Source: Zygnema circumcarinatum SAG 698-1b
Lineage: Eukaryota; Plantae; Zygnematophyceae
Length of the DNA stretch: 64,000 bases
Reading direction: 5' to 3'
NCBI GenBank assembly: GCA_037447605.1
Contig: CM074820.1
Coordinates: 1,488,001-1,552,000, forward strand
Part shown: piece after piece, positions 1 through 64,000 of the stretch
Numbering within the stretch: position 1 is the stretch's first letter
Layout of the letters: each line of letters begins with the position of its first letter
Translations under genes and position numbers: made by a program
The notes under the pieces: generated by a model
Seen by the model: the letters and a program-made list of their open reading frames with translations, nothing else
Database searches by the model: none
What the model was told of the DNA's origin: nothing

Positions 1-324
1 CGCTAGCAAACATTTTATGTTTTTTCGTGTACAGCGTGGGCTTCGAATTTTACACCCGAACAGGCTCTAATAGAAACGCGCCACGTGTAAGAAAATCAAA
101 ATAATACACGAGTTAAGAGAGACACAAAACTTTAAGAAGCAACAATTGCTTTGTGAACGAGTCAGCCAGTGGTTCTTGAAGTCGGTGATCCCTGACTTCA
201 ACTTCTTGCGGCAGAATGGACGGTGAGATTCGCAGCACGCGAAACCTCGCTAAGGGATGTGCGGGGAATTGCAAAATGTAGTAACGGCTTGGCCAGAGGG
301 CAGCAAAAGGAGATTCTGTCGGTG

Positions 325-405
325 TGATGACAGTGGGATTTGAACCCACGCCCTTTCGGACAGGAACCTTAATCCTGCGCCTTAGACCAACTCGGCCATA
401 TCATC
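325..405 (-). tRNA. tRNA-Leu (anticodon AAG)
   Basis: Reverse complement GATGATATGGCCGAGTTGGTCTAAGGCGCAGGATTAAGGTTCCTGTCCGAAAGGGCGTGGGTTCAAATCCCACTGTCATCA. It has an acceptor stem GATGATA/TGTCATC, anticodon arm CAGGA-TTAAGGT-TCCTG, long variable arm, GGTTCAAATCC T-loop and a downstream T-run terminator. Confidence 0.95.
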
Positions 406-1103
406 ATTGCTGTTGTGACAAATACGGTCAATTCTAATTTTTAAATACTCAGCAAATTTAATTTCCTGTAACGCAGCAAGCTTCACATTTCCCAAATACT
501 AAGCCTTTAGAACGAGTACATCGTTTCCAGGAATCAAGGGCTATTTGTCAAATTTGAAAGTACTGATTCCAGTCAGCACACATCCGTCTAGTCTCGTCAC
601 AACAGGACTGACGAAATCCCTGTCGTAAAACTGCGTCCAATTTAGCCCCATAGAACCTCTCCTTGTCCCTGCCCGCGATTAGCCTAAGGGGTTGGAGCCG
701 CGGGAACCACGGAGAGGCTTGCGGTTATATGCACGGGACATTCATACGAAAAAAAAAAAAAACCAAAGAGTCCCGGAAAGAGACTCCACTTCCCTAATCC
801 CTCATTCCAGTTGAACATCAGTCCTGCTGTATAGCAGCATCTCAGCTCAATCATTTCATCAGTTCCATTCAAACTCATTGAATAGGTCCCTCCCTACATG
901 GAATAAGCAGCAGTGGGAACAAAAAACACACCCACATGCCCTACGCCCAATGCCGACTATCTCCCGCACTAAACCCCACCTGGACATGGACCCCTCCCCC
1001 TCCTCCTCCTCAACTTCCTCCCCTCTTTCTCAACCCCCCCCCCTCCCCACAGTCCCACCATTTTAACCCCCGATGCCCCATTTGAACCCCCCACCCCCCC
1101 AGT

Positions 1104-2999
1104 TCATTGCTCCTTTTTGCGATTCTCCTTTGCAAGCGCTCTTTTCCGAATGCTGAGCGTCTGGCCGAAGCGGACGGAGTCCATGAGCGCCGGCGGCAGC
1201 GCGGCGACGAGCGCCCACATGATGGAGTGCGCCCAGTACGGCGTGCACCGCGGCTCGTACCCGATCCACTTCACACCGTAGCGCGCGTACCCCTCGGGGG
1301 AGGGGCACGTCAGAGAGGCGTAACGGATTTTCGCCAGTTTTGTCGCAACATAGAGAGGGGCCTGCACATGCATTCAACGGAGAAGGGCTTCTTCAGTCAG
1401 CTGCTTCATCATTGTGGGGGACAGGGACATCGGAAAGAAGAGGTCTCAGATTAGAGAACATATGCCAACCTACGAGGATTTCTAAGGAGCTTATTGGGAG
1501 GCAGTAGAGCAGGGAAATCAAGTAAGACAGAAGAAAAAAGGAAGGCTTAGCTACTTCTGAACACCTGAATGTCAAATCTCAGTTGCAGGCTTGAACGTTT
1601 CTCCGCAACAACTTTTGACGGCCATCTCATTGCCGAAGCTATGCAGACAATGATGAATTGAATGAATGATGCGGACGAAGGGAACCGACGGAACGAACAT
1701 CTTGAACATCTCTGACTGTAAGCATCACATTCGTTCAACGGTAACTAATGCAGAACTCACGCCTTTGATGCGACCTGACCTTTTAGAAGACTTAATATAC
1801 GAGTTGAGATTTTCCGCCGTACCTGGCACTGAACGTCGATTCCCTTCCCCTTGTACTCCACATAGAGAGTGCGCGAAAATTGGTCCACAAATCTGTCCAC
1901 GCGGAAGTGATTTCTATGTTAGCTTAGCGATACACGGCATGTTTGGAACAATCTAAATGTCTGAAGCTGACCGGAGATAGAGAAGGTAGTTCTCTCTTTG
2001 ACAAAACTTTGACAGTGATCGATTTTCTCTTCAATATAATGTATCCCAAGGTCCCGTGTGTCTTAAAATATATTACAGCTCAAAGAACGTCGGTTGCAAA
2101 CCAGGCAAGACTTGGCGTTCGATTCAAATATTTATGCAAACGAAGAATAAAGAAAGGGAAACACACCACTCAAGGCAGCAAACATCGCTTCTAAACCTAA
2201 TGAAACTCAGAACAAGGCTATGCACAATGCCCCGAGAAGAAAATCCTGAAAAAAAGTCTTAATAGCACACAGAAAGACCCCTAAAACTCAATGTATTCTC
2301 TCTATGTTAAGACATCATGCAAAAATGCATCAGCCTTACTTACCCTTTAGTGGCTGCGTAGAGAGCGTAGAGAGGATCCGACGGAAGAACTGTTGCAGCT
2401 CCTGAGCCGATGTTTACAACGGCCCCCTTCTTCCTCTCCACCATAGCCGGAAGCACAATCCTTGTAATGCGAGTCAGAGCTTCCACATTCACCCGAATCA
2501 GGTTAGTGATGAGCTCACTATCCACCTCATGAAAAAACTTCGCATGAGGATACGACATCCCCGCATTGTTGATCAGTATCCCAACATCGAGCTCAGAAAT
2601 TAGGGTTTCCAGAGGCTTCAAATCCTGTTCAAGCTGAGGAGAGGTGAAGTCTACTGCCACCGTTCTTGTCTTGACACCGTATTTCCCTTCCAATTCTGCA
2701 GCGACATCTGCAAGCTTCTCCGGATTCCTGCTCACAAGAATGATGTTGAGCTTGCATCTTGCAAGCTGCTTTGCGAAGGCCTTTCCAATGCCGTCAGTGG
2801 CGCCTGTAACAAGGGCCCAGGAGCCGTACTTTTTCAGGTCCTTCGCAGGGCGGAGGAAAACCACCCAGAGGGCCCAGAGGAGGCGGAAGGTGAAGCGGAG
2901 GAGGACGACGCAGCCTATGGCGGCCACGATGCCGAGGGCGAGCGCATGGAGGGGCGCGCTGAAGAGCGCGAGGAGAGAGGAGGAGGCCTCCTCCAACAT
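1104..2999 (-). CDS. KCR1: Very-long-chain 3-oxoacyl-CoA reductase (KCR1-type SDR), 3 exons: 2999-2344, 1892-1823, 1361-1104
   Basis: N-terminal TM segment, TGATDGIGK nucleotide-binding motif, NNAG and YAATK catalytic motif. The spliced junctions read ATKG|FVDQFSRTLYVEYKGKGIDVQCQ|APLYVATK, with GT-AG sites in phase. Confidence 0.92.
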
Positions 3000-4689
3000 T
3001 GCTGCAATCTCCCCTCCCTTTTTCACTCTCTCTTTCTCGTTCTCTCTCTCTCTGTTGATGAAATTTTCACGCACCACCTCCCTCTCCCTGCCTCTTCCTC
3101 CCCTCCGCCCTCCCTCCCTCCCTCCCTCTCTCGGCTCTCCCTCTCGCGCCCTCGCCGGCCGTGGCTGTCCCCAATCAGTCCCCAGTCAGTGTCCTGCACT
3201 CCCCAGGTCGGACCACTGGATCCAACCAGGATCAACCATTGAATCAATGGTTCCCAACCATTGATGCGCGACCCTGCCAACCATTGCGAATGGTCGCAAC
3301 CGTTGGATGCCAATGGTTGGCACCCATTGTCATCCAATGGTTGACAACCATTCGAATGCAGGCCGTTCATCTTCTTCGCTGTGCGCGTGGTCGTGAGCGC
3401 ACTTTGGCTCACAATGTTGTGGGGATGTTGTGTTGGCCGATCCAGCCCGCAGCCATTTATTGTCCCGTGCTGCGCACCATGAAGGCGTGGCTGTTCGTGA
3501 TGCGGCCCTCTCTCCCTCCACAAGCCCCGATGCCCGTTTGATGGCTTCCTCCGCCAGTGCGCCTATCGCTCCTTTGAGATACGCGCGCAGCGGTATCCGT
3601 CCCGGTGGTGCCCCCCCCTCCCTTCGAGCGACGTGCCACATATTGGGAACCTTTGCGGCTGCTTCTAGAGCCGTGTTGTTGAGCCTAGAAGTAGATTTCC
3701 ATTTATGGGCATTTTCTCTTTGTCCTTAGGTCCTTTGTGAACGATTCTTTTGGTTCCTCATGCTGATTTTGGCCTCGCCATCGTGAGATCAATGTCACTT
3801 CTGGTTACGTTGCGAACCATTGGACGTCCAACCCATCGCCATCCAATGGTTGTCCAATGGTTACCGATCAATGGTCCGACCTGTGCTGCAAACGACGGCC
3901 CTGGCCCCGTCTCCATGTACACATTTTTAGAAGGGTTCCCTGTTGGCAGTTTTAGTCACAGCTGCAAAGAATTTAGGCACATGACGACCTATGTTAGTTT
4001 CTGCTATATTGACCGTTGGATATGCCACTTATACAACTTCGTCAAACATGACCGTTGGATAAGCCACGCGTACACTCTCCTTGTTTCACCGTTGAATATG
4101 CCACGTGTACGCGTACGCTATCGTCAAATTGACCGTTGGATATGTCACGAGTACCTACTCGTCGTTCGACCGTTAGAGCATGCCACGTGTACAATCTCAT
4201 CAATCTGACCGTTGGATGGCGGCACGTCCACGCGGGAGCCTGGAGGCCGGGAGGCAAGTACAAGGGCAAACCCTTAGCCGTGACCGTGACCAAATCACCT
4301 AAGGACCTCGGCCATCTGCGAATCGTGTGCTGACACGTCCACCATACTCTAAAAACGTAGAAAAGGTTATTCAACGGGCAGATGTTTCAGCGAATCGAGA
4401 TCTGACACGTGGCACCACATTCTATAAATGTCGAAGGTTTCTACGATGGGCAGATGTGCTGCGACTCTGTTAAAAACCACAAAATATTGTGATGCAAAAC
4501 AGAGGGAAGGTTAAATATCACAGCGAGAAATAATGTGTTACAAATCACACAGCAGGAGCCTTCTTGCGAATGTGATTTGGAGCCACCATGCCATGAGGCC
4601 ATGCGTGCGGGCCAACATCCTCATCTCTCTAGGATTTGGGGTCGCAGTTGTGGAGCCATGCAACACGGACGGCCGGTTCTCATGACCCA

Positions 4690-7600
4690 TCGCATTCTTC
4701 TGGAGGCGAGGCGGTCCAAACTTTGCTGCATCGCTTTTGGTGAAGCAATTGGAATCTAGGTCAGATGGATTCTGTCGCTGGAAGAACGCCAATACAGTAT
4801 TGGCAATTCTGGTACAGTCCTTGGTGAGGTAGAATGAACGTGTTTTTAACCGGGAAATGATTGACAGGTTAAGGTTTTAAGGAGGAATCAAATCATTTGA
4901 TCAATAAAATCTGACAAGGGGGAGGCTGCACCTGCAGGTGAACTTCGATCAGAGGTTCCCGTGAGAGAAGCATTCATTTCTTCCGCATGGATGATTGTCT
5001 CCGACTGGTGAGCTCTGCACCTTGTAAATTTCTTGGACGAACTTTAGGGTTCAATAAAATTACTAAGAGCCAACAATTTTTCTTTCGCCAATAGCCATGG
5101 CGTCTCATTCACTTAAACACAGCAGTAACTGTTGTCATGCTTGATGATGATTCTTCACAACTTCACATTCTTCACAACTTCATTCAACTTCTTCATTCTT
5201 CACAACTTCACTTATCCATGTTGGATTCAAAAGCACGTTGTCATTATTGTAAAAAAACAAGAAGTAGTGCTTCCAAATTTTAAATAATTCCTAACCTGTA
5301 TTTGGGAGAGTTTGTTGTCAGGTGCGGTTGCTTGGATGTCATGATCAGGTTTCTGCATATGGAGCAGCCAAAAAGCTAGCAGCTCAAATCTTGAGTGGAG
5401 CTCTCCTGGCAAGTTCACGTTGTAAAGTTTTGGATGTTCTGTTACTTTATATTTCAATGCGACGTGATAGTTTTCAAAAAATTCAAGCATCTGCTATTGT
5501 TCCAGGGTCGTCTATATTCTTTCCTTTTTTTTTATAAACCGACTATGACATAGTCCATCTTTTGTTTTTCCTGATCAATCTGCTAGCAGGAGCAAGAAGG
5601 GAGCCTTATCTTCAGCAAGCTATGGGCAGCAGCTATGCCCTTTGGCTCACCATTGCTGGAATTAAACAATTTTAGAACAGACGAGTGCGATTCCAGTGAT
5701 TTTCTTAGAACTGCAAGCCCATCCAGCTGCAAGCAGACTGAAGCAGAGTTGCAAGAGCCCGCTTCTGAATCGCATTGTTTGAACCGCGCAGCTGTGAATG
5801 CTCTGGGCTGCTTGAGAAACGTGCTTAAGGAAAGTAGCATTCAACAAACTGAGGCTAAGTGCAATACAGAAGAGACCAGAGAGGAGAAGTTTGGAAGTTC
5901 TTTGTGCTCACTGCCAGATTCGAGCATCCAGGACCTTTTTTTGGCATCATTTTGGACCGTTGATTTGGAAACTCATTTAAGAGAGCTTGCAAGACTTATG
6001 TCGGTAGATCCATGCAGGGATCCATGCGCTCACCAAACCTCATCCTTTTGCTCTACTCCTCAAAAACTTAAAAACTCGGTAAGTGCCTCTAGGAGATGTG
6101 CATTAACTTCTCGAGATGCTGAAATCATCCTCTGTGCGATTTTGCGGCTTCTTTCAACGACTGTCAAGGTGCTGCGGAAAGATGACCTGAAGTTGGAGGC
6201 AGGTGGACTGCTGGGGAGTAAAACAAAGAGAAATAATGATATGCAGAGAGTACGGAAGCTGATAAATGATGTGGTAGAGAGGACATGGGGGCTTATAGTA
6301 GCGGCAACGGCTCTGCATGTTCACCAAGGAGGGGAGCAGTGTCTCTTTGGATACATTCAACACAAGTTGACGGTACGTTCATCTGCATTAGGAGGGGGGG
6401 TTTCTCACTCGTTTCCATCATTTTCTAGCTTTTATGTCACTGCTGGTTTACTCCCAAAAACATGCACGGCTTTTGAGAAAACAAATTATCTACGGTTTTT
6501 TTTGTTACTTTAGTGTTTTGACCTTGTTTGATCATTCCGTTATTATTTGATTCGGGGGTGACGAAGCTCTGCAGGCTATATTGCTGCCTTTGATACAAAA
6601 TTCACTAGACCACATAGGTGTTGCGCCACCCTTTATCCTGAGCTTCATCAAAGCAGTGGGTCGCAATCTCAGGCTGTTCTTCGCCTCTCCTCCTGCTCTA
6701 AAGGGGGACAATACAGCATCATCAGAATTATATGCTTCCCCATTTTATTCTTCATGGATCGTTTCAAACATAGCATCTCAACTACGACATAAACCTGCAA
6801 AGGTATGGGCTGAAATTGATCATTCGCAACCCTTTGTGATTATAGGGGTGCATTGTAAGCAGACTTTAGTTGCCTCACTATTTTCACCAGTGACTTATGG
6901 CTGCAGGTGGTTGTACCGAACATTGTAAAAATCCGCATACTTCTCATTTTCCTGAAAGCTGGAGGAGGTTTCAAGGTGGTCCCCAATGACTCATCCTCTC
7001 CGCCAAGTGATCTTCAAGCAGAATCGTTTGTGTCTCTCATCACATCTCTTCACCATATCTTGCTTTCTGCGGCGCACATTGACAGCCCTGTAGACGAAAC
7101 AAAGGCAGTAGTGCAGGTTGACCAAGAGAGAGGGATGAAGGGAGAGTACTGCGAAGAAGAAGGGGCTACAAAGCTGCTGCTGCTGCTTCAAGAGCAGGTG
7201 TGTCATAGAGGCAGCCTCCTTCAGTTAATTTCAACAAAGCCCGTGAAAACCTTTGAGCTTCTAAATGCAATATCCCTCTGTATTTATGTGTTACTTTCAG
7301 CGTCAATGATTTCCTTGTCGTGCAATAACTTGCGAACATTGTATGCAATATCCTGCACGTTTTAGATATCAACTAGATGCCTACGAATGACTTTTAGAGT
7401 GTTCTCATGTTATCAGTCAAGTGATAGTTGGTTTGTGAAGTGTGGGGAATCCGCAGGATGATGTGATGCTGGACGTTCTCTACTCGCTGCATTACTTCAC
7501 ACCCTCTCTTCAGCATATCTGGTAAGTCGGACTGTCTTCCAAGTACCGCCCAAAAAGCTGTAAAAAAAGTCAGTCTGAAGGAGGAGATACACCGGAGATG

Positions 7601-7908
7601 TTGAACATCAAGTGAATAGGAACCGAGTGTTAGAGTCCTTTCTATTAGGGCTGACAATTCTATCCTTGCAAACATTATCTCATGAAGGTGGTTGGAGGCT
7701 GAATCCTCAAGCACCTTCATTATGTAATATATGCACTTTGGGTCTGCTTGTGGAGGAGATTTCAGCGATTCTCGAGGTCATTCCTCCTACCCTACCCTGA
7801 GAATCACTCGAGAACAAATTCGTTGTATAATGGAGAGTCTACAACCGCTTCGACTTTTCCATGCCTTCCTCTCACTGGTATGTCTGCATTCTCACCTGTA
7901 GTTGCTGC

Positions 7909-7944
<36 letters not shown>

Positions 7945-9408
7945 CCACGCACACACGCACGCTCAACCTTGCACAGATTTTTCTGTCTTGAGGGGGCAGA
8001 ACTTAGGTCACAGATTAGTATGAGCATCTCCTGCTGCTCTTCAAAACCCCAGACCATAATTCTGTCGATCTGTCCTTTTTTTTAAGAAAGAAAGTGGGCT
8101 GTGACAGCTGTCACACGACCACTTCGTGTTGTTGGACTATCTTGTATCACCGGATTCCATCGCTCCCTTTATGCCCTACCTTCTCCGCACGCTTGCACTC
8201 ATAGCCAGCACATGGCCGGAAATTCTCCAAATTAACATCCCTGCAGGCAGCAACAGTAAGCCTTTCTCTGCCTCTGTTTTCAGTAACCTTTGTTTATTTA
8301 TGAATTGAGATCCTATCCCTTGACGACTAATCTCTAATGAACTTAAATGTTTCAGACACTCTAAATTCTCTGACTCTATTGAACAGTAAGTATTCCTTAT
8401 GTCTGAAGTGGCTTGGAAAAGCGAGGACTGATGCTTTGAAATCTTTGGGTCTGTTTTCGGGATCAGGTGAGAGTGAAATCGTGGGTGGTAGGAGGAAACG
8501 GGTCAGAGAGAGTCAAGTAGAAGAGAGCTCAAAGAGAGCTAACTGGAAGGGGGGAGTGGGAGAGGAGGGGCGAGAAGATAGTGATGGAGAAGGTAGGAGC
8601 ACCCTTAAGGAAGGAAGAGATAAGATTGGCGAAATGACTGATTTCAACAGAGGGGAAGGGGTGGAGATAGGGAGCCAACGCTGTGATTCTAGTGAATCCT
8701 TGTCGCAATCGTCAGCAGAATGGAGGGATTGTAAACTTGGGGGGAACGGAGCAGTCAATAGTGTAGAGTATGGTGGAGGGTTGGAAGGTGAAAGAATGTG
8801 TGTAGAGGGAGATGGTAGGGGAGTTAAGTCGGTGGGTAGCGAGAAGAGAGTTTTGGTGAACGGTGTGAAAACTGTCGAGTGTTTGCAAGCCCTTCGGAAA
8901 TCTATTGAACGACTTCATCAGAGCGGCCAATTTCCGTACAATCCAACGGCACTTGTGAGAAGGTGAAAAGAAATTCAGCCATTCTATTCCATTCCATCCC
9001 TTCATATTTATGAATGCTCAGACCGGGTTGCTAACTGGGCTGCTAAAATCTAGTCTTGCTTTTCCACCAGAATGCACTTAGTAATGTTTCAGTTTAAAAA
9101 AAAAGCCTAAAAGTTGCGTGAATGTGAGAGGCCTGAAAGTGATTCCAAATTAACCATGTCTGGTGAATCCCTGAGTATTATTAATCTTGAACACTCAGAA
9201 ACAGGTTTGTTTGTTTCCCGTTGACATGAAGCCTACTCTTAGCTCTGCTGCTTACCCTTGTTCTGACTGCATGTACAGACTCGTGGCTGTGGAGAGGCTT
9301 TGGATGGGAGAGGAGGGAGCGGAAGGATGCCCAACAACGCTTTCAAGCAGACAATGCTCTGACACAGCTGAACCTGCAGCTGGATACTCTTCTAGTTCTT
9401 TGTCATAG
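4690..9408 (+). CDS. Protein Lines (LINS/LINES_N + LINES_C) homologue, multi-exon; 5' end unresolved
   Basis: Exons give VRLLGCHDQVSAYGAAKKL (about 5322), LLDYLVSPDSIAPFMPYLLRTL (about 8126) and CLQALRKSIERLHQSGQFPYNPTALVRR|LVAVERLW (8880-8963 spliced to 9279). These resemble the recalled Lines motifs LLDxLIS and LxxSIERL...FPYNPxxLLR. Large open exons lie at 5635-6370, 6581-6800 and 6990-7200. Confidence 0.6.
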
Positions 9409-10077
9409 ACTTTATAGGAAGATCGAACGCCCACCGTTAGTTGATTATATCCTTTAGTTTTCTATTACCCTCTTCTCCCTTTCTTTTATTACCATTGTCT
9501 GTGTGAGAGCGTGAAGCATGGCTGAGTGCGTACTTGCTGGGCGGTGCTACTGTACGAGATCCCAAACAACATGAATGAGGAGGAAAGAAACACATCCCAT
9601 GATGAAAATCAAAAAGTGGAGTTCAAGTCGGATGGGTCCACCCCATTTCGAGTCTCTTGTTGGAAAACCACGATTGCTATTCCGACCAACCAGCTCCATT
9701 GTTGCCCAACTTGTTGGCTAACCAATCGGCTAACTCGATGGCTGACTAACAGGTGGTCAAAGGAGTGGCCCATTCTTTGAAAGAGAGGGGGTCAGAGGGG
9801 GCAGTGAAGGGCCAAATAAACATCTGGAAACGTTTTTTTTTTTTTTTTTTTTCCCTGGAAACGGACCAACAGTACCGAGCTGCATTTGCGAAGTACCGAT
9901 TACGGGGCCGAGAACTGACTTCGCGGGACAGAAAGCGCCGACTCAATTTTTTTTTTTTTGGTGCCGCGGCCACACGAGTTTGGCCATCGGGCCGTCGATG
10001 GCCGCCACGTGACAGACACGTGTGACAAACGGCCCAGATGCGCTTGCAAACGCAGGGGACTGCCCTGCTCACCGACC

Positions 10078-12797
10078 ATGGCAGCCTGCGACTTCTCCCC
10101 TTCTCAGGAAATGAGGGAGGGAGAGAGGGTGTGGGAGAGAGAGGGAGGGAGGGAGGGTGTGGGAGTGGGAGGGGTGAGAGCGGAAGAGAGGGAGAGGGGA
10201 GGGAGGACGAGGAGGAGAAGGAGGAGGAGGCGAGAGAGACCGTCAGCTAAAGATCAAGAGAGCAGCGAGGGAGGGAGACGAGAGTGAGGAAAGGGCAGAC
10301 AAAGAGAGAAAGTGTGTGAGAGAGAGAGAGAGAGTGTGGGAGAAAGAGAGAGGTGAGAGCAAGTTTTTTATTTCGTCTCCCGTACTTCTTCAGCGTTCCT
10401 TCATCCTCCTCTGGCTTTGTGAGGGTGCTCTCAGTGCAGGCATTAGAGCAGGTGACAGTGTAGGACTGCAGACTCTATAGGGTAACGCTGCATTTAGGGT
10501 GTTTTAGAACTGCTTGAAACAAGGTATCATGTTCGGTCAGGAGCTCGCCCGCCCTCGCAAAATGGAGATCCTCTGCACCTCCTACTGCGGGTACATTGCA
10601 CGGCTTGCATTCTAAACTGGGACTAAATGATAGTTATATGAAAGCTCAGCTCTTTCAGTTCGATAGGGAAAGGAAAGGGCGCAAAAGAAGTCGTGTAGAA
10701 TCGCATGCCTTCACTAAGAACTTGCTCTCTATTGCTGCACCGCCCTACCTCCCTCCCTTTCTTAGCCTTTCTCTCCGCCCCCCTCTTTCCCTTACTTTTC
10801 CCAGTCCATGCGCCCTCCCCGGGACCCTCCCCAATACTGACGTCCATATGCTCTCTTCTGCGCAATCCTTCTCACCTTTTTCCTCTCTCCCTTGCCATCT
10901 CACGCTCCTCCCCTTTCTCTCTCCTCCTGCCCCCTCCCTCATTCTCTTCCCAAACCTTTCCATACCATTCTACCACAATGAAGCATGATACACATACAGG
11001 TCTCTCTCTCTCTCTCTCTCTACTTTGTTTTAATTACAGATGTGGCCACTGCTGCGGCTGGGAGTGGGGTGTCACTCTCCCTGGAGGGAATTACCTCGCT
11101 CTGGGCGACACAGGCTCCCCTGCAGGCACTCTGAAGCCTTTGGAACTTCACCAGCCCCTTAGCGTCACTTTGCAGCGATTGCAGAGCTTTGATCTCGCGG
11201 CTTTATGTCTCAAAAATGTGAAAGTTAAGAAACGGAAAACTCGTGAGGACCTCCGGCCAGGCCTCATTTCTCGGTGATCCTCCTCTCCATACCTTAGCGG
11301 TGCTGTTTCCTTAGGTTTTATGAAAGCTTTTGTAGTTTACTTAGGTACTTCTGTGTACTTCTGTGTCTGCTTAAAGGCCCTTAAAACGCCTACATGGGCT
11401 CCTTGACGGTTTTTGAAGCCTACGATGATGTGGGAGTCAATTATGTGGGCTCTGTGTGACACGCATTTCAGAATGCCATTTGTCGAGTTCGACATTATTA
11501 ATGATTTTAAATTTTCGCAATTCTCAACGCTTAATGTTGTTTCTTAAGTTCTGTCGGTGAGTGTGCAGCTACTGGACAAGCACAGACCTAAAAGGGCTGC
11601 CATATACAGGCGTTACATCAACAGGGGCGATTCCCAAGCAGGTGAGAAGCCTAATAGTCTTGAAATACTACAAATACAAAATCATTTACTCTAAACCTTA
11701 ACCTTTAGCATCTTGTGATCCACTACGATTGCATCCTCATGTCATGTCTCTCTTCTTGTCAGGCTCGCGTACCCATTTTCTCAACTTCACAGCTTGTTGA
11801 TAAGGCTTACAAACTTCCAGTTCGAGTTTTGCTGCCTTGGACAACGCTTCCGGAGTTAGGCACCATAGCAGCAGACACACGATTCTTTTCCTTCGGAACA
11901 AGAATTCTCGTTCCGGGATATGGCTGGGGAATTGTGAGTTTTGATCCCGTTATGGCCCCATAGTCCATTTCCTTCAGCTCTACATGTGATCTAAGCATGC
12001 TTTGCTTCAAATGTGACGTCATTGTTGCTGTGTGAGTGTGCGGAGGGAGAAAGTAGGAAGGGGGGTAGAGGGAGGGGGAGGGAGAGGACAAGTGCACCTT
12101 GCGTGAACAAATGAAGGGATAGTGCGGAGAGAGTGAGAGAGCTAATGGATTCTACGTCTAAAACGGGACTGTGTGCGTGAGAGAGGGAGAGAGCAAGGGA
12201 GGAGGGATAGGCAAATAGAGAGAGAGAGAGAGAGCTACCTATCCTGTGTCAATTTACGAGGAGTTGGGTCCGACTGCATGCGTGAGCAGGTTCAGGATCA
12301 TGGCTCAGCAATTAAGGGCCGCCTTCATATTGATTTGTTTCATCGCTCCCACGATGACGCCCTCGAGTGGGGCCGGAAGGAGCTTCAGGTATAGCAAAAG
12401 CTAATTGCTCAAAACTCAAAACCACAGATGGTGAAAGTTTCCGTCTCCAGACTTGCTTCGCTAGGACTAAATTAAAAGTACCGAACGGCAGTAGTCTTGA
12501 ACAATAGAAATGGGTTGGTCGCTTTCGATGAAGATTTGTCTTCGTGCTTCTAGACGCTGACAAGGGAGGCAGAGAAATGTCGCGATTCTCTTCTCTCTCT
12601 CTTTCTTTCTCACTCTCTCTCCCCCCAGCTTTATGTCTATTCTAGCTTTCCGACCAAAAGTGAGAGGAGGATTGCAGGTTCTGGTTGTGCCACCTGGCAA
12701 GCATGTAATGGACGCGTACAACCTCCCTCAGAAAGCGCGGCCATTTGCCATCGCTCTGCACAACATTTGGAGCCTCTTTTTTGGTGTGCACCATTGA
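10078..12797 (+). CDS. 3D (Asp-Asp-Asp) domain protein, about 336 aa, 8 exons: 10078-10283, 10394-10451, 10541-10590, 11040-11273, 11569-11641, 11763-11933, 12290-12388, 12678-12797
   Basis: All splice phases are consistent. The product contains MEILCTSYCGCGHCCGWEWG, GLPYTGVTSTG, GTIAADTRFFSFGTRILVPGYGWGIVQDHGSAIKG and HIDLFHRSHDDALEWGRK, the typical 3D-domain signature with three Asp. The first two exons and the last exon are less certain than the core. Confidence 0.8.
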
Positions 12798-13298
12798 GTC
12801 TTGAAACCGAAAATGGGGGAAGAGAGATCGGGGAGTGAGGAGGTAGAGGGACGAGAGATGGGGAGAGAAAGAGAGGGTGGGGGAAGGTAAGGGACGAGGG
12901 AGCCCCTTTTGAGAGGGGTCTTGCTACAGACACCTCCGCGCCTCCTCCTTTGAAACGTAGAGGGTTTGTACATGTGCAGATTTTTGGAAAAACTAGGATT
13001 GGGGGTATGAGTTAAGGGCCGCTTCCTAAACAGAGGCGTGGGTACTATATGCGGCCAAAGCTCAAGTAGGACTTGCTATGTATTTATTCATTTTTGCGAT
13101 TTATTTCATTCATAGACTGCATTAGGGTGCTCCACGTCGGGCTAGTTTAATAGTTTTATATGCAGCAGTTTTAAATTAGGCAGTATGACAGGGGCTTCAT
13201 GTAGCACAGTGCAATCAACAGTGTCTGGATTATGAAGGTTGATCCACATCCAAGTGCTTCCAACCACTGGTCTCTAAGTAGGGACGAACCGTGTTCTG

Positions 13299-13688
13299 TC
13301 AAAGGGGTTTGCACAGACGGAGACGAATCTGGAAGTTCCAAACACAAAGGAGAATGGAACATGAATGGAGGCCATCGCCAGTTCTCATAGACAGACCCAT
13401 TGAGTCAGAGGGACTTTAGGGCTCAAAGCTGATCTTGCCTGGTTTTCACGGTTCAACGTTTTCAAAAGGTCCTTTCCATGGACCTGTGGTAAAACAAAAC
13501 AAAGCAAAACAAACAAAACCACCATGTTTGTGATGCTAGCTTTGTCCCAATCTTGTTGGTTTCTAAAAACTGAGTTATATTGGAAGTACCTTATACCATT
13601 TATAAGTATTTGAGTCCCGTGGATAGACCCCTGTGACCAGTTCACATTTGCTCTCTGTGTTCCCTTTGTTCACGTCCCATTGTTCCAT
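13299..13688 (-). CDS. Putative small spliced ORF (57 aa or more; exons 13688-13590, 13483-13439, 13328-13299)
   Basis: Canonical AAG|GTACTT donor, a very strong T-rich acceptor ending ACCACAG and a CAG|GCAAG donor, all in phase. The product is MEQWDVNKGNTESKCELVTGVYPRDSNTYKWYKVHGKDLLKTLNRENQIRLRLCKPL. No family recognised. Confidence 0.3.
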
Positions 13689-13966
13689 CACAATCAGGAC
13701 AGCGCCATCACTTTAAGTGCGCAGTCGCAGTTCGTTCCTTTGCGGCGAGTCGTGAACACGAGCCACCTTCACTCCACGTGCTGAATTCTATCCACATTTC
13801 CTATTGGGCTTTCTAGTAGTTAGCATTTGACGATTGGAACGCGCAACGATTAGTAATCATAGCTCTTTCAATTTGACCAAACCCTGAAACCCCTTCAACT
13901 AATTCATTGTACTTGGTAATTTTAAAGGGTCATCATTACATTACCAAATTCCTTGAAATTAGTAAA

Positions 13967-14924
13967 GGGTAGTGATATTTCCACCCCTTTTTTGGATCCA
14001 AACACCCCTTCCCGGCCGGGCAGATTTCAAAAGGGATTAAAAACGGAAAATGCTTTTTTCACAACTTTTTGGAATCGATACCCACCTTCTTCCGTCGGCT
14101 GATTTTATTTTTGCTAATCAAGGAAAATGATACCCCGTCACTGCATTTAGAATACTGTATCCCGCCCACCTGAATTTCTTTTCACGCGTGCGGTCAATCG
14201 CAGCCGTCGATTCCCTCGCAGATCGCAACACGGCAGATCACTATTTGATCTGCAGCCGGGCTCGGTCACAGGGAATGGCACGGGCCCACGTATCCCGGCA
14301 AAGTCGCCTCAAAAGTTTGTCCGTACAAATGTCGTACGGTCGCAACTTTGAGGAACCCAAAATTTCGTACATTCAGAGCTTGGACCAATCAAAATTTTCC
14401 ACGTAAAAAATGTAAGACGTGGCAGATGTTGATTGGCTGGAAGCTAACAATGACGAGATCTCGGGCCGAGGGACGCGTGCACTCGCACGTGCGATTCGGC
14501 TTTGACGGGACTCGTGGGCGCTTTCCATTCGCTAAGATCGAGCCCGGCTGCAGATCGAACGGTGACCTGCAGTGATGCGATCTGCGAGGGAATCGACAGC
14601 TGCGATTGACACACACGTGTGAAGGACGGACACCCGCAACCGATCTCGTGGCGGACGGATCTTCCACTTCGAGCGGATTCGGGCTGGCAGATATTTCTTT
14701 CCATCAACAAAAAAATTCAGGGAGGCGGGATACAGTATTCAAAATGAGGTGACGGGGTATCATTTTCCTTGGTTAGCAAAAATAAAATCAGCCGACGGAA
14801 GAAGGTGGGTATCGATTCCAAAAAGGTGTGAAAAAAAGCATTTTCCGTTTTTAATCCCTTTTGAAATCTGCCCGGCCGGGAAGGGGTGTTTGGATCCAAA
14901 AAAGGGGTGGAAATATCACTACCC
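13967..14924. mobile_element. Non-autonomous long-TIR DNA transposon (MULE-like MITE), 958 bp, 8-bp TSD TTAGTAAA
   Basis: Starts GGGTAGTGATATTTCCACCCC and ends with its reverse complement. About 210 bp of near-perfect TIR. TTAGTAAA occurs at 13959-13966 and 14925-14932. No coding capacity recognised. Confidence 0.9.
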
Positions 14925-15951
14925 TTAGTAAAAACATTGCGAAGCAAAGCCTCAGCTTGGTGGCACCTCCGATGCGTTATACGATATATCGACGATATAC
15001 CCCTTACACCGACACGAATACCATATAGTATCGTACCGTATCGTCATATGATTCCAAACCTCTTTCTACCGTTGATTTTTGCACTAATCGCGCCGTTCCC
15101 GAAACTCCCTGCCACGTGGTCCACTCTGTGCGCGCCACATGGCACACACCGCCGCCGCGGCGCGCGCTCCCACGTCAGGCTCGTGCCCACGCCACGCCAA
15201 TCGCGATCGTCCGATCTGCCGACGATCGCGCTGGCCCAATGTATACCGTCCGATGCGCCTGCCGCCGCGCTGTCCCCCCGCCAGAAAATGTCGCTCCCTG
15301 CGAGAAACCACAAGGAGGTCAAGATCCGCACGGGCAGCCCGGGAAGCGAGTATCCTCCAAAATTTAATGACGCAGCCAATCAGGAGCTGTGGGTGACGTT
15401 TTTTTCGAATGCCGGGGTTTACGGGCAGCACCACGTGGCGGCGGCGGTGGCCTCCCGCACGGCGCGCGAGCGCGGGGCCGTCCCCGCCACTCCTTGGACC
15501 TTGGCGCCGCCCCGCACGTGCGAACCGCACGCGCGAGGGAACACTCACACGTGCGGAAGAGGGCTCGCACCAACGAACGTCGCCACTTTGTTTTCGAGGC
15601 GAGGCGTTGGAAGGGGCGGACTGATAAGGGGGAGAGGGAGAGAGAGGGAGGGAGAGAGAGAGAGAGGAAGAGAGAAAAAGAGAGAGTTGAAGAGGGAGAG
15701 AGAGTTGAAGAGAAGAAGAGAAGAAGAGGGAGAGAGAAAGGGAGAGGGTGAGGAGTGGGAAGTGGGAAGAGAGGAAGGAGACAGTGGGAGGAGGGGGAGA
15801 GCACTAGGGAGAGGGAGAGGGAGAGAAGAGAGAAAGCATGCAGGCTGTGGCAGGAGAGGCGGCGATGTACCTGGGATGGCAGGCTGCGGGAGAGCAGGTG
15901 TTGGTGCAGGCGGAGAGGCTGCGATGGAGGGAGGGCGAGGGGAGGGCGGCC

Positions 15952-17907
15952 ATGGCTGCGCTCGGGCAGAAATCGCTGACCAGCAGGTGCGCGCCCTCCG
16001 CTCTGTTGACCTGCAGAGGGTGCCAGGAGAGGGAGAGGGGCGGAGGGAGGGAGGGAGAGAGAGAAATGGGAGGGAAGAGAGTGAGCGAGTGAGGGAGTCA
16101 GAAAGGTGGAAGCAGGGAGGAGAGAAATTGGAACGAGGGGAGAGAGGGAGGGATTGAGGGAGGGAGAGTGAGTGGGAACCAGGTCCAGGCCTTTTTGTGT
16201 ACTTGCCTTTCATACTGTTGTGGTAGATAAACAGTTAGGAAGCACGGTAGCTGTGAGAGCCTCCGTATGTCAGTTCTGAAGGACTGATTCTGTGCAACTT
16301 TTTTGTTCAATCTTCTTTACTGTCAGTTTCGAATTTATAAGTATGTTTTCTCACCTTCAACAGTGGAACACATGCAGGTTTGGAAACAAAAACCGCTTGT
16401 CGGTTAACTGCGGTGTGGGGAACGGAGCAGTAAATGGAAAAGTATATGGCGGAGCCAATGGAGTCGCTAGCCCGAGCATATACGCTGTTCCTAGAGGAGT
16501 GCTGTACAGCGAGCCACAAAAGAGCGGTGGAGATTTGAAGAAGAAGAATCTTGACAGGTAGTCAAAGAGCAAAGCCAAAACTGTTGACCAGTGTTGTTTT
16601 GAGATAAACGCGAACTTCTGGTCCTAAAGATGCATTAGCTTTCAAAGTATCGTGTTAAAACCGATCAACTAATTCTCTGGTTAGAGTAGTGACTTGACTA
16701 ACCAATCGAACCTGCACCTGCGTTGCGTGTTCAGCGAATCGATTGTGGAGACAGCGGCGGTGGTCGTAGAAGCTGCGAAGGTTTTGACTAAGGTGGAAAC
16801 TAAAGCAGAGGAAAAGGTGGGAGCTTCAGAGGGGTCTTTGAAGGGGTTCAGCGACATCGAGGAGGCGTTAGAAGCTGTACAACAGGGCAAGGTAGGGGTT
16901 CTTATTTTTCTCCTTCCCACCAAAATGTCAGCAAAATAGGAAACATCATAGCGACGTTGTTCTCTTTATCCTGACGCCCATTTCTACAGAAGTCATGTTC
17001 TGCTTTTGCTGCTGAATCCTTAGTTAGCTTCTGCTGAATATATTCCTGCTCATCACTTGCAGATCCTGCTTCTTGTCAACGAAAAAGAGTCAGGCAATGT
17101 CGGAAATTTCTTCACGGCGGGCTCTTTGGCTTCCGAGCAAAATATTGCCTTCATGGTCAACTATGGGAGCGGAATTATCTTCTCTCCCGCATCTTCAACA
17201 GTGTTGGACCGCCTTGACCTGCCTCTCATGGTGGAGGAAGATCTGGACAGCAGAGTCCCTCCACTCCCATTCACAATCACTGTGGTGAGAATTATAAGAT
17301 ACCCCATTCAATTGTCGGCAGTATTCTAGAAATTAGGCACTACAGTTTTCTTAAGAATGTCGGAATGACCTATCTGTGTTGTGTTGTGTGGATAGGATTT
17401 GAAGGAAGGTACATCCACAGGCATCAGCGCTGCAGACCGAGCCCTAACTATTCGCCAGATGGCGGCTTCTGATTCGAAGCCGGAAGATTTCCGGAAGCCG
17501 GGCCACGTCATCCCCTTAAGAAGCACAAAAGGTGAGGATTGGGGGAAAAGGGGTTCTAATTCGTCCTCAAAAATCTATGCATCGATCTATCTTCGATTGA
17601 CTAACGTGCTTCAAACCTTGAAATGCACTAGAATTTGAAGTATACTCTTCGATGATCTCTCCATGAATGACTCATTCTTTTGGTGTTACTTTTGTCCTAT
17701 GCAGGAGGGGTCCTCCAAGTGGCCGGCCACGCGGAAGCAGCAGTAGACCTTGCTGAGCTGGCAGGCCTACCACCTGTGGGTGTTCTATGTGCTGTGACAA
17801 ACAGTGACGGCAGCATGGCCCGACTGCCTGACATGCAGCTCATGGCCCGCCAGCATGGCCTCTGCCTTGTCTCCATTCCCGACCTTATAAAGTGAGTCCC
17901 TCTCCCC

Positions 17908-17939
<32 letters not shown>

Positions 17940-20692
17940 TCCTCTCTCTGTCTCATGCTCTCTCCCTCTCCCTGCTTCTGCTTCTGCTGCTGCTGCTCTC
18001 TCTCTCACCTCTTCCTCTCCCTGCTTTCTCTACCTCGCCTTGTCCTTTATTGTTTCCATATTGCACTTTCGCTTCCCTCGTCTCCTCTACATTGAGCCTC
18101 CTTCTTTCTCGCCCAATTCTCTCTCTTACACAGCATACATCTACTCCTGCCTGCCCATCGCCTATTCTTTGTCTCTCCCTCCCTCTCCCGCTCTCCCCCT
18201 CCCCCCCTATTCTCCCTCTCTCCCTGTCTCTCAAAATTTCAAGCATATACTGGTAACCCTGTCAGCATCAGATTAGTATGGAGGGAATGAGTAGTTGATG
18301 CCATGCAGGATCCTTCGTTCGAGGGAGTCATTATGAATGCTGTCTATAAGTTACAGTAGAAGTTTTTATGCGGCATTGATCAGTTTTGGTTGCACTTAAC
18401 TGACAACTGTCGCATGGAACAGGTATCGCCAAGAGAAAGAGAGGCTTGTGAGAAGGACGGCGGCTGCGCGGCTGCCTACAAAGTGGGGCGATTTTGAAAT
18501 CTACAGTTACACATCGCTAGTGGATGGAATCGAGCATGTTGCCATGGTGAAGGTGAGGCTTCTCTCACTTAACGCTCAGGAAGTGGAGAGGGCTGAGGGA
18601 GAGAGAGTGAGAGAGAGGAATGCAAGAGGTGGGAACAGCGTTATTGCTCAAAGTGCGTAGTTCAGTCGCTACAACTCCTTCAGTACTCCTTCCTTCCTTC
18701 CTTCTTCTCCTTCTTCCACTGTACTCTTAGTCCGTCCGTCTCTCTCCCCCGTGACGTTTTCCGCCTCTTTCATCCCTGCTCTCCCTCGCTCCGCCACTGT
18801 TCCATCTATCTCTCCCATCCTTTCAACCTGGTCAAACCTCCCATTCTTTCTCACTTACACCGTTCAATCCCAGAAGCCCCCAAACCCCACTCCCCAAAAC
18901 TCTGCTAAACCGCAAATTCCCTTAAAACTCACATCCCTGATACCGTAAAATCTCTTTCCTAACTCGCTCTCTTTTTCTCCCTCTCTCCCCCCCTCTCTCT
19001 TTCCTCCTCTCCCTCTCTCAATCTCTCTCGCCCCCTCCCTCTTTCTCTCGTTCTCTTCCTCTCCCTCCCTCTCTCCCCCCCCACTCTCGCCCTCTTTCCA
19101 CCTCTTTTTCTCTCTCCCTCTCCCTCTCGCTCTCCCTCCCCCCCTCCCCCTCCCTTTTTCTGTCTCTTTCTCTCCCTCTCTCCTCTTCTCTCTCCCCCCT
19201 CCCTCTCTCTCTCCCCTTCCTCTCTCTCCCCCCCGCCCCCGCCCTCTCTCTCTCTCTCCCCCCCTCTCTCTCTCCAGGGAGACATCGGCTCCGGAGAAGA
19301 CGTCCTATGCCGCGTCCACTCCGAGTGTTTGACCGGCGACATTTTCGGCAGTCAGCGATGCGACTGCGGCCCTCAGCTCGAGCAGGCGATGCAGCGCATC
19401 GAGCAGGCGGGGAGGGGGGTGGTCGTGTACATGAGGGGGCACGAGGGGAGGGGGATAGGGCTCGGGTTCAAGTTGCAGGCGTACAACCTGCAGGACCAGG
19501 GTAGGGACACAGTGCAGGCCAACGAGGACCTCGGACTGCCCATCGACTCTAGGGAGTACGGGATCAGCGCACAGGTGAGGGAGGGGAAGGAAGGGGAGGA
19601 GGAGGAGGGGGGGGGAGGAGGGGGAATTTTGGGGTTCCTATGAGGGTTTTTGTTAAGACGTTGTAGGTTATAGGGTGTAGTGTGGGTAATCTTTTGGGTT
19701 ACGTTCGGAAGGAGAATTTGGGTTTCGTATTAGGGTTCTGCTGGATAGTTTGAGGTTGTGAGTGTTTGATTTTTTGGGTTGTGTGTGGTTGGGACTGTTC
19801 GTAGTGGTAGTGGAATGAGGGGAGGAGTTTTGGTTAAAAGAGGATTGGATGTCGGCATTTTGTATGTCTGATTTGACAGTGGAATGGGGGTTCAAATTCT
19901 GGATAGGTTTGCAGTTTACTTTGCTTCCGAAAGAGCTACAGGACAGGCTGAAGCGAATCTTTGGGAACGAATATGGGCATCATTCTGGAATAGGACAATC
20001 CGCGGATACATTCTGACTTTTTACTCCCTTTTTTTGGGGTCGGGCCTTCGCAGATTTTGCGCGATTTAGGAGTTCGTTCTCTGCGGCTTATGACGAATAA
20101 TCCGGCCAAGTTTCAGGCTCTCACAAGTTACGGACTTGTGGTGAAAAAGAGAGTGCCAGTTATCTGCCCTATTACAATGGTAGGGCTTCCCTCTCCCTCT
20201 CATTGCCTTTGATTTGCAGCAGGAGTACTGTAGAAAGCGCTCTTAGTTTCGGGCTGATGTCCGAGTCTAAAATTATAAACTAACCCTAACCCTAGAGAAT
20301 CACAACTCAGGGCCAATTAATCAATTAATTAATTGCACTCCAGCGTTGAACCCATTCCCGGCAGGATGATTTCAATGCTAAGTTTCCTTGTGGTGGGGGA
20401 GAGATGTAAGGGGAGGGGAGGAAGAGAACGAGAGAGGCGAGGAGAGAGGGAGAATAGGAAACTACAATCTTGAAAAGAAAGCATTTTGGAGCTCATCTGA
20501 AAGCTGGGAGAGAGAGCTTCTCGAGGAGATCTACATACACATTGTGAGCTCATGGTTTTTGTCTGCAATGTGCAGGAAAATAAGCGCTACTTGGAAACCA
20601 AGCGTCAGAAAATGGGGCATTTGTACGCATCAGATTTGACGGCGCCTTTTGCAGCTTTAGAAGTGGAGACAAGAGAGCTGACCACTGAGTAA
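15952..20692 (+). CDS. RIBA3: Riboflavin biosynthesis protein RIBA (DHBP synthase-like + GTP cyclohydrolase II), RIBA3-like, with plastid transit peptide; alternative in-frame ATG at 15838
   Basis: Exons give [109 protein letters not shown] and [15 protein letters not shown], ending at TAA 20690-20692. Confidence 0.9.
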
Positions 20693-22132
20693 AAGAAGGT
20701 ACTTTCTTTCCCTTAACTTCCCTCCCTCCCTCCCTCAAACCTCCCTGCCTGCCTGCCTGCCTCTCTCTTTCCCCCCCTCGTATCCCCATGATTCGTTGAC
20801 TTCGTCACACTTGATGCTTAACTTTCGAAGATTCCGCCCTCTGATTTGGAACTCTGGGGGGTGCAGCTGCTGCCGACCTCGTTCTCCATTTTTTATTCAA
20901 ATGGGGAGCATCCCCATATTATCTGTCGACATGCAATCAAGCTTTCCAAGGAAGGCTTCCGCTGGTTCTCTCTCTTTCTCTCTCTCGCTCTCCCTCTCTC
21001 TCTCTCTCTCCTCTCTCGCTCCCCACTCTCGCCCCTTTCTCGCCTCTCTCTCCACTCCGTCCTCTCCACTCTCTCCTCTCTTTCCTCACTTTCCTCTCCT
21101 CGCACAAAAGTCAGCATTATTTCGAGTAGCATGAAGAGGGAGAACATTGACCTGCCTTCTCTCATTATTCGCATAATTTCCGGGGGATGACTGCGGCGCA
21201 GGAATAGTCCCTCCCTTTTTGAAGGACTAGACTCACTAGAGGTAGGCAGGGAGAAGAGGTAGGGAGGGAGAGGGAGGGAATTGAGTAGTGGGAGATGAGA
21301 GGGACAGGGCGAGGGGAGAGGGAGGGAGTGATCTCTGGGTAACGATTTTCTTGTACATTTGTAGGTGTATATTGGGCAAATTCAGTTTGAGGATGGAGGT
21401 TTTTATTTGCAGTTCAGCTTTTTACTTAGAAATGTTCGTTATAACAATAACAAGGCAACAATCCCTTGTTTTTTTTCCCCTTATCTTTATTTGGAAAGTT
21501 GCAGTAAAAATCACGAAGAATATATTCGGGAATTTGTGTGGAAAAAGAATTGTAACCACTGCCTTTAGTTACTCATATAGTCAAGATGGCTAAATTACTA
21601 ACTTGCAGCTGAAAAAGCAATTCTAAAATAAAATGTTCGCTACCTCGATTTCTAGGAGCTGGTCGAAACATGTCAGAAACGGCTCTTGAATCTATCCACT
21701 GCTACAGCGAGCACTCGCTGGAACGTGGAAACAAAAAATGTCAAAGTTTCAAATTTACTAAATTTCATTCATTGGCGAGAGCACGGTCTGCAAGAATAAG
21801 AACAGAATCTTTCAAAGTTAGAATTCACAAGTTGAAGGTGAAAGTTAGGTTTACGGCTAAATTTAGGGTTTTCACGAGTTAACAATTTCAGGTCGGTGAG
21901 GACCGTAGCCATTGAAGGTAACAGCAATGTACGCGGACCACCAGCAACTGAAAATCTTCATTTTCACATGCTGAGAGACTTTACAGAATCGGTTAAACAG
22001 AATCTGCTAAACCATTTACACAAGGACGCTTGTCTACAAAAATGGTCTCACCTGATAAAAGGAAATTTGTATAAACATATCACGAGCAATCTCTCTCCCA
22101 AAATTTCAGTTATCACAGAACTCAGAAGCCCC

Positions 22133-25100
22133 TCAATCGTCCACATAGATGCCTCGATCCTTCAAAATTCTGCGCAGAATTGCAATTTCTCCATCTTTCA
22201 AATAACTCTTCTGAACGAGAGATTCATTCTCCGCTTGAAGCGTTTCGACTCTCTCAAGAATCTCTCGCTTTTCGCTCTCCCCCTCCGTCCTCTCCCTCTG
22301 TGAAGCTTCCCGCAACTCCTTGGCTTTTCGCATCTCCTCTCTCACCTCTCCCTCCCACTTTTGCCTCCCCGCCTTCATTTCTCTCACTACCATCTCCAGC
22401 CTCTGCCTCTCTCCTTCTACACTCTCCAACTTCGCCTCACTACACTTACATGCCTTTTCTGAAACAGCCAATTCTGCCGCTAATCGAGCTTTTTCGCCTC
22501 TGAACACACCTAATTCTTGAATACAGTTATGAAGCTCCTCCTTTGTCTCCTTCCACTCTCTCTCTCTGTCTTTCAACCTCTCACCCAAAACACTGCTTTG
22601 GATCTCTTTTTCGACTAACTGTTGCTTCCATGCCTTGCTCTCCTCCTCCTTCTCAGCCATCTCCTTTTCCAAATCCGCTTTCGCCTTCTCTCTCTCCCGC
22701 AGTTTGGCTTCCAGCACACCCACCTTCCCCTCCCATACCTTCATCTCCTCTCTCACTTCTCCCACTCTCCTCCTCTCCTCCTCCCACTGCCGCGCCACTC
22801 TCTCTCTCTCTTCTACCCTCGCCTCCACCGTCTCCCCAAGCTCATCCACAACCCTTCTCATCTTCAACACCTCCTCTTCCGCCTCTTTCAACCTCCCCTC
22901 TAACCTCTCTACCTTCCCCTCCGCCTCCAACAGTAGCCCCTCTGCCTGCTCTCTCTGCTTCTTCTCCTCCTCCCTCCCTCTCTTCAACTCCTCTACTACA
23001 GCTCTCCCTTCCTCTGTTGAAAGATCCCTACTTCTAGCATCCTCCCTCAGCCTTCCCACCTCCTTCTTTACCTTCTCTAAGAGAGTTTCAAGCTGCCCTT
23101 TTTCTGCCATTACCATCTCTAGTCTCTGCCTGAGCATCCCATTGTCTTCTACATCCTCACTCGCTGCTGCTACCTCCTCTCTCGCTCTCTCCAGCAGCTC
23201 TTCTCTCGCCTCTACCTCCTCCTTCAGCCTTTTCCTTTCTGCCTCCACCTCCTCCAGTTGCTCCGCCAACTCCCGATTCTCCCTCTCAAACCTTCCCAGC
23301 TGCAACAAAACAAAAGGGGCAGAAGAGAAAGTGTGAGTCACAAAACCCCTTTATAACAAACAGAAACAACCCAACTCCAATCCAATTCCTCCTATGTCAC
23401 CCCCCTTCCAACTCACCTCACTTATCGCCTCCTTCAACTTCTCCTCCCTCTCATACACCATCCCTCTCCCCTCCTCTCGAAACTTCCGCGCCTCCGCCTT
23501 CGCCTCTCCCGCCCTCCTCTCCGCCTCCACCCTCCTCTCTCTCTCCAGCATCTCCCTCCTCCTTGCGTCCTCTCTCTCCTGCTTCGCACGTGCCTGTCCC
23601 GCTACCTCTACCGCCACTCTCTCCCTCAGCCTCTCTCCCGCCTCTACCTCCTCCGCCAAACGGAGCTCCGCATTTTGAAGTTCGACCTGTTTGGACTCCG
23701 CCTCCATCACTGCCTGCCGCATTCGACTCTCGTAGTAGCGGGAGACTCCCTACAAAACGACAAAAAAGAGAATTAGGGTAATGGTCTAGGAGGGCTTTCA
23801 GGTATGTTAGAGGAGTTAGGGAGTAGGAAGAGGGGATGAAGGTTCGTTGATGGCATCTGAAGTATAAGCTTTAGAGAACAGAATAACAATCTGATTTTGA
23901 AGCATGTTTGAAAGGGTTGTTGGGGGAATCTTAGACGGTTGAAAAGGGGAGGGGGGAGTGAGGAGGGAGAGGGGAGAGGGGAGACGGGAGAGGGAAAGGG
24001 AGAAACGATCTTTAGAGTTCATCGAAATTGTATGGGATACTAAGAATTTGAAGGGCTTGTGGGTTCATGTAGGGAAGCTAAACCCAGTTTTCTGTCAGCT
24101 ATATAGCATGAGAAACAGTTTGTTTTCTTGCATAGACAAATTTCAAACCATTTTTTAGTTTTGAAGGAGACGGGAATGCAGCCGCAAAACGAGTGTTAGT
24201 ACGAGAAATCGACGCTAAAACTGTAGGTTTGGAGGGGATGAGGGTGGTCAAAATAAAAAACAATTCGGATCCATAGGTTCCCGATTTGGTTTGGTTTTCC
24301 TTTCCATACGTACTTGTAAGATTTAGGATTTTAATTCTTCAAGATACTATATACTCCCCCCCCCCCCCCCACCCTCCCTTCCTCCCTCACCTGTGCGCCT
24401 ATCTCTTGGCTCCCCAGCAACACCTCCACCTCCCGCAGATGCTCTCTAAGAGAGGCCGCCTCATATGCCGCCCTCTCCTCCTTCGCTGCGATAGCCTCTC
24501 TCTCTGTCTCTACCTCCCTCAGCCTCCTCCACAGCTCTTCTACCTTCTCATCCTCTCCCCTACTGAGCCTGCCTCTCTCCCCCCCTCTCTCCCTCCCCGT
24601 GCCGTTTCCGTTCACGTGCCTCCTCCCTCCCTCCTCACTTCCCTCCCCTGCTACTACCACTGCCCCCTCCCTCCCCCTCTCCCGCTCCCTCTCTCTCTTC
24701 TGCTCATCCAGCACTCTCTCCAGCTCCCTCCTGAGCATCTCATTCATCCGCTTCAACTCCATATCCTCCGCCACTACCTTCCCCAACTCCTCCCTCCACT
24801 CCTCATCCCTATTGGCCTTTGCCACCTCCTCTACCTCTCTCATCTTCAGAAGGAGCTCCTCCTGATCTACAGCATTCCTCACCCACCCTCTCCCCCATCT
24901 GCCAACTCCCTTTCTCCTCCCTCGCAGCTGCTTTCCTCCCTCTCTCCCTCCCTCTCTCCCGCCCCCTCCCGCTCCCTCCTCCCTCCCGTACCCTCTCCCG
25001 CTGTTCGAGAGACTCTCTCTCCCACCATTCGCTACCACAACCTCCCACCCGTCGCTCTCCTCCGACCCATCGGGAGAGTCCTCTGTCCCTCCCTCCCACC

Positions 25101-28100
25101 CCTCCTCCTTCTCCTCAAACAGCTCCGATTTGCGGCTTGTCACAAAACCCTGCTGCTCTAAAAGGTCCTGCTGCTCCCACTCCTCTAATTCTTCAAACCC
25201 TCCCACTTTGCTGCCACTACCTCCCACCTCTTTCTTCGCATGTAAACCTGCTATCACTCCCTTCAAACTCATCTTCCTTCCCGAACTTCGCCTCCTCTCT
25301 TTCCCTCCCACTTGTCGCTCCAATCGTTCCCCCGAAAAAATCGAAATTCCCAGCTTATCCTCTGTCTCCTCCTCCTCCTCCCTCTCCCCCTCTCCTTCTC
25401 CTCTCCTTCCCTCTCCTTGCTCGTGCCAGCCTCCTCCCACACTTCCTCCCTCCACCTGTCCTACTGTGCTGCCATCTTCTACGCCGCTTCCCTCTCTCAC
25501 CTCCCCTCCCCCTGCGCTCTCTCCCACAACAACCTCCAGAGCTCTCTTTCCTCTCCGCCTCCTCTCCCTCTCCTCTCTCTCGTCAAGCCTTGAGGCGCTC
25601 TCTCCCTCCCCACCCTCCGCCATGTTGGGATTGTGATGGTCCTGCAGCAGCTCCCCCTCGCCCTTACTTGTATCCTTTAATTACTGCTCTTATTCTTGGT
25701 TTCATCGTTGTAAAGGGAACGATAGATTGTAAAATTACACAATTGTAGATTTCAGTGCCTCAAAAGAAAGGAGATTTTAAAAGACTTGACTATTCCCATC
25801 AAATTTCCTAGTTAGCAAAACCCAAAAGTGATGAACCAAATAACAACGTTTCTTATCTAAATTGTTATAATGATTGAAATTTTGACCCACCTTTATTTCC
25901 GCATTTAGTGGGACCACCTCCCTTTCTCCCTTCAACTCCTTCTCCTCCAAAGGCCACATCCCATTTCCCTGACTCTCTCTCCCTCCCTCCCTCACTTTCT
26001 CTCTATGCTCCCTCTCCACCCTCACCCCTTCCACTCTCGCTGCTATCCCTTCTCCAAGCCCACTTTTTCTCCGCCTACCACTCCCACTCTTTGTCTCTCC
26101 GCCTCTCCTCGTCCTCTCCAAACCCCCCTCCACACTAAACTGCTTTTCCGGAATTTGAATTTTTGGCTCTGAATTCAATCCATTAATCACACTTGCACCC
26201 CCTGAATTTAATAGAATTGGCGAAACAAATGAGCTCTCTCCTGCCCCTCCCACTCCCACTGCCCACTTCCTCCTTCCTGAGGCTTTCGAATCGACAGAGC
26301 TTCCCTCCACAGATCTCTTCTGAGGTCCCTCTCCCTCCTGCTCCCTCTCCCTCTCCCTCTCTCCTTCTCCTACTTTCACTGATCCAAATCTCCACCTTGC
26401 TGCGAATCCCTCCTCTAAGCTGGCTCTCTCTCTCTCTGCCCCTCCTTCTCCCCCTCCTCTCCCATTCACTACCTCCCCCTCCTCCCTCGCGCTCCCACTA
26501 CCGTTCCCTGTGGGAGACGCCATCACACTACCTCTCCCCTCCTCCTTCACCGATCGTTGCTTTTCCATCTTCGTTTCTCCTTTAGAAAGCCCTAAATTTC
26601 CAGAAGGAGTAAACTCTTTGCTCCCAAAAATCCTCTCTCTCGCAGGCCCTGCTGCAAAATGTTTCGGCCAAAGCTTCCCCATTAGGGTTCCGGTCTGTTC
26701 CGCGGGAAGAGGGAGAGAGAGGGAGAGAGAGGCGGAGGGTCCCAAAGTGGAATTACTCTGCAGAAAGTCGTTAAAAAAGGTTAAACGAAATTCAGAAAAA
26801 GGTGCATGAGGGTATTGCATCGTTTTATATCATGGTTTGATTGCTGGGGTTCAGAGCATGATGGCTTTTAGGGTTTGTACGACTTCTGAGGGTTTTCAAG
26901 ATCAGATGAGATTAAGGATTTTGACTCCACATATTTCCAGAGTTTTTGGTTTTGCTCAAAACTACTGTTTACTTTATCCCCTAGGAGAGAGGAGAGGGAG
27001 GGAGAGAGGGAGGGAGGGAGGGAGAGAGAGAGAGAAAATCCACCTGGCCCTCCTTGTCTTCACGGGCCACAGCTCCCAAATGCACACCCAAGCCCCTGCC
27101 ATGTGAAGCAATAGCCATAGAAAAAAAGAGTAAGAAGGGAAACACAAGTGAAAACTAGAACATAAACAACAATGCAAGAATAGAAATAAGAAATAAACTA
27201 GACATTTAAACCAAGGAAAAAAAAAAAAGGGAAAACAAAGGCTATGAACAACCTCATTCATTACGCGCCCTAATCTGAAATTCCTGCCTCTTACTTCTGC
27301 CAACCCTAAAATGAAAAAAAAGCCAAAAAATACTTCGTAGAGCCAACCTATTCTTGAACTCCTTGTTTTATTTTTTTCTCCCTATTTTCTTTTTGTCTTT
27401 CTTACCTCGATCTTGAGAGGAGGAAGGAGGAGGTCCCGTCTGCATGCTGACTGGCAAGAATTTCTGCCACTCATTTAAAAAAAGTAAAAGTTTTAATGTA
27501 AACTCTTTTGGTCTGAGTTTCGCCAATACTACAATAGAACCCAAGCAACTTTTTCCTTTTCTTTTTTTCCATATTTTTCATTTCTGTTATTCTATTAAAT
27601 GATGACATTGAATGGTTGATTAAAATCTCAGACAGTCAGATCGATACCTCTTTCGCAAGAGCATAAAAGAAAGAGGATAAGAAATACAGAAGCTGCGCAT
27701 GAATATATTTTTTTTAGATTAAAAAACCGGAGACACCCCTCCAGAAATCCTCCCTCCATCAAGAGCTTACTTCCTTCAGGAGCCTCCGCGCCTCTCCCAT
27801 TCGTCTCTCCCGCTCCCGCTCCCTGCTCTCCCGCATTTCCCGCTTTCTTCTCCCTCTCCCTCTCTCTCCCAACCCTCTGAAAGAACTTCGCCGCATTCCC
27901 CCCCGCTTTCTCATCCTCACTCTCCATAACATTCCTTACCGCACTCAGCAAATAGGTATGCGGCAGCTTCTGTGCAGCCCCCTCTCTCTCCCTCCCCCTC
28001 TCCCTCTCCCCCTCCTTCACCCTATCTCTCTCCCCACTCTCCCCCTTTCCCCTCCCCTCTCCCTCCCCCACTCCCCCCCCTCCTCCCCCTCCCACATAGC

Positions 28101-28617
28101 TCAACCTCCTCCCTATCCCTTCCGCTATCTTCCCCACTCCCTTACTCCCACTAGCACTCCCTCCCCCCACCATACTTTTCCTCAACCCCCCCTTCCCCAA
28201 CACATTTTGCGGCTGCCCGGGCACTAAACCCCTGCCCTGGCTGGCCGCGGCGCTGAACCCCTCCCTCTTGGAGGGCGCGAAGTCTCGGCCCATACTGTCC
28301 CGCGCGAGGACAACCCTCTCCCCGGAGCCCTCCCCGGCGTGCCAGATGGACGGCCAGGAGGCCTCCCTGGGGAGGTCCTCGGAGGAGCCGGGGGAGGCGA
28401 TGACGGGGTCGCGCCATGGCTTGGGGAGGGCGGGAGAGGGGGAGGGAGAGGGAGAGGGAGAGGGGGCGGGAGAGCGGGTGGGAGAGGCGGCTCGGCTCGG
28501 CTCTGTGGAGGAGGCCCCGCGGGGACGCCATGTGGCAGAGCGGGAGGAGGCGGAGGGGCTGGCTCCGCGCGAGGCGGAGGGGCGGGCCCTGGGAGAGGAG
28601 TTACGGGGGGCGAACAT
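22133..28617 (-). CDS. Large multi-exon protein with Ser/Pro/Gly-rich N-terminus and long Glu/Arg-rich coiled-coil C-terminus, function unknown
   Basis: Long open exons 28617-27771, from about 26696, 25623-24380, 23722-23410 and about 23300-22133, plus two small exons near 27420 and 27070. The 5' splice phases are consistent (PEG|NGTSSFLLSRSR|GLGVHLGAVAREDKEGQ|TGTLMGK). The C-terminal exons show heptad-like periodicity. Confidence 0.65.
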
Positions 28618-30390
28618 CTCTCGCTCTCCCTCTCTCTCTCTCTCTCCTTTCTTTCGCTATCTCTATAATGTCTCCTCTTCTTCTCTCACTTTCCCTCTTG
28701 ATCCTCCCTCCTGATCTCTGCCCTCTCACTTTTTCTCACTCTCTCTCTCCCTCTCTCTTTTTCTCTCTCTCGTTCTCCCTCTCTCTCTCTCCTTCAACTC
28801 CCTAGCTACCACCTCCTCCTCCCCCCTCTCCCATCTCCCACTCGCTTCTCCTCCTGCTGCCACGTGCCTCTCGGCCACGTGGCGAGCCTCCGCCTGCCAC
28901 GTGGCTCTGCGTTCCGTAGCCCTAATTTCAAAAACTCCTTCCCTCCCCCTCCGCCTCTCTCGCCTCTCCGCCCCCTACTGACAGGCGCGGAAGCTCAGCC
29001 AGCTGTCCGCATAGAGCGGCTAGTTCCACAGTTTACTGTTCGACCCAACACGGAACGGTCGTCCCTGACGGCCGTTTCTGTACGGGCACAGAGATTTTCC
29101 TGCCACGTGGCTCTATTTGGGAGGACAAGACTGGCGACGGCCATTCTGCGGGCGCCATGTGGCACCAAAAGGGTCGCACGGACACGGACGGACGGTCGCT
29201 TTCGGGCGGGCGAACCGCGCGGTCGCTTTGGGACCTCCGCCAGCGCCAGCGGACAGCGGACAGGGAAAAACGTTTTTCTATTCGCTGGGCAGACAAAAAG
29301 GTTTAGTTACAGCCAATGAATTGTAACCACGTGACATACTGATCTCTGATTCGTGGAAATTTTATTTACGGTCAGACTTGTCAAAAAGACCGTTGAGCTG
29401 TACGACCAGCGGAACGATCATACGGACATATATTTTTGTCGGTTCTTTTCTATGTGGGAACTACAGTTCCGTATTTCTTTGCACAGGAATTGGATGAAAC
29501 CCGTTCGGTGCTGGAAGTGGATAAGTTTCGTACACTACCAATGATTGATCCAGCCGGTGGAAGCTCGTACGGTCAATTCCGACAAAATGGGTGTGACGTG
29601 ATGTACTGTACCAATTTAATGTACGGTACAGTTGTCGTGTAATGTACGAATATGTTGAAAATGTCGTACAGTATGCACGGGGAGTTGTGTACGAATATAT
29701 CAGAGTAGTGATGTTGGGTTGACACTGCGGCTGACTTGCTGTAGACAACGGGACGGGACAGCTGGCAGGCCGGCGGGGGAGAGGGGAGGGGAGAGGGGGG
29801 AGAGGGGGGAGTGGGAGAGAGGGAGAGAGAGTGGGAGAGGAGGGAGAGGGAGGAGGAGGAGGGGGGGAGGGAGAAGGAGAAGGAGAGGGAGAGAGAGAAG
29901 GAGAGGGAGGGGGGTAGGGAGAGGGAGAAGGAGAGGGAGGGGNNNNNNNNNNGAGAAGGAGAGGGAGGGGGGTAGGGAGAGGGAGAAGGAGAGGGAGGGG
30001 AGGAGGGAAAGGGAGAAGGAGAGGAAGGGGGGGAGGGAGAGGGAAAAGGAGAGGGAGAAGGAGAGGGAGGAGGGGAGGGAGAGGGAGCGGGAGGGGAGGA
30101 GGTAGAGGGAGAAGGAGAGGGAGGGAGGGAGGGAGAGGGAGAGGGAAGGAGAGACGGAAGTTGGAGAGGGCAAGGTATCGCTTTCTGAGGCGCAAGCTGA
30201 GAATGGTTCAATAAAATGCTTCCTTCGCGTATAGGCAGACCGAACCCTCCGTTTTATTTCAACCTTGAATCAATGGTTAACTCGGTTTCATCAGACGTAC
30301 TTATGCAGGAAATGTAGCACGCCTTCCCATGGTTAACCAACTAATGGATTAAAATTCATGGCTGAAATTTCTCGCTAAGATTGTGAGAGA

Positions 30391-31736
30391 ATGGTGCGAT
30401 TTAAGAACAGATATTTGGCTTTGAAAATGACATGGCAAGGCGGAGCGAAGGACTCTGTGGGAGAGTCCGCAGTGAATGCAGCGATCAGAGAAAGTGTTCT
30501 TCTTAATTTTGGAGATGTGGGGTTGGGTCGAGCTCTCCAGTCTTTGCAAGGTGAGTCAGTCAGTGAGTCATTCAGTTTGATTCAGTTCAATCAGTTTCCT
30601 TGAGTCTGAATTGAATTGAATTGAGTTCAATTCAGCTGAACTCAGTTTAATCGGTTGAAATCAGTTTAAACTCAATTTGATCCGGTTTTATTCTTGTTGA
30701 ATAGAGAGTGTCCAGGTCAAAGAAAAATATGTTCTTTTTCTTTTGGGGTTTCTTGTAATTTGTTTCGAAATGAGGTTTTTATCACTGTGATTCTTTTAAA
30801 CCTCCTAATTTTCCAGAAGACTGCAGAAGGGCTTAAAACTCCTTCAGAGTCTTCAACATGTAATTGGCTGTTACAGTCCATTCAGAAAGCCATGAGCTGT
30901 TGGAGCCTAAGACTGGCATCAAAATCTTCTTCTGAATTCTTCTTTTTGTTTTTTTTTTTCTTTGGCTGCTGCCTTTTTTCTTTGTCTTTCTGCAGTGAAG
31001 TACGTGAATCCGCTGACAGGAATTTGCATCGTGCGGTGCTCTCGTGAAGACCAGCTTCGAGTCTGCACCGCCATCACTTTAATCACAGAACTGCGGAGAC
31101 GGAAGGTCACTTTTCAGCTCATGCACCTTTCAGGTGAAGCATCAAGACCTGCATGTTCCGAGCCCTAACCTTAACCCAAACCCAAACCTTGACCCGAACC
31201 CTAACCCTAACTTTAACTCTTTTTCTTAACTCTAAGCTAAACCTAACCCTACCCTAACTCTAAATCTAACCCTAACCTAATCTTAACCCAACGTTAACAC
31301 CAACTCTAACGCTAACTCTAACTCTTAGATAATTCTAACCCTAACCGTATCGCCAACTCAAGCCTAGTCCTACGCTGACACTAACCCTAACTCGAAGCTA
31401 GCCCGAATCCAAAGCCCTAACCTTCAACAACACGACTTCTAAATGCTAACCTTACTCTACACTCAACTCTGATCTGCCTCTCAGTTGAGATGTAATTGCT
31501 GTCGCATTCGTAACAGATCGCTTATAATGATCTCTCCCAGTAGACATACGCTGATGAATTTTTTGAATTTGAAGTTTTGGGCTTGTTCAGGGACAATTAG
31601 GGTTTGCCAGGAAGCAGCGCTGAGGGCGGAGCAGCAGGTCCTGGAGGGGATGTGTCTGGAAGGGCTCCTCTCGCCGGCGGAAAAAGAGGACAAGTTGAGC
31701 GCCTCCAAGGCGAAGATCAAAGATGTGCAGCACTGA
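30391..31736 (+). CDS. POP5: RNase P/MRP protein subunit POP5 (Rpp14/Pop5 family), exons 30391-30550, 30996-31133, 31591-31736
   Basis: MVRFKNRYL start, AIRESVLLNFGDVG, VKYVNPLTGICIVRCSRE and HLSGTIRVCQ, with in-phase GT-AG junctions. Confidence 0.9.
31160..31460. repeat. Degenerate telomere-like (A/C)CCCTAA / CTCTAA hexamer array inside POP5 intron 2
   Basis: Run of ccctaa, ccttaa, ctctaa and acctaa variants. Confidence 0.7.
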
Positions 31737-31749
31737 GGGCGATGCCTGC

Positions 31750-31890
31750 ATAGGCAGTCTCATTTTCAGTTTCAGTTTCAGTTGCAGTTCCAGTTTCAGT
31801 TTCGGATTCAGATCCAGTTCCAGTTCCAGTTCCAGTTTTAGATCGAGATCCAGTTCCAGTTTTAGTGTTAGATGCAGTTCCGATTTCAGT
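31750..31890. repeat. TT(T/C)CAG hexamer array downstream of POP5
   Basis: Repeated tttcag / ttccag / ttgcag units. Confidence 0.7.
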
Positions 31891-32823
31891 TTCAGTTCCG
31901 TGATCGTAGGCAGCTGCTCACACCAGAAACCCTCAACTCGTCTCAGACCCTCACATTTTGCTTCACATTTTTTTAATTCTTTAATTCAAACAAGTTTTTT
32001 TTTCTGCTTTCCGTTCCAATAGTCTTTTCCATTATTAATATTATTACGTCTATTAATTATAATTCAAAAAAAAAAAAAAAATTATACAATTTTTACGAGA
32101 GAAACCTTCACCAAAAGCAACCCATCCAACGCACTGTACCCATGCATGGCGTCATGACAGCAACTTACTGACGTCATTTCAAGGCCGAACCGACCAGAGC
32201 CTCAAACCTTTTCTAAACTGTGAAACTGTGACGGGGACTGGTACAGCGCATAGAACTGGCGTTCCCATGCGCCAGAAGGTCACCATCCGACGTGGCGGCT
32301 GGGCCACTGCTACCGACAATTTCTCCGTACACAGTGGTACGGTACAAACTCCAGGTGAGCAGACCGGACGGTTCGGCTTTTGTACCGAAATGGACTTCTC
32401 TTATTACAGTACGGCTGTGGAAACCCATCGGGGTCCACCCCCAGAATCGAACCAATGATATCGACACGTGGACAAATAGTTCAGCGTGGCGGTTTCTAAT
32501 TGGTTCACGTCTCTGGCTTGTCCTCGCAGTGGATCTGCGCACCACGTATTCACACTTGTGAGACGCGCGCGCGCGCGCCGGTCCGCCAATCAGCGCTCGC
32601 GTGCGGCGGAGCTCACTCCGCGGCGAGGCCCTCCCTCTCGCGCTCTCCCTCCTCCCTCTCTCTCTCCCTCCCTCCCTCCTTCCCTGCCCCTCTGTCTCTC
32701 TCCCTCTGCTACTTCTCCTCCCTTTCCCACTCTTCTCTGGTTCTACTACGCCAGCCGCATCTCTATTCTCGACCACACATCCCTTGCTGTCTTCCTCCTC
32801 TCCCTCCCCTCCATCTCTCCCTC

Positions 32824-32881
<58 letters not shown>

Positions 32882-33060
32882 CAATTCCGCCCCTTTCCAC
32901 CCTCCCCATCAATCCCCTCTCCCTCATAAGCTAAAAAAAAGCAGCATGTAGCTGAATCAAAATGCCCACAAACTGCCTTTAACCATCTCCCACCCTATCC
33001 CGTGACGCCATGTGTCACTCGGGTATTGCCCGCACCTCGCCGGAGAAGAGCTTTAAGACG

Positions 33061-36000
33061 ATGGAGAGCACAAAGGACGAGGGGAAGGCGACCAATGAGA
33101 AGGCGACAGCTGTCGAGAAGCTCCCTGCGGCAGTTCTGTTCGCGCTAACGCTCACCTTCGCGAGCGTTTCCATCGACGAGACCGTTCTGTTTCCGTTCGT
33201 TCCGAGCCAAGTGGCGAGCTTTGATGTGACGAATGTGGAGTCGGAGCTCGGGTGAGACTTGGGGTACATGTGCGCTGGTTTAACTGTTGAGATTAAAGTT
33301 AAAGTTAAAAAGTTTAAGGATGTGCGCTGGTTTAAATGCTGAGATTAAAGTTAGAGTTCAAAAAATTAAGGCTAAGGTTAAAATTTTTAATGAGATTATA
33401 TTATATTTCAACGGTTAAATCTGAGAGATTAAAGGTCCCTTAATCATGAAGTTTTTTTTTTTTTTTAAATCTTAGAAGGTCTAACTTGAATTGGAATCCT
33501 ACAAATGGACTCTTCTTTCCTTCCAATTAAATTCAAAGGAGCGGAAGAGAATATATGAGATGAGGAGAAGGGGAGGAGAGAGAATCGAGGGAAAGGAGAG
33601 AAGCAGAGGAGAGATGAGGATTGATGAAGAACGCGGCAGCGAGATGTAATAAGAGGGGAGGAAGGGGAGGCACAGTGGGGAGGGAGTGAGGGAGGAAAAG
33701 AAAGAGGAAGATGACGAGGGAATGTGAGGGGGAAGAGGAGGTCGGGGGGAGGAGGAATGAGGAGGAGGGCAGGTGCGGGAGCGAGAGAGGGTGGAGGTGA
33801 GAGGAGGAGGAGAAAGAGTGGGTAAAGGAGCTGGAGGTAGAGTGGCGGGAGGTGTGGGAGGGAGGGAGGAGAGAACGGAAAGAAGAGAGAGGTGGTATTA
33901 CTGCCAATATTGAATTTCGAATTCGTTCCTGCAATGAGGCTGGCAGGTACTACGCGGGACTGGTCGGAAGTGCGTACTATGTGGGCACCCTGCTCTCCTC
34001 CTCTCCCTGGGGGTAGGTCCGGCTGAATCCCGAAGCTACTCATATAGAAAGTCTTCACGCTCGGCTTTCCTTCTTCAAGATTAATATCTAAAAAGATAAA
34101 AAAAATAAATGTTCAAGTAAAGCGCAAAAAAAAAGTGGAAGTTACAGCTAGAATGTGTGTTTGTGCGTACAACAAATTAAACAGGTGAATGGAGAAATCC
34201 ATGGAGCTAGGAGTAGTTCTCCCTCATTCTCCCCCATCACAACTTTCCCTCCCACTTTCCTCCCTCTCGCCTCTCTCGCCTCCCTTCCCTCTCTTCTCCC
34301 CGCCGTCTTCTTCCGGATCATGACTCCTCATCTCTTGGTTTTCTTTTCCCTCCCAACTCTTTTTCTACCACTCACACATCTCTCCCTGCTCACCCCATCG
34401 TCCCAAATTCCCTCCTTGCTTCCCCCTCGCCCTCCACCCACACTCCTCCCTCCCTCTCTCCCCGTCCCCTCGTCCCCCTTCCCCTTCGCCTCTCTCCCTC
34501 CTTCCATCTCTTCCTCCCTCCCTCCCTCCCTCACCCACTCCACTCTCTCCCTCCCTCCCTCCCTCCCTCTGCGCAGGCTGCTGTCGGACCGCATAGGGCG
34601 CAAGCCCGTGCTGGTGATCGGCATTCTGAGCAATGTATTGTGGTCCACCACGTACGGCTTCAGCACCACGCTCTGGCAGGCCGTGCTCTTCCGCTTCTGC
34701 AACGGCTTTTTTGGGGGTCTTTACCCCGTCGGTAAAACGTAAAGTTCCCTCTCCCTCTCCCTCTCCCTCTCCCTCTCCCTCTCCCTCTCCCTCTCCCTCT
34801 CCCTCTTCCCTCTTCCCTCTCCCCTCTCCCCTCTCCCCTCTCCCCTCTCCCTCTCCCTCTCCCCTCTCCCCTCCCTCTCCCTCTCCCCTCTCCCTCTCCC
34901 TCTCCCCTCTCCCCTCTCCCCTCTCCCCTCTCCCCTCTCCCCTCTCCCCTCTCCCCCTCTCCCTCTCCCTCTCCCTCTCCCCTCTCCCCTCTCCCCTCTC
35001 CCTCTCCCTCTCCCTCTCCCTCTCTCCCCTCTCCCTCTCCCTCTCCCCTCCTCCCTCTCCCTCTCCCCTCTCCCCTCCCCTCTCCCTCTCCCTCTCCCTC
35101 TCCCCTCCCCTCTCCCTCTCCCTCTCCCTCTCCCTCTCCCTCTCCCCTCTCCCTCTCCCTCTCGCCTCTCGCCTCTCGCCTCTCCCTCCTTTCCCGACGA
35201 AACTCAGCGTTTTGTGTATTCATGTGGGCTGGCGGCAGCGTGGTGGCGGAGATGAGCCAATCGGCGAGCGTGGAGGGCGTGTGAGTGCCGGCCCTTACAT
35301 ACATACATAGCTCTCCCTCTCTCTGCACCTCTCTGCCGCTGCGCTCTCATCCGCTCTCTCCGTTATAAAGATTTGGCTCTTGGTTTTGTATTAGAAGTTA
35401 GAATGCCTCAAATTAGCCCTTCAATCGTCATTAAAGGGACGCCGCCGATGCGTTGATCCATGAGCTGTTCAACATACTCATGATGATGGCAAAGCATGGA
35501 CGTGGATGCAGGTACTATGTTGTTGGGCTCGGCTGGGCACTCGGCTTCTTGTTCGGTGAGTGAGAGAGGGAGAGAGAGAGAAAACGAGAGAAAAAGAGGG
35601 ATACCTCCCTACCTCCCTCCCTTCCTCCCTCCCTTGCCCTCCCCTCCCCACCACCCAGTCCTAAACACCGTCAGAATATACGAATTCCCAAACGCTATCT
35701 TGATTGGTGAGATACAAAGGGAGAGAGAGAGAAAGAGAGAGATCTCCCTCCCTCCCTCCCCAAAGACCTAATCACCTGAACATGAAGAAACGTCCAAAAG
35801 CTGTAGGAAACCTTTTTATAGCAAAATTTCACTGTCTGCGTTTCCACCTCATTACATTACAAAAATTCTTCATTACGATAACTAATATCATAAATATAAG
35901 TTTATTGCTTATACATTACATCCAAGTTTTTTAATTCGAGTTTCAGGAATTCAAATTCAACTTTTTTTAACAAATTTTCATTTTTGTTTTTTCCCCGCAG

Positions 36001-38327
36001 GCCCGGCTATTGGAGGGTTCCTCTCTCAGCCATCCTTAAAGTACCCCTCTCTTTTTCCTTCCGGAAGCTTCTTCGACATTTATCCGTACGCACTTCCATG
36101 CATCACCGTTGCAGTAATCTCCATCATAAATTTAGGGTTCGTCTACAAATATGTGCCGGAGACTCTTGGAAGGGCGAGGATCAATTCCAAGTTTCTGGAG
36201 GAAAAAAGGGGTCAGGGCGTAGTGGAGATAAGTGGATACTCTACAATTGAGGTTATGGGGAATGCGGAGGGGAAGGTGGGAGGGGGAGGGGAAGGGGAGA
36301 GGAAGGAGGCGTCGGCGGGACAGCTGGAGGTAGAGGAGGGAGGGAGAGGGAGGAAGGAGATGCAGGTGGAGGATGATCCGGGATGGTTCAAGGCGTTCTT
36401 CTGCGAGAGGGAGACAGGTGAGGAGAGAGAGAGATTGAGAGAGAGCAAGAGGGAGAGAAGGGATGGAGGAGAGAGGGGGAAAGGGAGGATGAGGGTTGGG
36501 CGATGGAGGGGGGGAGAGAGAGAGTGAAGTGGAGTGGGATGGGAGAGAGACAGCATACTGCTGACCTCGTGTATGTTCTTTGTATGTTTGCAGTCATCCT
36601 GTCCGTCATGTATGCTATCATGGGATTCACTGTCACTTCCTTCACAGAGGTACAACCTCTACCCTCCCATTTTTTAATTTCTCACTCACCCTCTCCCTTG
36701 TTACTTCCTTCCTCTTTCCCTCTCCCTCTCCCTCTCCATCTTCTTCTCCCTCTCCCCACCTTCCCTCTCCCTCTCCCTCTCCCTCGTCATTCCCTTTTGC
36801 TTCCCCTCTCCTTCTCTCCCTCTCCCACTCCTTCCTCACTTCCCCCCCCCCCCCCGGTTCCATTCAGGCTTACCCAAAAACCATGGACTCTGCATGCTCT
36901 GATGCGAAACCCAAAGACTAAATCCCAACACACCTTCACTTAAAAGCATAGACACACAATGGTTTTTGGCGTTTTGGGTTTTTGGGGTATACGAAATACA
37001 AAATAAACGAAGAATACGGTCTAGTAGGTCGAGTTTCATGCATAAAAATCCGCCGGATATTGTGCGTAAAAGGTGCTTCTATGTCTAAAAGCGGAACCCT
37101 AATCTGAGCTTCTCGGCCCTTGCAGGTGTTCGCTCTTTGGGCGCTCACTGATTGGGACCTCGGAGGGCTCGCCTTCTCCACCACCACGGTCGGACTCGTC
37201 CAAGCTTCTGCCGGCCCCCTCCTGGTGAGACTCTCTACTCTCTCACGAGAAATCCGACAAAGGGGAGCTCTAAAAAATAAGAGCCCAAAAAGTCAGGAGG
37301 CGTAAAAGTAAAAGTCTTGGAAATTTGGAACTTAGGAGCTTGAAACAATTGCAACTCGACGTACTCCAATTTCACACGACAAGGATCATGGATTGAATTG
37401 AAGTTCTGAAACTTGAATTGACCACATCCAGCTACAAGATTTAGTGAGCATAATCCTACAACCGTAGTCCTGATACCCTAGTCCACTACCACTAGCACTA
37501 CCCCATCCCCACCCCCACCCCCACCCCCACCCCCACTCCCCACTCCTGAACCCTAATTTCCCTCCATGGATAGCGCAGATTCCCTTCCAGCTGTACCTGT
37601 ACGCGCCGATGGCGAACCGGCTGGGCCCCCTCTGGACGCTGCGATTCGCGCTGGTGGCGATGTCCGCGCTCGCGCTCTATCCGCTCTGCCGCGCGGCCTC
37701 CGGCTACACCCTCAGAGCCGTCTGCGCGGGGGTCTTCATGGCCAGCAGAGGGTACGCTCTCTTCCGCCTTGCATGCATTGCTCTCGCTCTCCCCCTCCCT
37801 CTTCCTCTCTCCTTCGCTCTCCCTCTACCCTACTCTCCTTCTCCCCCGGTCCCACTTTCTTCCTCTTACTTTCTCTATCTCCCACTTCACAAACCTTTTT
37901 TTATGGCCCCATTCCCTTCTCCCACCCTCTCGCCACCCCTTTCCCCCACCTTCCCTCCCCGCCTCATCCCCCCCTCCCTCCCTCCCTCCCTCCCCTCTCT
38001 CCCTCTATCTCACTCTCTCACCTCTCCCTCCCGCAGATTCAGCGTTACCGTTGCCTACACCACCTATCTCATCCTGATCGCCAACAGTGTGCGTTTTCCG
38101 AAGTATCTCGGAGCCGTGAACGGAATATCCCAAGCAGTGCAGATGCTCCTTATGGCTGCCGCCCCCGCTGCAGGGTCCAGCATATATGCGTGGAGCATTA
38201 CAGGGGAAAACATGTTTCCCGTCGATTTTCATCTCTATTTTGTCATGTTGGGCTCCTTATGTATGCTCATGTTGGGGATGTCTTACCTTCTTCCATCGTC
38301 CATAAACCGGCGCAAGTTTATTGTGGA
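33061..38327 (+). CDS. MFS transporter, ZIFL (zinc-induced facilitator-like) / DHA1-type; 3' end runs into the N gap
   Basis: [19 protein letters not shown] motif A WG|[42 protein letters not shown]...GGL and LGAVNGISQ, spread over about 9 or more exons. Confidence 0.85.
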
Positions 38328-38427
38328 NNNNNNNNNNNNNNNNNNNNNNNNNNNNNNNNNNNNNNNNNNNNNNNNNNNNNNNNNNNNNNNNNNNNNNNNN
38401 NNNNNNNNNNNNNNNNNNNNNNNNNNN

Positions 38428-39147
38428 ACCAAAACGGGCAGCAAAGCTTTCAAATGGGGTGCAAAAGACAAATGCGTGGGGTGCAGCAGAGTTAGGGCGG
38501 GGTTCAGCCCGTTATTCCGACGTGGCGTCGCAATGATGACGACCCATGGGTTCCATGAGGCCGTTTCCGCCGACGTGGCGCCGACGTGGTGCTATGGGAA
38601 AAGTCAGGCACCGTTCCACAGGATGCTGCTCTGGAGGTGGTGTAACGCCATTACGACCATTCGTGTGCTGCTGACGTGGCTACCAAAGACCCGCCAGCGT
38701 GCGACTGCCACGCCGGCCAACGGCGTTCTGATGGGAGTCGTTCCATCTGAAAACGACATCCTACGTGGACCGTAACAAGCTCGTTACGCAGCGAAAGCGC
38801 ACCGGAAAACCCACCCTTAGGGCGGGTTTCCATCAGTGCGTTATCCGACGTGGCGTCGAATGAGGACGACCCGTGGGTTCCATGAGGCCGTTTCCGCCAA
38901 CGTGGCGCCGACGTGGCTGCCACGTGGTAACGAGGCACCGTTCCACAGGATGCTGCTCCGGAGGTGGTGTAACGCCATTACGACCATTCGCGTGCCGCCA
39001 CGTCGCTACCAAAGATCCGCAAGCGTGCGACTGCCACGCTGGCCAACGGCGTTCTGATGGAACTCGTCGTTCCATCTGAAAACGGCATCCAACGTGGACC
39101 GTAACGAGCTCGTTACAAAACGGGCTGATGGAAACCCACCCTTACCC
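38428..39147. mobile_element. Diverged MULE right terminus interrupted by two tandem 322-bp Tourist/PIF-Harbinger-like MITEs (38495-38816, 38820-39141) with TTA target duplications
   Basis: 38428-38494 resembles the MULE TIR. The structure is GAG-TTA-[MITE1]-TTA-[MITE2]-TTA-CCC. The MITE termini are GGGCGGGTTTCCATCAG / CTGATGGAAACCCACCC. Confidence 0.8.
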
Positions 39148-39216
39148 GTCCCCAAGAAATTCGCCCCGATTTTGCCGAAACCACCTTTTTGTACGGTAAC
39201 TCTGTGTTATTCGTAC

Positions 39217-42088
39217 GGGTAACTCTACTGCACCCCCGCGTTTTGTCTTTCGCACCCCCGTTTTGAAAATTTTGCCTGCCCGTTTTGGTTACCCCCCAGT
39301 TTTGAATATTTCGGGAAAAAAAAAATTTCCCGCCCTCCCTCCCTCCTGCTCCCCTCCCCTCCCTCCCCCGCCCCCCTCCCCCTCCCCTCCCCTCCCTCCC
39401 CCTCCCCTCCCTCCCCTCCTGCTCTCCCTCCCCCTGCCCCGTCCTCCTCGTCCCTCCCCTCCCTTCCCTCCCCCTCCCCTCCCCTCCCCTCCCCTCTCCT
39501 CCCCCGCCCTCCCCTCCCCTCCCCTGCCCTGTCCTCCTCTCCCCTCCCGCCCGCTCCCCTCCCCTCCCTTCCCCTCCCTTGCCCTGCCCTCCCTTGCCCT
39601 CCCCTCCTCGTCTCTCCTCTTTTCGGTTTGCAATGTCCATAAAAATGCTACCAACTGAGTATGAGACCCGCAATGAGCTCGTACAAGTCGTCACCGAGCA
39701 CTACAAGGACGAAGGAGTTCAAATCAAGATCGGTAGGCATAGCGACAGCGGCCGACTCCACCTGCAATGCCTCAGTGGGGGAACCTACGTGAATAGAGGT
39801 CAGGAAGGGAGTAGCAAGAAGAGACATACCTCCAGCCGCTTGAAAAATTGCCCTTTTGAGATTAGGGCAGCGTTTTCCAAGAAGAAGGACATCTGGGTTA
39901 TAACATCCGTTGTTGAAGAGCACAACCACGTCATTTCTATTGGGTACGCCGAGGACAAGCGCTTGGATACTCGCGAGAAAGAATGTGTTCGAGAGATGGC
40001 ACGAAATGGCGCTACCGTTTCATCCATAATGTCTACCCTCCAATCGGTGTTTATGAACCAGCATACGACTAGAAAGGTAGTGTACAATGAGATAGCCGCA
40101 ATGAGGACAAATTTCTTGGCTGGTCGAACCCCCATTGTGGCCTTACTTGAAACCTTGAGCGATGGCAATTTCATCTTTGAAGTTAATACCGGGATTGACG
40201 GCGCTGTCAGAGGCCTGTTCTTTACTCACCGAGACTCAGCCAAGCTTGCGAATCAATACAACAATGTCTTTGTAATGGATGCGACTTACAAGACAAACCA
40301 GTTTGGAATGCCTTTGCTAAATATTGTGGGGATCACTCCTACTTATTCAAGTTTTAACGCAGGATTTGCGTTTTTATGGGAAGAAACTAAGGATGCGTAT
40401 GTTTGGGCGTTGCAAGCATTCCGCTCCGTAGTAACGCCCAAGCTCATTGCCACTGATCGGGAATTGGCATTGATCAACGCAATCTTAGAAGTCTTTCCTG
40501 GCAGTGTAAACATTTTATGTGTTTGGCACGTTAATAAGAACGTGCTTGCAAACACTAAGAAGCATTTCAAGGACAACGATGAGTTTGAGATATTTATGAA
40601 GATGTGGAATGCGTGCGTATATTCTAGTTGAGGAAGAAACTTTCAATGACAATTGGGCAGCAATGGAGAGTTATCCTGGCTCGATGGGATGGACAAGTGC
40701 CCTTCATTATGTGAGTAGGTGGTGGCTGGAGCACCGAGACAAATTCGTTAGATGCTTTGTTGACAAGAACTTGCACTTGGGAACAGGTTCTACATCTCGT
40801 GGGGAGGGAAACCATCATCTCCTAAAGCGGTACATCCAAATTCCAACACTCGATTTGCTTACAATTTTCCAACGGCTAAACCTCATGCTCCAAACCCAAT
40901 TCATCGAGCTCAAGCAGATGATCGAAGCCGACAAGGTTTTGATTGCTCATCATCACAACAAGCCATATTTGCAAGGGCTGCACGGGTTAGTTTCAAAGTT
41001 TGCTTTGCAAAAGTTGTACGATGAAGGAGAAGTTGCCGTGAAAGCGACAACACTGCGGCCTTGTAGTGGAGCATTTACTTCTACTTGGGGGCTCCCTTGT
41101 AAGCATCGAATTTCAGCAATCTTGGAGCAAGGGGAAAAAATTTTACTTGCAGACATCCATCAGCAGTGGTGGTTAAACCAGGATTTTATCCAAGTCCAGG
41201 AAGTGACCACAACCGCTGAAGTTGGATCATTTTTATCACGACGGGCAATGACAATCAAGGCATTAACAAGCAGGTTGTTTGCAAACGATTCTTCAGCAGC
41301 ATTGGTCCTTGCATCTCAAGTAGATGAACTATTGGCTGCCGAACCATTGCAGCTGCAAAACCCTCATCCAGTTATGAAGAAACGAGGTCGACCTTCTGGC
41401 TCGCGCAGTTTGGCAATCAGCCGGGACAAGAGCTATTTCGAGTATGCTGAAGGGAAAAAATGTTCCAATTGCAAGCAAGCAGGCCACAATTTAAGAACTT
41501 GCCTTAATTAGGGGGTTTATGATCGTAACGTGAAAGCAGAGAGTAACAGTTGCCCAACATTAGTGACCTTTGCAGTTGCGTTTAAGGTTGCGTTTTTGTA
41601 TTTAAGCTTAGTTTAGTTTAGTTTTTTGTTCTTAGTTTTTTTATTTTGTGCTTGGTTCATTTGCGACCAATGTCTTGTGGTTCCAATGTTGACTTTGTCC
41701 ATGTTTATTTGATGGCCTCACCATCTTGAGACCAATGCAAATCCCCTTGTCTTTTGTCGCACATTGTTGGAAGTCAATAGTGAAAAGGAGAAAACGAAGG
41801 GATGGAATGTCCAAAACATCATGAAAGGAATGGATGAAATAAAACAGCCTCCACTAAGGATCGAACTCGACACCTCCGGAAACCCACCCATTAGCTTTAC
41901 CGTTAAAAGGCAACCGTGGCCATAAATTATATAGCAGTTGACAACAGGAGACAACGGAGGGGAGGGGAGGGGCGGGAAAAAGAATTTTTCCCGAAATATT
42001 CAAAACTGGGGTGTAACCAAAACGGGCAGGCAAAATTTTCAAAACGGGGGTGCGAAAGACACAACGCGGGGGTGCAGTAGAGTTACCC
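39217..42088 (+). mobile_element. Mutator-like (MULE) DNA transposon, about 100-bp TIRs, 8-bp TSD ATTCGTAC
   Basis: TIR GGGTAACTCTACTGCACCCCCGCG at both ends with about 2 differences in 100 bp. The TSD is at 39209-39216 and 42089-42096. Confidence 0.93.
39633..41511 (+). CDS. MULE/FAR1-type transposase (about 625 aa if the +1 G near 40630 is removed)
   Basis: N-terminal WRKY/FAR1-like zinc finger (C...CPF...HNH), DDE residues in VMDATYKTN, IATDRELAL and RGEGNH, a CVWH motif, SWIM CSGAFTSTWGLPCKH and a C-terminal knuckle CSNCKQAGHNLRTC. Confidence 0.9.
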
Positions 42089-42125
42089 ATTCGTACTAAC
42101 CGTATTATCCGTACCNNNNNNNNNN

Positions 42126-44090
42126 ACCTTGAGCGATGGCAATTTCATCTTTGAAGTTAATACCGGGATTGACGGCGCTGTCAGAGGCCTGTTCTTTACT
42201 CACCGAGACTCAGCCAAGCTTGCGAATCAATACAACAATGTCTTTGTAATGGATGCGACTTACAAGACAAACCAGTTTGGAATGCCTTTGCTAAATATTG
42301 TGGGGATCACTCCTACTTATTCAAGTTTTAACGCAGGATTTGCGTTTTTATGGGAAGAAACTAAGGATGCGTATGTTTGGGCGTTGCAAGCATTCCGCTC
42401 CGTAGTAACGCCCAAGCTCATTGCCACTGATCGGGAATTGGCATTGATCAACGCAATCTTAGAAGTCTTTCCTGGCAGTGTAAACATTTTATGTGTTTGG
42501 CACGTTAATAAGAACGTGCTTGCAAACACTAAGAAGCATTTCAAGGACAACGATGAGTTTGAGATATTTATGAAGATGTGGAATGCGTGCGTATATTCTA
42601 TTGAGGAAGAAACTTTCAATGACAATTGGGCAGCAATGGAGAGTTATCCTGGCTCGATGGGATGGACAAGTGCCCTTCATTATGTGAGTAGGTGGTGGCT
42701 GGAGCACCGAGACAAATTCGTTAGATGCTTTGTTGACAAGAACTTGCACTTGGGAACAGGTTCTACATCTCGTGGGGAGGGAAACCATCATCTCCTAAAG
42801 CGGTACATCCAAATTCCAACACTCGATTTGCTTACAATTTTCCAACGGCTAAACCTCATGCTCCAAACCCAATTCATCGAGCTCAAGCAGATGATCGAAG
42901 CCGACAAGGTTTTGATTGCTCATCATCACAACAAGCCATATTTGCAAGGGCTGCACGGGTTAGTTTCAAAGTTTGCTTTGCAAAAGTTGTACGATGAAGG
43001 AGAAGTTGCCGTGAAAGCGACAACACTGCGGCCTTGTAGTGGAGCATTTACTTCTACTTGGGGGCTCCCTTGTAAGCATCGAATTTCAGCAATCTTGGAG
43101 CAAGGGGGGAAAAAATTTTACTTGCAGACATCCATCAGCAGTGGTGGTTAAACCAGGATTTTATCCAAGTCCAGGAAGTGACCACAACCGCTGAAGTTGG
43201 ATCATTTTTATCACGACGGGCAATGACAATCAAGGCATTAACAAGCAGGTTGTTTGCAAACGATTCTTCAGCAGCATTGGTCCTTGCATCTCAAGTAGAT
43301 GAACTATTGGCTGCCGAACCATTGCAGCTGCAAAACCCTCATCCAGTTATGAAGAAACGAGGTCGACCTTCTGGCTCGCGCAGTTTGGCAATCAGCCGGG
43401 ACAAGAGCTATTTCGAGTATGCTGAAGGGAAAAAATGTTCCAATTGCAAGCAAGCAGGCCACAATTTAAGAACTTGCCTTAATTAGGGGGTTTATGATCG
43501 TAACGTGAAAGCAGAGAGTAACAGTTGCCCAACATTAGTGACCTTTGCAGTTGCGTTTAAGGTTGCGTTTTTGTATTTAAGCTTAGTTTAGTTTAGTTTT
43601 TTGTTCTTAGTTTTTTTATTTTGTGCTTGGTTCATTTGCGACCAATGTCTTGTGGTTCCAATGTTGACTTTGTCCATGTTTATTTGATGGCCTCACCATC
43701 TTGAGACCAATGCAAATCCCCTTGTCTTTTGTCGCACATTGTTGGAAGTCAATAGTGAAAAGGAGAAAACGAAGGGATGGAATGTCCAAAACATCATGAA
43801 AGGAATGGATGAAATAAAACAGCCTCCACTAAGGATCGAACTCGACACCTCCGGAAACCCACCCATTAGCTTTACCGTTAAAAGGCAACCGTGGCCATAA
43901 ATTATATAGCAGTTGACAACAGGAGACAACGGAGGGGAGGGGAGGGGCGGGAAAAAGAATTTTTCCCGAAATATTCAAAACTGGGGTGTAACCAAAACGG
44001 GCAGGCAAAATTTTCAAAACGGGGGTGCGAAAGACACAACGCGGGGGTGCAGTAGAGTTACCCATTCGTACTAACCGTATTATCCGTACC
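42126..44090 (+). other. Second copy of the MULE 3' portion plus flank, probably an assembly duplication
   Basis: Repeats 40152-42115, including the TSD and flank ATTCGTACTAACCGTATTATCCGTACC, immediately after a 10-N gap. It differs only by two small indels that I could find. Confidence 0.8.
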
Positions 44091-44602
44091 CCTAAAACCC
44101 TAAAACCCTAGAAACCCTAGAAACCCTAGAAACCGTACTATCCGTACTATTCGTACTATCCGTACTTGCTGTACTAGCCGTTACGGGCTTCAGCAAAACA
44201 CACCGAATCTTCCCGCACGTGCCGCCGTAAGAGGCGCTCGCTCGTCTTTCCTCCTTTTTGGCTCCGATACGATACGATTCTGCGGGATACGGTACGATAC
44301 GGTACGATATGGTGCGGTACGATACGTACGCTCCAACATGAACTCTAACAATACCGCGCGTCTATTGGTAACACGAACCTTCTATTTGCAAAAATCAATA
44401 TTTTCGCCTCATATTTGCCAAAACCATGGCGAAAATATGAGGACTGTTGACTGTACGACACGCTACGGCATGGTACGGACTCGGACTTCCGTACAATCAC
44501 GCCTCCAACATCTGCAAGACACATCTAACCTCACAAGAGAGTCCATGTCCCACAAGACATTGTACGGTCTCTAGTGCCGTAGAACAGTTTTAACTGTTCT
44601 CT

Positions 44603-44814
44603 GGCTTTCCGCAAGGGGAAGTCTGAAAGCAGCATTTGAGGGTTCCGTAAACTTTGGCTTTCCGCAAGGGGAAGTCTGAAAGCAGCATTTGAGGGTTCCG
44701 TAAACTTTGGCTTTCCGCAAGGGGAAGTCTGAAAGCAGCATTTGAGGGTTCCGTAAACTTTGGCTTTCCGCAAGGGGAAGTCTGAAAGCAGCATTTGAGG
44801 GTTCCGTAAACTTT
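44603..44814. repeat. Perfect 53-bp minisatellite, 4 copies
   Basis: Unit GGCTTTCCGCAAGGGGAAGTCTGAAAGCAGCATTTGAGGGTTCCGTAAACTTT starting at 44603, 44656, 44709 and 44762. Confidence 0.95.
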
Positions 44815-45093
44815 CTGTCAATTACAAAACTCCGAAAAAGTGGAAAACTGCAAAATCCCTCCAGAATTTCGTGGTTTCAAACCTCTCGAGGTAGCTTAGG
44901 AATCGGGAAACTTTAAACGCTTGAACGACTTAAGGACTAAATAACAAATGGTTCTAAGCAGCTCCAAAGATTGCTTACTTCCCATTCGGGACATGCCTCA
45001 CCCTGCAGTGCCATCGCACCAAATATCTCTACAAAACTGAAGTTAAAAGTACGGACAACCTCCCCCTCTGCCTGCCGCAGCCTCTCCTTCCCA

Positions 45094-48098
<3,005 letters not shown>

Positions 48099-49890
48099 GT
48101 CTGCAAGGAGGAGGGCTGGGCTGTGAGATCAACCCTAATTCCTGAACCCTAAAACTCGAATCTTGAAGTCTAAACTTAAAAAAAAAAATCGAACCCCGAA
48201 CCTTTAAAAACCTGATTTTGAACCCTGAACTCTGAAATCTGAACCCTAAAAACCTGATCCTGAACCCTGAACCCTAAAAGTCGAACCCTGAACCTGAGTC
48301 CTAAAATCAAGCCATGCACTCTGAACCCTAAAACCCGCCCCCTGAACCTTGAACCCTAATCCCCGCCCCCTGAACCCTACAAGCTGACCTCAAACTCTGA
48401 AAATGTTCTGCGGTTTACAGAGTATCGATTCAAGGTTTCAGGGTTGTCAACATTTTGCCGCTTTGCGGTAATTTTAGGGTTTGCTCAAATCGTCGGTTTT
48501 GAGGTCCATTAGAAAACATGCACTGACTGACTGCGCTTGGATGAAACCTTCAACGCGGACCCAAGTAACTTTTTCTAAGAGAATTGGTTTCTTGCATTGC
48601 TGAACAAACGATTACCTTGTTCTTTGTCTCACAGAGTCCTTGTTTCGCTTTTGGAATCACAAATCGGGATGGAGAAATTCAGTGAATGTTTTGCCTTAAT
48701 TCTCCGAAGACCCGAAATGTTTATAAGCCCCAAATTCAGCAGACCCGGAGTAGCCCAGCTGTTCGCCTCGTCACTCCCCTCCTGCCTCCTCCCTCCTCCC
48801 TCCTCCCTCCTCCCTCCTCCCTCCTCCCTCCTCACTCCCATCTCCCTCCCAACTCTCCCGCTCTCCTTTCCCTCTCTTTGCTCCCTGCCTTCCCTCGGTC
48901 TTCTATCCTTCCTCTCATCCTCAAACACTCTCCTTCCTCCCTCTCACTTTGATTCTTACTCTCTCCACTTCCCTCGTCCCTTCCTCCTTTCCCTGCAACC
49001 TCTGTCCCTCTCTGTGACTTCGCCTCTCCCTTGCCTTGAAAAGTGCTCTTTGCAGCTTAGCTTAATTTTTTGACTCATTCAACTTCAATTGGAGACTCTT
49101 ATCCAGATTCTTTTTATTGAAATGTTGTTTCAGGGCTACAAAGAAACGGCGACTAGCCTTTGCGATGATAGGAAAGTTCCAAGAAAGTCACTTTCAAGGT
49201 GGACTTGAGAGCCTCCATATGCATTATTTTCCCTTACATGACATCAATGCCCTTCCCATTTTACCCGTTTTCAAATGCTGCACAGGGCCAATAGGGGATC
49301 CATGGATGCCATGTCATGCCAGTGCTGACATCAATCCAAGCTCCTAAAGAATAGGTCATGATCAATATCTAGTGCTTGAGAATTTGTCATCCTTCTCCAT
49401 GCACATGCTTTTGCACATCACCCCTCCTACTTGGTTGCACATTCAAAACGATTTTTAGGGATTGCTCCAAAACACATTCTCAAAATTGGGACAACATATT
49501 CACAAAGAACCTTTTAGAAAAGGGCAGAGGAACAAACTTCACAGGGCCCCCCTTTAAGATTTCGACCAAACGCCACAAATCCTCTACCCACACTGACGTG
49601 CATAGCTAAGGCTTCAGAAATTTAGATTAGGGTTTGGGTTTGGGTTTGGGTTTAGATTTGAATCCAGCATTGGGAACTTCTAAAATAAAGCATCTTTTAC
49701 TACACTGCTTCCTAGAATAAATATCTCTCTTCTCAGGCGGCTCTATTATGCGTCAGAGCTAAGAGATTTTGAATGTGTCTCCTTTCAGTGGTGACGGTAG
49801 AGAGAGGGAGAGTGTGAATGAGAGAGAGAGAAAGAAAGAACGAGAGAGAGAGAGAGCGAGGAGTTACTCTTTCCTCGATCCCCTCTTCCT

Positions 49891-52432
49891 CTACTTCTCA
49901 GTGCGGTACATTTCGGGCTCGAGGTTGATCTCCCTCTCGGGTTTCGCCATTTCCAGGCCGATGAAGGCAAAGAGGAAAAGGACTGTGTAGATAATGTAGT
50001 ACTCGGGCTGCAATGCGAGAGAGTGAGAGAGAGGGAGAGAGTTAGAGAGAGAGAGAGGGAAGGGGAGAGAGAGAGAGAGCAGTTTCAGTACAACGTCACG
50101 TCAACACCGCCAAGCATGCTCCATCATCCAGAATCTTAAATCATTCCCTTCAAAACTTTCTCTCCGCCTATTCAAGGAACTCTCCCTTCGCTCATTCGTC
50201 TCCACTTTGCTAAAATTCCACTGCTCGTTCGTCGACCTTCCTGAATGACCTGATTGCCATGAATTGAACAGCCATTTCTCTATTTCCTCCAACTATATTT
50301 CATAAAAACTGATTTAACGCCAACAAATAATATAATTGTCTCCTTATAGGACCTTTCTAAAACATGGCAAAAAACCGGTTTCCCCATACTGCTCTCGCAT
50401 CTACTCTAATAAATCATTGAGATGCCTCAGCAATTATTCATATTCAGAGGATAACTTTAGGCGATATCTACTTCCCTCTCCCTCACCTTCTCTCCCCGCT
50501 CCCTCTCCCTCTCCTTCTCCCTCATCTTCTCTCTCCCTCACCTCCTCTCTCCCTCACCTTCTCTCCCTCTCCGTCTCCGTCTCCCTCTCTCACTCCCTCT
50601 ACCTCTCCCTCTCCCTCTCCCTCTCCCTCTCCCTCTCCCTCTCTCTCTCCCTCTCCCTCATCTTCTCTCCCACACCTTCTCTACCTTTCCCTCTCCCTCT
50701 CCCTCTCCCTCTCCATCTCCATCTCCAACTCCTTCTCCCTCTCTCTCTCCATCCTCCTCCCACTCCCTCCGCCCCTTCCCCTTTCCTTCCCCCATCCTAA
50801 TTCTCCATCCTTTTTCGTTTTCCCTATGCAAGTATCAAACCCTAATTCATAAAAACACACTATATGCAAAAAAAATGATAGAAAGGCGTCCGTATGCTGG
50901 CTGACCTCGAGGCCGAGAGCCACCATAACGAAGAAGTTGGGAAGGAACAGATAAGAAATCCACTCTGCCACATCCACACTTTCAAATTTGTGAGTAAAAT
51001 AGACAGTCGATTGTAAAATAAAAAAATCCGAAAGCCATAAGCGAAGCCTCAAACGTTAAAATCCTTAGACGACAATCGTCCTTAAGAATAAACCTCAACT
51101 GCGAGTTAAGGTCTGCTTACTTTGCACGCCAGTTGGGCCTCCTGCTTTCTCCAAAGCAAGATTCCACTGCTCTGAGAATGTTCCTGCAGAAGAAAACCCC
51201 CACACATTCAAGATTGAGTGTGAAGAAAGAAATGCTTTTAGGCTTTTCCAGCATTCAATGCGGAATTGGGTGCATGTTGAACGAGTTGCTTTCCCAACAT
51301 CATCACTATTGAGAAAATGACGGATTCCAAACAACATTTTCAGGAGAGAGATGCAAGACCCACCAAGGAAACTGCATGAAGGGTCGCACCACAGAATGCT
51401 GTGTAAAGGTAAATGACAGCGCATGCACACAATCAAGCGATGCTCTATGATACCACGGCTACTCAATTCATTCCCTTCCCCGTAATCCAGAAATGCTGAA
51501 TTCTTTCAGAATTGCAGGTATGTTTTATCAGACGTACCCTCATCGCCTTCGTGAAAGGAATGTGCTCCATCAATCTTGCCGTACTTGAAGGTTCCATCCT
51601 GCGGAGCCACAGCCTCGCATGCCCATCAGACGCAATCCAACATCGTCCGTATCCCCTCTCTCCCTATCACCCGCTCTCCCTCTCTCCCTCTCTCCCTCTC
51701 TCCCTCTCTCCCTCTCTCCCTCTCTCCCTCTCTCCCTCTCTCCCTCTCTCCCTCTCTCCCTCTCTCCCTCTCCCTATCGCTCTCTCATCCTCGCATATCG
51801 CTCTAAGCTTCAAAATACAACCCTAACATGTGACAACGAAGGCAGAAGTGTTGGAGTACGAACCATTCCCTGAGTCAAACTATAACCTGAAAACAACCAA
51901 GTAACCAACAAACCACAACCTCCTGAAAACTGAACTCAACGAAAAACCAAAACACCCCCCCCTGAAGAACTAAACTATAACCTTCAAAAAGAATGAAACC
52001 CAAAAATCCGCATCGACCTCATCCCCTAATCCACGCAGGCCCAACTGAATCTGCGCAGAACCAACTACCCATTAAGACCCTTTCCGCAACTGTGCAGACA
52101 AACCAGAAACCACATAGAAACCGGAACCCATATACCCATACCCCAAGAAACCCTAATTTTCCAAACGGCGAAAGAAAGCTCCTCACCGCTTCCATCTCCT
52201 CTCCCGGAATCCCCCATGGCGTCACATAGTCCTCATTCAGATCCGGCTCCACACCGCTCGCTCCATGGCCGGCCATGGCTACCACTCTGCCCTTCCCTCC
52301 AATGCGCTTCTGCAGAGCCCCCATGGACATGGCTCGCCCGCCCACGGCAGCGCGCACAGACGTCCTGTTGCTGCTGCAGCAGCCATGGACATGTGGCAGC
52401 AAGCTGAGGCCCTGCACTTGCGAGACCGCCAT
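49891..52432 (-). CDS. PnsB5: Photosynthetic NDH subunit of subcomplex B 5 (PnsB5/NDH18, PAM68-like), chloroplast
   Basis: Transit peptide followed by GVEPDLNED, DGTFKYGKIDGAHSFHEGDE|GTF, WISYLFLP and EMAKPEREINLEPEMYRTEK. These are colinear with my recollection of Arabidopsis NDH18 (IEPDINED, FKYGYYDGAH, EMDKP...FEPQIY). Five exons in phase. Confidence 0.8.
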
Positions 52433-53048
52433 GGCGGATTTCTGGAGGAGACGAGAGTGGTGGAGAGATAGAGAGGGAGAGGGGGAGGGAAATGGAGCAA
52501 ACTGGAGCGTAAAGGGACGACCTTTCTCCGCTGTGAACTCTTCTCAGCCCATCCAATGGCGACAGGCCAAGTGTCTAATTAATGGACACGTGGCTCATTT
52601 CCATTGGAGGTTTTCAGATATCTGGAAGCAGAGAGGCGCTGCTGCTTGGGGCAAAAAGAGATAGGTGTGGTATTGGTCTCAAGATGGGTATTGCCATGAA
52701 ACATGGACATGGAAATCAACAACAACAACAACATGGGAAACCACGAGGAACCAACCACTCATAAAGGGCTCTTAGAACGAAAAAAAAAAGATCTATGAGC
52801 GGAGCTCTCTTCTAGGCCCAACAACAATACGGCTCTAGAAGCAGCCAATCAATGATTTTGGAACATTGTAGTCCCCTAGGTCCTCGTGGTTGTTGTTGCC
52901 CATGCCCCTACTTCATGAGATCAATACCAATTCATACTCAAATTCTGAAATGTTCCTTTTAAAACTTTTTAGCTCGTACCCAGAATCAACTTTTTATGTA
53001 GACTTGCTTTTTACATACCTTTTTTGCCTAGAAACACACCTTAAAAAA

Positions 53049-53977
53049 GGGTAGTGTTATTTCCACCCCTTTTTTGGATCCAAACACCCCTTCCCGGCCG
53101 GGCAGATTTCAAAAGGGATTAAAAACAGAAAATGCTTCTTACACACCTTTTTGGAATCGATACCCACCTTCTTCCGTCGGCTGATTTTATTTTTGCTAAC
53201 CAAGGAAAATGATACCCCGTCACCGCATTTTGAATACTGTATCCCGCCTCCCTGAATTTTTTTTTGAGGGAAAGAAATGTCTGCTTGCCCGAATTCGCTC
53301 AGAGCGGAAGATCCGTCCGCCACGAGATCGTTCGCGGGTGTCCGTCCTTCACACGTGTGTGTCAATCGCAGCTGTCGATTCCCTCGCAGATCACACCACT
53401 GCAGACCACCGTTCGATCTGCAGCCGGCTCGATCTTAGCGAATGGAAAGCGCTCACGAGTCCCGTCAAAGCCAAATCGCACGAGCGAGTGCGCTTGTCCC
53501 TCGGCCCGAGATCTCGTCATTGTTAGCTCCCAGCCAATCATCATCTGCCACGTGTTACATTTTTGACGTGGAACTTTTGACTGGTCTAAGATCTCAATGT
53601 ACGAAAACTTGGGTTCCTCAAGTTGCGACCGTACGAAATGTGTACCGACAAACATTTGAGTGGACTTTGGCGGGATACGTGGACACGTGCCATGCGCTGT
53701 GACCGAGCCCGGCTGCCGAATCAAATGATCTGCTGTGTTGCGATCTGCGAGGGAATCGACGGCTGCGATTGACCGCACGCGTGAATAAAAATTCAGGTAG
53801 GCGGGATATTCAAATGTGACGGGTTATCATTTTCCTTGTTTCGCAGAAATAAAATCTGCCGATGGAGGGTGGTATCGATTCCAAAAAGGTGTGAAAAAAG
53901 CATTTTCCGTTTTTAATCCTTTTTGAAATCTGCCCGGCCGGGAAGGGGTGTTTGGATCCAAAAAAGGGGTGGAAATA
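53049..53977. mobile_element. Second copy of the long-TIR MITE family, inverted relative to the 13967 copy; right end truncated by gap
   Basis: Same GGGTAGTG(T/A)TATTTCCACCCC TIR. Its internal sequence is the reverse complement of 14200-14700. Confidence 0.88.
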
Positions 53978-53987
53978 NNNNNNNNNN

Positions 53988-54603
53988 TTCCCTCGCAGAT
54001 CGCACCACTGCAGATCACCGTTCGATCTGCAGCCGGGCTCGATCTTAGCGAATGGAAAGCGCCCACGAGTCCCGCCAAAGCCGGATCGCACTTGCGAGTG
54101 CGCGCGTCCCTCGGCCCGAGATCTCGTGCATTGTCAGCTTTCAGCCAATCAACATCTGCCACGTGTTAAATTTTTGACGTGGAAAACTTTGATTGGTCCA
54201 AGCTCTCAATGTACGAAATATTGGGTTCCTCAAAGTTGCGACCGTACGACATTTGTATGGATAAACTTTTCAGACGAGTTTGGCGGGATACGTGGGCACG
54301 TGCCATTCGCTGTGACCGAGCCCGGCTGCAGAGCAAAAAGTGATCTGCCGTGTTGCGATCTGCGGGGGAATCGACGGCTGCGATTGACCGCACGCGTGAA
54401 AAAAAAAATTAGGCAGGCGGGATATTCAAAATGGGGTGACGGGTTATTTCCTTGTTTCGCAAAAATAAAATCTGCCGATGGAGGGTGGGTATCGATTCCA
54501 AAAAGGTGTGAAAAAAGCATTTTCCGTTTTTAATCCTTTTTGAAATCTGCCCGGCCGGGAAGGGGTGTTTGGATCCAAAAAAGGGGTGGAAATATCACTA
54601 CCC
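53988..54603. mobile_element. Third, partial copy of the long-TIR MITE family
   Basis: Matches the 3' two-thirds of the 53049 copy with many substitutions and ends with GGAAATATCACTACCC. Confidence 0.85.
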
Positions 54604-55260
54604 TAAAAAAATCCCAAAACCCTAAAATCCCTGTAAAACCTGACCATCGACGAAAGGTGTGTATCTAGCCAAAAAAGGTGCCTGAATTGGTCCCAAGTTG
54701 TTTTTCCTTTTGTAACGAAGCTTTTCGACACGTGGACATTTCCCATTCGCTGGCTCACTTTCACCGTAAACCGTAAACCGTAAAGTCAGCCCTTCCTGTA
54801 AAGTCATCCTATGCCGGAAAGTCAGCCCATTCCGTAAAGTCAGCCCAGTCTCGACTGGCCATGATGACCTCACAACATGGACTGTAACATCTATATGACG
54901 CCATCATGTACGGATAACTCCTCGTTCTTTGGCGTTCCATCCAGCCATGCGCGAACATAACATGCATGCTAACACGAAAACGACGTCATCATGATCCGTA
55001 TGTCTATGATGACTACAGTATCCGGTCACGTACCGTCCAGGCACACGTCATCACAACGGCGTTGCCGAGCATAGAACGCGATCCAAATTTTCCCTCCCCA
55101 CTCTGATTTTCCAGCCATTTTCCGCACATAATTCAGCCATTAATCAAACTTATTTCTTTTTTATTAAATAAAAATAAAAGAAAAAAACAGCCGCTCTCAA
55201 AGCCCTTTCCCTCACCTTATGACCTCCCCGCTCCCTCTTCCTCTCCCTCTCTCTCCCGAC

Positions 55261-57860
55261 ATGGCATCCGGTGACGATGCGAGTCCTGGAGAGGTCCCCG
55301 GCAAGAGGAAGCGCGGGAGGCCGCCTGGGAAGAGCACAGGGGCCGCAGCGGCTAAGTCTCCCGTGAGTCCGGGAGAGGTGAAGAGAGGGCGGGGGAGGCC
55401 GCCCAAGGAGAGGCCTGCGACTGCAGGAGCAGCGCCTATAGCGGCAAGAGAGGCTCGGATGGAACGTGAGTACAATTTGCAACCTTTTGTTTGGGAGCGA
55501 GGGAGGGAGGAAGGGAGGAAGGGAGGTTAAATGCAGGGAAAGGGGGGGTGGGCGGGGGGGGGAGGGAGTGGAGGACGGGAGTAGGGGGAGGGAGAGAGCG
55601 AAATTGAGTTGGTGCTTAGGGTGAAAGGTTAGGGTTAGGGTTAGGGTTAGGGTTGGTGTGAAGACTAAAGTAGTAGATTAAATTAGTACTTAGTCAGTTA
55701 GGGTTAGGGTACGGATGGAAATTTGTATCCATTTTTTTTTTCCATTTTTTTCTTCCCTTCATGCGGGTGTAATTTTTGTGTTTTCTTGATAGATTCGAAG
55801 AAAGATTTTTGAGCTTGTCGCTGGGCTTGAAGATGGGCTTTTTTTTTCCTTCCTCTGTCAAGGTAGTACGTGCCTGCGATGGATGCTGAAATATTTTTTT
55901 TTTGATCATAACGTTTGTCAGTCACGTAGTTGGTTACTGCTGCTGGCTGCAGTTGATTTCAATGCGGTTGGGTTTTTTTTGTTTGTGGTAGAATTATCAA
56001 TGTATATTGATGCAATGTCATAATCAATTTTTTTTTATCTTTATCGGGGCTTCCCTGGAAAGGACGCTTTAAATGTAAGGACCGTTGTAATGCAAAGGCG
56101 TCCCTGCTTTGTGGAAAAGGAAGAAAAAGTCTTCGATTGAAACTTTTGCTGAAAGATTTGAAGCATGCCGAGAAATGTACAGCGATTTCAAGCGCGAGAA
56201 GTTATGTTGAAAAAAGGGAAAAGAACGATGCAGAAATGCTGAAGTATGTTTTCAACTGTTTTTGGCGGCTCATCATTGTACGTTATTGAGATGGCGTCGT
56301 CGCACTCTCTTTACGCCCTCTCTCTCTCTTCTTCCTCTCTCAGGCAGTCCTGTCGCCCTCTGCGCTCTCTCTCCCTCTGACCACTCTCCCTCCGTCCTCT
56401 CTCTCCCTCCTTCCTCTCTCCCCCTCCATCCGCACTCTTCCTTCGTCGTCGCTCTCTCCATCTCTCCACTCCCCCCCTCCCTTCACTCTCTCGCTCCCTC
56501 CTCTGTTCTCTCTCTCCCTTCATCCTTCCTCACATCTTGCGTCTGCTAAACACAGCGGAGGATCTTTCTAGTTCTAATGCAATAACACTAATAATATTTT
56601 CAATTTCTTTTTCGGATTTCCCGTGCAGCACGGAAGACGGCGATCCCGCATAGTATCAGCTCATCACTTTTTTTGGTGAATGTCGAACCAAACGAGGTAA
56701 AAAAATCCTTTCTTTTTCTTCAGAAACGTTGGTTTGGATTAGTTTCCTATTGGCTTCTTCTACTCTCGATTTCTCCATTTCTCTTCTTTTCCTTTCTTTT
56801 TCTTTCCTAAGGTTAACCTCCCGCATTTGATGATCCACGACTTCCTATAATTCACATATATGATGAAGCCTAGCATTATTATTATTATTTTTTTTTTTTT
56901 TTGCCTCAACAGTTTTTGAATACTTTCAAGCATCGTCGTCTACTTTAGGTCCGCGAAACTTGAACATTCAATCGCATATGTATGCCACACGTGTGAGCCT
57001 TCAAACTTCTTGTTGCTTGCAACTGTTCCATGTTGGAATGATGGATCATAATGGAATCAAACAAAAGGGAACGGAACGCAACGGAACCCAATGGAACGTA
57101 ACGAAACTGAACGGAAAACTGTTGCAGGATATAGCTGCTGCCATTCACAGCGCAGCGCAGAAGGAGGCTACGGGGGTCTACGTGCTCTCCGCAAGCGGAG
57201 CCATTTCAGAAGCGTCTTTGCGGGCCTCCCACAATGCCGTACAATGCAAGGTATGTATGAGATTGTGGCTACTGCCTTTGTTAACATAGACTCGACTTGT
57301 CATTGTTTTGGGAATTGTTTATGGTTCTCCCGTACTCTCCCTCCCTCCCTCCCTCCCGCCTTCCCTCCCTCTCCCTGACTTCCCTTCACCTCTCTCCTCC
57401 TTGCAGGGCCGCTTCGAAATCGTCTCCATGTCCGGCATCCTCCTCCCTCCCGAGGAAGGCTCCGGCCCGCACGAGGGGGCCCTCTCTGTCGGAATGAGCA
57501 GCGACGAAGGGAAGATGCTGGGAGGGGCGATTACCGGACCCCTCTTGGCAGCCACTCCATGCAAGGTCTCTCTCTTGCTCTCCCGCATTTTCCCTCCTTG
57601 TCTGTTTCTCCCTCCCCCTCCCTCTCCCACTCCCCCTCCCCNNNNNNNNNNCCCTCCCCCTCCCCCTCCCCCTCCCCGTGTGTGGGCACATAGTGTGCAT
57701 ACATGTGTATCGCATGCGTACATGTCGTATCTGACCTGTTGGAGCCTTGTTTGACTGCGGTTGAATGCAGGTGGTGTTGGGGAGGTTTCAAGAGAAGGGC
57801 TTTCTTCTAGCGAGTGCTGCGAGCGAAGTCGTCCGTACGGAGGCGGTTTTGGGCGCATGA
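55261..57860 (+). CDS. AHL: AT-hook motif nuclear-localized (AHL) protein: two AT-hooks plus PPC/DUF296 domain
   Basis: KRKRGRPPGK and KRGRGRPPKE in exon 1. Spliced LFLVNVEPNE|DIAAAI...VYVLSASGAISEASLR...|GRFEIVSMSG...GGAITGPLLAATP|VVLGRF, ending at TGA 57858-57860. Confidence 0.88.
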
Positions 57861-59644
57861 ACTCAACCCCTCCTTAAGTAGCGGCTGACTGACTGACTGA
57901 CCACATGTCGTCGTTTAGCTGTTCAGGATCTTTGGCATGAAAAATCAGTTTGCTTGTGGGACCGTACAGTCGTCTCCTTGTCCGTTCAACGGACATAGAA
58001 CACCTGAAGAGAGGTGGGGAAAATAGCCCGACGGCACATGCAGCAGTTTGTTTTTAGTTAGGGTTTGGGGGGGGGACGGGGTCCGTTCGCTTTGTATGAG
58101 GGAGGGTCTATGAACAAAGGAGGGGTGCTGTTCTATGTAAACTGCGTGAGGCCAAACTGGAGTCATAACTGATTGCCGTTCGTAGGTGGCCCACAGAACC
58201 AGTTCACAGTGAACGATGTTTGCTAGTATTTTTTTTTTTTTTTTTTTCTAAAATAAGACGGTTGGGTTTTCTTTTTCTAATCTGATTTTAGAAATATGAG
58301 GGCTTTTCCTTTGTTAGGACCCGTGTTTCATTCAACCGGTTCAATGGGTGGTTCAGCTTCATTTAACCGGTTGAAGCTCTCGTGCGGCCGCCTCCGTGAC
58401 CGCATCGCCGAGCGACTCGCGAATGGATGCCGTACGGAACCGCCCGTCGTACGGCCAGACTAAAACCGCCCGACGGGGCCGATTCCGGCGCCGAGCCACC
58501 GCCGGTTCGGTCGTCACCATCGTGGACTGCCACGTCACGCAGGAGAAGGATGGAGTGGGTACACGCGGACGCCTCAGATTCGTTCAATTGGAACTTGCGC
58601 GCCTACGTGGCAAGCCTGGTTCCGCCACGTGGAACCAAAGCGTCGCCACGTCGACACAAGAAAACAGAACACAGAAAAAATCGACAGAAGCAACAGCGCA
58701 AGTCCGCAGAGGCCTGCAATTTGTCGGACCATTGGATCAACCATTCGAATGGTTGCCCAACCATTGCCATTCCAATGGTTGCCCAACCATTGCCATTCCA
58801 ATGGTTGCCCATCCAATGGTCCGACCTGTGAAAGGCAGGGCAACAACGAGAGACCGCCACGTGGCAGCGGAGCGGGCGGCATAAGCAGGTATATATGTAC
58901 ACGCAGTTCCGTGTCGTTCCAATTGTATACAGTAAAGGTCACAGTTTACTCGATACATGTGCACAGTTAAACGGCCGTAAAAATATAAATGTAGCGAACT
59001 GAACGCTACAGATTTCACCAAGGCGAGCGCCATTGACATTGCGCCACGTGACATGATTTTTGACTCCATGGCGGGCAATCCAATCAAGCGGCGCGCGGCG
59101 GCCCCTCGTCGTCCGGAAACGAACGGTCCAAAATCCGCCGCCGCGGGGAGTCTGTAGGACTTCGGGCTGGCGCAATTTGTGCTGACTTGTCGTATTGTAC
59201 AATTCGTAAACCAATGCCGACATCCATCGACATCCACCGACATTTACCGACATCATCAGTGTACGGCGTCGCGTGAAAGATTCGACTGAAGATCTCCACC
59301 GACATACGAACAGAGCAGTACGTCATCAATGTTGTCTTCTAGCAGTCGCTAATTCCTTGAAAAAAGCCCCCCAAGAGCATCGCCTGCGGCCACGTGGCGT
59401 TACTTGCAACAAACGGTAGCAAGCGATCCCCAGAGATCCGACGGTTGACCAACCGCCAGCGGGGCAGAAATGGCCAGCCAGTTGCACGCCCTTTCTACAT
59501 GGCAAACTACGCTAGAGACAAAGAAGCCTCGGGCGGCACCGACATTCGCCTCCGCCGCCTCTGACGACCGTCCGTCTGTCTGCTCGTTCGTGCAAAATCG
59601 GTCCGCCCTCTACCCGTCTCCCTCCCCCTCCACAGCCGCCCGCC

Positions 59645-62600
59645 ATGGCCGCCGCCCTGCTGAGGCAGCCGCCATGGCTGCTGCCGCTGCTGCTGCTGGT
59701 GGTAGTGGTCCTTCTGGAAACCCTGCTGGGCCCTGCATCGGCGTATGGAATCCATGGCGTTGAAGGAGGTGAGGGAGCGCATGAGGACAAGACCAGTGCG
59801 GGCAGTAGTCGTTTTGTTGAACCAGTTTTTGCTTTGCCAAAATCCTTCTGCTTTCTGGGTGTTCTCGATCTGCTTAAAATATTAAAAAAAAATTACGCTC
59901 CTCCTCAACCAGTCTCCTCTCCCATCCTCCCCTTTCCTTCACCTCCTCCTCTCCGCGCAGAGCTGACAGAGAACGGCGACTTTGTCCAATCTCCTAACGC
60001 CACGTGGCACGTGACGGGACGCCACGTGGCGTTCCTGAACGACAGCAGCCGCTCTCTTCGCGGGCGCTCGGCCGCCTCCCGCTATGTGCTCCTGCCAGCA
60101 GGTTCGCATCACCTCATACGGGAATTCCCTCCCTCTCTCTCCCTCCCTCCCTCCCCTGCCTCCCTCCCTCCCTCCCTCCCTGTTCTTCCCTCCTCCCTCC
60201 CTCCCTCCTCCCTCCCTCCCTCCCTCTCCCCAAGCCCTCCTCCCTCCCTCCCTCCCTCCCTCCTCCCCTGTTTCTCCTCTCCTCCTCCCTTTCCTCCTCC
60301 TCCCTCTCCCTCCTCCTTCTTCCCTTCTTCCTTCCTTTCCTTCTCTCTCCTCCTCCTTCCTCCATCCCTCCTCACTTCCTCCTTCTCCTTCCTTCTCTTC
60401 CCTCTGTCTCTTCTCCTCCTCTCTTCTCCTCCTCCTCCTTCTCCCTCCTCTTCTCCTCTCTCTTCCTTCTTCCTCCTCCTCCTCCTCCATCCTCTTCTCC
60501 TCCTTCCTTCCTTTCCCCTTCTCCTTCCTTCCCTTCCTCTTTCCTTTCCTCCTTCCTTCTCCTCTTTCCTTCCTCCTCCTCCCTCTCCCTCCCGCTGAGT
60601 GCGAGTGGGCGGCCTGCAGTGCCCGGGCAGGCGGTGTGGCAGGCGGTGCGCACGACACGTGGCGCGGCCTACCGCGGGCGCGTGCGCGTGCAGTCGGCGG
60701 CGCTGGAGGGCGGCCCCGCGGAGCTGCTGCTCACCGTCGCGGACCGCCGCGAGGGGGCGCTGCTCGCGATGGACTTCTTCGCCGAGAGGCTGAGGTGTTC
60801 TCCGGTTCAGTCCGGTCCTGCCAGGGAGTGGGAGGCGTGACGGCGTGACGGCGGGGGGGTGCCACGTGGCGGGCGCAGACGCGGAGTGCGGGACGGAGCG
60901 GTCCTTCGAGTTCGGTGGCGCGGCAGTGACGTCGCGGCAGGGTTTCGCGGCTCCTCCCTCCCTCCGCGCGGCGGAGCGGAGGACGCGGGCAAGGGGCGGT
61001 TCGGCGCACCTCTCGCCGTGGCGGGCCTGCTCGGGTGAGGGGAGGGGAGGGGGGAGAGGGAGAGGGGGAGGGGGAGGGGGAGGGGGAGGGGAGGGGGAGG
61101 GGGAGGAGGGGGAGGGGGAGGGGGAGGGGGAGGGGGGAGGGGGAGGGGGAGGAGGGGAGGGGGAGGGGAGGGGAGGGGAGGGGGGAGGGGGAGGGGGAGG
61201 GGGAGGGGGGAGGGGGGGAGGGGGAGGGGAGGGGGAGGGGAGGGGGAGGGGGAGGGGGAGGGGGAGGGGGAGGGGAGGGGGGAGGGGGGGAGGGGGGAGG
61301 GGGAGGGGGGAGGGGGAGGGGGGAGGGGGGAGGGGGAGGGGGAGGGGGGAGGGGGAGGGGGGAGGGGGAGGGGAGGGGGGAGGGGGGAGGGGGGAGGGGG
61401 AGGGGGAGGGGGAGGAGGGGGTGGTGCAGGGAGGGGAGGGGAGGGGAGGGGGGAGGGGGAGGGGAGGGGGAGGGGGGAGGGGGAGGTGGAGGCAGGAGGG
61501 GGGGAGGGGGAGGGGGAGGAGGAGGGGAGGAGGGGGAGGGGGAGGGGGAGGGGAGGGGGAGGGAGGGGAGGGGAGGGGGAGGGGAGGGGGAGGAGGGGAG
61601 GGGGAGGGGGAGGGAGGGGAGGGGGAGGGGGAGGGGGAGGAGGGGAGGGGGAGGGGAGGGGGAGGGGGGAGGGGGAGGGGGGAGGGGGAGGAGGGGAGGG
61701 GGGGGGGGAGGGGGAGGGGGAGGGGAGGGGAGGGGGAGGGGGGGAGGGGGAGGGGGAGGGGAGGGGGAGGGGGGAGGGAGGGGAGGGGAGGGGGAGGGGA
61801 GGGGGAGGGGAGGGGAGGGGAGGGGGGAGGGGGAGGGGGAGGGAGTGGCGGGGAGGGGGAGGGGGGGAGGGGGGAGGGGGGAGGGGGGAGGGGGGAGGGG
61901 GAGGGGGAGGGGAGGGGGGAGGGGGGAGGGGGAGGGGGGAGGGGGAGGGGGGAGGGGGAGGGGGAAGGGGAAGGGGAGGGGGGATGGGGGGATGGGGGGA
62001 TGGGGGGATGGGGGATGGGGAGGGGGTTTTAGCACGCATTAAACTTGTTGTATTCTTAAACTGCCAGGGAGTGTGGCGTCGCCGCAAAACTCAAGGAGCC
62101 CCAATGTGGTCAACGTCATGTGAGTAGGCCTTCTTCAAACTAGCCACAAACGCACCAGTTTTTAGAATTATATTCAGCGCACGATGAATTGGAATGTAAA
62201 GAAACTGCAAACTCGAAACATGTAGGTAAAAGTCGAAACTATCTATTATAAACTCAGAAAGTACGTCTGTCACGTGGTAAATTGGTCCTCAAGTATGGTG
62301 TTTAAACCATGGTCTGCGGCCAATTATTGCTCCTGCGTACATAAGATAACACTTGTAGGAAGATGGGCTTGAGGAAGTGCCAACATGTGTCTGTGACTTT
62401 ACTTCGGTCTCCCTTCCATTCTCAGACATGGCTATCCTTCGGACCCAACTGCTGCCCCTCTCCCTCTCTTTCTCAGAACCATGCTTAGACCTGTTGACCA
62501 TCCTGAACCCTCTCTCCCGCCCCTACCCACCAGCCGTTCTTTCCAGGTCCCAAAGAGAAAGCTGCTCTCCCTCGCTTCTCCAACTTGGCGTCGTCCTCCT

Positions 62601-63759
62601 CCAACTTCACCCCCTCTTCAATATAAGATAATTCCTCTCTCCAGTAGCTTTCGTAGACCCCCCCCTGCAAAACCTCCTGTAGACCCCCCAAAACCTCCGT
62701 AGACCCCCTGCAAACCCCTTTCGTAGACCCCCTGCAAAACCCTCCGTAGACCCCTGCCAAACCCCCTTCTGTAGACCCCCTGTAAAACCCCTCCGTAGAC
62801 CCCCTGTAAAACCCCTCCGTAGACCCCCCCCTGCAAAACCCCTCCGTAGACCTCCCCCTAGGCGGCCTCCCCCCCGCAGCCCTCCCCCAAGGCGCCCTCC
62901 CCCACGAAGCCCTCCCCCTAGGCTGCCCCCCCCCAGTAGACCCCCCCCCGGGCGGCCCCCTCCCCGGAGCCCCCCCCCCAGCCCCCCTCCCCCTTCCCCC
63001 CCTTCCCCCCCTCCTGCTCCACCTCCCCCATTCGTCAAATTCCGGCCCTTCCCACCTGCTCCTCCCTTTGACAATAGTACCTTCGATGAGGCGATGGAGA
63101 TGCCCTCCCTCCTCAGCTCATATAATGCTGGCAACGTTGCCATCCGGGATTCCTGGGTAAAACTTACATTCAATGCTGATGGAGGTCAGCAATGCGATCT
63201 CTTAACCTTGAAAGCCTACTCCTGTTCTCTCTCTTCCTCTTTCTCTGTTACTCACCCTCTGCTTCTCTTTTCTTGCTCACGCTCTCGATTGATGTTGCCT
63301 GTGCAGGGGCACGCTGGCAGACAAAGACGTACACTTCAGGGCTCTTCCGGGCAGCCATCACTTGTCCTGCAGGAAATGCCTCCGGACTTCTCACAAGCTT
63401 CTTTGTCAGTAGCTCCTAACCACGTTGCTCTTTACTTTACTCGAGGCACGGACTATCCATATCTCAAACTTTCCCTCGAATGCTTCACCACTCATGCAAC
63501 TCCCATCCCTATTTGTTTAATCAAAGAACCGGCATTTACGAAATTGTGTCATGTGGAGTTCTATGTAACAGTTGGAGACACATCCCAGCGCAGAGAGCCC
63601 ATCTGGACTTGGCTTCGAATTTCCGGGACTCCATTCCAATTGGGTGTATGCAACATGGACTGTTGGAGGGGTGAAATCGAGTGCGCTTATGGGCCTCAGC
63701 TTTGACTGCTCCGTGGAAACTCACGTATTCAGCATTTACTGGACCCCCGAGTACTCTGC
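59645..63759 (+). CDS. Secreted modular cell-wall-type protein: signal peptide, CBM-like beta-sandwich, Pro-rich linker and EG16-like GH16 domain (continues beyond the last identified exon)
   Basis: Hydrophobic signal peptide; ELTENGDF...W and QAVRTTRGAAYRGRV resemble CBM4_9/DUF642-like modules; RRPPVKPL and SPPP repeats at 62650-63030; then FNADG|GARWQTK...CPAGNASGL...|...FEFPG...GLSFDCS...H.FSIYWTPE (exons 63307-63404, 63572-63759). Frame continuity through the homopolymer-rich repeat is not demonstrable. Confidence 0.65.
61035..62030 (+). repeat. About 1-kb almost pure G/A tract (GGGGA / GGGGGA units) in an intron
   Basis: Directly visible. It is flanked by a GG|GTGAGG donor at 61034/61035 and an acceptor at 62067. 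Confidence 0.9.
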
Positions 63760-64000
63760 GTGAGTGAAAGCTCAAACTTCAGAGCACTAAAGTCATTCAT
63801 AATGTGCTACAAATTTAGGATATCGTAATGTTTCAAGAATCTTGGTGTTCACACGGCCGATGCTGTGCTTTTAGTATTCAAGCTTTGAGGTTTGTAAGAT
63901 TCTTATGGAAGTGTCGGCGGGATCGACAGGATGCTGCAGATTTAGAGTTTGCAGGTTGCCAGTCATTTTCACGTTTTTCAAAGGATTGGAGTTTTTGAGG

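Follow-up and report, generated by a model that had tools for sequence, protein, structure and literature searches.

The present locus raises the question of how a gene for a bacterial-type 3D-domain protein came to reside in the nucleus of a zygnematophyte alga, and on which glycan its product may act. The window, i.e., the whole stretch of DNA analyzed here, comprises 64,000 nucleotides from Zygnema circumcarinatum. How chloroplast peptidoglycan is cut as the organelle grows and divides is understood only in part, and in the portions of the moss literature on which we draw, only the plastid peptidoglycan hydrolases MltB and VanY are tied to it and to chloroplast division (PMC12681378, PMC13075712). 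The 3D family, which is of bacterial origin, is a deeply conserved candidate for this cutting; as Marchantia and Physcomitrium are open to gene knockout, it can also be tested directly. On the present analysis, a possible task of the window enzyme is to trim the thin wall of bacterial type that surrounds chloroplasts.

Gene Structure and Expression

Spliced contigs from four studies resolve the gene into six coding exons and five GT..AG introns on the + strand (Table 1). The coding sequence (10529–12797, +) specifies a protein of 252 aa, with all splice sites canonical and the reading frame intact. The gene is expressed, and the joint 11273|11569 is present in spliced contigs of four runs. These contigs, together with the Pfam match of exon 5 discussed below, bear out the first-pass annotation in its proposal of an intron-split gene for a 3D-domain protein on the + strand, but they replace its eight-exon model.

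Table 1. Features of the 3D-Domain Gene in the Window
Feature	Position	Strand	Remarks
5'UTR	10172..10528	+	upstream limit approximate; includes GA-rich tandem repeats
coding exon 1	10529..10590	+	start Met, short leader, first barrel strand with CTSYCG; ends in phase 2
coding exon 2	11040..11273	+	CxCxxCC-GWEWG cluster, then 68-residue lineage-specific insert; ends in phase 2
coding exon 3	11569..11641	+	73 nt; strand region RYWTST...GxPYxGxTSxG; same length as the Closterium exon
coding exon 4	11763..11933	+	171 nt; helical insert, then first half of the 3D domain; same length as the Closterium exon
coding exon 5	12290..12388	+	99 nt; remaining half of the 3D domain, including QDHG and HIDL
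coding exon 6	12678..12797	+	last barrel strand VLVVPPGK, C-terminal helix, stop at 12795-12797
3'UTR	12798..13486	+	contigs of all four runs unbroken over 12675-13486

The same annotation had read the region 10078–10350 as a Glu/Arg-rich N-terminus with a run of eight Arg residues. This stretch is (GAGG)n-type repeat DNA, with tandem repeats at 10113–10206 and 10297–10352, and lies in or upstream of the 5'UTR; such an N-terminus is refuted by an in-frame TAG at 10505–10507, shortly before the ATG at 10529. The mRNA is contiguous over 10354–10589, and the contigs extend a further 67–182 nt upstream of 10354, into the repeat-masked stretch. Residue 1 of the relative P0039 aligns to 10529, the start Met thus being common to relatives.

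The five spliced introns and the eukaryotic neighbor genes, a LINES_C ORF and a short-chain dehydrogenase (SDR), confirm the claim that the gene is genuinely integrated in the nucleus. In position and phase, all five introns coincide with those of the canonical Closterium gene (L082), and three of the five are common to the Myrmecia gene (L083). These shared positions and the confirmation of spliceosomal introns in the contigs already refute a bacterial contaminant or a spurious gene model, toward which nothing but the bacterial affinity of the domain points and which retains practically no probability; the neighbor genes speak against it as well.

Fold and Active-Site Residues

A PF06725 profile search, which had been proposed as a check on the domain, returns a match for exon 5 alone that lies above the cut-off (35.7 bits vs 23.8, E 1e-8), while the full-length relative P0001 matches at 48.3 bits. 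Taken singly, exons 1–4 and 6 gave no match in Pfam, nor did the ORF at 10078–10284. The evidence on fold and phylogeny comes from the proxies P0001, P0039, and P0040, the window exons themselves being searched one by one. P0001, the closest full-length relative, is 50–74% identical to the window protein per exon, and its AF2 model (pLDDT 88.2) is a double-psi beta-barrel. The model aligns with YuiC at Z 11.0 and with N. gonorrhoeae MltA at Z 10.6 (rmsd 1.6–1.9); for the MltA chains as a set, Z is 8–10.6 and the rmsd 1.6–1.9 over 85 residues, with ca. 85–102 residues aligned. Judged by this proxy model, the window protein is predicted to consist of a single domain, a double-psi beta-barrel of the 3D kind, and to be a lytic transglycosylase of the MltA/YuiC type, and the earlier assignment of a bacterial-type fold is supported.

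At the level of the window itself, exons 4 and 5 are collinear with YuiC 73–97 and 98–129 and with positions 130–154 and 155–186 of the SpsC profile, respectively, the exon-level sequence matches to the PDB being weak (E ~0.3). Exon 4 carries the first Asp, in GTIAADT, together with FGT...PGYGWG. The Asp residues of AADT, QDHG, and HIDL, all of which had been noted in the first reading, align with D129, D151, and D162 of YuiC and with D261, D297, and D308 of MltA (residue roles and Asp numbering of YuiC and MltA from PMC4499186), and they are invariant in an alignment of 74 sequences. The Thr and Tyr of CTSYCG likewise occupy invariant columns of the family and, by the TAY motif, probably correspond to T91 and Y93 of YuiC. 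Conservation reaches 85% or more among the canonical green members and likewise among the bacterial ones in 57 columns, of which the window copy keeps 48, one of the other nine being unreadable; the Thr, the Tyr, four Cys, and the three Asp belong to the kept set. The CxCxxCCGW prelude, as claimed, is present and reads CGCGHCCGW, and the roughly 70 extra residues placed between CCGWEWG and YWTST come to 68 when counted from WEWG. A basic KVKKRK cluster lies within this insert. The C-terminal helix of exon 6 is specific to the green lineage and corresponds to residues 237–251 of the P0001 model, where it is predicted with high confidence.

The first barrel strand of the window protein begins after only ca. 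15 residues, compared with 36–57 leader residues in the bacterial relatives, and this segment is too short to hold a signal or transit peptide. An extracytoplasmic signal, be it a signal peptide or a lipobox, is absent. The first-pass annotation had come to the same absence, which stands; the reason it gave does not, the N-terminus being short rather than Glu/Arg-rich.

YuiC of Bacillus subtilis (PDB 4wjt, 4wlk, 4wli), one of the Sps (stationary-phase survival) proteins, which is likewise a minimal MltA-type double-psi beta-barrel, is the best structural match of P0001, with 32% identity over 99 residues. It gives a 1,6-anhydro sugar product and cleaves penta-GlcNAc (PMC4499186). YuiC is, however, secreted, forms a domain-swapped dimer, and has no Cys cluster, whereas the algal protein is leaderless, has the CxCxxCC motif, and differs further by two inserts, one of them specific to the green lineage, and by the extra C-terminal helix. 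With MltA (GH102) of E. coli and N. gonorrhoeae (PDB 2ae0, 2pi8, 2g5d, 2g6g), the algal protein has the 3D domain and the D308 equivalent in common. MltA is a lipoprotein of the outer membrane, ca. 340–400 aa long, in which a large domain B is inserted; the much shorter algal protein lacks these features. Expansins and kiwellins also match the barrel of P0001, at Z 6.5–7.9, which is below the values for YuiC or MltA.

We have also considered an expansin or barwin-like identity. Only the barrel matches; the signal peptide, the expansin Cys pattern, and CBM63 were not found, and Pfam gave no expansin match for the window exons or for P0001. This identity was rejected.

Origin and Distribution of the Green Family

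A search of representative proteins with exon 4 gave 38 matches, from which the later searches were started. The family is spread over green algae, bryophytes, lycophytes, ferns, a conifer, and a few angiosperms, with every green member under a placeholder name. The first-pass annotation had stated that its reading would fall if the family proved widespread and already characterized in eukaryotes; the family is indeed widespread in green plants, while a literature search for plant members of the 3D-domain family found no paper that characterizes one. The canonical type is also found in the trebouxiophyte Myrmecia and in two angiosperms. In general, the family occurs where retention of genes for plastid peptidoglycan has been reported (prasinophytes, Klebsormidium, Marchantia, Physcomitrium, Selaginella, ferns, and a conifer); among angiosperms it is rare.

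In the tree calculated with the proxies, a single branch with support of 100/97 separates the bacterial from the green members. Green plants acquired the family from bacteria very long ago; the old, horizontal acquisition envisaged previously is upheld by this branch and by the three intron positions common to streptophytes and a chlorophyte. Matches came from 428 bacterial species genomes; among the best 80 of them, the nearest relatives are lipoproteins of Desulfobacterota and Verrucomicrobiota. No cyanobacterium occurs among these best 80 of 428, and a cyanobacterial origin, which had been offered as the endosymbiotic option, receives no support.

The bacterial proteins in question are lipoproteins that go under the name "3D domain-containing" in Desulfobacterota, Verrucomicrobiota, and Myxococcota (e.g., that of Desulforhopalus vacuolatus, L031). 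They belong to the same subfamily, are ca. 45–50% identical to the canonical green members, and share the motifs TAYCxCxxCC-W-x-x-G, RYV/RYW, the PW helical insert, GTIAADT, FGTRMxVPGYGWG, EDRGxAIKG, and RIDLY. They differ in having a signal peptide with a lipobox, and in lacking the C-terminal helix and introns. The canonical green proteins (Marchantia MPTK1_1g05360, Physcomitrium, Selaginella LOC9636806, Chara CBR_g23764, and Closterium, among others), on the other hand, are encoded in six exons, as is the window protein, and are also leaderless, with the basic-cluster insert and the C-terminal helix.

The Zygnematophyte Paralogue

The window copy is not itself of the canonical type but a fast-evolving paralogue, found so far only in zygnematophytes. 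Its exons are 46–88% identical to the long-type proteins and 35–67% identical to the canonical ones. Canonical members have ca. 211 aa, an MPP start, and the motifs E..TAYC, EDRG, and RIDL, while the longer window copy has L..TSYC, QDHG, and HIDL in their place. Exon 2 accounts for 31 extra codons, and the 68-residue spacing from WEWG to YWTST compares with 36–41 residues in canonical green proteins and 12 in bacteria.

The long-type clade (support 100/99) lies inside the green side of the tree, on a long stem of 0.59–0.91. The tree comparison does not reject a duplication within Zygnematophyceae (p-AU 0.575); both types occur in Netrium digitus, and orthologues of the window gene are present in at least three other zygnematophyte data sets, Netrium among them. 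In the free tree, the long type is basal within the core green clade, a placement that we attribute to long-branch noise, since the likelihood of the constrained tree is better.

In all four long-type sequences, the E two residues before the Thr of the TAY motif is replaced by L or V, and the R two residues before the catalytic Asp by H. Both positions are near-invariant in the rest of the family, and their replacement implies that activity or specificity may have changed. The second copy of the zygnematophytes represents a natural experiment in enzyme divergence after duplication.

Putative Reaction and Alternative Explanations

Gene structure, expression, family membership, the intact catalytic residues, and the lack of an N-terminal targeting peptide are established, whereas enzymatic activity, substrate, and location are inferred. 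For this leaderless MltA/YuiC-type paralogue, the most likely substrate would be the thin peptidoglycan of the plastid envelope or strands released from it, a reading to which we give not quite an even chance. The distribution of the family suggests a role in plastid murein remodeling. In the putative reaction, a GlcNAc-MurNAc glycan strand would be held along the groove of the barrel, with the QDHG Asp binding the substrate and the Thr and Tyr of CTSYCG orienting the catalytic residues. The HIDL Asp, the equivalent of MltA D308 and YuiC D162, would protonate the glycosidic oxygen and then aid the attack of the MurNAc C6-OH on C1, which would give a 1,6-anhydroMurNAc end. The window copy would be specialized relative to the canonical one.

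The absence of an import leader raises the question of the site of action. Speaking against a plastid role, the protein has no targeting peptide, yet plastid peptidoglycan is located between the envelope membranes. The replaced E and R of the long type, and the presence of canonical members in Myrmecia and two angiosperms, also count against this reading.

A new function is an unlikely alternative to the plastid peptidoglycan reading. The barrel would then have been kept to act on, or merely to bind, a non-peptidoglycan glycan in the cytosol, the candidates being chito-oligosaccharides, free N-glycan cores, and the polyglucan of the outer plastid-dividing ring, the last an idea from the red-algal literature. 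Such a change would agree with the leaderless protein, with the long stem of the long type, with the enlarged exon 2, and with the replacement, in all long-type members, of the E and R that are otherwise invariant in the family next to the active site, and both the occurrence of the fold in expansins and kiwellins and the cleavage of penta-GlcNAc by YuiC (PMC4499186) favor it as well. However, the three Asp, the Thr/Tyr pair, and most of the family-conserved positions are kept, and an alternative substrate is not indicated by the present data.

The lack of a leader would equally suit cytosolic defense or clearance, in which the enzyme would cut bacterial peptidoglycan or its fragments, or salvage wall fragments exported from the plastid, and the aphid precedent for transferred wall-metabolism genes (PMC9116674) points the same way. 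We nevertheless consider this improbable: a lytic transglycosylase depends on glycan in polymeric form, and none would be expected in the cytosol, while conservation over about a billion years with loss in most angiosperms fits an organelle-linked role better than general defense. Still further down in probability, and very improbable in our view, is the reading of the gene as a duplicate in decay or as a regulator of the canonical copy without catalytic activity of its own. Fast evolution and the changes beside the active site are in line with it, but the intact frame, the uniformly canonical splice sites, the spliced transcripts assembled in four studies, the orthologues in other zygnematophytes, and the 48 retained columns all speak against it.

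A more far-reaching proposal, which we regard as doubtful, is that green plants keep leaderless lytic transglycosylases that bind membrane surfaces and work from outside the canonical import route, and that the zygnematophyte duplicate has shifted to another glycan or step. The green-specific hydrophobic-plus-polybasic loop would supply the membrane binding, and the duplicate, with the Glu and Arg beside its catalytic Asp replaced, would perhaps take part in the clearance of released glycan strands or in cytosolic glycan remodeling at the plastid division site. If true, the 3D family would represent the first eukaryotic lytic transglycosylases.

Other bacterial-type genes of wall metabolism in eukaryotic nuclei can be compared with the present one. 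MltB and VanY, which cut plastid peptidoglycan in moss and are reportedly the subject of work by Utsunomiya et al. in 2021, are likewise bacterial-type wall hydrolases with genes in a plant nucleus. They are the hydrolases named in the parts of the moss literature used here and belong to other protein families, an observation against a plastid role of the 3D protein. RlpA has the same barrel fold. In aphids, rlpA is reported to be a bacterial wall-metabolism gene in a eukaryotic nucleus that is expressed beside a wall-bearing partner (PMC9116674); the lineage is a different one, the subfamily is RlpA rather than 3D, and the partner is a symbiont, not an organelle.

Gene Structure and Start of the Coding Sequence

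The present analysis shows that the window gene, a eukaryotic gene on the plus strand at about 10.2–13.5 kb of the window, is expressed and encodes an intact protein of the YuiC/MltA type that has a single domain and no leader. Contigs from four public runs (four studies) were placed on positions 9300–13600, and spliced contigs are present in each of them; a 1810-nt contig of run X1, for example, spans 10354–10589, 11039–11272, 11568–11638, 11760–11933, 12290–12385, and 12675–13486. The joints of introns 2–5 are GT..AG in all four runs, and ambiguous bases at the exon boundaries were settled by the GT..AG rule. The coding parts add up to 62 + 234 + 73 + 171 + 99 + 120 = 759 nt, that is, 252 codons and a stop. 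The first-pass annotation had proposed eight exons; the spliced contigs and the collinear relatives give six. Its domain, motifs, and introns hold up; its exon count and N-terminus are incorrect.

Positions of the window gene and of neighboring features
Feature	Position	Strand	Basis or remark
tRNA-Leu (anticodon AAG)	324–405	-	Rfam 58.3 bits and ARAGORN
Short-chain dehydrogenase ORF (PF00106, 8e-32)	2340–3074	-	upstream neighbor
ORF ending in Lines C-terminus domain (PF14695, 6e-11)	8337–8963	+	upstream neighbor
Exon 1	(5'UTR)–10590	+	spliced contigs
Exon 2	11040–11273	+	spliced contigs
Exon 3	11569–11641	+	spliced contigs
Exon 4	11763–11933	+	spliced contigs
Exon 5	12290–12388	+	spliced contigs
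Exon 6	12678–13486	+	spliced contigs
Stop codon	12795–12797	+	

The Glu/Arg-rich N-terminus with an R8 run, previously predicted from position 10078, is a translation of UTR repeat. Positions 10113–10206 and 10297–10352 are tandem (GAGG)n-like repeat DNA, and the mRNA contigs are contiguous across 10354–10589, extending 67–182 nt further 5' into the masked repeat. Since a TAG at 10505–10507 lies in the coding frame, the ATG at 10529 is the earliest possible start. Three full-length relatives are collinear with all six coding exons, residue 1 of P0039 falling exactly at 10529. The leader is only about 15 residues long and directly precedes the conserved CTSYCG-CGHCCGWEWG segment, and in the structural model of P0001, the closest relative, the first barrel strand begins at residue 13. 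A signal peptide or chloroplast transit peptide would not fit in so short a leader, in agreement with the earlier reading on this point.

Long GA- or CT-rich low-complexity tracts (10113–10352, 10750–10960, 12030–12230, and 12800–12900) occupy the 5'UTR, introns 1 and 4, and the start of the 3'UTR, and resemble Glu/Arg/Gly-rich protein when translated. In run X4, a low-depth contig omits 626 nt (12236–12863) lying between two GA-rich tracts; the gap has AC..GG ends and most likely stems from misassembly at the repeats rather than from splicing.

The neighbors of the gene are ordinary eukaryotic genes, and the ORFs of the short-chain dehydrogenase and the Lines protein look like exons of such genes. 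Farther along, the 2 kb at 60001–62000 have a G+C content of 74.6% and show a strong G skew.

Domain, Active Site, and Fold

Exon 5 alone (33 aa) matches the Pfam 3D domain (PF06725) with 35.7 bits, the cut-off being 23.8. Exons 4 and 5 match directly adjoining segments of both B. subtilis YuiC (chain positions 73–97 and 98–129) and the NCBIfam SpsC profile (130–154 and 155–186). With residues numbered as in the YuiC structure paper (PMC4499186), the Asp of AADT corresponds to YuiC D129 and MltA D261, that of QDHG to YuiC D151 and MltA D297, and that of HIDL to YuiC D162 and MltA D308, the catalytic acid (PMC4499186). The Thr and Tyr of CTSYCG fall in invariant columns of the family alignment and probably correspond to YuiC T91 and Y93.

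The fold was calculated for P0001 (254 aa), a long-type relative 50–74% identical per exon to the window protein, from an alignment of 74 sequences. The model (pLDDT 88.2, pTM 0.81) has its top structural matches in YuiC (Z 11.0, 99 residues, 32% identity) and N. gonorrhoeae MltA (Z 10.6, rmsd 1.6–1.9 over 85 residues), while expansins and kiwellins score lower (Z 6.5–7.9).

The Green-Lineage Family

A representative protein search with exon 4 returned 38 proteins, from which the set was extended by word and profile searches and by cluster look-ups. Members occur in chlorophytes (Pyramimonas, a pedinophyte, Myrmecia), streptophyte algae (Mesostigma, Klebsormidium, Chara, Spirogloea, Mesotaenium, Closterium, Netrium), liverworts (Marchantia, Calypogeia, Riccia), mosses (Physcomitrium, Sphagnum, Ceratodon), lycophytes (Selaginella, Diphasiastrum), ferns (Adiantum, Psilotum), a conifer (Cryptomeria), and two angiosperms (Tasmannia, Colocasia). 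None has a name beyond "uncharacterized" or "3D domain-containing protein", our literature search found no paper on any green member, and the family is unstudied.

The bacterial relatives are 170–200 residues long and carry a signal peptide with a lipobox Cys, whereas the green members have lost the leader; only 12 residues separate the Cys cluster from RYV in the former, compared to a loop of 36–41 residues in the latter. This gained loop comprises a hydrophobic stretch and a polybasic cluster, and a C-terminal helix was gained as well. Canonical green proteins begin with MPP and have a constant 18 residues ahead of the CC motif.

The polybasic cluster is found in all green members (KVKKRK in the window, within 11071–11273; RKKG, KRRKK, or RRRRK elsewhere) and is missing from the bacterial relatives; it may bind acidic lipids or serve as a nuclear localization signal. 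In the prasinophyte-type members P0043 (Pyramimonas), P0024, and P0020, the Cys cluster and RYW are separated by an insert of about 100 residues that contains two hydrophobic stretches rich in Gly and Ala. The insert could be a membrane hairpin, which would then anchor some green members in the membrane. For canonical members, databases list isoforms (Netrium P0196, Logan P0002, Cryptomeria P0184 and P0197, and Physcomitrium isoform X2, P0007) that lack precisely exon 2 or exon 5 or that keep intron 4. Their breakpoints agree with the conserved intron positions, and skipping of exon 5 deletes two of the three Asp.

Phylogeny and Origin

In a maximum-likelihood tree of 74 rows, where P0001, P0039, and P0040 (Netrium) represent the window type, the split between bacteria and all green sequences is supported at 100/97. 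The three long-type sequences form a clade on a long stem (100/99), separate from that of the canonical zygnematophyte proteins (98/88). When both are constrained to a single clade, the likelihood improves and the topology is not rejected (p-AU 0.575). Netrium digitus carries both types.

All five introns of the window gene coincide in position and phase with those of the canonical Closterium gene, exon lengths of 73, 171, and 99 nt are the same in both, and the 31 extra codons of the window gene are all in exon 2. The chlorophyte Myrmecia shares three of the five introns as well. Because the green members are all on one side of the bacteria–green branch, the data are consistent with a single ancient transfer that preceded the chlorophyte–streptophyte split. 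We conclude that introns were gained early, that a DNA-level duplication followed within, or at the base of, Zygnematophyceae, and that the window copy then evolved rapidly.

Old horizontal acquisition and nuclear integration, as first suggested, are upheld, but a cyanobacterial origin finds no support among the best 80 bacterial genomes. A scan with one genome per species gave 428 bacterial genomes with relatives; Desulfobacterota make up most of the best 80, which also include some Myxococcota, Verrucomicrobiota, and Binatota but no cyanobacterium.

In Desulforhopalus vacuolatus (L031:959–3453), the 3D lipoprotein gene overlaps mutL, starting 4 nt before its stop, and glgC and a PfkB kinase gene lie downstream on the opposite strand; no wall-related neighbors were seen at this locus. 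A locus assigned to an archaeal MAG (L041, Candidatus Methanocomedens) is near-identical to one from a Desulfobulbaceae MAG (L056), with branch lengths of 0.0055 and 0, and probably reflects misbinning of syntrophic partners, not an archaeal gene.

Proposed Function and Changes in the Window Copy

The product of the window gene would cleave the MurNAc–GlcNAc bond by the MltA/YuiC mechanism, yielding a 1,6-anhydro end. A link to plastid peptidoglycan is suggested by the family distribution, which is similar to the pattern in which the full Mur/PBP gene set has been retained (PMC12681378). In moss, the reported hydrolases of plastid peptidoglycan are MltB and VanY, as cited in PMC12681378 and PMC13075712. 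The chief obstacle to such a plastid role is the absence of a leader. The protein may instead have moved to another glycan, may handle wall fragments or bacteria in the cytosol, or may be a silent regulator.

As to the active site, 57 columns are each conserved in at least 85% of both the canonical green and the bacterial members. The window copy retains 48, among them all catalytic and Cys positions, and one of the other nine could not be read. Replacements common to all four long-type sequences are Glu to L or V two residues ahead of the TAY Thr, Ala to Ser in TAY, Tyr-Pro to Phe-Ser ahead of FGT (Tyr-Gly in Netrium), and Arg to His two residues ahead of the catalytic Asp. Judged from the alignment, the replacements look coordinated and adjacent to the active site.
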